Of a stretch of DNA of 64,000 bases, positions 1 to 64,000 are shown piece by piece; positions within the stretch are counted from its first letter, which is position 1; every line of letters starts with the position of its first letter. Where the stretch lies: NCBI RefSeq assembly GCF_964204645.1, contig NC_134035.1, forward strand, positions 1,922,001 to 1,986,000. Direction: 5' to 3'. The notes under the pieces are model-generated. The model was not told the DNA's origin, ran no database searches, and was given only the letters and a program-made list of their open reading frames with translations. Made by a program: the position numbers and the translations under genes. This DNA comes from Tubulanus polymorphus. Its lineage: Eukaryota > Animalia > Nemertea.

Positions 1-2251
1 AACTGAGTCCAGGGCTATAACGGCGCTATAGTCGAATCGTGTTTACTTTTCATGTAGTTTTTTTTTAAAACAATTATGTTCATTGCGTACTGTGTTAATC
101 GATATAACTGCACTCAGTTATTTCCGTTAAATGTCATAAGTGTCGTCGAATATAGTTTACAGAGCTTTCATTGCGTGAAATCAGAGTCGCACGTACCATG
201 GTAGGTACATTATTCTGAAAACAATCGGAATCTGTTTCAAAACGCTTTCAAAATTCGATCCGTTCTTTGCTGACGGGTTTTTATTTTCTAAACTCATCGA
301 ATGACATCGATTCGATTCTTGCTCGGGTCGTTAGCCGTACAATGCTGATAATTTGTCACAGTGCTGGAGGGTGAAGGGAAAATGTTAAAGGTATAATATC
401 TCTATAGCCTTTTCACTATTTGTTGACCGCGTTATTCATTCAATGATTACCATAATGAAATTAGGATGTAATTAGGCCTACGGCCGAACAACTAATCAAT
501 CTAACAACTAATCAATCTATCTATATACTGGTAATGGATACATTTCAATTCACCGCTCTAGTAGTTCTCTGATTTATTGCGATGTGAGCTTTTTACTGAA
601 CGATCGAAACGCGATAAATCTGTGCTCGTGGTCATCAACTTTTTCCGGTGAAGCCCAAACTCATTTTAATGATTTTCTGACAAATATGACTGTTAAAACC
701 GATAGTTCATTAAATCTAGCTGCTTTATAAGTCGAATTTAAACTCGCTAATGTAGAACTGGGTCCAAATATTTTTCATTTGGGTTAAAAGTTAAAAGGTT
801 CCAAGAAATAACAAAAATATTTTTTTTATGTGGAAAGTGTGCGACCCCTGTAACACTACTTCGCTGATAGTGACACATCACGAACACCTGGACACCAGAG
901 TTCAGCATTCGGCATTGTTATTAGCACACGCACAGCACAGTGTATTATCATATCACAATGTACACAGAGAATACATTTATAATGCAAAAATTAAAAGATG
1001 GCGATCATCAGTTTATTTAGGAAATGTAGGTTATTACGATTGCGTTGGAATACATTGTACATAGCCTGTATATAGCGCGTACGTCGATGTTCCTGGATGT
1101 TATCTAAAAAAAGCCGTGTAGAAGTGCCTTGTAAACTTCCGGTTTGATGTTATTATGGAGAATGGTGGCAATGATTTCAGGTTAGAGCGAGGAGGTTTTC
1201 GATGATGTGTGTTCTTAAAAAACTCGGGATATTTTGACGAAACGCGGCGACGATTTCGGGATATCAATGACATTAATCGTTGGGTGCATATTGAATAAAG
1301 CACCTGGAGCTGTAGTTGTAGTATTAGATAGGTTAACATCGACACCGAATCAATATGTTATATACCGCCGCGATATAACACAACTACATTTCTAGTATCG
1401 TTTTTAGTAAGGTATATAGGTAATGTTTGGACATGGATTGTCACCGTTTTTGAGTCCGTGGTGTTCGAACGTAAAGCTATGTCACGTTCTAATTGTAGCT
1501 CATCCGGCGTATTAGTTTGTCGAAGAGAGATTTAGGGGCTTATTTTTAAACATAAAATCCTGCAATTGCCGAATGACTTTAAAAGGTAAAATTCGAAAAT
1601 ATTCGAAGTTCCTACCATCATTCTTTAGTTTATGATGATATGACTCTTAAGACTGATATATCATTCGCAACTGAAGAAGGGTAAATTGTAAGTTAGCCGA
1701 AATTTTTCAAAAAGTTTTGAAAAATAAGTCATTCAACAATTGTGGGATTTTACGGTTATCGTTTTATCACTGATATTGTGATCTACACTGATTCTGATCA
1801 GGCGTTATTCGTCGCGAAGACTTTATCCACCGTAGAGACTCCAGATCATAACTTAGCAAATGTGGAAACAGTTGTTCTCTATGGGCGATATATTATAATA
1901 GTAAGTGCGCCCGTCTGCTGCTGCGGTGATGTTCAGTATAGTTTAGTTCTATTGTTATTTTAAACCCGTAGACAACGGTTTCGTAGAGAGATCAACATTC
2001 AGTTCTCGTAGCTCCATTTGAAAAAAAAACAATGTTTCAACAATGGTGGAGACAAAGAATTATGAGCGGATTTTCATTCAGTTCTAGAAGAGGTACGTCG
2101 ATTTCGTTTTCGGTATAAGGCGGTACAACTTCACTTTCGACCTTCCTGTCCCCGTGGTTACAGGGCCCTTCGCTGCTGCTGCTACGAGCGGCATTTCTAT
2201 CGGTCCTTAATTTGATTGGTTGTATACTCCGGTGATGGTTCGACCCGTTTG

Positions 2252-2596
2252 CAGGGTTCATAGCAGTCGTTGAAGGTCCTTAAATGTTTTGAAATCCGAA
2301 TGGGTCAATTCAAGGCCTTGAGTATCATGGAATGGGCTCTAAAATCCTAAAATCATTGTCATGGTCCTTGAATGTCATCAGTCATTAGTTATTATCTGCA
2401 GATCCAAGATACAGGGTTCACTGTTACAGCTCTTAACATCTACAGTTTATAAAAATGCCTGGAAGATTTAGATTTCAGGATTCCTGGCTTTATAAGCGCG
2501 ACGATTGTAAGGCCTGCATGACAATTATGAATAAGTCCTGGGAAATCCGGAGTCAAAAAGTCGTTGAATGTTTGGTCATGGACACTATGAACCCTG
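2252..2596. mobile_element. Non-autonomous TIR element (TIR CAGGGTTCATAG); second copy about 21648-21908
   Basis: Inverted termini cagggttcatag/ctatgaaccctg. Internal sequence is shared with the 21.6-21.9-kb copy. Confidence 0.75.
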
Positions 2597-5150
2597 CAAT
2601 ATATTGCCAGGTGAATGGAAAAAACAAAACGCGAAATAAGCTTATGTTTATTGCGTAAAACAAGGTCGCTGTTCTGTTTTCTTTCTTTAAAAAGGATATT
2701 GTTTAGGTTGTAGAGTGATGTAGGGTGAATTGTGTAAGAATTCTTGCTGCTAATGGGCTGATGTTGTAAGAGGGTTGAATTGTTGAACCTCCGTGTCTGT
2801 TTGTAAATCTGCTCTGATCCATTACGAATCTCTAAGGAGACTCGATATCGATTTAGTGTCGAATGATTCAACTCTCCCACGACCGCCTCCACACGCGATG
2901 CTCATCGACTGCTGCTACTGCTGCTGCTGCTTATGATGGATGGAAAGGCAATAAAATCGACCGGCTAGCTAATTCTGATGTTGTTATATAACCTTGATTA
3001 AGGACAAGGTCATGCCAGTCGCTTTATGATAATGTTGTAAATTCCGAGGGAATCATCGGGTGATTCATTAATGGGGCTGAAAGTTGATTTGAATCATCTT
3101 ACATAATTTCTTGAATTGTTGTATAGGGAATTGAGTACGCGGCCCTCAGGGGAATCAATTATCCCTGTTCCCCTATTAGCCGTATAGATACCAGTTATTG
3201 TGTGTTTAAACTGTGTACAGGGTCCCTATGATTCCTTGATTCCTTAAAAATTCTTTTTTAATGGAAAAAGCTGTTACAGGCGGTTGAAACTCCTTTAATT
3301 TTGAACAAATTGCTTGAAACTCCTTTAAAATTCCTTCAATTTTGAAAAATAGGCAATTAGAAATGTTTAGTAAACTACACCTAAATTGATAGTCAGGACG
3401 AGGTGTTTGTGTCAGTATTTTCAGATTTCAGTATGATTCTAGGAATTAGGGAACATATGTATCAGTTCATAACTGTCGCGCTTATAGCTACACCAGGGGG
3501 TGGATTCAGTGGCCAGTTTTGAAGAATTTATCACATCTCATAAAGGTACTTCGATGCCCAAAAAGGCAATATTAGGGGTATTAAGTATTTGACATATACG
3601 GATAATGCAGATCTCACTGGAACAATGTTGTTTGTGTTTGAGCTCTACGTCTGCTGCTAGTAATATTTACTCTCAGTCTTCTGAACAGCTGTTTAATTCA
3701 CCGGGGCAACCTTTATATATCCTCCACGGTATCATAAGCGTCTAAATCTTATTTCCACGAAGCTTGTGCGTCCTCGCTTATCTCTACATTGCTGGCACTC
3801 ACCAGATGGCGCCACAATACACTGGGTCATTCGTCGTGTAAATCCTAAGCCAAATTTTAGTGCGGCCACATTTGACTCTGATTTGATACGGGCCAAATCA
3901 TCTAGTTGAAGCAAGGACGACTCGAGTAACTACTAACGACACCTGGTCGATCCTCGCTTGCCTCAGTATGTTTGTCTAACGGAAGCCCATTGAAAAACAT
4001 ATTAATTTCATCGTCATCAATTCTAAATTGAATTTTCGCGTGTATAAACGGATAACATCTGTTGTAAAGACAAACACACTGATCCGCTGCTTCTACTGCT
4101 GGCTGATTTTATAAACGTTGTTGAATTCTCTGTGTTCCGTTGAAATAATCACTCGCCGGCGCTTGGTGACAGCCGGTCTGATCATCGGGGCGATCAATCG
4201 GGCGCCCTGCGTGTGTGCGCGGCTGTTGTTTATATCAGAGATATCGATTTCGATGATCCGGGCTTCTATATACACGTCTGTAATACACGACAGTACACTA
4301 ACACCACGACGTATACCGACAGAGCTTTCTTCGATCAACAAATTCCGCAACGCGTTGGATTTTAGTTTCGTTTTTCGATTATGAAGAAATTTCGTGTTCG
4401 GTCGAGATCGTCGAATGACGCTCGTTAAGGGTTTCGGCAAATGACAATCTTAACATCAGTGAAAACATTAATACTATATGGAATGGGACAGGCGTTTAGA
4501 TCATTTGCAATTTCGCCACTTATCGATTTGAAGAGTTAAACAAAGGCTACGCCGACAATTATATATATATATATATATATTTCATTAGCTGCGATTATGA
4601 TGAACATCATGGCTTCATTTGGTAGGACTTGATTCTGATCGGATTTTGTTTTCCCCTAGAGAGATTGGTGACGGGTCAGTTGTTATAGGACGCGGTGTAT
4701 GAGGCTGTTCATAATAGCGTTATATAATTCCAAGGCTATACAAATAATGGAAAAATACTGGAGTAATCCGATTTTAGCATCTTCATGTAAAAAACTGGTT
4801 GATTTATGAAAAAAGGGATAAATCTTTTTAAAGCTAAGCTCCGGTCGACTTAAGACCCGATCATCTCGAAGGATCGGTCTGCAATTTTTCATCAGGAACC
4901 TTTTCAACATGAGTTTCCACAATTTTATGGCAGACCCGTCGTAGCCAAGCCGCAAGGATAGAACAAGTTATGCATTATATTATTGTTATGTTTGAGTTAT
5001 GCATCACATGACCATAAGACTCTGCGATAATCGAGGCACATTCGACCTGAGCTTAGCTTAAAACATAAAAACCCATGAGAAAATGTGGTGTTCGATATTG
5101 AATTTCCTATCTCATATAAATAATCTCATTTTTTGTTTGATATTTTGTAG

Positions 5151-5335
5151 TGAAAGCGACGAGTATATTGTGTCTGCTCGGATTCGGGATCGGTTTCGGT
5201 TCGGTGTTGTTGTATAAGATCTACGCGAGGTTCGTGTCGCGGTATCCACAGCTCACGCAGACGGCGTCCAGTCAAACGACTTCTCATCCGCGTAAACGTC
5301 AACACTCAACGTCAAATGCCAGAAAAGTCACTTGT
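5151..5335 (+). CDS. OTULIN-like gene exon with predicted transmembrane/signal-anchor segment
   Basis: Acceptor tattttgtag, donor gtaagt at 5336. Encodes KATSILCLLGFGIGFGSVLLYKIYARF. Ends in phase 0 and joins 6177 in frame. Confidence 0.65.
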
Positions 5336-8300
5336 GTAAGTATCGCAGCGAACAGACGTCGTTCAGAATTGAATATTGCGGCTGAAAGTCTGGGGCCAGT
5401 TGCATAGTCATGGCTTAGACTTAAGACCAGTCTAAGACAAACTTAGCTCTATAGCTAATCTAACAACTTAAGACCAGTCTTAAGATTTAAGACCACTTTT
5501 GGACTTAAGTCACGACTGTGCAACTGGCCCCTGGGGCTGGTTCCTCAGTTGAGACTTCAGTCCAAAAATGGTCTTAAATTTCAAGACTGGTCTTCAGTTG
5601 TTAGATTGGTTATAGAACTAAGATGGTCTTAGATTGGTCTTAAGTCTAAGCCATGACTATGGAACTGGGCCCTGGTGTCCTGAATGAACAAATTCGGTAT
5701 TGAATTGAAGAATTCCTACCAAAATCATTTTCAGATGCCAGTGTTCTCCACAACAGGTTTTACAGGCCACCCCTTTCATTATTACATTTACCTCTTTGAG
5801 AATCAGCCGCCCCTTATAAACTATATCGACTAGTTACCGCCCTGATTATCTACGAGTTGAATGAGTCATTTAGGCTAAAAAAAGATACTTTGTTACTCAC
5901 TTCTACTCAGCCAGGTCATTCTCTAAACTGCAATGAAATTTGTAATCAGTTCATTTCTAAAAACTGCCGGGTTTGTTATGGTTTAGTTTGATCATGATTT
6001 TAAAAAAAGTAGTAGTCAGGTGGCCGACTGAGTGAACTTTGATAAAGCTGAGCAGAAATGAGAAACAAATAACAAGGCATCAATTTTACATGTATACAGT
6101 GTATATGAGTTGAGGAGTCCTACTGAATATTTGAATTAACGATGGTTTGATTGCGTTGTCTTTGTCTTTACTCTAGAATCCCTCATCTGATTCCGATGAA
6201 GAAGACAGTGACGACGACAACGGCAACAAACGTACGTCGTGTCTGATCGACAATAAGACAATGGGCAATACCGGTTCGGTAACCGGCGACGACGCCACCG
6301 TTTACTACAGCGCGTGTCGCAACGGTGTATCGTTCGCTAACTATCCCGGCAACAACGACTGGGCGAGCGGCGCTTCGAATATCCACCCGCAGGTGGCGCC
6401 GGTCGATATACCGGCGTCGCCGATGCAGCGTCATTTACACCAACGCAAACTGAGTCGCGGTCAGAAAACGACCGCGACGAACGACTCTAAATCCGTTCTT
6501 CCGACGACCGGCGATAGCCTTGTAAATAATATTTATGCAAATATCGAAGCGTCGAAACGAGATCGCAGCATATCAGACGTGCAGGATCGATTACAGGCCG
6601 AGCAGGAGCAGCTGACGGATCGCAGTCCGAAGGAAGGATCGCCCGGCGCTTGCTCGAACGATTCGGTGAAAATAACGAATTTCGACGAGGTTTCGTTGTT
6701 GGAACGAACGACGGCCGTGTCGCGACGACGCCGTTCGAGTCCGGCCGATCGGTCGTCGCGATCGCAACGTAACTCGGTCGAGTTCGAGAGTTTGTGTCAG
6801 AAACGCGACAATCCGCCGGCGCATTGCGTCAGCGACGGCGACCTGTTACCGGATGCGCACGGAAATCTGAAAGACCCGGCCGATCACGCGCCGCCGTGGC
6901 TCGGAGGGGGCGCCGCGAACGTCGATATCTCGGAGGTGAGTTCGCCGGATTACGATCCTCCGGGCGGCGGTAGCGCGCGTCCGCGTCTGCCGAGTGGAAA
7001 CGCGTCGGACATCGGCGACATATTCAACGCGTCGTTTCGTCGGTTGAATTTCCGACGCGAGGCGCACTCGGTCGACGCCGGCCTGTACGCGTCGACGTCG
7101 CCGGAGAAAGACGCCATCTTCGAAAGCGCCACGGCGACCGAAACGAGCACGATACGAACGGTTTTACAATTCGATAAACTCGAAGGCGACATCGATAATC
7201 TGAAAGCCGATATGAACGTGATATTCGCGCGTATTCACCAGCTGTCGAAGGGCTCCGAACCGTCGGACACCGACTCGTCGGATTTTGACCTGGAAGCGTA
7301 TCGTAACCGCGAGGTGTCGCGCGCGATGAACGTATTGTTGAAGTATCGTCGTAGCAGCGTCGACGCGACCAGTTTAAAATCGTCCGAGTCGGATTCGGAG
7401 ACGAACAGCCGCGTTGGGTCGCCGGCCGAGAAACGACGCGCGTCGTCGCCGTGGTTATCGCCCGTCGAGACGAGGCGTTGTTATTATCGGAGCAGTCCTC
7501 CTCCCGCGCGCGCGAGCGTAACTCCGGAACGCGGAGTACGGGAAGAGGACGACTCCGCGAGACGATCGTCGGACTCGTCGGATAAATCGGAGTTATCGTT
7601 ACCGATATCGAAGCCGTTGACGCTCGACGATACGATGTTTATACACGGCGCGCGGTGTATCCCCAGAACGGAGCTCCTAGTCGTCGACGACGATGAGGAC
7701 GACTCGGTGACCGCGACGGACGACCTGACGAATCTAAGCGGCGTTCATGACGTTTCTAGTCAGGCTTCATCGTCGACGTCGACGCCTGATTCCGATATGT
7801 CTAGTTTATATTCTCCAGTCGGAACTCTCGCGTATTTGCCGTCTGTACCCGAACATACTGTGATAATGAACTGTGATGATAATGGTAACAGCGGCGGAAA
7901 CAGCAGCAGCAGCAGCAGCTCAGGTAAATCCATCTTTGAGTTTTATGCGTTTTATGTTGCACTTATTTTGACCCGTCCCCCCCCCCCCCCCGAAGCTGTC
8001 TCGATGTTGTTTCATCTTTTCTTTCGTTACAATTTGCTTAGTCAGTGTTTTCCGTTCGATGTTCTTCCTGTTAAAACGTAGACAAACAGATATTCTGATC
8101 CTCTCCAGGTTATATATTTCACTTATTTAGAAATGAACCGTGGTGAAACGTTTTTAATAGTCGACCCCGGGTAAAGAGTTCAAATATTTTAGTAAAGAGA
8201 AGAAACAGTTTGATTATTTCATATATATTTTATTCCGTCAAACCCGAAAATATTAAACGGGGTTAAATACATTAAATATATGTGAAAAAATGAAACCGTT

Positions 8301-11300
8301 CTTCTAAGGATATATTTAAAAAATCCCTGAGCGCTGATCGGGGTTTTACTGCACGGGGAATTAGCGAGCTCGATTGAACGGTGAAAGAAAAACCGTCTAT
8401 ATCAAAAACTATTTACGGAAAAAGTGCCCGAGTTGCATAATATAGGAATGATGTAAATCTCATATGACACTGTACTCTGTATGTGCGTGTGTGTACATGG
8501 AGTTTTTTATTTGTTCGTACATAGCTTAGAAATTACCTATAATCATAGAACAGACATTTATTCATATATATATCGATCAAGCATGACGTATTATAGTACA
8601 GTAGACTCTGTTTTACTCAGTAGTGTGTTAAACCGTGGACACACTAGCCGATCATCCCCGGCAAGTGAACCTGCACTGAACTGAACAGTCCCCCAAATCA
8701 CTTAGAGTTTAGAATAAGAGGAAAATTATTGTAATTGCTACCAACTAAACAGTTTCGCCAACTAACCTGGGGCCAGTTGCACAGTCGTGACTTAAGTCCA
8801 AAAGTGGTCTTAAATCTTAAAACTGGTCTTAAATTGTTAGATTGGCTATAGAACAAAGTTTGTCATAGACTGGTCTTAAGTCTAAGCCATAACTATGCAA
8901 CCGGCCCCCGCACCTCAGAGTAAAGAGCAGTCTACTGTCAAAATGCATGGATGATTTCATGTATGTTTCTCCGCTCACAAATTTCGTAGTCATTATTTCA
9001 ATACGCGTTTCAAATGTTTCGGTAGATATTGTCGTATTGGAATTATCGGACGCCAGCGATTAGAAATAAGAAAAACTATTGCTGTACCATGTATTATTGG
9101 TATCATGGGATTTCTAATATCATCATTTCATTATAAGGATATAATGTGTTGAATGCCCAGTCCTCAAACTTTAATCTAAACACCTTAAAAAACCGTTGCA
9201 ATATTTGTTTTTGTATTGTGAATTCGTGTGCACTTGTATCGATTTGATTCTAGGGTGGTGATCACTTCTGTATTTGAGCTCAGTTTAAAACTTTGTCTAC
9301 GTAAGAAAAATTCGAAAACTTTGCAAAAGATTTTAGAATCGGTTCAAGCCTAACATCAAGAATGCCAACCACTTACGCGGCTTGATAACCAGATTTCTAA
9401 GCCTGGTCCAAGTGTAGAATACCGGATGATAGTGCTATGGTTTAGGAACATATTCGATACGTTGTTAGTGAACTGGATTCTAGACTTGGGCCCCAAAACT
9501 AATCTCTTAACTCCTGCATTAAACGGGGCCAAGTTCATGAGAGTCTGCTATAGTTATGAAGAAGCTTTTCACCAACTAGACTCAGCAATTTTTTAAACAG
9601 CTTGGCTCAGCAAGCTTTTGACCAACTAGACTCTGCAAGTTTTTAACCAGCTTGGCTCAGCAAGCTTTCATAAATTAGGCCTCAGATTTCAAAAGTTTAG
9701 CAGCCAAACGGTTTAATATTTTTGATCTGCTATTTCATTTTAAACTGTTATTTATATCAATAACATTGTGTAGACAACATTTTTAAGCCGAGGCACTATT
9801 TTTCTCCAGCTCGGGTGCCGTTTCTGAAACACTATTATTTCCCCCCAGCTCGGGTGCCGTCTGTCGTCCGTCCACCTTTCTAACCGAACACGAACTATTT
9901 TTTATAGGTATCGACAATTTTTGCGCGGCGGATAACGTCGGCACGACGCGTGATGTGTATAGCTACGCCGAGGCGTTGCCGACGACGACCGTCGCTAGTA
10001 GTCGTACTAGCACCGCTGATGTCGACACGATACGCCAGGTAAAAACAACGACCAGAACGTGGCGCCATCTATATATATATATATATATAACGAGCCATCT
10101 TTTAATGTCTAACAACAACAGTTGCATTATGTGCACTTCGTCTTCTGAACATTTTTAAAGGATTAGGTGCATTTAATTGGAACAGACTTTATTGATAATT
10201 TAATCAACATTTTCTTCAGCATGACTGCATGTTTTTACCGTTAAAACCCTTTCTCTGTTAGACCCTGCTGACTCTACACAGTTGCACAGTCTTGAGACCA
10301 ACTTGATTTACAAAAACGGTTTAAAATCGCTATGGTCTAAATGCCCTGGGGCCGGTTCCACAGTTAAGACTTAAGTCCATAAGTGGGCTTAAGTCTTAAG
10401 ATTGGCTATAGAACTAACATGGTCATAAGTCTAAGCCAAGACTATGGAACCGGCCCCTGAGAGCTTAGAATGGTCTTAATTCTATTAGTTCAGATTGTGC
10501 AACTGGGCCCAATCAACTATTTATATCATCAATTCATACTATATCATAGAAATACAGTTACAGCATGTATGCATATTGGCCACATAGCATAGGATATATT
10601 TCTTAGCACACCTCCTCAAACCTGACCGATGTCTTGTGACCGGGTATTGTAGGGTATCGCAGTTAAAGGGTTAACGCGCAGTTACTATACGTTCCATACT
10701 GTATATATATATTGTGTTGATTGTTTCTATAGAGATCGTTCACGGAAGGGTCGTTCTTCATCGAAAACAGTCTGATCGCTCGCAAGAAACGAATTCTCTC
10801 AGCGCTAAACTTATACGCGAAGCCTGTAAGCGCCCCGACACGAACTCAAATACAGAGCTGCCAAAATTTCCCCTGATTTTCTATATTTTTGTTTCCCCGA
10901 GCAATACCGATAGATACGGATAAATATGAATGGTATTACTGAGGGTTTATCCCTCTTTGATAGTGATTAGGTGCTGCATTTGCTCCAAAAGTTGGTTCAA
11001 GATAATTGGCGAATAATAGCGTAGAATTTTAATGACATTTTAATTGTCACTATGTCTATTATCCACTGCTTAACTCAAACGAACTTTTGAGAAACTGTAG
11101 ACATTTCCTTTAGTATTTCAATTCAACGTTAGCCTGGGATGATAGCTCGTTGGCAGCCCTGTATATAATACACTATTCGATATACATGTCGTATGAAAAA
11201 GCAATCAGAATTTGTAATTCAATCCATGCAATCGATGAAACGCCCGTCTGCGGCTCTCGTAGATGATTCTTTAATAACGGTCGATTATTACCAATATCTT

Positions 11301-14300
11301 GATAATTCATCGCTTAACATAATGTAACAATATTCATGTATCCCTGATTCAGTATCTTACAACATAACCAGTCTACTATGTTTTGCTTTCTCTTTCTCTA
11401 AGCGGTGGAAGGAAATATCAATCGCTTTTATTTCAGCTTCGCTTTTCGTTCTTGCAAAATCTTCTTCTTTGCGCTTCATTAATTTCATCGCTCGAATAAA
11501 CCGTGGGCCCCCGCTCCACAGTGGAGACTTAAGTACTTAAGTTGTCTTCAATCTTAAGACTGGTCGTAAGTTGTAGATTGTCTATAGAACTAAGATGCTC
11601 TTAGACTGGTCTTAAGTTGAAGTAGATTGGCTATAGAACGAAGACTAGTCTTAACCCTTTCAGTGCGTCTACACCGCAGTGCGGTGTATAAATCTGATGG
11701 ATTTTGCTAGTACACCGCACTGCGGTATATTGATGTAATTAGTAATTTGTAATTATCTCTATTGAAAAATGGTAGAAAGTGTCAAACATAGTGAAATATT
11801 AGTAACTAACGATACACCGCACTGCGGTGTAGACGCACTATAGTGGTATTCCCATTGTTCAACACACTAGGGTGGAATTTTTTAGAATTTTCAAATTTTC
11901 TCCAGCACTATAGGGTATTAATTAGTCAGCACTGAAAGGGTTAAGTTGTTAGATTGACTATAGTTACTAAGTTGGTCTTCAGCGATGACTATGGAACTGG
12001 CCCCTGATCATCTTTGTTACCCTACTGTGCGTTATATGTATAAAATCTGTTATCGCTTCATGTGTGTGAAGTCTCTATCTTCAAATAGAATTGTTTTATA
12101 CACGGGCAGCAGCAGCAGTGTAGAGAGAGATATGTTTTGATCTGTTTTTAGTTCAACGCTGCTCGTTGAAAATACATTTTCTAGTTGCAGCTGTACCAAT
12201 GTCTGCTAACATGTGTGTATTTAGCTCGGTAGTTTCTTGTATGCCTTGTTGAAACCCCTCGATTATAATAACGACTGTAGACCCTGGATTCCTCAATTGC
12301 AGTGAATATCGATTATATCGAAACGATCGGGAACCGCGGATGAAAATTAATACCATCGCAATAATCTATCTTCAAACTAATAAACCGTTAAAAAGATGAT
12401 AGATGTGAGAGCTTGGAGAACTCGGTGATGAATTGTACAGAATTATGCTGACATTTGAAATTATATTTAAGGATATTAAAAAATGATACCTTGTTTCTCC
12501 TATTCAGCCAGCTTATTCTGTAGACTACAATGAAATTTGTAATCAGTTAATTTCTGTAACTACCGGGTCTGATATTGTTAGCTTGATCATGATGATGTTA
12601 TGTACAGAGCATATAGGCGACCAGCCGGGTCAACTTTTAAGCTCACGGAAATGAGAATCAAGGTATCAACTTTTTTTAGCCTAACTTCATAATGCAAATT
12701 CCAAAGGTTCTATCTAAAAAAGATTTTTGTAATCACCTGAGATAAGCTAACTCCTGCTTAGAATGAATATGACAACCCTGGATGAATCATCCCTTTTATT
12801 TTTTATTATGAATAAATCAAATACTTAGCTTTATTTCATTTCAAAGCTGCTTTGCATTTATTTTAAACCATTTAATGCTTTAATATATTTAAAAAAAAAG
12901 AATAATACCTTGTTTCAGTTCATATCAGTGTTCATTTCTATAACTACCTGGTCTGTTATTGTAAGCTTAATCATGATTTTGAAAAAAGTAATGTACAAGG
13001 TAGATAGATGCCCGGCCGGGTATGAGAAACAAGGTATCAGCTTTTTAGCCTGACTTGGTAATGTTATTAAAATGCAAACAATTCGTATACCTGACAGATA
13101 GCCGTGCTGCTAACTTTTTTAGGTTCTATCTAAAAAATGTTTTAGTTTATCACCTGAAAGCTTGAGCTTACTCCTGCTTAGAATGAAAATGACAGCTCTG
13201 GGTCCAGTTCCACAGTTCTGAGTTAAGATTTGACCCTGGGTTAAAACATTGAAAATGAACTAACTTTAACTCAAAGTTAACTCTAACTCACAACTGTGGG
13301 ACTGGATCCTGATTGATTGTGTAATTGTCAAATGTCTATAAGTTAAATACTTAGCTTTATTCCATTTAAAAGCTGCTTTAAGTTTATTTAAAGTTTATTC
13401 AAAAATGTACATGATATTAAAAGCAAAAATTGAATTTTCAATTAATGCGTAATTTTTTTTTTCTCTGTCGATATTTTCCAGGGCTTCCACGCAATTCTCG
13501 AACATAGTAACTGCCGTTCCATACGCCATATAAATAAGGACAACTATTGCGCGATTCGCGCCGCGCTGTTCCAAGTATTACGTAACAAATTCCCGATCGC
13601 CGGAAATCTAGGACCAATCGACGGTGTCATCCAGGTATGGAGTTTTAACCCTTTCATTCCCAGACAATTGTGTACGCTCTGTACCAGATTATTTTTGATG
13701 ATGCAAGTATGTGGTGACACCTGTACAGCTGGATATGAACTATAATGAAACCAGACAGCTTTTTGCTAATCAATTAACACCTATGTACCATATAGTAGTG
13801 TGCTGCCCTGTACTAGCACCCTATTACAGGTCATCGCAATGGTTAACAATAGGCAAAATTAGTGACCAAGCAAATGGTTGTGAACAGGTTGATTAAACCT
13901 GAGCGCGGTGGAAAAAATTTCATTGTTTGTCATCTGGACGAAAGTCTAATAAGTTAGTTCTCTGATAACACAAGTTCACTTAAGTATAGACGACACCTGC
14001 AGGTATATAGACATACATGTGTGTACCCATGTACGCAATGTTGTTTCATCGGTCGTTTAGATAAATTGAAACATAAGATAAGGTCACAAACCAGGGATAC
14101 GAAGTATACAGTTATTCAAGGGCAAAATATCGGAGATATTGTCTCCTAAGCAGGGTCCCTACAACTCCTTGATTCCTTAAAAACTCCTTCTAATCGGAAA
14201 AAGCTTTTAAAGCTGCTCGAAACTCCTTTAGTTAGAACAAAATGTCAGAAACTCCTTTAAAACTATTTCTATTTTGAGAAATAGGCAATTTGAAATTTAC

Positions 14301-16678
14301 AGTAGACTATGCCTTAATCGATGCATTTGGAACCAGGATTTGTTTGTCCCCAATAAGGCAGTTACCAAATTAGAAACTGAATTTGGTTAGTGTAAAGGAT
14401 AGAAATTTTCTGACAAAACCACTGGATTTTGTGGTGGAGGCTCACACCCTAGCCGCAAAATCATGAGTAGATTGTATCAGAAATTTCAAATTGAAAGTTG
14501 ATTTCATATCTGAAAACGCGATATTAATTTCTCTCTCTCTCTAATTCTAGAAATTACGCACGAACATCAACTCGAATCACGCTTACTTGAAACGATGGAA
14601 CTTCGGAAGGATATTCACCAATGACGACGACGTAGTGACCACCGACGTAGAAACAATAGATCTGATGACGCAGTGTTTACACGGTCTTTACAACCAGGTA
14701 TACTTCAACTTAACCCACATGTGCACCTACACTGAGACTAATACAGGGTCCCTACAACTCCTTGATCCCTTCAAAACTCCTTTTTAAAGGAAAATGCTTT
14801 TAAAGGTGCTTGAAACTCCTTTAGTTTGGGCAAAATGTCAGAAACTCCTTTAAATCTCTTTCAATTTTGAGGAAATAGCAATTAGAAATGTTTGTCTAGT
14901 TTGTGGTTGTACAGTAAACTACCCCTTAATCGGTACAGTTTGGACCTGGATTTGTTTTTACCCAATTAGGCGGTTACCGAATTAGAAACCATGTTCAGGT
15001 AATGTTAAGGATAAAAATATGCGTACAAAACCAAATCAACAGTGTTACCGAGATAAATTGTACTGATTTAGGAGAAGTCTACTGTATTTGGGATATGATG
15101 CATATGCTACCTCAAAATTTGAAATTTTCTCCTCTAAAACTCCTTGAAAACTGCTTATATCCAGGAATGGAATGGTCTGTAGGGACCCTGTATATCCAGG
15201 AATAACTGATCTGTAGGGATCCTGTATATCCAGGAATAACTGATCTGTAGGGACCCTGTATATCCAGGAATGACTGATCTGTCGGGGACCTGCTATCGAT
15301 AAATAAGGCTTATCTTTGCTAATTTCGTATGTTATCAATAATCTGGTTAGTTTTTATTACCGCACTGTAAAAAGTTTATCTTAAAAGTTAATTGTTTGTG
15401 CGTTTGACTTTGGCTGCGTCTGCTGTCGTTTTATTGATAGCCGATGACAAACGAAACATGTGTGCAAATAGTTATATCATTGTTATCATAGTTATATCAT
15501 CTTTATTAGCAGGGGGACCTCCCTTTAGCGGGGAGGGGACCTCCCTTTATTAACTGTTTATATAGCTGCCAGCTGTTTCTCATTTCCTCCAAACCTATGA
15601 TATTCTTCTTCACCTAAAATATCCATTTTTTTCTGTGATTCTTATCAAATTTTTTCCAATTTTCGAGCAAATGTGAAATCTCCATCTTTCGATATTCTTA
15701 TCCGCCTGAAATCGCGCAGATTTTTCCATCATATTCCTATCAAATTGTTTCCAATGTTTGAATCGATGTTCCTTTTTGCGATTGTTTCAGTTGAATTCGC
15801 TGTCGCCGATGACGGCAGCCGTTGATCGCGAGTCGTCTGTCGTGTCGTTGATGAATTCGAGTCGACAGACGGATCGTATGTTGATGGAAGCGGTGAAGCT
15901 GTTGATGATGGCGACCGTTATACGACTGTACGACGATATGAAATCCGATAAAGAAGTTCCGGTGTTCGCGTGGTTGATGTTCGCTCGTGAAACGTCGCAG
16001 AATCCGCGCATGTTCTTCGCGCGACACCTCGATAAGATCGGGCACACGTCTGGACTGGAACAGGTGAGAATAGACGACCAACTGACTGTCTACATAATTC
16101 AATTGAAGAAGAAACCAACTATTATGAAGAAAAACCATGAAACTTTGACCTTTCAGCATCAATAAGTTTTGATGATGATGAGTTTCAATGCGTTAGACAG
16201 AATTGAGTTCAAAAGTTGGAACAATTCAGCTGAGAATTTTGAACTTGTATATTTCCAATAGTTTCATTTATGACAATCGCCTAAAGTTTAACACATTGAA
16301 ATTGACCCGTCATGTTACTCTTAAGGGTAACGGTGTTACTCTTTTCAAAGTAATTCGTTAGGATTTGGTAATTAGCTAGGTTGGCAGGTATGAGATTCAG
16401 AGATTTTCAATTTCAGAGTCAAATTTCAACCCGCGTACTCTATGTAGTTTCTGTGTTTATTATTTCGGCAATATTAGTATTTTACATTTCGTTGGTTTCA
16501 GGTTGAGATGTTTTTGTTGGCTTACACGCTCGGAGTATCAATCGAAGTCATCCGTCCACACGAATTCGGCCGACAAGATTACGTGACGTTCTATCAGAGC
16601 GGGTTCAGCGCGGCGGCGCCACCTGTCATAACGCTCGTTACCGAAGACGATATACATTACGACGTCGTGTTGCCATAG
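5151..16678 (+). CDS. OTULIN: Multi-exon FAM105/OTULIN-family OTU deubiquitinase with long N-terminal extension (about 940-970 aa; first coding exon not securely located)
   Basis: Exons 5151-5335, 6177-7923, 9908-10038, (10733-10825), 13482-13634, 14551-14697, 15791-16063 and 16502-16678 have AG/GT boundaries and join in frame. The translation contains RHINKDNYCAIRAALFQ (cf. OTULIN RRVRGDNYCALRATLFQ), MEAVKLLM..KEVPVFAWLMFARETS, IGHTSGLEQVEMFLLAY and TLVTEDDIHYD (cf. TLIAEDDRHYN). The symbol marks the family, not proven orthology. Confidence 0.88.
5393..5671. mobile_element. Two PIF/Harbinger-like MITEs in inverted orientation separated by a shared CTG
   Basis: TIR gggccagttgca..tgcaactggccc. 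CTG at 5390-92, 5531-33 and 5672-74. Family members at about 8770-8907, 10348-10457, 11505-12003 and 59064-59206, with a variant at 13201-13308. Confidence 0.8.
5871..6090. mobile_element. Dispersed palindromic MITE family (other copies about 12470-12682, 12890-13050, 57619-57815)
   Basis: Recurring termini aggctaaaaa..gataccttgtttctc / gagaaacaaggtatc..ttttagcct with a shared interior. Confidence 0.65.
6177..7923 (+). CDS. OTULIN-like gene large exon (Ser/Asp/Arg-rich disordered region with a short coiled coil)
   Basis: Acceptor ctctag|6177, donor cag|gtaaat at 7924. 1747-nt CpG-rich open frame ending in phase 1, which matches the 9908 exon. Heptad stretch FDKLEGDIDNLKADMNVIFARIHQL. Confidence 0.85.
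9908..10038 (+). CDS. OTULIN-like gene exon (start of OTU domain)
   Basis: tttatag| and cag|gtaaa boundaries. NVGTTRDVYSYA aligns by eye to OTULIN SVAPEMDIMDYC. Confidence 0.8.
10733..10825 (+). CDS. Putative 93-nt symmetric cassette exon (RSFTEGSFFIENSLIARKKRILSALNLYAKP)
   Basis: ttgtttctatag| acceptor and |gtaag donor, phase 0-0, no stop. Not needed for the OTULIN alignment. Confidence 0.5.
11655..11940. mobile_element. piggyBac-like MITE (TTAA target site) nested in a Harbinger-like MITE; second copy 58095-58382 in opposite orientation
   Basis: TTAA|ccctttcagtgc ... gcactgaaaggg|TTAA. Confidence 0.85.
13482..13634 (+). CDS. OTULIN-like exon carrying the catalytic Cys (TGC 13548-13550)
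   Basis: ttttccag| and cag|gtatgg boundaries. Encodes GFHAILEHSNCRSIRHINKDNYCAIRAALFQVLRNKFPIAGNLGPIDGVIQ. Confidence 0.92.
14551..14697 (+). CDS. OTULIN-like exon
   Basis: ttctag| and cag|gtata boundaries, 147 nt, phase 0-0. Contains AYLKRWNFG (cf. OTULIN NWIKQWKLG). Confidence 0.85.
14744..15190. mobile_element. TIR element (CAGGGTCCCTACA) followed by ~34-bp tandem copies of its right end to about 15293; partial copies near 3218 and 14151
   Basis: cagggtccctaca ... tgtagggaccctg termini. Repeated unit tatatccaggaataactgatctgtagggaccctg. Confidence 0.75.
15791..16063 (+). CDS. OTULIN-like exon
   Basis: tttcag| and cag|gtgag boundaries. Encodes MEAVKLLMMATVIRLYDDMKSDKEVPVFAWLMFARETSQNPRMFFARHLDKIGHTSGLEQ. 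Confidence 0.93.
16502..16678 (+). CDS. OTULIN-like terminal exon with catalytic His (CAT 16655-16657) and Asp (16661-16663)
   Basis: tttcag| acceptor. Encodes VEMFLLAYTLGVSIEVIRPHEFGRQDYVTFY...VITLVTEDDIHYDVVLP*. Confidence 0.92.
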   Translation, partial: VEMFLLAYTLGVSIEVIRPHEFGRQDYVTFYQSGFSAAAPPVITLVTEDDIHYDVVLP

Positions 16679-19600
16679 AGACAGACTACAATCTCTCGCG
16701 GCCCGAAAACATTGTCGTTCAGTTCCATAGTTTTGAACGCTGATTTGGATTTTACAGAATCAACTCTTAAACTCGCAATATGGTCAAAACTCTAAGAGTT
16801 AATTAATCTGAGAACTGATTCGATTCATTAGGGTCGAATCTAACTCTAATGATATTTTCGAACTCCTAGAGTTAAGCTGAGGAACTAGGTCCACGTTCTG
16901 TGTAGCGCGGTCTGTAGCAAGTCTACTGCAAAAAGTACTGCTTTTTGGAGGGAATTTGTTAAGGCCTTGATTTGTGGTTACTTTTCACACAAAAATATCA
17001 TTACAGGGAGGCTGATCCAGGGTAACGTGTGAGACTTGTACAAGTCCATCAAATTTTTAACAAAGAATATTGGCGCATTTCAGTGCGCCTAATATTGCCT
17101 TTTGGGCATCACATTGCCTCTTGGCAAGTTCTTCGAACTTGGCTTCTGGATCCACCCCTGCAATAGGTGCAGAAAACTGCTACTTTTTGACTACCCGGTA
17201 ATGAATCATCTGCTAAATATTTGTTAGATCATTGGTAATTGTGATACTCGGTGTTATCATTCGCTAAAATTCGAAAAGTGCTACTATTTCTGCACCAAAA
17301 GTGATGAAGAGTGCCAACTTTCGTTTTAAACCTTTTCTGCTACAAACAGTGGTGTGGCCTAGTTCCACAGTTGAGAATCTATTGAGTCTACAATGTGGAA
17401 AATGAACTGGTTTTGTCTCTGTAGATTTGAAATGGGTCGACGTTTTTTGATGAAAGGAACATAACAGCGTAAACAGTCGATGGGTTTGGATTCCATGAGC
17501 AATTTTAAATTTAACTACGATTCGACAGGGTAGACTAGAGAAATATATATATATATCGATATGTCTTTTATACGAGAAAATAGTGAAAATCTTGCAACTT
17601 GCTGTCATTGCAGGTGCAGTTGAACCTCGTTAATACAATTATGTCTAAGATGAAATCTGTTTATTGATTTCCAGCATGTCCCAGCTATAGATATTTATAT
17701 CAATCCAGATTTGGATAATACGACAGCTTCACTTTAGCCCACAAGATTCGTATTAAGGAGGTTCCACTGTACTACCCTACTTTAAAGATAAGTATAAATA
17801 ATGGTACTTTTGATTTCTTTCGCAAAAAAAACGTTCAAAATCATGGGTTGAAATTTTCTATTTGGGAATTGATTTTAGCTTCGATCTCTTAAAGGCAGTA
17901 TATGATATATGAAAACAAGGATTGTCCCGATATTTTAATTGTTTTGCGTAATTCGGTTAAACTTTTATCGAAAAGATCGGAGGACTCAGTTCCATCGTTG
18001 TTGAGTCAGATTCTAAGTGATGAACTGAGTCCTGTGATGTTATTGTTCACGCAATGAATACAAAAAATGGTCTTTTATTGAAATTGAAAGGTGCTGTATT
18101 TTGTTTATGACACTTAGCGCGCTGTTTTGTTGATCGCTATGATATATATTTTTCTTTTAATCCGATGCGAATTCTTAATTTATATACTATAAAACACTGC
18201 CAACTATTCTACTTCAATCATGTGTAAATGATGTATACGTTACCTGCGAAATCCTTCACCTCGGTTCCGCAGTGTTTAGTAACAATTTAAATCTACCCTC
18301 GCGAGTTGAAATATTTCTACCGGGTTCTAGATTTTATTTAAACTGGCAACTGTGGAACGCGAGTCCTGTATCTTTTTCATTAAGTTTGTGTTTAACGATT
18401 ATAATCAGAATTAAGAAACCGATTGTACCACCAACTTTTTTCGTTCGTTTTCCGGTTTTATCGAAATTCTTGTCATCTTGCTCAGTGCCACCTCCTGAAT
18501 TGTGTATTCCTAACTATTGGTACTAGCAATGGTCATCTCTCTTATCGCGGAGAGAGGTTCTAAGCTTGTGAACTACCCAGCACTCGGATGTCAGTTACTC
18601 CGAAGTGTGATGAAGGTTAGCAACGACCTAGATTCACACTCAGTTACCTAATCATTTCGATAAGCAGTTCAGATCATGAATTCTAGCACTGTTGATTTGG
18701 TTTTAACTTTGAGTAATCATTCTTTCCAAATCGTTTCTCTAAATGTGTCAATAATGTGGTGCTGTACTAATAAGTGTTTGATTGTCATGTTTATGCGTGT
18801 AAAGCTAGGTGTAGCTCGGCCTTGCAACTGCCGGCAATGCGACTCCGCAACTGCCAGTGACACCTTGACCTATGCGTCCTTGCGACTGCCAGTGAAGCCA
18901 GTCCCTAACGAGTTGCACATGTAACGCGACCGCTTACGAGGCCTACATGCTCTTTGTGACCAGTTGCAAGTGATCGCGTCGCCAGTCGACCTGTGTCCGC
19001 CTTAAAGTTAGCTAGACGTTTAGTCCTTATGTAAAAATCATATAGTAGAAAATTATGAAGTCGAAAAATAGTTGTGTACAAAAGTGTAGTTGTAAAAAAA
19101 CCTGGCGTTCACTGGAAAGCTTTAACTGAGATTGTAAATATAGAAGATATGGCTGTGATAGGTAAAGTCAGTTTTTCGGTGCCTAGAAACTTTACGTCGA
19201 AACTGTGAGAATTTTTGTAGCGAATTCGAATGTGTTTTTATCGTAGTTTCGATGATATGTTTTTGTTAAATTATTATAGGTGAAAAATATACTGTAGAAT
19301 TAGGAGATAAGTTTCGGTAAAAGCGCCCTCTTCCTTGGCAGGAATTTGAACATGATGGCATCGCCAAACTCTTCCACGGCACAAAACCCTGCCTGCCGAA
19401 TACCTGGGCAGTTTCTTGCTGTGGCTGATGCTCATGGTGTCATCAGGTTCAAAATCTCTTGTCGAAAATGGATGCAGTATATGGGACTGAAAATTTCAAC
19501 CAACCAAAAGAGTCCCGGCGATGCTGCTGTGGCGATAGAGGATTCCACTTGCGGCAAGTGAGGATCCACCAGGTGTGCTAGTGTGCGATAGGACGTATAC

Positions 19601-20359
19601 CACTGTGGTAAAAGCTGACCTGACTACGGCTACTATTTGGGAGTAGTTCCTACTCAAAAATATCAAAACACTCTAAAAATCAGAATAATTTCTAGTTCAT
19701 TTTCGATGAATTCTACAATTTCTACTATTTTTTATGTCACTTTTGATGTGAAAACTGCTACAAGTAAAGATTTCAGTTAGTCAGGTCTGTAAAAGATGAT
19801 TCCACTTGCAGCAAGTGAGGTTCCACTAGGTTCACTAGTAGTTTGTGGTTCTTCTGCATTACAATTTCTTCTATTTTATTCAATTGAACGTATGAAATGA
19901 TATTTTACGTATATCATTCACTTACAGTTCATTGTGATATGATATTTCAGCGTATGATGTTTTTGTATTAGTAGTTAGTAATGTCAGCACATATGACTGA
20001 AAATAAGTTGTGGTTTGGTTTTGGTGTTTCAACGATCCCATCGGATTTTGTCGAGTATAAAATCCGATTCGATCTTTTTCTGTAAAAGGAGACAAGGTTT
20101 TTCGAATTATCTTTTTTCGTGAAATGTTTCTGTCAATTTACGATAAAGCTGTCCACGTGTGTGTAGTACACTTTGTCCGAGCTCCTTTTAACTCGTCGGT
20201 AACCTCAACGGTGGGTCTTTCACTATCAGTGTTAGTATTTGAATTCGTAGAAGATTTTAGTAGAAGACGTTTCGTTTCTAAAGTATATTTTTTTATGAAG
20301 AACTTCATTATTATTATGACGGTAATCATAAGGTTACTTACATGTACTATGGAACATCC

Positions 20360-20650
20360 TCACCTGACAGGGATTCGGACCTGATGGCATCGCTACACTC
20401 AGTCACAGCACGAACCCCTGCCACACTAGACCGGGTGGGCAGCTATATGCACAGGTTTGCCGCGCACAAACTTTTGACTCCAATCAAATTGTAAAATCGC
20501 TGAGGCAAATTTCATGGAAGAACTATAATTGGAAAAACCCAGGCTAAAATAAAACAGGATTTCTAATTGCCAAATTATAACATCATCCAAGCTGCACATG
20601 TTTTGTACCACAGCGAGTCTTGATGCCATCAGGTTCGAATCCCTGCTGGG
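20360..20650. mobile_element. Two oppositely oriented tRNA-derived SINE head fragments
   Basis: The - strand copy (about 20360-20445) has an A-box-like tagtgtgg and B-box ggtccgaatccc. The + strand copy reads gatgccatcaggttcgaatccctg at 20622-20645. Confidence 0.5.
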
Positions 20651-21049
20651 GGATGATAACTTTTAAACAGCTTACGGAGAGACTTGATAGCGTTGCATTT
20701 CTCCCAACTGCCGAAACTGGTTTCAGGGATGAATTTATTAAAGTCGAAATGGTAGAACTTAAACTAATCAATTGTAAATCCTAGTTAAGCATCTATAACC
20801 CTGTGTACCTCGCCTTAAGGTTTTGTGTTAAATCAAATATCGTAAGTGTACGATTTTATGTACTGGATCAACGGACATACCTAGCCTGCATTTCTATCAG
20901 TATTCATCATCTGTATCGAGTCAAATATGCACTTGTGTAAAAAAAATACCTAACAATCAAATATTGCTCATGACAACCGCAGGTGTCAATCAGCAGCTCG
21001 GGACCACGCCCTTGACAGACATTCACCATTCATGTGCTTGATGACGCTT

Positions 21050-21100
21050 GTGGTGTCTATAAAAGTCTGGCGTTCATCGTCCGTTTGTTAGTTCGTTTTC
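21050..21100 (+). promoter_or_regulatory. Canonical-looking core promoter (CRE-like site, TATA, Inr)
   Basis: TGACGC at about 21043, TATAAAA at 21058, TTAGTT about 30 nt downstream. No downstream gene identified. Confidence 0.35.
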
Positions 21101-24100
21101 AATTGAAAATATCTCGGGTGAAGCACGGACGATTGGAAGATGGTGTCGTATGTCTCGTTGAGGGGAGTCGGGTTCAAGCTGTAAATTGATACGTCCTGCA
21201 TAAAACAGGCTTTCGGCCTTTTTTCAATTCACTCGGCAGGTGTAACGAGTAATAACCTCAGCCACGATCACATGAGCGTTTTTGGGCCTGAACAACTGGT
21301 CCAATGGCCTGTTTGATACGAGCCAAAAACATCAGACCAGGCCTGACCCAAATTTAAGCAGGTGTCAAGTTATTGCGTTTGAATTGCAACTGGTTCTGGA
21401 AGTGACTCACTTCACTTTGTTTAAGCATGGGCCAAATTCGAGTAGGGCCTGATCCGAGTCAATTTGTGATTGTGGCTCTAATCTATCTATTTAGGCGTCT
21501 GCACGTACCTAGTCGTTATATAGATGATATGCTCTATCATAATGATGTTGATAATTGTAACGTAAGCAACTGAAAGTAAGCTTAAAAAAATCATTTATCA
21601 TTTCGCTTCGAATCTCATACTGTGTATCAACATCATCTACTTAGGGAAGGGTTCATAGCAGTCCTTGAAGGTCCTTAAAGATTTTGAAATGACAATGGGT
21701 CGAGTATCATGGAATGGACTCTAGAATCCTTGGTCATTGAATGGAATCAGTCATTAGCTATCAGTCATTAGTTATCATCTGCAGATCCAGGATACAAGTT
21801 CTATGTTACAGCTCTTAAATCTACTGATTACTGAAGAATGCCTGGAGAATGTTAATTTCAGGATTCCTGGCTTAAGCATGTCCTAAGTCTTGGACAGTAT
21901 GAACCCTGCTAGGGCCTGAAATTACATGCCTTCATCCAGTTCCGCGGTTCTGTGTTGGAATTACCGGGGGAACAACTATGGAACTGGCGCTCGGGACCCA
22001 TTTCACTGTACGAATTAACATTTCATAGGTCAAAATGACGCAATTCAGATTGATGAAACTTAATGAAATGTTAATTTATGCGGTGGAACTGGTTCCCGGC
22101 TTCGAACTATCATCGTCTGTCATTAAAATGAAAGAATGACAACTGAATGTTTGTAAATATAATTGTGAGCGATCGCGAAGTCTTTTTATTTATATCAGGG
22201 GATTTAGAAATTCGATTTGTGCATTTTAGTAGTGAGTAGAATGGTATATTTATTATATTTGAAACGACGTTTAGAGAAATAGCGGGAAGAAGTTGTTTCA
22301 TGTAAACTACGCGATGAGCGCTAGATTCATCACTATTCTATCTCTCTCTCTCTATCGCAATCAGTAGGAAAGCAAGAGACTCGCACTCTCTCCGTTCCTT
22401 CTGGTGCTGTTCGTGTCTGTGAAAACATCGACGACAATATTGTGATAAATTTGTCTAATTAAGATCTACGTATAAAGTGAGATTGAAGTGAAATAAAACA
22501 TTAGAATGGTTACAGTTAGATTCCTTGTTTCGTGTCAATGTTATCGTTCGGTATTCATATTGACTTATCAGTCACTTGCCTGGAAATCAGAGATAACTCA
22601 TTCGATTCTAAGCAGATCAAGTCAGGGAAAACAACATGCATGCCAGGGAATAGTCGAGGAAACTGATTTAGAAACGACTGTATTGTTTTCAGATACCGAC
22701 TTTACCGACCGTGATACACTAGAGAAACAGTCGTTTCTAAAATAAGTTCAAATACGTTAGACAAATTAATTACGTAGCCCCAATTAACTAAACTATGGAC
22801 AATGTGAATGAATGTTGGATTCCGGGTACTATTACTAACAAATTCGAGGCTTGATAATTTTTTTTGTGTTGTCGAAAAAGTTTAATAATTCTTTTACAGG
22901 TTTTCATTTATTGCCATCCAACGATTTTTTTCTCATTACTGGATGTACTAATACTGATGACTGAGACGAATTTGTTTGTAACAGTTGAAATGAGTTCATA
23001 CTCATTCATTATTTGGAACTCTCAGATTCAAACTGAATAAAACCAAAAACCATCGTTCGTATCTGGATGACATTGACTCCGGAGCTGCCAAGATACATAG
23101 GTTTTGAAACGGGAATTCGCTACTCGACCATTAAAGACAAATTGGAATTCTCGAATTCATCGTTCACATGTGGATAAACTACAGCAACCAGTGTTAGAAC
23201 TAATGATATCGTAGAATGGATTCTCGATTTCTGACGATGGCTAAGAAATCTGTTAGGAATAAACTGGTGTATTAGACGAGAAGATACACAATATCCGTGT
23301 ATGAAGATGACGAAAGAAATCCCAGTAGCCAAGATTGAAAAATTCTTTATCAGAACGATTGTATTTGAGAAACTAGGAATATCCCCGATTCAAATTTACT
23401 CTTAAGCCTAATTCTTTCATAGAAAATTGTTTCTTTAATAGTTTCAGAGCATTTTTTTCTGGTTACAGTGTTATTGGTAGTTGAATGCACTATTTTAGAG
23501 AATAAGATTTAATTTGCTTGAAATTCTTCCTTTGGCATGTGAGCCTATCGCTTTACCGGATGCTAATACATTCCGCTGACAAAAGAGTTCTATCAAAAAT
23601 GTTTTGAAATTCCTTTTAAAAAGATGTTCCCCTTCGGAAAACCTTAGACTATTAAAGAATTATTTATATACAATGGAATCGTATTAAACATTGAACGAAA
23701 TTCGGCTAAGAAAATTTCTTTATTACTCGCATGCCACAGTATGATTGCGAGACTGAGTTAGATATCTACCGTACAGTGCTGTCCCTATGAATTACGATAG
23801 CGGAATTTTTGTGAACTAACATAGTAGCGCAAATTTACCGCCGGTATTTAGATGTCCTTATTACGTACAATACGGACCAGTGTGGCGCCTAATTCTGATT
23901 GAATATGATACTACGAACACGTTCTGAATTGTGTATTATATTGCCTTATTTTTTAGGTAGCATATTTAATTCTTTTTAGCTAAAATTCACTTATCAATTA
24001 ATTATAGTAGAATAACTTATTAATTTATATTTTTGAATATTAATTTATCATCTGAATTGACAAAATGTCCACATTTTTTCTTCGATATATTCTAATTGCG

Positions 24101-26827
24101 CGCAAATAATCAGGGAACATACAAACACCTGTCGCACTTTCCCAGACCATACTAGAAATACCCCGATTCAAATTTACTCTTTCAAGGCTTATTCTTTTAT
24201 AGAAAAATTGTTTCGTTCAAACGTTTCATAGCAGTTTTCAGAGTTTGAGAATTTTCCTCGGAATCCGGCCCGCAAATCGGTAATTAGTTCATTCACTACG
24301 GCCGTTCGAAGACTCTGGCAAGTGAATATTATGTTAGTTCACGTTTTCCACGCTGCGATTTTTTTTTCACACCAGGTCCGCCATTTTGCTTCTACATGTG
24401 ACATGCTATCACGTGATCTTAACATGTAAACGCAATAACTACCGGTATACATAAAACACGTAATCCTTATAAAACAGGAATAAGTTGAATAACTACACCC
24501 ACTAAGTAACAAAACGAGAATTGGAGTCTAGAATATAATCCTTAATTATAATGTTAATAAAATTGGGGAATTATATGCTCAATTTTATTAATTATAATTT
24601 ATACTGAAGTAGACACCGCGTGTAGAAGATGCTGTCCTCAATTATGCCAGATCCCAAAGAGCCCCAAGTCTAGACTTTTGTGTCCTTGTAAATAAAAAAT
24701 TATACGGGGGTTTATCCTCTTAGCCTCTGCAGGGAATGAAGTCTACGTCCTTGAGCTCCTTCTGAAGGACCAAAAATAAATACAGGCCTCTCCATAGGCG
24801 TTGCTAGGATTTTTTTATGGGGGTCCGAATATCGGAAATTTGGATGAATCTAGTAAGGCAGCCAAGCTGCCTTTGACGAGGACCGAAGGTCCGAGGTCCC
24901 TATGGGGGGTTTGGGGTTCTTCCCCCAAGAAAATTTTGAAAATTAGGAGCGATTCAAAGCGTTTTCCCGCCACCTTGAGTGATTACCTTGTGGAAAAAAC
25001 ACGAGCTTTTATATAGTAAAAAATGAAGAAACCTAGCCGAAAAAGGGGGTTCGTTCACACCTATGCTCTCTGCTGCCACCAGACTTCATCACCACTCATA
25101 AGTCAGAAATTTATCACAACTCAAACATTTATTTGCTAAACAAACAAGCCCAATCCTGGGTTTCCACACAATTTGTCAAAGAAAATATTTATGAAAATGT
25201 AATACAAAATTAATTATTTATTTACAAATACTGGTAGGGATCAGCAGTATGACAGCCTCAGATTGTCACGAAGAGAGACAAATTATTATATTGAAATCTT
25301 TACATATTATACTAATACATAAGAAACTATTTTATATATTTTGATAATACAGCAGAGAGAATGAGACTTAAGAGTGAGACTTAAATGATTATTGCAGTAT
25401 CTATATACGGGGTGCAGCAAGTTTTGTAACTAAAACTAACAGATTTGTCATAATTTGTCTGAATTTGGCGAGCATTTTTTTAACCGATCATCCGCTCTGC
25501 TAGCCATGAGGCTTGCGTCAGGGTGAAAGTATTAATATTCTGACACTCAATACATTTTTTCCTTACACTTTCTAAACTTCCTTCCGCGAAGCGACGTCTA
25601 AGGCTGGCTTCATGTCGACGCCTAGACCAACGCAACCGGCCGGATAATCGCCGATCAGCGCCACATAACCTCAGCGTTTTCAAACTTCCAAGCATTTTCA
25701 AACTTCAAAAGAAAAGATGCCATTGACCGCAATTCAAGAATGGCCAGTGACCTACCTGCAATACCTTTTGAAATCATTCCCCGAAGCTTTTGTTATTGGT
25801 GATGCAACCAATCACCGGCTATGAATTTTAAGGGGTCAGTTAAAAACTGGTGGGCGCTCCTACAAGTTGTCATTACACTTGGAAATTCTACACGGCGAAG
25901 AAGTCTCTGTCGCTGGTTATTGCTCAGATAGGACACATTTTAGAAAAAGAGAATTTTCATTAGATTATAACAAACGCAGCTGAGCTGATAAACTATTTAT
26001 TATTAATACAACTGGATTTTGGCAGCAGGACACGGAATTTAAATATGACTTTAAGATTGACTCTTAAATAAAAGGATTACATTTTCACGGTTGCTGTAAG
26101 GTAGGTGGAACATTTATTTAACATTAGCGGTCGAAATTATGTTTTATAGGTTTAGATTTAGGAAAAAATAGTTGCACTTTAGGTTAGGGTTAGGTTAGGT
26201 TTAATTAACAGGTATCGGTAGCCAGTGTTACAGCTTCATGGAAGATACAACAGACTCGCCTACTGATGAAAGAGCGGTTCGAATTGAATAAGGTAGGACG
26301 TATTTCAGCGTGGACTTATCAACTTCAGTTGATACGTCCATGATTTCAGTGAGAAGAAAAAGACCCCCCGAGCCACAGAAGATCGAACCCGAAGTTGAAT
26401 GATGATGACAGAGTGGCTTGAAAAAATTCAGGTGCGACTTGTATGATATGTCTAATAGTTCTTGTAGATCAATAGAATTGATGTTAGTTCTAACTAGTTA
26501 TTTGACCCCCCAATTAAAACATAATTTCAACCGTTAATTCTTAGGTATTTTGAATATATTTCCAACGCCCCCCACCCTTAAAACGAAGCTTCCACGATTT
26601 TGTGAGTAAAGCGTGACTATGGTAGGATGAGGAATTGACGATTTGGACTTGACAACTTTTTTCTACATAATAGAAACTACATAAACGTTAAGACATGAAG
26701 AGCTAGGGGGGTTGGACTATTAACCCCCCCAAAATACGAACAGAAAACAGTGTGATACAAATATAAAACAATAGACAAATATACACTAATACAATATTAC
26801 ACATTAAATGATAGAATTAAATTTTTC

Positions 26828-27076
26828 ATGTGCCATTTTATTTTGAAGTAACCTCGCGCCATTTTTTCGAAGTCTCATCTCGCACCATTTTATTTTAAAG
26901 TCTCATCTCGCGCCATTTTATTTCGAAGTCTCATCTCGCGCCAATTTATTTTGAAGTCATCTCGCGCCATTTTATTTTGAAGTCTCATCTCGCGCCATGT
27001 TATTTTTCATCTCGCGCCATTTTATTTTGAGGTTATCTCGCGCCATTTTATTTTTAAGTAATTTCGCGCAATTTTG
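26828..27076. repeat. ~22-28-bp minisatellite, about 10 copies (catctcgcgccattttattttgaagtct)
   Basis: Tandem copies directly visible. Confidence 0.9.
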
Positions 27077-27144
27077 TCTTTTTGCGCATCCCAGATACAT
27101 CACTTATTTTGTTGTTCTGTAATTAATCATATATCAACTCACTC

Positions 27145-27315
27145 AGTTATGTATTGTAATATATGTATTGTATTATGTATTGTATTATGTATTGTACCAT
27201 GTATTATATTATGTATTGTATTGTATTATGTATTTTACCATATATTGTAATATGATATGTATTGTACCATGTATTGTATTATGTATTGTAATATGTATTG
27301 TATTATGTATTTGTA
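27145..27315. repeat. Degenerate (tgtat/tatt)n simple repeat
   Basis: Recurring atgtattgtatt units. Confidence 0.85.
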
Positions 27316-28972
27316 ATTACTCTTCCAACTCGGTTCTCTCTAATTAGTGTCAGTCTGCCTATAAATACTGATTAGTAGCGAAAGCTTGTGCGTCAAATAA
27401 ACCTATATTGTATACTTATACTTGTCTCGTTATAATTATTCTAAACCCGGTTTATACCCCAGGCTCCTCTACGGAATAAGGGAACATCGTGTTTTAATTC
27501 CTGATTCGGACCCACTGTCGCAGCCTTCGTCAGTGGACACAGGACAACTCGGGCTGGATTCGAACCACTGAAAGCAGCAGGCCCATTTCTCTTGGACATT
27601 GAGGAAAACTTCTAAGACAAAGATTCGATTTTCAGCCTTCTTCGACGAAGAGAACTTCAGTGGGACAATACTCAGAATTCGAACTTGTGGAATGAACCTG
27701 TTTCGGAATTTTCTGCGAAGCTTCATTTTTCTAGAGGAAAATAAATCAATTTCATATCGGTAACTATTACGACGAGTAATAGGAAAAATTGTGCCGAAAT
27801 TGAGAGTATTGAAACAAACACAGCTAACCTACACGGCTGTCTGGAATCAGTTGTTTCGGGATGAAAAATTTGCAGAAAATTCCGAAACATTTTCATTCCA
27901 TCACGAGGAGACTGAAATTGACTGGTGACCCGCGTACGCTGGGCGAACTTTGGTTATCGGAGTTAGTCGCGACTATAGTCGAACTAAGTGAAACCGAATA
28001 ATGTCAGTTAGTCGGAACCATAGTCTGGAAATAGTTCGGAAATAAAGCGCATTCGGTTATTAGTTCCGACCACTAGTCGACTAGATACGAGAACTGAATT
28101 TGGCCCTTACTGAGGAACTAGGATTCTGACCCGGCGGACACGACCATCAGCCAGGAACAAGATAGTCCCGACCAGTCTGACCAGTGTGTGGTCGGCGGAT
28201 GAGAGAGGATTAATGTACAAGGCAAGCAACATCGGAGCCTCGCTTGGAAGGTCTCCACTGAAGGCGCTGCGATGCACTAATCTCGGTAAGTGGACTTTAT
28301 ATGAATAACATGACACTAAACGCAGACGCGAATTTCTTTTTCACACCAGGTCCGCCATTTTGTTACTACATGTGAAATGCTATCACGTGATCTCAACATG
28401 TAAACGCAACAACTGCCGGTATACATAAAACACGTGTTCCTTTTAAACAGGAATAAGTTGAATAACGAAACCTACTAAGTAACAAAACGAAAATTGGAGT
28501 CTAGAATATAATCTTTAATTAAAATGTTAATAAAATTGGGGAATTATTTGTTTTATTACATTTTGTTACATAAATTTGCAGCATTTTGGTTACTCTGTCT
28601 CTACTACGTACGACTCTAACTCTTAGGCCATTTAGACCGAAGAGCATTCGAGATTGATCGTCACGTTTGCACGACTGCTCTGTTCAACTGAATCGATTTT
28701 AGAGAATAAAATTTAATTTGCTTGAAATTCTTCCTTTGGCATGTGAGCCTATCGCTTTACCGGATACTAATACATTCCGCTGACAAAAGAGTTCTATCAA
28801 AAATGGTTTGAAATTCATTTTAAAAGGATGATCCCCTTCGAAAAACCTTAAACGATAGTAGAATTATTCATATACAATGGAATCGTATTAAACATTGAAC
28901 GAAATTCGACTAAGAAAAATATCTTTATTACTCGCATGCCACAGTATGGTAGCGAGGCTGTGTTAGATATCT

Positions 28973-29604
28973 ACCGTACAGTGCTGCCCCTATGAATTAC
29001 GACAGCGGAATTTCTGTGAACTAAAATAGTGGCGCATATTTACCGCCGGAATTTAAATTTCCTTATTACGTACAATACGGACCAGTGTGACGCCTAATTC
29101 TGATTGACTATGATACTATGGATACGTTCTGAATTTTGTATGATATTGCCTTATTTTTTAGGTAACATATTTAATTCCTTTCAGCTAAAATTCACTTACT
29201 TATCAATTAATATAGTATTTATATACAGAATAACTTATTTGTTTACATTTTTGAATGATAATTTATCATCTGAATCGACAAAATGTCCATATTTTTTCTT
29301 CGATATATTCTAAATGCGCGCAAATAATCAGGGAACATACAAACACCTGTCGCTCTCTCCCAGACCATACTAGAAATACCCCGATTCAAATTTACTCTTT
29401 CAAACTCTTATTCTTTTATAGAAAAATTGTTTGCTTCAAACGTTTCAGAGCAGTTTTCAGAGTTTGAGAATTTTTCTCGGAATCCGGCCCGCAAATCGGT
29501 AATTAGTTCGTCCACTACGGCCGTTCGAAGACTCTGGCAAGCGAATATTATGTTAGTTCACGTTTTCCACGCTATCGTTATACATAGGGGCAGCACTAGA
29601 CGGT
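28973..29604. mobile_element. ~630-bp module with ~55-bp imperfect TIRs inside each array unit (also 23768-24353 truncated, 32005-32620, 35055-35656, 38061-38690)
   Basis: Left end accgtacagtgctgcccctatgaattacgacagcg..gtgaactaaaata. Right end tatgttagttcac..cgctatcgttatacataggggcagcactagacggt. Confidence 0.7.
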
Positions 29605-32600
29605 CGAGATTGAATTGATCGCGCTATTTTTACTGTGGAGCGGGCTCAATTCAATCGCTAATTCTTTATTTACAGTGAACTATTCCTTCAATTGGTAAAG
29701 ACTTTAAAGCCACGATGATTTTAAATGTACGAATTTTGATATTGGGTAAAAATATAAGAATTCATGATATTTCATGTCCTCAGGGACGCACAGGGGGACC
29801 TCACTCCAGTTTTCGCAGACATGTCACGACACAGTGAAGCCGTGACTCGACCAGTTAGTTACAATGGCTTTCTCCTCCCACTGCCACAGGCTGGGCTCTT
29901 GTGTAAAACGAGAATCTGTTAATCCAGTGCCGTACTGAAAACTGCTGAAAACTTTTGCTTAAGCCTTTACTATGTCAGAGTTATTGTGCTGTTTTGCTTC
30001 CTTTTCACCCATCCTCCCCCAACCTCTCATCCCAACCTCTCACCCCATCCTCCCTCAACCTCTCACCCCATTGTCCCTCAATCTCTCACTCCATCCTCCC
30101 CAACCTCTCAGTCAGTCTCGCTGTTAATGTGATTTCAATTTTATATTTCAGGTTTTCTTCAGGCTGTCGTGTAAACTTCATCACAAATACTGGATGTGGT
30201 GGACTTCAACTGAAATTTATCACAGTTTTACTTCTTCAGTCAACTTCTTCTGGACTACTAGTGAACTAACTGGACTACTAGTGAACTAACCGGACTATTA
30301 GTGAACTAACTGGACTACTAGTGAACTAACCAGACTATATGTGAACTAACTGGACTATTTAGTCAACTAACCGGACTTAGTGATTGATATTCATAAAAAA
30401 ACAGTCATTGGTGGACTCCAGGAGGTGTGGAACTCTGTATGTGGATTTGTGGAACTCGGTGGACTACCATTACTGCTAGACAAGAGCTGGTGAGTGTGTG
30501 AGTAGAATTTCTTATAAGTTTCCCAAACAATTATGAGAAAGCAGTTTATCTGTAAACACTGTTTACTGCATTTCATGAGAATTGTCAATGGGGTTATTTG
30601 AAGCAGCCTGTAATTGTGTTGCAGAAATTATAATTCAGGGTTTTAGTAAGAGCATCAATTTCTGCCTTAAGAATTAATTGAATATTTGACATCATTGAAT
30701 AAAATTCGTTTTTGGGCCGAATTTCCCAGGCAAATTTCATTAAAATTTGTGACGAAATTAAGGGGGTCAAAACACGAAATCCTGAATATCTCATTTTAGG
30801 TGCTTCGGATCCAAAATCTAACCCCATATTCGCAATCAGCACCCCAAAAAACACGTCTGCACAAAATTTCATTAAAATTGGGCCAAAAAAATATTTTTAC
30901 TTTGTACCCCATTTTGGGGTGCATATTTTGGGCATGAAAACCCTTATTTGCCCATGCAGATGAATTCCGATTCAAAATCTGATTTCGGATCCGGAATCTA
31001 CACCTCAGAATACATATTCCTACCAAATTTCGAAGGAATCAGAGAAAAAAAAGTTTTCGCCGAAAAAAAACTCCTGACCTTAGATTTTTGCCATTTTTGG
31101 CCAAAAAACCGAATCTCTTCGATTTGCTTGAAATTTGAGTCCTTTATATTTTCAGGGGTGCTGATTCCAAATCTGCAATCAGATTTTGAATATCTTGAAA
31201 ACTCTGGGATCCAAGGCCTTTTGAAAAATTAGGGGTCCCCCAAAAAATTCGAATTTCTCATTTTCTGGGCAGCGGATCCGAAAAATTCGTTCAGATTTGC
31301 GATCAGCACCCTTTACTACATGTCTGAACGGAATTTCATCAAAATCGGAGACAAAAAATATTTTACCCCTGACACCCATTTTGGGGAGTAGCCTACCTTA
31401 GATTGCCATTTCTCTGATACACCGGTAACTAGACTTAACTCTAACTGTGTATAACTGATTGGTGGCATCAAATTTATTAACTTTCATTTATATCTTTTAG
31501 GATGTTTGTCATCATTAGGATGGAATTATTGACTTTTTGAGTTTGATGATCAGGATCAGATGAACTGGATAAATATGTGTGGGCAGTGTTAGAACTCACC
31601 GGGAGGATAAACAAACAAACGAACACATATTGGGAGAACTTGACTTCAAATTTACTCTTAAGCATTATTCTTTAATAGTTTCTGAGCATTATTTCTGGTT
31701 ACAGCGTTAGTTGTAGTTGAATGCACTAATTTAGAGAATAAAATTAAATTTGCTTGAAGTTCTTCCTTTGGCATGTGAGCCTACCGCTTTACCGTATGCT
31801 AATACATTCCGCAGACAAAAGAGTTCTATCAAAAATGGTTTGAAATTCGTTTTAAAAGGATGATCCCCTTCGAGAAACCTTAAACGATAGTAGAATTAGT
31901 CATATACAATGGAATCGTATTAGATAATCAACGAAATTCGGCTAAGAAAAATATCTGTATTGCTCGCATGCCACAGTAAGATCGCAAGGCTGAGTTAGAT
32001 ATTTACCGTACAGTGCTGCCCCTATGAATAACGATAGCGGAATTTCTGCGAACTAAAATAGCGCATATTTACCGCCGGAATTTAAATGTCCTTATTACGT
32101 ACAATACCGACCAGTGTGTCGTCTAATTCTGATTTAATATGATACTATGAATACGTTCTGAATTTTGAATATTTTTTAGGTATCATATTTAATCATTTTT
32201 AGCTAAAATTTACTTACTTATCAATTAATATAGTATTTGTATACTGAATAAATTATTCATTTTCATTTTTTGATGATAATCTATAATCAGAATTGACAAA
32301 ATGTCCATATTTTTTCTTCGATAAAGTCTATTTGCGCGCAAATAAACAGGGAACATACAAACACCTATCGCTCTCTCCCAGACCATACTAGAAATACCCC
32401 GATTCATCTTAACTCTTTTAAGGCTAATCTTTTATAGACAAATTGTTTGGTTCGAACGTTTCAGAGCAGTTTTCAGAGTTTGAGAATTTTCCTCGGAATC
32501 CGGCCCGCAAATCGGTAATTAGTTCGTCCACTCCTGCCGTTCGAAGACTCTGGCAAGCGAGTATTATGTTAGTTCACATTTTCCACGCTATCGTTATACC

Positions 32601-35600
32601 TAGCGGCAGCACTAGACGGTCGAGATTGAATTAATCGCGCTATTTTACTGTGGAGCGGGCTCAATTCAATCGCTAATTCTTTATTTACAGTGAACTATTC
32701 CCTCAATTGATAAAGACTTTAAAGCCGCGATGATTCTAAATGTACGAATTTTGTTATTGGTAAAAAAGATAAGAATTCATTCACGATGTTTCATTTTCAG
32801 TCCTCAGGTACACACACTTTAGGGGGACCTCACTCACTCCAGACCCACGGGCCACAGTGACTTTGCAGACACTTCGACAGTCAGTGACTAGTGAGGCCGG
32901 GACCTACTCAAATTTAGTCTGAATCAGTCAGTCGTTTTTACTACGGGTTCTGGGTTGTTTAGGGAACGACGGTTAGGTGCTAGACTAACAGGGACCTCAC
33001 TCGGTGTCAAAAACCACTTTCTAGCCTACACGGGCCGCACTACCCTAGCCGCTTGCATTGCACATGGTGCAGCAGGCGATAGTTTCACAAATCTTGATGA
33101 ACTGTTCTTCAACTTCCTCCGGCACCACATCTTGTTCAGCAGGTTAAGACCAGCTGACTCGACCATTTAGTTACACCAGCTTTCTCCCACTGCCACAGGC
33201 TGGGCTCTTGTGTAAAACGAGAATCTGTTAATCCAGTGTGACTGAAAACTGCTGAAAACTTTTGTTTAAGCCTTTACTTTGTCAGAGTAATTGTACTGTT
33301 TTGCTCTCTTTTCACCCATCCTCCCTCAACCTCTCACCCGACCCTCCCTCAACCTCACAAACCACCCTCTTCAACCTCTCACCCCATCCTCCCCAACCTC
33401 TCACCCCATCCTCCCTCAACCTCTCAGTCAGTCTTCCTGTTAATGTGATTTCAATTTTATATTTCAGGTTTTCCTCTGTCGGGCTGTGGTGTAGTACTCG
33501 ACGTGGTGGACTTCAACTGAAATTTATCACAGTTTTACTTCTTCAGTCAACTTCTTCCGGACTACTAGTGAACTAACTGGACTACTAGTCAACTAACCGG
33601 ACTATTAGTGAACTAACTGGACTATTTGTGAACTAACCAGACTATATGTGAACTAACTGGACTATTTAGTCAACTAACCGGACTATAAGTGGAGTGATAC
33701 TCATAAAAATACAGTGTGGAACTCTGTATGTGGATTTGTGGAACTCGGTGGACTACCATTACTGCTAGACAAGGGCTAGTGAATGTGTGAGTAGAATTTC
33801 TTATAAGTTTCCAAAACAATTATAAGAATATGTATTCATCAATTTTAATTTGTGAAAATAAATTATATTATGTTCATTTCTTGTATTTTGTTTGTTGAAT
33901 TGCATAGAGTTTTGCATTTAAGATTTTGATTTTATTCGGGCAGTTCCTACGGACCGGTCATACCGGAATATAAGGAGTTTTAAAGGGAGAACTTTTCATA
34001 TTTCGAGCAAGTGTCTGCTTCGCTTGCCCAATAACTGTAGACTCTCCTACAGTCGTTTCGTAAGCAAATTTTTAGAATCGACTGAATTCATGAATTTGCA
34101 AGTAAGACTTGCAAATTCATGACCATGACCGAATGTTTTCATCTATTACTACATCATATTTTTCAGGTTGGAGGCGCAAGGCGTTGGAGGTGCATATATT
34201 TGAAACAATATATCTCGTCGCGCTCGACTAACTGGAGCCACAAGCCTTTTTCCTGTTTGGCGTAACAGTATTTCTCAGCCGAGGGCTATCACCATTCACT
34301 TCTTACTCTTCACCATCAGAATACATTACCACATATTTCCTGAAGATGAAAATTTGGCCAAAATGACTGTCATGTCTGTTTTTAGGATGTTTGTCATCAT
34401 TAGGAACTATAGTACCGGTATTTATTGACATTTTTGTTTGTTGATCAGGACTACATCGAACTGGATGTTGGCAAGCGTTAGAACTCACTGAGAGGATAAA
34501 CAAACAATCGAACACATATTGGGAGAACTTGACTTCAGTTATAGTGAACTTTACGAGGACTAAATATGTGACACTACCGATTTGCTTTTGAACTAAAAAC
34601 AGGGCAACTGAAAAAAAACTGTGTGGCATCTAGAACCTGTCGTTCTCTCCCAGATGAAACTAGGAATATCCCCAATTCAAATTTACTCTTAAGCCTAATT
34701 CTTTCATAGAAAATTGTTCCTTTAATAGTTTCAGAGCATTTTTTCTGGTTACAGTGTTAATGGTAGTTGAATGCACTATTTTAGAGAATAAAATTTAATT
34801 TGCTCAGAATTCTTCCTTTGGCATGTGAGCCTATCTCTTTACCGGATGCTAATACATTCCGCTGACAAAAGAGTTCTATCAAAAATGGTTTGAAATTCGT
34901 TTTAAAAGGATGATCCCCTTCAAAAAACCTTAAACGATAGTAGAATTATTCATATACAATGGAATCGTATTAAACATTGAACGAAATTCGGCTAAGAAAA
35001 ATATCTTTATTACTCGCATTCCACAGTAAGATAGCCAGGCCGAGTTAGATATCTACCGTACAGTGCTGCCTCTATGAATTACGATAGCGGAATTTCTGTG
35101 AACTAAAATAGTAGCGCATATTTACCGCCGGAATTTAAATTTCCTTATTACGTACAATACGGACCAGTGTGGCGCCTAATTCTGATTGGATATGATACTA
35201 TGAAAACGTTCTGAATTTTGTATGATATTTCCTAATTTTTTAGGTAACATATTTCATTCTTTTTAGCTAAAATTCACTTACCTATCAATTAATGTAGTAT
35301 TCATATACAGAATAACTTATTCGTTTACATTTTTGAATGATAAAATTGACAAAATGTCCATATTTTTTCTTCGATATATTCTAATTGCGCGCAAATAATC
35401 AGGGAACATACAAACACCTGTCGCTCTCTCCCCGACCATACTAGAAATACCCCGAGTCAAATTTACTCTTTCAAGGCTTATTCTTTTATAGAAAAATTGT
35501 TTGGCCAGACGTTTCAGAGCAGTTTTCAGAGTTTGAGAAATTTCCTCGGAATCCGGCCCGCAAATCGGTAATTAGTTCGAAGACTCTGGCAAGCGAGTAT

Positions 35601-38600
35601 TATGTTAGTTCAAATTTTCCACGCTATCGTTATACATAGGGGCAGCACTAGATGGTCAAGATTAGATCGCACTATTTTTACTGTGGAGCGGGCTCAATTC
35701 AATCGCTAATTCTTTATTTACAGTGAACTATTCTCTCAATTGATAAAGACTTTAAAGCCACGATGATTTTAAATGTACGACTTTTGAATTGGGTAAAATG
35801 GATAAGAATTCATCATATTTTATGTCCTCAGGGCCCGGGACGCACAGGGAGACCTCACTCCAATTGACTTCGCAAGCACGTCACGACACACTAGTGAGGC
35901 CGGCCAGGCCCTGACTCGACCAGTTAGTTACAATGGCTTTCTCCCTGCCACAGGCTGGGCTCTTGTGAAAAACGAGAATCTGTTAAACCAGTGTGACCAG
36001 GGGACTGAAAACTGCTGAAAACCTTTGCTGAAGCCTTTAGGCTACTATGTTAGAGTAATTGTACTGTTTTGCTCCCCTTTTCACCCATCCTCCCTCAACC
36101 TCTCACCCCATCCTCCCTCAACCTCTCACCCCATCCTCCCTCAACCTCACCCAACCTCATCATCCCATCGTCCCCAACCTCTCACCCCATCCTCCCTCAA
36201 CCTCTCACTCCATCCTCCCCCAACCTCTCACCCCATCCTCCCCCAACTTCTCGCAGTCAGTCTCCCTGTTAATGTGATTTCAATTTTATTTTTCAGGTTT
36301 TCCTCTGTCGGGCTGTGGTGTTAACTTCATCACGAATACTGGACGTGGTGGACATCAACTGAAATTTATCACAGTTTTACTTCTTCAGTCAACTTCTTCC
36401 GGACTACTAGTGAACTAACCCGACTATATGTGAACTAACCGGACCATTTAGTCCATTTAGGACCATTTAGATTGATACTCATAAAAAACAGTCAGTGGTG
36501 GACTCCAGGAGGTGTTGAACTCTGTATGTGGATTTGTGGGACTCGGTGGACTACCATTACTGCTAGACAAGGGCTGGTGAGTGTGAGTAGAATTTCTTAT
36601 AAGTTTCCCAAACAATTATGAGAAAGCAGTTTATCTGTAAACACTGTTCACTGCATTTCATAAGAATTGTCAATGTGGTTATTTGAAGCAGCCTGTAATT
36701 GTGTTGCAGGAATTATAATTCAGGGTTTTTAGTAAGAGCATCAATTTCTACCTTAAAAATTAATTAAATATTAAAAATTAATTGAATATTTGACATCATT
36801 GAATAAAAATCGTTTTTGGACCGAATTTCGAGGGCGAATTTCATCAAAATTTGTGACGAAATTAAGGGGGTCAAAACACGAAATCCTGAATATCTCATTT
36901 TAGGAGCCTCGGATCCTAAATCTAACCTCATATTTGTACCCAGCACCCCAAAAAACATGTCTGCACTAAATTTTATTAAAATTGGGCCAAAAAAATATTT
37001 TGACTTTGTACCCCATTTTTGGGGTGCATATTTTGGGCATTAAAACCCTTATTTGCCCATGAAGATGAATTCCGATTCAAAATCTGATTGCGGATCCGGA
37101 ATCTACACCTCAGAATACATATTCCTACCAAATTTCGAAGGCCTTAGATATTTGCCATTTTTGGCCAAAAAATCGAATCTCTTCGATTTGCTTGAAATTT
37201 CAGTCATTTATATTGTCAGGGGTGCTGATTCCAAATCTGCAATCAGATTTTGAATATCTCGAAAACTCTGGGGTCCAAAGCCTTTTGAAAATTTAGGGGT
37301 CCCCCAAAAAATTCGAATTTCTCATTTTCTGGGCCTCAGATCCTAAAAATTCGTTCAGATTTGTGATCAGCACCCCAGAATACATGTCTAACCGGAATTT
37401 CATCAAAATCGGAGACAAAAAATATTTGACCCCTGACACTCATTTTGGGGAGTAGCCTACCTTAGATTACCATTTCTCTGATATACCGGTAACTAGACTT
37501 AACTCTTACACTGTGTATAACTGTTTGGTGGCCTCAAATCTATTAAGTTTCATTTATATCTTTTAGGATGTTTCTCATCATTAGGATGGAATTATAGACT
37601 TTTTGAGTTTGATGATCAGGATCAGATGAACTGGATAAATATGTGTTGGCAGTGTTAGAACTCACCGGGAGGATAAACAAACAAACGAACAAATATTGGG
37701 AGAACTTGACTTCAAATTTACTCTTCTTTAATAGTTTCCGAGCATTATTTCTGGTTACAGTGTTAGTGGTAGTTGAATGCACTATTTTAGAGAATAAAAT
37801 TAAATTTGCTTGAAGTTCTTCCTTTGGCATGTGAGCCTACCGCTTTACCGGATGCTAATACATTCCGCAGACAAAAGAGTTCTATCACAAACGGTTTGAA
37901 ATTCGTTTTAAAAAGAGAATCCCCTTCTAAAAACCTTAAACGATAGTCAAATTATTCATATACAATGGAATCGTATTAGATAATCAACGAAATTCGGCTA
38001 AGAAAAATATCTGTATTACTCGCATGCCACAGTAAGATAGCGAGGCTGAGTTAGATATTTACCGTACAGTACTGCCCCTATGAATAACGATAGCGGAATT
38101 TCTGTGAACTAAAATAGTAGCGCATATTTACCGCCGGAATTTAAATTTCCTTATTACGTACAGTACCGACCAGTGTGTCGTCTAATTCTGATTAAATATG
38201 ATACTATGGATACGTTCTGAATTTTGTATGATATTTCCTTATTTTTAGGTAACATATTTGATTTTTTTAGCTAAAATTCACTTACTTATCAATTAATATA
38301 GTATTTGTATACAGAATAAATTATTCATTTTCATTTTTTAATGATAATTTATCATCAGAATTGACAAAATGTTCATATTTTTTCTTCGATTATAGTCTAT
38401 TTGCGCGCAAATAAACAGGGAACTTACAAACACCTGTCGCTCTCTCCCAGACCATACTAGAAATACCCCGATTCAAATTAACTCTTTTAAGGCTCATTCT
38501 CTTATAGAAAAACTGTTTGGTTCGAACGTTTGAGAGCAGTTTTCAGAGTTTGAGAATTTTCCTCGGAATCCGGCCCGCAAATCGGTAATTAGTTCGTCCA

Positions 38601-39321
38601 CTCCTGCCGTTCGAAGACTCTGGCAAGCGAGTATTATGTTAGTTCAAATTTTCCACGCTATCGTTATACATAGCGGCAGCACTAGACGGTCGAGATTGAA
38701 TTAATCGCGCTATTTTACTGTGGAGCGGGCTCAATTCAATCGCTAATTCTTTATTTACAGTGAACTATTCCCTCAATTGATAAAGACTTTAAAGCCGCGA
38801 TGATTCTAAATGTACGAATTTTGATATTGGTAAAAAAGATAAAAATTCATACATGATATTTCATTTTCATGTCCTCAGGTACACACACAGTTTAGGGGGA
38901 CCTCACTCCAGTGACTTCGCAGACACTTCACGACAGTCAGTGGAGGCCGGGACCTACTCAAATTTAGTCTGAATCAGTCAGTCGTTGTTACTACGGGTTC
39001 CGGGTTGTTTGGGTAACGACGGCTAGGTGCTAGGCTAACAGGGACCTCACTCGGTGTCAAAAACCACTTTCTAGCCTATACGGGCCGCACTACCCTAGCC
39101 GCTTGAATTGCACATGGTGCAGCAGGCGATAGTTTCACAAATCTTGATGAACTGTTCTTCAACTTCCTCCAGCACCACATCTTGTTCAGCAAGTTACACC
39201 AGCTTTCTCCCACTGCCACAGGCTGGGCTCTTGTGTAAAACGAGAATCTGTTAATCCAGTGCCGTACTGAAAACTGCTGAAAACTTTTGCTTAAGCCTGA
39301 GTTATTGTGTTTGCTTCTCTT

Positions 39322-39730
39322 TTCACCCATCCTCCCCAACCTCTCACCCCACCCTCCCTCAACCTCTCAACCCACCCTCCCCAACCTCTCACCCCATCCT
39401 CCTTAAACCTCTCACCCCATCCTCCCCAACCTCTCACCCCATCCTCCCTCAACCTCTCACCCCATCCTCCCCAACCTCTCATCCCATTGTCCCTCAACCT
39501 CTCACCCCATCCTCCCCAACCTCTCATCCCATTGTCCCTCAACCTCTCACCACATCCTCCCCCAACCTCTCATCCCATCCTCCCCCAACCTCTCACCCCA
39601 TCCTCCCCCAACCTCTCATCCCATACTCCCTCAACCTCTCACCCCATCCTCCCCAACCTCTCACCCCATCCTCCCTCAACCTCTGACCCCATCCTCCCCA
39701 ACCTCTCACCCCATCCTCCCTCAACCTCTC
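39322..39730. repeat. C-rich ~24-bp minisatellite (cccatcctccctcaacctctcac); shorter tracts at about 30004-30110, 33312-33426, 36080-36250
   Basis: Tandem copies. Copy number differs between array units. Confidence 0.9.
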
Positions 39731-41334
39731 AGTCAGTCTCCCTGTCAATTTTATATTTCAGGTTTTCTTCGGGCTGTTGTGTAAACTTCATCACAAATAC
39801 TGGACGTGGTGGACTTCAACTGAAATTTGTCACAGTTTTACTTCTTCCGGACTACTAATGAACTAACTGGACTATAAGTGGATAAAAAAACAGTCAGTGG
39901 TGGACTCCAGGAGGTGTGGAACTCTGTATGTGGATTTGTGGAACTCGGTGGACTACCATTTCTGCTAGACAAGGGCTAGTGAGTGTGTGAGTAGAATTTC
40001 TTATAAGTTTCCAAAACAATTATGAGAAAGCAGTTTATCTGTAAACACTGATTTCTGCATTTCATAATAATTGTCAATGTGGCTATTTGAGGCAGCCTGT
40101 AATTGTGTTGCAGGAATTATAATACAGGGTTTTTAGTAAGAGCATCAATTTCTACCTTAAAAATTGATTGAATATTTGATCATTGAATAAAATTCGATTT
40201 TGGGCCGAATTTCCCAGGCAAATTTCATCAAAATTTGTGACGAAATTAAGGGGGTCAAAACACGAAATCCTGAATATCTCATTTTAGTTGCCTCGGATCC
40301 AAAATCTAACCCCATATTCGTAATCAGCACCCCAAAAAACATGTCTGCACTAAGTTTCATTAAAATTGGGCCAAAAAAATATTTTGACTTTGTACCCCAT
40401 TTTTGGGGTGCATATTTTGGGCATTAAAACCCTTATTTGCCCATGAAGTTGAATTCCGATTCAAAATCTGATTGCGGATCCAGAATCTACACCTCAGAAT
40501 ACATATTCCTACCAATTTTAGAAGGAATCAGAGAAAAAAAAGTTTTCGCCGAAAAAAAACTCCTGGACACCTTAGATTTTTGCCATTTTTGGCCAAAAAA
40601 ACCGAATCTCTTCGATTTGCTTGAAATTTTAATCCTTTATATTTTCAGGGGTGCTGATTCCAAATCTGCAATCAGATTTTGAATATCTCGAAAACTCTGG
40701 GGTCCAAGGCCTTTTGAAAATTTAGGGGGGTCCCCCAATAATTCAAATTTCTCATTTTCTGGGCCTCAGATCCGAAAAATTCGTTCAGATTTGTGATCAG
40801 CACCCAAGAATACATGTTTATACTGAATTTCATCAAAATCGGAGACAAAAAATATTTGACTTCTGACACTCATTTTGGGGAGTAGCCTACCTTAGATTGC
40901 CATTTCTCTGATACACCGGTAACTAGACTTAACTCAAACTGTGTATAACTGATTGGTTGCCTCAAATCTATAAAGTTTCATTTATATCTTTTAGGATGTT
41001 TGTCATCATTAGGATGGAATTATTGACGTTTGTGTTTGATGATCAGGACTACATCAGATGAACTGGATAAAATATGTGTTGGCAGCGTTAGAACTCACCG
41101 GGAGGATAAACAAACAAACGAACAAATATTGGGAGAACTTGACTTCAGTTATAGTGAACTTTATGTCCACGAGGACTAACTATGTGATGACTTTGCTGCT
41201 GATGGGATAAATATCTGTTTGAACTAAAAACTGTAAAACTAAAACTACTGACGGCATCTAGAATCTACCGGATAGAAAACAACGAGGAACATAGAAGTTC
41301 AGGTGATATACAATCCCCTCTCTGTCTCTTTCTA

Positions 41335-41800
41335 TCATCTCTCATCTCTCATCCTCATCTCTCATACTCATCTCCCATACTCATCTCTCATACACATCCT
41401 CATCTCACTCTTTCATCCTCATCTCATACTCATCTCTCATACTCATCTCATTCTCATCTCTCATACTCATCTCTCATACTCATCCTCATCTCACTCTTTC
41501 TCATTCTCATCTCATACTCATCTCTCATACTCATCTCTCATACACATCCTCATCTCACTCTTTCATCCTCATCTCATACTCATCTCTCATACTCATCTCA
41601 TTCTCATTTCTCATACTCATCTCTCATACTCATCCTCATCTCACTCTTTCTCATTCTCATCTCATACTCATCTCTCATACTCATCTCTCATACTCATCCT
41701 CATCTCACTCTTTCATCCTCATCTCTCATACTCATCTCATTCTCATCCTCATCTCATTCTCATCTCTCATCCTCATCTCTCATCCTCATCTCTCATTCTG
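41335..41800. repeat. Degenerate (CTCAT)n pyrimidine-rich satellite with an internal ~132-bp duplication
   Basis: Direct reading. The ORF 41303-41857 is a repeat translation. Confidence 0.9.
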
Positions 41801-41929
41801 GTCTCATTCACCATCTACCGGGTTGTGATAGGAACTAGTTCCTGTCTCGCCCGGTAGATGGCATTATTTTTTTGATAAAATTTGTTTAAGCAATGGATAA
41901 ATATGAGTTCCCCTGCAGCCTGTCAGTAC

Positions 41930-41992
41930 GTCCCTATAGCGTAGTGGGTAGGGTGCTGGACTGCTAGACCAGTGGTTGGTGGTTCAAATCCC
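41930..41992 (+). mobile_element. tRNA-derived fragment (SINE head or truncated tRNA pseudogene)
   Basis: A-box TAGCGTAGTGG, anticodon-like arm ctgg..gct..ccag, B-box GGTTCAAATCC. No 3' acceptor strand. Confidence 0.55.
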
Positions 41993-42331
41993 AAAATAAT
42001 ATTTTATTGATGATTAAATAAAATGTTGAATTTTGATTTTTGTTCGTTTCAATAAAATGTTGAATTTTACTTTTGCAAACAAGCTGTAACAAATTCCTAC
42101 TTTGAATTTGGAATAAATCCTTTGATTTGTACTTTCCTTTTTGACTTTTCCTTGAACGTGAGAAGTTGTAAGAGAGTCCTTTCCGGGGCAAGTGGAAGTC
42201 GTGAGAGGGGAGAGTCCTTTCCGGGGCAAAGTGCCCGAGACAAAGAGATTTTATTAAAGAGATCATTTTATATATAGACGTTTATTTATTTACGTTACTT
42301 TTTATAACATGCGGCAAAACGAAATAATGAC

Positions 42332-42578
42332 GAGTAGAGTCTGCGTCTCGAGGTTTGAAGATGGTTCTGTAGTCGGAGTAGAGTCTGCGTCTCGAGGTTT
42401 GAGGATGGTACTGTAGTCGGAGTCTGCGTCTCGAGGTTTGAGGATGGTACTGCAGTCGGAGTAGAGTCTGCTTCTCGAGGTTTGAAGATGGTTCTGTAGT
42501 CGGAGTAGGGTCTGCGTCTCGAGGTTTGAAGATGGTTCTGTAGTCGGGGTAGAGTCTGCGTCTCGAGGTTTGAAGATG
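42332..42578. repeat. 44-bp minisatellite, about 6 copies
   Basis: Unit gagtagagtctgcgtctcgaggtttgaagatggttctgtagtcg, with no spacers. Confidence 0.92.
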
Positions 42579-42743
42579 TTGCCGTCACTCAAATATTGCC
42601 AGCTGAAAAACAAATCGGATAATCGTCAAGCTAATGAAGATGCAAAATGTACGGATGGGTATAGTTTAATATAATTACCTTATCTTAATGTAAAGATACC
42701 GAAACAGCAAAATGTGAGTTGATGCGGTTCCCAATGCAGCAGC

Positions 42744-42777
<34 letters not shown>

Positions 42778-43909
42778 GACTAGTTCAGGACGTTGCGACA
42801 AACGAATTGTGTGTACATGTAGTTGTCAGTAGTAGCGAACTGGTTTCGGTTTAACCCTAAAAAGACACAATATTCATAATGTATGAATGTGCGCGAAATA
42901 GAACATCGGAAATCAGCGACAACAGCAACTCGTCTTCATCAGCAAATTAGCCGTCATCTGTTTGTAGTTGAAATCCGACATCAACAGCAGCAGCAACACC
43001 AGTAACAGCAGCAGCAGTATCGGGATCTCCTCCGCGATCATCTGCACAATCAGCCGCCAGTCTCATCTTGCGTTCTCAATCGCTAGGCGTCACAAATTCC
43101 TTCACGTTCCAGTCTCTCCTAACATCATCAGCCGCTTATTAGTTGGTTGTTCGCTTGAAGCCACACTTTCTTCACGCCTTGTTGCAGAGCTCTTATGGGT
43201 TGACCTTCATCGCTGGACATCAGTTCTCGGACTGGCATCGGGCGGCTCGAACCGCGCTTCTAATACCTACGTCAACCAATCAGCGACGGTGCATCATCGA
43301 TGCGACCGGATTGGATCAATCAGAAAGCTCGATCGCGCATTCCTGTCACAGACCCGAGTCCGTGACGCTAATCCGCAAGAACCATTCAATTCGTGCCAAA
43401 CATTTTCAATGGGGCCTACAGGTCATCGAGTTTAATTCGACTATTCATAGAGGCACATATTGTTAAAGATAGAAATATCGAATGCTACGATTTTAGCCTA
43501 AAATTGTATGCTGAAATTTTATCTAATGGTTTAGATAAACTCCAACAAACTTTAGTGTAGATTTCCCTTCTATTTAAGTCCGGTTTTGAACTGTAATACC
43601 GGCTCAATTTTACTTTTTTCGAGTTTTGCTTTAGGATATTGAAGTTTGCTTAAGGGTTTGTGCAGTGACGCGGCACTATTGTGTAGTAGAGCGTATGGCA
43701 GGTCTCCAGAGAGTGATTCTCTATTGGATAGAGTCGTTTTGAAGCCGAATTTATACACAAGTTCACCAGACATCGCCGCGTACACATCTTCTTTAACTGA
43801 AATCTGGTGAAAAATTATGGAAGTTTTATCATCAGTTGAGAAAGAACTGTGATTGATCACCGCGCGCTGCTTGTACCGAATAGTCGCTTGGATTTCTTCA
43901 GTTCGAGGA

Positions 43910-44258
43910 ATTAAATAAATATAAAATGACCCAAACCCTCACCACTCAACTTAATATAACAAACTAATATTGTAAAAAAGTCGAAGGTCCCTGGGGGAAT
44001 TACTCCGCTGCCGGGACCGGTATTGTGGGATAAATAAATAATTCAGCCAGAAACGACTGAATTAAACATAATTTACCCCACACCAGTTATTTTGTAGGAC
44101 TCACGCATTAGCAACCTCATTCCAGGGAGGACAGTACTCTCGACTCGCCCGCTTACCGGAGATCACTTGCCACATCCTGACCCGCCTCCTCCGAGACTCG
44201 AACCTGGGCCACAGCGGTGACACGCTAGTCGCCGACCGACTAAGCCATCCGGTCCGCC
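43910..44258 (-). mobile_element. tRNA(Asp)-like SINE
   Basis: The - strand reads ggaccggaTGGCTTAGTCGG...agcg-tGTCac-cgct..GGTTCGAGTCTC, followed by a ~270-nt body and an AT-rich tail. Confidence 0.65.
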
Positions 44259-45995
44259 CGATTGTGACAGGAAAACATTCGAACATATTCCACGGCCATT
44301 CACATTCGGACAAAAGACCATGACGTCACAATGGTCAACGCCGTGACGATGTCGACTCAGACTGAAATCGCCCGTTTCTGACCAAACTTGCAGCTCCAGA
44401 GTCTATATCTTGAATCTCTACAAATATATACTGATCGTTGCAGCATATTAGTCCTAGATACGACGGGTGGTTTTTGAATTTGAGAGTTCTAAATAGCGTA
44501 TTTCCGTTTCAAAAATCCAATATCCTAAATCCCCACAAAACTGTACGTGCGTCTCGTATGACAGCCGATCTGACTCATGTACAGAATGTATAAAGACTAA
44601 TCACGTCCCGGTCACGGCCATGGTTCCAGTTAAGTCGTGCGCGACACATTTTGTTCAAATACGTACGCAACTTGCGCCTCTTAACCCTTAAAAAACTGCG
44701 ATTATAGTTAAGGAATGATTATTTTACTTTTAATATCACTATCATCAACGGCCAAAACCATTCCTTGGCCATTCATTGTCGAACGAAAGTTGGGCTCGGC
44801 TGATAATGGTTTTCGCCCCACATACCCAAACTAACTTTTGAAATAATCAAACCTTTAGAAAGAGGGTCATCCCGGTACAGGTATGCCAGTACATCCGAGC
44901 CGAATATAGAAGGAAATCCCCCACCAGTTTGGTTCTCTTTCTCCAGGCGAAAAAGTCCAGAAAATCCCTTGTTTTATCATCAATCTGTCTCTCAGGACCA
45001 ATGGATTTGGGGTCCCTCTTCATTACAATTATGGTCTGATGCCTGACTGGATAAATGGATGACTGGTGACCGAATGACCGAGCGACTGATTGATGAGATA
45101 TTCTTAACAATACAATCTAGGAATGCAGAAATCACAGAGGACCCTTAAGGCGGGGATCTGAGACATAGACTTCTGGACCCCGTCAATAACTGTGCAAAAT
45201 GAATGAAGCGAATTCGAAGGAGAAAAGGTGGCACCAGACTGAATCATACGTATTACTTATTCAGTAATCCAATACGCACTAAGCCTCAGAAATGGTGATC
45301 GATGGTGGTTTTAATTCCGGGAAGCAGTATTTTCTTATGGGGGCAGGAGAAATTCTCCGCTTCATTCTCCGGAGTAAATGGATAGATGATTGATATCGTA
45401 GCCAGGCCTGTAATGTGGCCGATTTTATAGGCAGTTTGCTTTCCCTATAAATAAAAGTTTCCTTAAAATGTGGAATTTTAAGTGGACCTTTTTGAAAAGT
45501 CGCTCGAAGGTAAAAAAGGAGCCTAGTGACAACGGCATTATGTGTTAGCAATGCAAGGCTCCCTACGGAGTCCAACGCTAGTCCTAGGTATCTGTAGCAC
45601 TATAAGATCGGGTAGGACATACGACAAGCCTAGGATGTTATTCATTTCCAGCAAATTCATTTTTCAGAGCGAACCGTTTTGGGATTTCCGGCGGTTTGTC
45701 GTAAACCACCTGAACTATACCCCACCCCCCCACCCCCCAGTCCGCTGCAGGCCCGGTTGTTCGGAAGTTACTACTCCCCAGTCACTACACAGATTATAGG
45801 CTAGAGATAAAATGTTAATACCAGTCTATGAGTGTCACTGGTCAGTATATAGCCGCAGTGTATAGATTTTAAAAAAGAGCAAAAAACAACCCTCTAAATT
45901 TGGGAAACTTTTATATTTATTTAATTCCTCGAACTGAAGAAATCCGAGCGACTATTCGGTGCAAGCAGCGTCGGATAACCTCATGTCGATCTTAA

Positions 45996-46932
45996 TCAGC
46001 ATTTCAACAACTGAACGAACTTTTCTCTAAATTGCTTGTTCACAATTATATAAAGAATAAGATTTATACAAGAATTGATGATCGATGTAACCAGATAGAA
46101 TGTTAATACGTTTAAACCGCGCCCGAGGACGTAGCGTCCACCGATTTTACCGAGCAAACCTGGAAATTCTAAAATCGTGAAAATGATACTCATTGTAAGC
46201 ACCATTTTCGTGGCTTTTGCCATGCCCTTTTGCGGTTTCGGATCGCTAGTTGTGGCGGTCAGATCTTGCCTACGCGTCGTTTTAACGTGTAATACAATTA
46301 GAAGAGCTATATTCGCTACGAAAACTAATAGATTCGGTATGAAAATACGGAAGATCGGGTCGATGTATCGGTTCATTAGTAGAAAGACACTGTCACGCGC
46401 AAATGATGCTTTGTAATGAGGACCGAGCTTCGATGTGGGCTGATAGATTACACGCATCGTGATCGGGTAATACGAACACATAGCCACAGAAAAGACACAC
46501 GCGAATAAAATAAGAAAATTTATCCTATATCGTACCTTCAGTAGAAAAATGATAGTCACTAATCGTTCGCATTGAATAATTACAGTTAAATAGTTACGAA
46601 ACATTTGAAATCCGTTATTCAACATTGTCAGCCATATGTAAATGTACGGGGAAATTCGCGGCGCTACGAAATAAATGATCATATCACCGTACGTGGCATA
46701 GTGAATATAAAACCGCACCGGGTCCTGAATGAGTTTCGTCACCAGAAATATGATATCGACAACAGCGAGACATTTCAGTAAATAGATGCAGCGATTTTTA
46801 GTTTTCAGTTTGACAAATACGACGATGATCATCGCGTTTAAACCAACACCGACCGGGATTTAGAGGCGGCAATACATATGCGGCCAAAATCCATTTGTCG
46901 ACGTACGACCTCTTGAAAATCGTTGCGTTCAT
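45996..46932 (-). pseudogene. Intronless rhodopsin-class 7TM receptor (FMRFamide/peptide-receptor-like) with a 1-nt frameshift in TM1; pseudogene or assembly error
   Basis: ORF 45996-46832 has LAVVD (TM2), CERL (DRY position), IPNLLVFVANIAL (TM5), ATKMVL..ILEFP (TM6) and INSCINLILY..NKQFR (TM7/H8). The upstream frame from ATG 46932 (MNATIFKRSYVDKWILAAYVLPPL) joins IPVGVGLNAM only if one base of the 46859-46861 run is removed. Confidence 0.85.
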
Positions 46933-47260
46933 CCTCGTTCTATATGATAGAACTGATGAATTAAACTAAACATTTCATCAATAGATAAATGCAGCAGTTT
47001 CTTGTATTCAGTTTTACAAATACAATTACGACCATAACGGGGAAGGCCTCTTAGTGTTTGATATCATGATGTTTTTGTGAGTTGTAATTATTTGTAATTA
47101 TTCCGGCGTGAGTGAGGACGTTTTGACCGACGAAAGCGAGGACGTTTTGACCGGGTCTGCGAGGACGTGTTGACCCGACACCACTTATAACATCTATAAC
47201 CCCTAACGTAACCATAAGTATAAGCCCATCCGATTGTAAAAGCTTACCACCAACGATTAT

Positions 47261-47319
47261 GATAGATAGACAGATAGATAGATAGATATATAGATAGATA
47301 GATAGATAGATAGACAGAC

Positions 47320-47390
<71 letters not shown>

Positions 47391-47403
47391 TAGACAGACA
47401 GAC

Positions 47404-47462
<59 letters not shown>

Positions 47463-47475
47463 TAGATAGACAGAC

Positions 47476-47522
<47 letters not shown>

Positions 47523-47535
47523 TAGATAGATAGAT
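47261..47535. repeat. (GATA/GACA)n microsatellite
   Basis: Direct reading. Confidence 0.97.
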
Positions 47536-47601
47536 TTATTGTTCACAAATTGGCGAAGAGCAACTAACTACTACTAGATAACTAACTACTATGACCCCTA
47601 A

Positions 47602-48432
47602 CTAAAACTTAAAGTACTCAAAGGTCGTGGCTACAAAGACCGCGAACTGCGACACATCAAAAGCCAAGCTCTACGGCACCACGCCGAACGAGATCTACGA
47701 GAACAACAACGGGCCAACGAACCGCCGAAAAAGCGTTTACCGCTTATCTTACCTCACTCCGAAGCCAGCCGAACCCTAGCCCGTAACATCCGAACCAGAT
47801 TTACGGAACTGGCTACGGCCACCGGCCGGTCGGACGAGGTAACCACGGTCACCGCCTACACCAAGCACAAGAGTCTCAAAGATCTCCTAACTTCGTCGCA
47901 GCTCAAACCCACGGAGCCACCCCCTCCCCGAGTCCCCTCTTCACCGCATCGTAACAGAAATACTTCCGTTGGTTCCAATTCTTCTATTTCCAGGTCTACT
48001 CAAAGAACTCCGTCAACCCGACGTCGAGGCACCAAGAAATGCAGAACACCGAGATGTCGTACGTGTCCACTCGTCCGAGAAACAACCGTTTGCCGCAGCC
48101 ACAACAAAATGCACGCGATCGGCAGCACAATTAATTGCGCGACCCGTGAAATTGTATACTGCATCGAATGCACCAAGTGCAACATGCTGTACGTCGGCCA
48201 AACCGGAATGTCGCTACGAGAACGCGTCACTCATCACGTCTCATCCATCAGAACGAAGAATTCGACTCCAGTCTCGGACCACTTCAACCAAGTCGACCAC
48301 ACCCGCGAACACTTTCGGGTGTACGGTCTCCAACACCTACCAGGCTCCACGAGACCGATCCGCGAAGCAGCCGAACAACACTGGATACGACGACTCGACA
48401 CGAACACGCCCCGAGGCATGAACGTCCCGTAG
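47602..48432 (+). mobile_element. 5'-truncated Penelope-like retroelement: RT C-terminal region, Cys-rich linker and GIY-YIG endonuclease
   Basis: Uninterrupted frame LKGRGY...TAYTKHKSLKDLLTSS...KCRTPRCRTC...INCATREIVYCIECTKCNMLYVGQTGMSLRERVTHH...VSDHF...REAAEQHWIRRLDTNTPRGMN. Confidence 0.93.
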
Positions 48433-51400
48433 ACCGCCTCACTACAACAATTAACTCTTACTACTTTTTTACAGGGATAACCCGCTGCCCGTGCACTAGT
48501 GGGGTCTCCATACCTTCGGTTTGGTCCCCTAACCTCTATCTCTAAACCTAACCCCGCCCCGATTCCCGGCGATTATGAGTTTTCCGGGTAGTCTAGAGAG
48601 ACCGATGAAAACTCCGGTTTGCTGAACTATCCCTCTTTGCGGGGATGCGGTATGATGTTTGATCTGACAGTTTCAAGTGGTTAATGGCTGTTTCAAGTGC
48701 TTAAACGATGCTTATTACTTCGTGGTACCGTGGTTTAAAAAAAAGATTTCATAATAATACGCTCACCGCGTGGGCTTCGTAGAAAGGCCACTACCTGTTA
48801 CCGCGTTACGGTGTCAAACTAGAAAGGATTCGCCATTGAAAATTCATAAATTGACCACCACTGACCACCACTACCCTAGTGAAACTTCTCGAATATCGTG
48901 GTCGGATTCGAAAGTGCTTGTCGTCGTATTGTTATTTCTAGAGAGATATAACGGATTTGCATACATGTAAAATTATTATTTTCAAAATACTCAATTTTCT
49001 CCGCCGATTTTGAAGAAATTCTGTCATCTCCACTCGACACATGATTTCACTTCGGTGCCTTTTAAGGGAGTGCCCCTTAAAGTTGAGTTCATACTTAGTC
49101 AAACAAGGAGATATGCCTGATTCCTTTTTAAAATTTAAATTCGACATATTTCATCAAATTACTAGAAAGGGACAGCAACTTTCGGTCATCCGCGAAAAGA
49201 TACCTAAAATGCGATAGGGTTATGGAAAAACAGGACACGAAACATACAGAAAAACCCTTTGTTTGGTAGACTGAAATTATTGAACTCTTAAATAGCAACA
49301 TTCACAGAAACAAAAACATAAGAACATATTCTCGCCCAGCCTTTAAAAAAACATAACGTAATGATATGAGGCCACGGGTCATCTTTAATTGAAATCACAT
49401 GATTTCAATTAAAGATGACACGTAGCCTCATATCAAATGACAGAGCCTATATATTCATTCTCTTACGAGGATAGGTTTTCGCATTCATAGGATAAGGAGA
49501 ATTGTGGGTTCGAATGATGAATACAACTTATAAAGCCCCAATTTCAATGGTTCTTGCATGTTCAAAGGCGCTTTAGAGTAATCGAATTAACAGGTGTGTT
49601 CATTTCGACTATAATTGAGCATTCTAGGGCTGGGGCAAGAAACGTGTGAGATCGTTCGCCAAGGTATCGCTAAGGAGATAATAAGGAGCCAGTCCGTGGT
49701 GGCTATTGAAAGCGACGACCGCATATGAATGCATTGATTGAATGACATCTCAAAAGTCAGATTATATAAAATCAAAAATGATATATGGATAAGTTATTCC
49801 ATATATACTGGTAAAAATGATGCCCAATATGTGATATAAATGTTCAATCAAAAAGTAGAAACTGAAACCATAATTCAGTATGGTATTGTAACAACATAAA
49901 ACACACAAATTCAATCCTTTGTTAAATTGGTAGCCAGTGTAGATGAGCAAGTATCGTGGTCCCTAATTTTAGCTATCGCAATAATTCAAGCCACGCGATT
50001 TTGAACGGTTCAACAAGTTGGAGTTTGTGTAAAGATGAATGAGTTTGAAATGGAGTGGAATTCAGATATTACTGTTTGCATGTTTATGTTTATTACCGGT
50101 ACTCAATCTTTTTACTAATCATAGAAAATTGTGGTAAAATATTTGACTACGTTTTAGATTGTATCTCTCCACGCCAGAGGTAATCACGGATATCGGACTA
50201 CAAAAGCATTCCTTGTGTAAAGCTCAACTTTGTAAATTCCTGGAAAAGCTCGCCTCGGATATTTCAATAATGATTAAACATTAATTATCACAACGAAAAA
50301 CCTAAACAAACCAATGTACGCTTGCTTTAAGTTTGCCAATGCACTATCGTTGCTTTTTCTGGCTATTTGTACTGTTTGCCACAAAAAGATTGCATCCTCT
50401 ATTACAGGAATTAAGGAAACAACTCTGGGACCAGTTAGTTTAGATTAACCATTATACAATATGATACATGGCCAAATACACTGTTAATATGAAAAAGATC
50501 CACTATACAGATTTCAAATTTCAAACCAAGTTTTATCATTAGAACATTACGACACAACGTTCAATTTCTCACTAGAGGTCATCTGTTTGTACACAGTGAG
50601 TTTTCGTATCGTATTATCGTATTATCGATTCTCCGCATTTGAGTGTGACTATTCTACAAGTACAAAGTTATTTTAGCAATGAAGTTTCAATTGTCATTGT
50701 TAATGTTAACTATCCACTGGAAAACTTACAAACTTTTGGCAACTGACCTTAGATCGTGGAATAGTCTCAGGTGGCCTGCAGATCCACTCTTGATTTGTAC
50801 TACTAAAGAAATAGACATTATAAGACTTAACGAGTATATTAAAGTACCATTTATCTTTATAACGCGATAATTCGCGTACGTATGATTGAAAAACGATATT
50901 CTATCGAATCTCATGGTATTTATGATTATTGTGTATAGAATCAATAATTAGCAACCTTCCACGGATACGAAGTGGCCTAAGTTTACATCCTACCATAATT
51001 TTCCTCGAAACTCTCAGCATTATTTCAAGGGTCGGTCTTATATGAAGAAAATATATGAAGGACATGTTCACAGGTTAGGCCAAAAATCTTCCCCGAAAAC
51101 TTCAAATTTTTACAAGCAAATATAATATACTTCATGCTTTTCGTGCAGAAAAAATGCATGTCCACAAATTGTAAATTGTGTTTTCAAAGTAAACGATTGA
51201 GTGTGGAATTGTTTTGAATTCAGGGTTCTCCAATTAACTCTCCGGTATTTTACAATTGCTTCAATAAGACAAGTCACACTATTGTTGTGATCAGATGGCC
51301 AATTGAATACTTCTTCATTATATTGAAAGATACGTTATACTTAATGCATCTTTTCTTAGGCCTTACAGCTTTCTCTATTGGTCAGCGTAAACTTATGGGT

Positions 51401-51744
51401 AATTTTGAGTGATCACTCAGAATTACCCATAAGTTTGAATTCTCGCTGAACTACTACATCCCTATAACACATTAATATATACTTCATATCAGGCGATTAA
51501 CTTTGATCTGTGGTCAGTGGACAGCAGCTACGAAACTACTACATTATCATTCCTTCTATATTCATATATATGATATGATATAATATCTTATTTAATGTTC
51601 AGTTTATACGTCTTGAACAAGTCTCGCATATTGATACCGATACGCACGTTCACGCGAGTGAAATGTGCACGTTACAGGCTCAAATGCACACGTTACAAAG
51701 CGCAACATAGTTCGTTCAAAACCCCACGAGATAAATCTTTGGAA

Positions 51745-53927
51745 TTTAGTAGGAAATTCCAAAGTTAGCTCGCTACCTACTATAAAAATCTGACAAGACT
51801 TTTCAAGCGACAAATTTAAATATAAGAGCTAGTAGTTCTAACGAAGGGTTCAGGCAAAACCCCGTGTCATTTCTAAAAACATTTAACCGGTAATTAGAGA
51901 GAACTTGTGTAGCTTACATGTAGAAGAGATGTTATATTTACGTTCAAGCCAAATGAAATCATTTGATACCAGACACGACTAAGTTGTTTCTGAAACAGAT
52001 AAATATAGCTATGTGGTCAGTATTGGTCAAGATTTGGTCAGTTGGAATAGTGTTGTTAGATGAAAGCCCACACAATATCTAATTATTAGACACCAAACAC
52101 GACTGCGTTGCTTCTAAAATAGACAAATTACTTAAAGTATTAGTCGGTATTGGTAATAAAATAGGTCAGCTAAATAGTTGTTAGATCATAGCACGCGCCA
52201 TATTTAGTCGCTCGACGCCCAAACACGATTTTATGGCTTTACTATAAAACATATAAATTACTTATGGGGGGTTATGGTTAGCACTGATAACTGGTCAGTA
52301 CTGGTCAAGTATTGGTCAGTTAAACAATTTTTAGATTAATGCCCTCATCATTTCTAGTTATTTGACACCAAACAACTTAATTGTTTGCAAAACAAATAAT
52401 TTACTATATATGGTACTGGTCATGCAGTGGTCAGTTAATAGACCATGGTCCGAGCCACGAGTTATTTGATACCAAACATGATTGGATTGTGTCGTTTCGA
52501 AAATTTATCTGTTGGGCAATTTGTGGTCAGCCCTGGTTCGTTAGGTTCTTATTTTGCGGGCATTTTATCTCGAAGCACCGAATGACTGAATTACTAATTA
52601 ATTCAACAGATCATTAATTGCTGAAAATGTCATGAAGATTATGTTTAACTAATAGTCCTTGTCTGAATAAAATGTCTCTAGTATGGGTGCTATGGAATCA
52701 TGTCCTTAACTGTACACCGTACTGTATCTTTGTACTGTATCTTTTTATTTTCACTATTACCGTAATTGACTATGATGTTTTCAAGTGGTCTTAAGTACCG
52801 CTAATAGCCGAAAGTCGTTGATTTATGTGAAATTTACATACAGCGCCACCCGTTGGTAGTAAAACTAACCCGAGCAATACGGGTGTTAAAGAGATACGCT
52901 AGCAAACCGGCATTCTCATAATGGCAAAAAAATGTACCGGTACGATACCGGTACAGATGTTTCACTTTTCCAGTGTTCTTAAAGTCATTCATAAAAAGAA
53001 ATTGCTTATTGACCTAGCTTCATGTTTCATGTTTCAATAATTTCTGATAAGTAGAAGCCTGGACCTGACTGGAGTCCACACGTTTTCACTGCTATTTGGC
53101 AGCACTTTTGAGAATATACAAGAAAAAACCAAATCTAGAGGAATAAAGAGAAGTGAATGACCAGGATGGGAAAACTTTAGTGTTATTCACTCTTGAATGT
53201 AGCAGTTGTCTGACCTCAGTTACTTGTAGGGTTGAGCACATAGAAACCACAGGGTTCCAGATCTGCGATGATATGAACTGTTTGATGCACCGCGATCATA
53301 ACCACTGGGATAGACTTTAGTAGGAAATTCCAAAGTTAGCTCGCTACCTACTATAAAAATCTGACAAGACTTTTCAAGCGACAAATTTAAATATAAGAGC
53401 TAGTAGTACTAACGAAGGGTTCAGGCAAAACCCCGTGTCATTTCTAAAAACATTTAACCGGTAATTAGAGAGAACTTGTGTAGCTTACATGTAAAAGAGA
53501 TGTTATATTTACGTTCAAGCCAAATGAAATCATTTGATACCAGACACGACTAAGTTGTTTCTGAAACAGATAGATATAGCTATGTGGTCAGTATTGGTCA
53601 AGATTTGGTAATTATTAGACACCAAACACGACTGTGTTGCTTCTAAAATAGACAAATTACTTAAAGGTCAGTATTGGTAAAAAAATTGGTCAGTTAAATA
53701 GTTGTTAGATCATAGCCCGCGCCATATTTAGTCACTCGACGCCCAAACATGATTTTATGGCTTTACTAAACATATAAATTACTTATGGGGGGGTTATGGT
53801 TATCACTGATAACTGGTCAGTACTGGTCAAGTATTGGTCAGTTAAACAATTTTTAGATTAATGCCCACATCATTTCTAGTTATTTGACACCAATCAACTT
53901 AATTGTTTGCAAAACAAATAATTTACT
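51745..53927 (+). repeat. Direct duplication 51745-52405 / 53316-53927 with internal tggtcag..gacaccaaacacg sub-repeats
   Basis: Near-identical ~650-bp blocks. The second lacks about 50 bp. Confidence 0.9.
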
Positions 53928-54332
53928 TGCCTCTTCCATGTTCTCCCCCATGTTCTCCCCCATGGTCCGCAGGCACTAAAGAGAGTCTCTCCCTCAGGAG
54001 GTAGCTAGCAATTCACTCATTGTTACACAAGGAAAATCAATAGAATTATCCGAAACATTAAACAGAAATTTATTCAAAAAGAACAAAATTATTACGATGA
54101 CGATTGAAAATCGATTAATTTATTAAAATCGATTACAAGTATATAAAAACAATACACCATGTAAATGTTTTAGCCGAAATATCAAGAGACTTCGTCTGGG
54201 ACTTACATGAACATTTTTACTAATAAAACATGAGCTAACAAGAGTAATTAAAGCCGGGGATGAAATCTTAATCGCAATTATTTCTAAATAAGGTTTCAAG
54301 TTATTTTTGAAAGTGTTTGGTTGGTATCGGTT

Positions 54333-55112
54333 CCAGGGACGGATCTAGGCCCAAATTCAAGGGGTAGCACTCATTCAAGAGGGCACCTGTCCGGATTTGT
54401 ATTATCACGACGAGGCGAGCACCGAAGGTACGAAGCCACCAAGGGGTTTAGAATCAGTTAAAAATTTGAAGCCCAGCTATCAGAGCATCTGAGGCATCAA
54501 AATAGCAAAAATACCCTTGTCTGAATTTTAGGCAATAACAAACCACTCTTAGTATTTATTGCAATTTGAATGTGCCCCTTTTAGAATGTGATAGTTATTA
54601 GTCATTTTTTTGAGCCAACTATTTTTTAGCCCTTTTCTGAATTTTTATGAACGTGCCCTTTTGGCAATACAATGTGCCTTTAGGATTTTTTTGGCAATTT
54701 GAACGTGCCGATAGTCACAGAGTTGTGCCCTGTCAGAGCACATCAGTACGGTAATATGATTGAACACATGCGCCCTCATTTTGGAGATTAATCGTGCCCA
54801 TAGCAGGATTTTTCAAACTATTTTTGGAGCCCTTTTCTTAATTTTTTTGCAAATGAACGTGCCCTTTTTCGCAATATATGTGCCCTTCTTGACAATATAA
54901 CGTGCCTTTTGGCAATTGATTCAATGAACCGTGCCATTTTTTGCAATATAAAGTGCCCTTTTCCGCAATAATTCAAATTCTAATTAATTTCATAGGTCCG
55001 GACGTCGGATTTTGCAGGCGCTGTATTTTCTTGAGAATCTTTTTGAAAAAGGCACTTCACAAATTCAAGGGGTCGCACGTGCCGCAGGTGCGACCCCCTG
55101 TATCCACCCCTG
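54333..55112. mobile_element. Non-autonomous DNA transposon (CAGGG..CCCTG termini, internal gtgccctttt repeats); related element about 17024-17160
   Basis: cagggacggatc ... gtatccacccctg termini and many gtgccc motifs. Confidence 0.55.
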
Positions 55113-55389
55113 GGTTCATAGCCTAGATAGTGCCGATGGCCGATACGCAGTCCGCGTTCAACGTTTCATCCGGCCCCTGGCAATCGAGGATGATGTGAGT
55201 TGTTTGGTCGTCGGGCGTCCGTAAAATCTAAAAAAAATCCGATACTGATATTAAAAGATCTACGATATAATCATTTCTATTTCTATCGATAGTCGAATTG
55301 ATATTTCGATACATCAATTGAAATTGATAATGATATATCATTTCGACGGTTCGGTTATAGAATCCGTATCCGAGTGCCGCCGATTCAAA

Positions 55390-55510
55390 CACACCACGTG
55401 GTCCGGCATCCGATAGTATCCGTTCCGTTGATTGGATCCTATTGTTTCCGTCACGGTGATTGGCTCGCCCGTTGCGCGCATTATCATTCATGCTAAATCG
55501 AGCGATGTAA
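55390..55510 (+). promoter_or_regulatory. CpG-rich promoter and probable short first exon of the micro-exon gene
   Basis: E-box CACGTG at about 55395, two ATTGG (reverse CCAAT) boxes at about 55431 and 55459, Inr-like TCATTC at about 55484, donor GTAAGT at 55507. Confidence 0.4.
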
Positions 55511-55669
55511 GTAAACGTGTTGGTGATTTTTTTCGATTTAAATCTCTTTACATCCGTTAAATCGGATCGTTTTGCGGTAGATTTTACGGCCAATATCACA
55601 GAAGAGGTCGTTTGGACGGCGTAGAAATAGTTTTTGACGATCATCTATTGATGTAAACTGATATTTCAG

Positions 55670-55930
55670 ACGATGTTTTAATTCGATATTCCGTCGTCTG
55701 AAATGGCGCCACTTTCCGCACCCATCCCGCTCCTCAATCCTGATCGCCGCCGATATTCTTGAGGCCGACCTTTTTGAGATCACAAATTTCTGCAGGAGAA
55801 TATCATCACAGCAGCGACTGGTTGAAAAAATGAGATGGTCGAACGAACGGCAGAAGAAAACTGAAGAAACAAAGCCCCGTCGGCGGCGATCCCTCTCCCT
55901 CCTACCTCTTCAGCCCGGTGGCCATTTTTT
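55670..55930 (+). CDS. Possible upstream exon of the micro-exon gene (coding or 5' UTR)
   Basis: Acceptor atatttcag|, weak donor ttt|gtaaac. The open frame ends in phase 2 and joins exon 58744 in frame (...PGGHF-L-N-MAPKRK). Confidence 0.3.
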
Positions 55931-56956
55931 GTAAACTAGGCCTAAGTTTTTGAAGTGAAGTTTTGATTTTAGACCCGAGCTTTATACGTAGCTAAGGGTA
56001 GAAAATAAACAAAGCTTCCAGGTTGGGGTAGAGCTAGCTGAGTTCATTTTTGTCCAGTGTTAAGGGGTGTGAAATTAGTCCTAAAGATCAGAAATTATTT
56101 TGATAAGAATTATTCTGAATTGAGAGTTGCATCTGAAAATCAGCATTCGATCTCGGTTTCATCTTTGGTTTACTTTGAGTTAAAATTAGTTCATTTCAAT
56201 TTGCTTTAAACCTGAACTCTAAATCTGAGTTCAAAATTGATTGTAGTTAAAACATTGAAAATGAACTCAGTTAGCTCTAACTTACAACTGTGGAACTGGG
56301 TCCAGAACTGTAGAACTGGATCCTGATAGCTGCCTATATGAAATATACGACCCTGGGTACATTTTCCATAAACGAAATTAATCCTAAATCGATTCAATAT
56401 GCACCCGTGTTGAAGTAATTTAAAAGCGATTTTAGAGTAAGATTTTCTTCACGTAGGGCCTAGTCTAATTAGGTCCAGGGGTCAGTTTCACAAAAAATTT
56501 ATTGGTGAGATAAACTGAATTAAATGTAAATATTTTTAGAATCGATTTGAAAAACTTTCTTGCCAAGCTCATCTGCCAGCTGACAATTTAATCCGATAGA
56601 CACTCATAATTCATAGTATCCACTAGATGGCGAACTAGTCAAACCCTGGCTGCTCAATATTGAACGGCATGTCTTACAGTTGTTTGAATAATATACAACT
56701 CACTGAGACCTTAGATCACTATTAGCTGTGGATGATGTTGATACAAATCAACAAATAATAGGCAAAATATTATTATATTCTAGAATTATCTATTCTCATA
56801 AAATACTGAGCCATGAAATAGATTTTGGTGTCAAATTCATGTGATGAAATTGCTTCCCCGATTTTAGTTGGCCCTGGTTTTACAAGATTTTTGTATCCAT
56901 TAGTGTTGGTAAAGAATATTGTTTTCGATTAATTTCTATTTCAACTAGATTTGGCC

Positions 56957-57524
56957 GCACATCAGGTGGCCTAGCTCAGTCAGTTTTGGTAGTACGTAAC
57001 CTGTTATAAAGGTCTCAAATGAGATGGCACAGATAGGCGGCCAACCTTAAACTTTGATATTTAATCCATTTTACGTTGTATTGAAGATCATTTGAGTTAA
57101 AGAAGATTTAGGTTATCCCTCAATGCAGTTTAAATGGAACCGATGCTTTTAGATCAGCTGCCCATCTGTGCTTACCCTTTTGACCCGTTTCTTTAATATC
57201 AGGTATATACTACCTAAACTTACTGAGGGGCAGTCGTTTTTTAATCCATTGCACACTGTATCAAATGATTACAAAAAAGCCTTAGCAACTGAAGTTTGCT
57301 ATGTAGGCATGGAAATAAATTGTTAGAATTTAATGTTGGAATCATAGAGCCAATTTTCTTTATTTTAACTGATTTCAATGAAGACTTTTTTGCAATCCTT
57401 AAATACAGTGTAGAATGGATCAGAAAACAATGTTTTTCGTCAACTGCCAGTCCTTTCTGGTCCTAATAAGACTTCTATCAGGTATATACCACTAAAACTG
57501 ACTGAGCTAGGCCACCTGATGTGC
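56957..57524. mobile_element. Foldback element with ~40-bp TIRs inside a larger inverted repeat (about 56430-56550 vs 57820-57960)
   Basis: gcacatcaggtggcctagctcagtcagtttt / aaaactgactgagctaggccacctgatgtgc. Confidence 0.75.
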
Positions 57525-58747
57525 AAGTCAAGTCGAAATAGAAAATAGCTGTACAATTTTCGAGAAACTGACTCTTTGACCCAATTAGACTTGGACCCAC
57601 TTAGATGAAGAATATCTTAGGGTAAAAAAAATTGATACCTTGTTTCTCCGGCCGGCCGCCTATCTACCCTATACATTACTTTTTTTTAAAATCGTGATCA
57701 ATTTTACCATAACAGACCCGGCCGCTATAGAAATGAACTGTTTATAAATTTTATCATATTTTACAAAAATGACCCGGCCGCTGTGGAGAAACAAGGTATC
57801 ATTTTTGTTTAGCCTTACACTTAGAATCGATTATAAAATTTCATCATTAACTAAAGTTTATCTCGCCAATAAAATTTTCGTGAAACTGACTGTTAGACCC
57901 AATTAGACTAGGACCCACTTAGACAAAAAATATCTTACACTTAAAATCGATTTTAAATTTCTTCATTAATGCAGGTGAATTTAGTGAATGTTGAATTGAT
58001 TTACAGGGTTTTATTTTTACGTTCATGAAACGGAATGGACCAATGTCTTCATAATTTTTGCATTACATCCGTTACTTTGTGATATTTCTCTTAACCCTTT
58101 CAGTGCTGACTGATCAATAGCTTATAGTGCTGGAGATAATTTTAAAATTTTGAAAAATTCTGCCATAGTTTGTTGAATAACGGGAATACCACTATAGCGC
58201 GTCTACACCGCGGCACGGTGTATCATTAGCTACTTGTATTTCGCTATGTTTGACAGGTGCTGCCATCTTTCAATAGAGATAAAAACTAATTACTTATTAC
58301 ATCAAGACACCACAGTGCGGTGTACTAGCAAAATCCATCACCGATTTATATACCACACTGTGCTGTAGACACACTGAAGGGGTTAAACTTTTGAACACAC
58401 CTCAATTTGGTCTCGATACGACCAGAGTGAAAATGTGCAGTCTGAATAAACAGTTGTATTTACATCCACTTTACACCATATTGAAGAATTGCCAAAAAGT
58501 CTTCATTTTCTCATGTTGCAATTACAAAAGATCAGCCATTTTTGAAATTCTAAGATGTTGGGCCAGATGTTAATGTGTTGTCTCTGAAATTGTTTCTATT
58601 AAAACCCAAGGGCTACCCTCCATAGCCCTGACTGATTACAGATCTGTCATCTGGCGGATTTGTTTACAATCGATATGCCAATTTTCAAATGATGATAAGT
58701 GTCGTCGCTTAAATGTTTATGATGTCTCTATTTTGTTTTCTAGAAAT

Positions 58748-61716
58748 ATGGCTCCAAAACGAAAGCAGATAGTAAGTATTCATTTTTTTTTGTTCCAATA
58801 ATATGTCTGTATCTACATTGATACCTAGTATACTTACCTGAGTAGATGTGCACTACGTCATTGATATATCGGAGCTAGATTTAAATCCCCCGCCCCCACT
58901 CCCCCTGGTGTTGGCGTTCATACCAACCCATCAAAGATACCGTCCACTACACCTCACTAACCATCCAGGATACAGATGGAATAATGAATTAAATGTGGAA
59001 TTGAACCCGGGACCGGTTATCATTTGATGTTACAATCAATATTCAAAACTGAAACATTTTCTGGGGCCGGTTCCATAGTCAGGGCTTTAGACTTAAGATC
59101 AGTCTGAGACCAACTTGGTTCTATAGCCAATCTAACAACTTAAGACGAGTCTTAAGATTTAAGACCACTTTCGGACTTAAGTCTCGATTGACGTGCAACC
59201 GCCCCCAGATGCTTATTTTTCAAATAATTCTAATGAATGTGAATGTTATTGTTCTTTTTTAACAGCCAGAAGTCCTGGAGGAAATTCCGCCGCCAGTAAG
59301 TTTAGATTTTATGATATCATTTTATATAAACCTGTTTTGTTTAACCTGGTCCTCTGAAGCCGGTTAGACTGGTATTATGTTTAACCCGTGCTCAGTTAAC
59401 TGAATTCACTTTTAATCAAGTTAACCCAGATTTATTAAAGTAAACATTGGTCTCCATAAAACTGGCGCTTAGATTCATTGATCATTTAATGAATGATTTT
59501 TATAGATATGAATGTTAATTCTCTTTTCTAGATAACAGTAGAAGCGGAAATTCATTTTGTAAGTTTTCTATTAATCTCCTCGGTGGAATATGATATCTAC
59601 CATTTTCGCTGAGAGTCATTGAAACTTCATAACTCTTTAAGCAAGTTGTAACTGATTTCGTCTTCAGTTTGTGCGCGCGCTCACTTACACATACGCTTAT
59701 ATTTGCGCATGTAGTTCATAATTATCATCAAACTCGTAGTAATAACGATAATAGTAATGATAATAATTACAATTGTCATTTTTAAAGTGCAAATATCCCG
59801 ATAAAAGGAATTATCAAACTGATTTATCGCATGGTGTTTTTGGTTTTCTCTCATTGTAACAAGTTTACTCTGATGAAATCTTTTTCCAGATATTAAACCT
59901 GTCTGGTATTCGTTTTAATCATGATCTCTGTTAAATGTGTGCTACTCAATATGAAATAACAATGCAATTAATTACTATTCTTTCATCGCGACAGTTTGCT
60001 GCTGCTGCAGCAGCAGCAGCAACGACAACAGAAGTTTGAATTTTTCTGTTTAATGGACTCTATATCGTTTGAATCAAACTGTAAAACAAACAAATACAGA
60101 AATATCAAAGTTACAGAGATCAGAGTTTTAATGCAAGAAATTAATGAATTCTCTTTTCTTTTATTGCAACAGAACAGACAAACAGCGACGAATACAGTAA
60201 GTTTGAATTTTTCTGTTTAATGGACTTTATATTGTTTAAATAAAACCCTAAAACAAACGAATACAGAAATATCAGGGTTTTTCCAAATACAGATATAAAA
60301 CTTGTCTCTTGTTTTAATTATAATATGATCTCCTGTGTTTAATGTTTGCTACTGAATATGAAATAATGCAAGAAATTCATGAATTCTCTTCTTTTTTTTT
60401 ATTGCGACAGAATTCAGCGACGATGACGACAACAACAACAGCACCAGAAGTAAGTGAGAAGTTTTCTGTATCATGGAATATCTAGTCGTGTTTATTTCTT
60501 TCTTACAGACGATGATTTGTTTGTGATTTTCATCTTATATTTCATACCGGGAACAAAGTCATGAAAATAATCCTGCTTTCAATGAAATAAATTCCCGTCA
60601 CTTAGAATTATTTTATAATCAAGTTTTTTTTTATATAATATTAGCGCACACAGTCAAATCTGGAAACATTTGCTCACGGATATATGTGCATATATTTTAT
60701 GTATCTCTTTTATTGATGTATTAATGTTTACTGTATTTAACGTGTGAACGTGAAATAACAAAACTAAAATGAATTCTCTTTTTTTCTTTCATGTCATCAG
60801 CGTAAACAAACAGCAGCAAAGGCAGTAAGTATTAATTCTTCTGTTACCTTGAAACAACCGATTCTTATGAGTTTTTCGTCAGAATTATCATCAAAGTTAC
60901 AGAATTTAATCGGAGTTCGATTCCCTTCATAACTTATCGTTTTTGACCTGAATGTGAATGTTATTGTTCTTTTCTAACAGCCAGAAGTCCTGGAGGAAAT
61001 TCCGCCGCCAGTAAGTTTAGATTTTATGATATCATTTTATGTAAACCTGTTTTGTTTAACCTGGTCCTCTGAAGCCGGTTAGACTGGTATTATGTTTAAC
61101 CCGTGCTCAGTTAACTGAATTCACTTTTAATCAAGTTAACCCAGATTTATTAAAGTAAACATTGGTCTCCATAAAACTGGCGCTTAGATTCATTGATCAT
61201 TTAATGAATGATTTTTATAGATATGAATGTTAATTCTCTTTTCTAGATAACAGTAGAAGCGGAAATTCATTTTGTAAGTTTTCTATTAATCTCCTCGGTG
61301 GAATATGATATCTACCATTTTTGCTGAGTCATTGAAACTTCATAACTCTTTAAGCAAGTTGTAACTGATTTCGTCTTCAGTTTGTGCGCGCGCTCACTTA
61401 CACATACGCTTATATTTGCGCATGTAGTTCATAATTATCATCAAACTCGTAGTAATAACGATAATAGTAATGATAATAATTACAATTGTCATTTTTAAAG
61501 TGCAAATATCCCGATAAAAGGAATTATCAAACTGATTTATCGCGTGGTGTTTTTGGTTTTCTCTCATTGTAACAAGTTTACTCTGATGAAATCTTTTTCC
61601 AGATATTAAACCTGTCTGGTATTCGTTTTAATAATGATCTCTGTTAAATGTGTGCTACTCAATATGAAATAACGCAATTAATTACTATTCTTTCATCGCG
61701 ACAGTTTGCTGCTGCT

Positions 61717-61760
<44 letters not shown>

Positions 61761-62151
61761 GACAACAGAAGTTTGAATTTTTCTGTTTAATGGACTCTAT
61801 ATCGTTTGAATCAAACTGTAAAACAAACGAATACAGAAATATCAAAGTTACAGAGATCAGAGTTTTAATGCAAGAAATTAATGAATTCTCTTTTCTTTTA
61901 TTGCAACAGAACAGACAAACAGCGACGAATACAGTAAGTTTGAATTTTTCTGTTTAATGGACTTTATATTGTTTAAATAAAACCCTAAAACAAACGAATA
62001 CAGAAATTTCAGGGTTTTTCCAAATACAGATATAAAACTTGTCTCTTGTTTTAATTATAATATGATCTCCTGTGTTTAATGTTTGCTACTGAATATGAAA
62101 TAATGCAAGAAATTCATGAATTCTCTTCTTTTTTTATTGCGACAGAATTCA

Positions 62152-62183
<32 letters not shown>

Positions 62184-63907
62184 AAAAACGACAGCACCAG
62201 AAGTAAGTGAGAAGTTTTCTGTATCATGGAATTTCTAGTCGTGTTTATTTCTTTCTGACAGACGATGATTTGTTTGTGATTTTCATCGTATATTTCATAC
62301 CGGGAACAAAGTCATGAAAATAATCCTGCTTTTAATGAAATAAATGCCCGTCACTTAGAATTATTTTATAATCAAGTTTTTTTTATATAATATTAGCGCA
62401 CACAGTAAAATCTGGAAGCATTTGCTCACGGATATATGTGCATATATTTTATGTATCTCTTTTATTGATGTATTTATATTTACTGTATTTAATGTGTGAA
62501 CGTGAAATAACAAAACTAAAATGAATTCTCTTTTTTTCTTTCATGTCATCAGCGTAAACAAACAGCAGCAAAGGCAGTAAGTATTAATTCTTCTGTTACC
62601 TTGAAACAACCGATTCTTATGAGTTTTTCAACAGAATTATCATCAAAATTACAGAATTTAATCGGAGTTTGATTCCCTTCGTAACTTATCGTTTTTGACC
62701 TGAATGTGAATGTTATTGTTCTTTTCTAACAGCCAGAAGTCCTGGAGGAAATTCCGCCGCCAGTAAGTTTAGATTTTATGATATCATTTTATATAAACCT
62801 GTTTTGTTTAACCTGGTCCTCTGAAGCCGGTTAGACTGGTATTATGTTTAACCCGTGCTCAGTTAACTGAATTCACTTTTAATCAAGTTAACCCAGATTT
62901 ATTAAAGTAAACATTGGTCTCCATAAAACTGGCGCTTAGATTCATTGATCATTTAATGAATGATTTTTATAGATATGAATGTTAATTCTCTTTTCTAGAT
63001 AACAGTAGAAGCGGAAATTCATTTTGTAAGTTTTCTATTAATCTCCTCGGTGGAATATGATATCTACCATTTTTGCTGAGAGTCATTGAAACTTCATAAC
63101 TCTTTAAGCAAGTTGTAACTGATTTCGTCTTCAGTTTGTGCGCGCGCTCACTTACACATACACTTATATTTGCGCATGTAGTTCATAATTATCATCAAAC
63201 TCGTAGTAACAACGATAATAGTAATGATGATAATTACAATTGTCATTTTTAAAGTGCAAATATCCCGATGAAAGGAATTATCAAACTGATTTATCACGTG
63301 GTGTTTTTGGTTTTCTCTCATTGTAACAAGTTTACTCTGATGAAATCTTTTTCCAGATATTAAACCTGTCTGGTATTCGTTTTAATAATGATCTCTGTTA
63401 AATGTGTGCTACTCAATATGAAATAACAACGCAATTAATTACTATTCTTTCATCGCGACAGTTTGCTGCTGCTGCAGCAGCAGCAGCAGCAGCAACGACA
63501 ACAGAAGTTTGAATTTTTCTGTTTCATGGACTCTATATCGTTTGAATCAAACTGTAAAACAAACGAATACAGAAATATCAAAGTTACAGAGATCAGAGTT
63601 TTAATGCAAGAAATTAATGAATTCTCTTTTCTTTTATTGCAACAGAACAGACAAACAGCGACGAATACAGTAAGTTTGAATTTTTCTGTTTAATGGACTT
63701 TATATTGTTTAAATAAAACCCTAAAACAAACGAATACTGAAATATCGAGGTTTTTCCGAATACAGATATAAAACTTGTCTTTTGTTTTAATTATAATATG
63801 ATCTCCTGTGTTTATTAATGTTTGCTACTGAATATGGAATAATGCAAGAAATTAATGAATTCTCTTTTCTTTTATTGCAACAGAACAGACAAACAGCGAC
63901 GAATACA
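58748..63907 (+). CDS. Micro-exon gene encoding a repetitive Pro/Glu/Ala/Thr-rich protein; continues past the window end
   Basis: First exon 58748-58771 MAPKRKQI. Unit 1: 59266-59295 PEVLEEIPPP; 59532-59558 ITVEAEIHF; 59995-60033 FA8TTTE; 60173-60196 NRQTATNT; 60411-60449 NSATMTTTTTAPE; 60801-60824 RKQTAAKA. Unit 2: 60981-61010, 61247-61273, 61705-61770, 61910-61933, 62146-62202, 62553-62576. Unit 3: 62733-62762, 62999-63025, 63462-63506, 63646-63669, 63884-63907. All follow a polypyrimidine tract plus YAG, all are multiples of 3 without stops, and 15 of 18 have GTAAGT donors. Confidence 0.75.
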
Positions 63908-64000
63908 GTAAGTTTGAATTTTTCTGTTTAATGGACTTTATATTGTTTAAATAAAACCCTAAAACAAACGAATACAGAAATTTCAGGGTTTTTCCAAATA
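59234..64000 (+). repeat. ~1.72-1.75-kb near-identical tandem repeat (units start 59234, 60949, 62701) carrying the six-exon module
   Basis: Unit periods are 1715 and 1752 bp. Differences are mostly trinucleotide-tract lengths plus a duplicated NRQTATNT module in unit 3. Confidence 0.95.

Follow-up and report, generated by a model that had tools for sequence, protein, structure and literature searches.

Micro-exon islands in the window

The window, a 64,000-nucleotide stretch of Tubulanus polymorphus DNA (contig NC_134035.1, positions 1,922,001 to 1,986,000), ends in an AT-rich locus with a GC content of 31-36%. The first-pass annotation had described 18 tiny, splice-framed islands here, and direct reading combined with a script scan found all 18 of them, 24-66 nt long, between 58748 and 63907. 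In the same scan every island proved to be a multiple of three in length and stop-free in phase 0, and GTAAGT donors were present at 15 of the 18, as had been claimed. Each island is preceded by a pyrimidine tract (14-17 pyrimidines in 20 nt) and CAG or TAG. The donor GTTTGA is confined to the three Ala-repeat exons, and a poor donor at these exons counts against reading the islands as a gene.

The islands are laid out as a start exon followed about three times by a six-exon cassette, all on the + strand. Exon 1 (58748-58771; ATG plus seven codons, MAPKRKQI, donor GTAAGT) has its acceptor, a pyrimidine tract with TAG, 4 nt before the ATG, and the resulting 28-nt island, starting at 58744, is identical in 6/6 gene copies compared. 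Cassette unit 1 (59234-60948, six exons with their introns) has a start-to-start spacing of 1715 bp and is 99-100% identical to units 2 and 3. It holds PEVLEEIPPP (59266-59295, 30 nt, identical in 18/18 instances across six gene copies), ITVEAEIHF (59532-59558, 27 nt), F(A)8TTTE (59995-60033, 39 nt, a GCT/GCA triplet repeat with the weak GTTTGA donor), NRQTATNT (60173-60196, 24 nt), NSATMTTTTTAPE (60411-60449, 39 nt, an ACG/ACA repeat) and RKQTAAKA (60801-60824, 24 nt); all but the Ala-repeat exon are followed by GTAAGT. Unit 2 (60949-62700, spacing 1752 bp) repeats this order with PEVLEEIPPP (60981-61010, 30 nt), ITVEAEIHF (61247-61273, 27 nt), F(A)17TTTE (61705-61770, 66 nt, with (GCA)14 at 61717-61758 and donor GTTTGA), NRQTATNT (61910-61933, 24 nt), NSA(T)10KTTAPE (62146-62202, 57 nt, with (CGA)10 at 62153-62183) and RKQTAAKA (62553-62576, 24 nt). 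Unit 3 (62701-64000) crosses the window end and finishes at L004:527 in the extension. Its part in the window comprises PEVLEEIPPP (62733-62762, 30 nt), ITVEAEIHF (62999-63025, 27 nt), F(A)10TTTE (63462-63506, 45 nt, donor GTTTGA), NRQTATNT (63646-63669, 24 nt) and an extra copy of NRQTATNT (63884-63907) that belongs to a 238-bp sub-duplication (repeat family D4). Among the six gene copies compared, this extra exon is present only in the window copy.

The proposal that this part of the locus arose when a six-exon cassette was amplified in tandem is supported. The units measure 1715-1754 bp and are 96-100% identical, introns counted in. The caveat raised at the time, that introns are almost as conserved as exons, also holds: substitution rates between units are about equal in the two, units 1 and 2 differing at 3/183 exon and 21/1524 intron positions.

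On the + strand between 58.7 and 78.6 kb, in the window and its extension, a GTAAGT donor is paired 31 times with a pyrimidine-tract acceptor lying 12-69 nt on its 5' side, and of the 31 islands so delimited 29 are in frame and stop-free. This signature occurs 0-2 times in every other segment or strand of the 104 kb scanned. The chance that six independent islands of the same lengths would all be open and in frame is about 1e-5. The island pattern is confirmed to be far beyond chance.

Just 5' of exon 1 lies a dispersed, SINE/MITE-like repeat of about 300 bp (58060-58420, no strand assigned), of which dozens of copies with 83-90% identity occur on many contigs; further copies are found in reverse orientation at 11651-11945 and, in extended coordinates, at 79053-79211. 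It lies outside the gene proper, yet is carried within the duplicated unit. The larger open reading frames of the window have no Pfam match.

The predicted gene beyond the window

Extension of the contig, which had been recommended as a way of finding a stop, showed that the reading frame from the ATG at 58748 continues 17 kb past the window end to a TAG. The full predicted gene spans about 22.6 kb and has 42 exons with a CDS of 2,286 nt (762 codons), 41 predicted junctions and introns of about 100-3400 bp. A pyrimidine-tract acceptor is found at every exon of this model and a GT donor at all except the last. Thirty-eight of the 42 exons do not exceed 66 nt each, and every one of the first 38 is in phase 0-0 with a length divisible by three. 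Because the exons are symmetric, any micro-exon could be skipped without a frameshift.

Downstream of the cassette array follow micro-exon units with 67-90% DNA identity to parts of the cassette, and about 20 non-repeated exons past the array carry the same strand-specific, splice-framed signature. The non-repetitive exons of 45, 81, 120 (L004:4771-4890), 54, 33, 42, 42 and 51 nt are all open and in frame. The phase-1 tail exons join one another exactly and then reach the stop. What looks like an AT-rich satellite is thus probably the first third of an unannotated protein-coding micro-exon gene. Of the original idea of a hidden micro-exon gene, the coding micro-exon gene stands; the window holds only its first third, and the locus is not unique but one of 11 copies.

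The predicted protein of 762 residues would begin with a basic MAPKRK motif, followed by a low-complexity Ala/Thr/Pro/Glu-rich region from the triplicated cassette, a short stretch encoded by the 81- and 120-nt exons that is expected to be ordered, further Lys/Pro/Ala/Thr micro-exon repeats, exons rich in Pro and Arg, and a conserved C-terminal module from the final two exons. Its predicted composition is 21% Ala and 17% Thr overall, and glycine makes up 0.8% of the micro-exon-encoded residues. Inspection of the N-terminus (MAPKRKQI and PEVLEEIPPP), which is charged and without a hydrophobic stretch, agrees with the earlier view that there is no signal peptide.

Near-identical copies and diverged paralogues

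Eleven near-identical gene copies are spread over three contigs and lie without exception in distal parts of chromosomes (the telomere repeat of this genome is TTAGGG, which excludes an insect), and the 40-aa exon is found at 11 places with 95-100% protein identity. Six of the 11 copies were compared in detail. The exon chain is the same in 6/6, and a frame-broken exon was met once in about 200 instances; it lies in one sister copy and counts against the gene reading. Copy-specific variants are the extra NRQTATNT unit, the (GCA)14 allele, and QPVSPPKCRREE versus QPVSPPKIPRDE. Compared with the others, the window copy has lost about 1.1 kb from the stretch that separates exon 1 from the upstream repeat block.

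Among the indels that distinguish the copies, 8/9 in exons versus 16/72 in introns have a length divisible by three (Fisher p = 1.7e-4), although the triplet-repeat nature of several exons alone would favour in-frame indels. Variable exon sites are divided into 8 synonymous and 7 non-synonymous ones, a split with p ~0.017 assuming independent sites, an assumption that does not hold; three of the synonymous changes occupy consecutive third positions of the 120-nt exon. Introns of the near-identical copies diverge by only about 1.2%. Exon diversity is not below that, and variability is higher still in the low-complexity exons. Purifying selection on the window micro-exons can therefore not be demonstrated from these copies by themselves.

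The last two exons provide the strongest evidence for the coding reading. About 40 diverged paralogues were located on C3, C6, C8 and C12. In these the 78-aa exon is stop-free at 46-57% identity, and in about 35 of them the tail of the last exon is found at 45-46% identity, 1.4-1.5 kb downstream of the 78-aa exon and on the same strand. By its sequence the family is evidently a coding one, because the last two exons are kept open and in order, at 45-57% protein identity, in some 35-40 diverged paralogues. Together with the 11 near-identical copies it comprises about 50 genes, and this multi-copy family is probably young and lineage-specific. In a tree of the cassettes, units cluster by position across genes. 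The triplication of the cassette hence predates most of the gene duplications and is not a recent event at the window locus.

Database, domain and fold searches

Database searches were run exon by exon. Neither a self-match nor a relative of the 40-aa exon was found among 1.84 billion representative proteins, and no relative of the 78-aa or the last exon among 5.8 billion proteins. For exons of the gene nothing usable came from the Atlas and nothing significant from the PDB, and no Pfam family was found for exons including the 81-nt, 120-nt and C-terminal ones. That none of these exons occurs in any protein of the 1.8 and 5.8 billion libraries counts against the gene reading.

A KH domain was considered for the 81- and 120-nt exons. 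The lead came from a phmmer match to the multi-repeat protein P0002 (E = 1.8e-5), a value inflated by the repeats of P0002. It was rejected: there is no Pfam profile match, and neither exon has a GXXG motif. When folded alone, the end of the 78-aa exon gave a confident beta-hairpin (pLDDT 83-88) and the conserved last-exon tail gave helices (pLDDT 67). The latter fold lends no support to a Chromo/Tudor-like beta barrel (three- to five-stranded, with or without a C-terminal helix), which had been considered for the C-terminal module and for which Pfam likewise has no match.

Comparison of sequencing runs

Four runs were compared with L008 (extended 62,901-68,900), a region chosen for its 45-, 81- and 120-nt anchor exons. 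Runs X1-X3 are taken to be DNA because introns and exons are covered alike. Run X4, the only one guessed to be RNA, gave no contig on the 6-kb L008 including the 81- and 120-nt exons, and provides no verdict on expression. A skip of 241 bp at L008 911>1153, seen in X2 and X3, is not evidence of a polymorphism; the best explanation is that the contigs derive from cassettes or paralogues without the extra NRQTATNT unit.

Interpretation of the locus

An inert AT-rich satellite, with splice-like motifs and open frames that arose by chance and were copied with the unit, would account for introns that are as conserved as exons between units, and unit copying does multiply any chance feature. This explanation is effectively refuted, for the strand-specific signature goes on through the roughly 20 non-repeated exons past the array, the six independent islands are all open and in frame against the odds given above, and the frame ends in conserved coding exons. 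True exons could also belong to a spliced non-coding RNA whose open frame is a by-product of triplet-repeat content. Several exons are indeed little beyond runs of GCN or ACN triplets, and a peptide or protein homologue was not found in the databases searched. However, the eight non-repetitive exons are open and in frame as well, the phase-1 tail exons dovetail precisely and run to a stop, and the terminal exons keep about 50% protein identity without stops in dozens of paralogues, which makes a non-coding RNA highly improbable.

It is also conceivable, but unlikely, that the family is real while the window copy is silent or decaying, a recent unexpressed paralogue with a frame intact merely through its youth. 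As introns differ by only about 1% between copies, the frame should be intact even in the absence of selection. One sister copy already holds a frameshifted exon, the loss of about 1.1 kb 5' of exon 1 could affect a promoter, and the possibly-RNA run X4 is without signal on L008. Against this, all exons of the window copy are intact from ATG to stop, and in the 40-aa, 78-aa and last exons it matches the majority form fully or almost fully.

If the locus is a protein-coding micro-exon gene, near-consensus splice sites would allow every micro-exon to be recognised by exon definition. The region may have expanded stepwise, first as serial copies of a single exon-plus-intron unit, then through triplication of the six-exon block and triplet slippage inside exons. 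The gene product would be intracellular, probably nuclear, and largely disordered. We conjecture that isoform diversity could arise from exon skipping, cassette copy number and triplet length; an elastic, PEVK-like function of the predicted protein would be pure conjecture.

The gene was fully missed by standard gene finders and its protein is absent from the databases searched. If expressed, it has an extreme architecture, with its 38 short exons out of 42 and a run of 38 consecutive symmetric exons, and micro-exon genes would not be limited to the secreted proteins of parasitic flatworms. The locus may offer a natural series for exon birth, from a splice unit through diverged units, a six-exon cassette and its triplication to whole-gene duplication, with triplet slippage in addition. 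Some AT-rich satellites with regularly spaced GTAAGT would then be coding in this genome, and annotation pipelines would need micro-exon-aware models.

Comparison with known systems

In the micro-exon genes (MEGs) of schistosomes most of the CDS lies on very short exons of 6-81 bp in multiples of three, separated by introns of 100-5000 bp. They have 10-20 exons, and their proteins do not exceed 189 residues and are secreted by means of a constant N-terminal signal peptide; the genes are multi-copy, lineage-specific and hard to annotate automatically, and their products are largely disordered (PMC10526429). Alternative splicing of MEG micro-exons is documented. The gene predicted here has the same architecture of very short multiple-of-three exons and far longer introns. 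In contrast, it has 42 exons and 762 residues, its N-terminus is basic and nuclear-looking, with no signal peptide by inspection, and its exons are without similarity to MEG proteins or motifs or to other entries in the protein libraries, Pfam and the PDB. Rather doubtfully, the approximately 50 genes might represent an intracellular counterpart of the schistosome MEGs outside flatworms, evolving in distal chromosome arrays, in which symmetric micro-exons would be combined to generate isoforms of nuclear disordered proteins at the levels of exon skipping, cassette or exon copy number and triplet-repeat length.

Fibrillar collagen genes, too, have many short exons of phase 0 in succession; these go back to the duplication of a primordial exon unit, and the polypeptide that they specify is repetitive and of low complexity. 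The predicted gene resembles them in its long run of short phase-0 exons from unit duplication and its low-complexity product, but the glycine-poor micro-exon part has no Gly-X-Y repeat, the exons are 24-66 nt instead of multiples of 9 around 54 nt, and a signal peptide and collagen propeptide domains are lacking. The exons for the PEVK region of titin are short and symmetric and have a high content of Pro, Glu, Val and Lys, with tandem-block amplification and exon skipping. One cassette exon, PEVLEEIPPP, recalls these, whereas Ala and Thr prevail in the predicted protein, which does not belong to a giant Ig/Fn3 protein and for which no homology turned up. While it is a member of none of these groups, the closest analogues of the locus are the schistosome MEGs, the 54-bp exons of collagen and the PEVK exons of titin.

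Micro-exons at the end of the window

The window is C11:1922001-1986000 (+) of a eukaryotic assembly that comprises 268 Mb in 77 contigs. Direct reading and scripted scans of the window located 18 islands between 58748 and 63907, which were read as a start exon, MAPKRKQI (exons are named after their peptides), with its ATG at 58748, followed by a cassette of six exons: PEVLEEIPPP (30 nt), ITVEAEIHF (27 nt), the Ala-repeat exon F(A)nTTTE (39/66/45 nt), NRQTATNT (24 nt), NS(T)nAPE (39/57 nt) and RKQTAAKA (24 nt). All 18 islands have a length that is a multiple of three and are open in phase 0, and each (18/18) is preceded by 14-17 pyrimidines per 20 nt and a YAG. The donor is GTAAGT in 15 of them and GTTTGA, a poor donor, at the three Ala-repeat exons. 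The cassette recurs with a period of 1715-1754 bp and 96-100% identity among units; in the third unit a 238-bp sub-duplication adds a second NRQTATNT exon at 63884. The in-frame islands and tandem cassette proposed in the first-pass annotation were thus borne out, and so was its caveat, because comparison of the units revealed introns as conserved as the exons.

A pyrimidine-tract acceptor precedes 31 GTAAGT donors by 12-69 nt on the plus strand between 58.7 and 78.6 kb. Of the islands framed in this way, 29 are in frame and open, whereas the opposite strand and the other ~84 kb yielded 0-2 comparable islands. For six independent islands of such lengths all to be in frame and open, p is ~1e-5. 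The micro-exon signature is not due to chance.

Extent of the gene

The gene extends well past the window, which covers only its first third. In extended coordinates, which carry on the window numbering (64001 is L004:1 and 74001 is L005:1), the cassette array ends at 64527. Past it the same architecture was found in non-repeated exons, all of phase 0-0: HHTGTRSTLASPDIE (45 nt), two exons that read like ordered protein (81 nt, L004:4323-4403; 120 nt, encoding 40 residues, L004:4771-4890), two basic exons of 27 nt each, seven Lys/Pro/Ala/Thr exons of 27-48 nt, four of which are KPT..(I/V)PAR exons, and six further exons of 36, 54, 33, 42, 42 and 51 nt. A 52-nt exon (L005:3890-3941) changes to phase 1, which is fitted exactly by the 66-nt exon (L005:4499-4564) and the penultimate, 236-nt exon (L005:6306-6541). 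Extending the contig, as had been proposed, showed that the frame continues to a TAG stop at the end of the last exon (L005:6874-7341). The predicted gene has 42 exons, 33 of at most 51 nt and 38 of at most 66 nt, and a CDS of 2,286 nt over ~22.6 kb; residues from the micro-exon part are 21% Ala, 17% Thr, 11% Pro and 9% Glu.

A pyrimidine tract and TAG acceptor lie 4 nt 5' of the start ATG (58725-58747) and are identical in six gene copies. This suggests either a 5'-UTR exon further upstream or a trans-splice acceptor. A dispersed repeat of ~300 bp, found dozens of times across many contigs (83-90% identity), is present just 5' of exon 1 (58060-58420), in reverse at 11651-11945, and as a partial reverse copy (L005:5053-5211) within the intron ahead of the 236-nt exon. 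The window also contains a 606-aa ORF at 6261-8081 (+), in a 55% GC island, without a Pfam match.

About 5 kb downstream of the gene lies an inverted, shuffled relic on the minus strand (L006:2342-4207; extended 86,342-88,207). Its pieces do not follow the exon order of the gene: 88207-88076 is 84% identical to the 236-nt exon, 87308-87276 is 91% identical to the DPVS exon, and 86404-86342 is 90% identical to the 66-nt exon. Two long tandem arrays are also found 3' of the gene (88,900-94,400 and 96,200-100,000, L006-L007), one with a ~1-kb unit rich in GTAAGA motifs, the other with short repeats that leave each of the three forward frames open over long stretches (VASRGRYRYQLRLVDGIAISC...).

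Gene copies and coding evidence

Eleven places, on C8, C9 and the window's own contig C11, carry the 120-nt exon with 95-100% protein identity, in both orientations and at most about 3 Mb from contig ends; most of them also have roughly three copies of the cassette DNA. Contig ends carry the telomere repeat TTAGGG (e.g. C1:32058194, C4:25817 and C7:21563989), and five-unit matches in the assembly number 2,104 for TTAGGG vs 33, internal, for TTAGG, which rules out an insect. The repeat block 5' of exon 1 accompanies the gene copies, and homology between copies begins at or before 57,278 and reaches 79,888 or further, running off both ends of the sequence compared. Comparison of six full copies showed that the exon chain is retained in all six, with PEVLEEIPPP, NRQTATNT, the 120-nt exon, NDDFPEPPPPEPEAPTII and ESEIARIVQID identical at the protein level. 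The copies vary in how long the triplet runs are and have between two and six KPT...PAR exons; in the sister copy near C11:480k, one exon (55 nt) is frame-broken. The gap between the upstream block and exon 1 is 190 nt here (58553-58744) vs ~1,290 nt near C11:2.07 Mb. The window's copy lacks ~1.1 kb that other copies carry 5' of exon 1, which could affect its promoter.

Because intron diversity among the near-identical copies is only ~1.2%, these are no more than suggestive on coding. Of nine exon indels, eight have a length divisible by three, vs 16 of 72 intron indels (p = 1.7e-4), a figure biased by triplet repeats. Variable sites in the non-repetitive exons comprise eight synonymous and seven non-synonymous changes, three of the former at consecutive third positions of the 120-nt exon. 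Older paralogues supply the decisive evidence. At ~40 more places, which form tandem arrays with even spacing on C3, C6, C8 and C12, the penultimate (78-aa) exon is matched over its residues 22-78 with 46-57% identity, almost always stop-free. At ~35 of these loci the final exon is matched over its terminal 66 residues with 45-46% identity, on the same strand and 1.4-1.5 kb downstream. Non-coding DNA is excluded because two collinear exons stay open at ~50% identity in dozens of paralogues. The first-pass interpretation holds in that the locus probably belongs to a real coding micro-exon gene family, and fell short in its extent, two-thirds of the gene lying outside the window. That the window's own copy is active is less certain.

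History of the cassette

The NRQTATNT intron and acceptor regions of the cassette show 67-90% DNA identity with downstream micro-exon units, and the intron of the Ala-repeat exon is the NRQTATNT intron without GTAA. These matches and the shared intron suggest that successive duplications of a single unit, an exon with its intron, built up the micro-exon region. In a tree of 18 cassettes from six genes, the cassettes cluster chiefly according to position: five genes have their third cassettes in one group, some first and some second cassettes pair with those of other genes, and position labels required 5 changes vs 8.9 when shuffled. This implies that the triplication is older than most gene duplications. 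The three cassettes of the C9 copy near 968 kb cluster together, which points to local homogenisation.

Predicted product and splicing

Searches with single exons as queries found no Pfam family, no PDB relative, no homologue among 1.84 billion representatives or 5.8 billion proteins, and no Atlas lead; the predicted protein is an orphan. As the first-pass annotation had noted, no signal peptide is visible. This, together with the basic N-terminus and the SPKRAR and RRSPRLRRRR stretches, suggests that the product may be nuclear and largely disordered. When exons were folded singly, the stretch of highest conservation (...RWSRRVDGRLWEGELRE) was confidently modelled as a beta-hairpin, and the conserved last-exon tail, with modest confidence, as a helical segment.

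Three DNA sequencing runs were found and one only guessed to be RNA, which gave no match over 6 kb including the 81- and 120-nt exons. Junctions such as 58771>59266 are predicted from sequence, and combinatorial splicing of the micro-exons, as proposed, seems rather unlikely. Collagen, with its 54-bp exons, and the titin PEVK exons resemble the present gene only in principle. Likeness to the schistosome micro-exon genes fails on signal peptide, size and homology, but is found in the architecture of the gene (PMC10526429).
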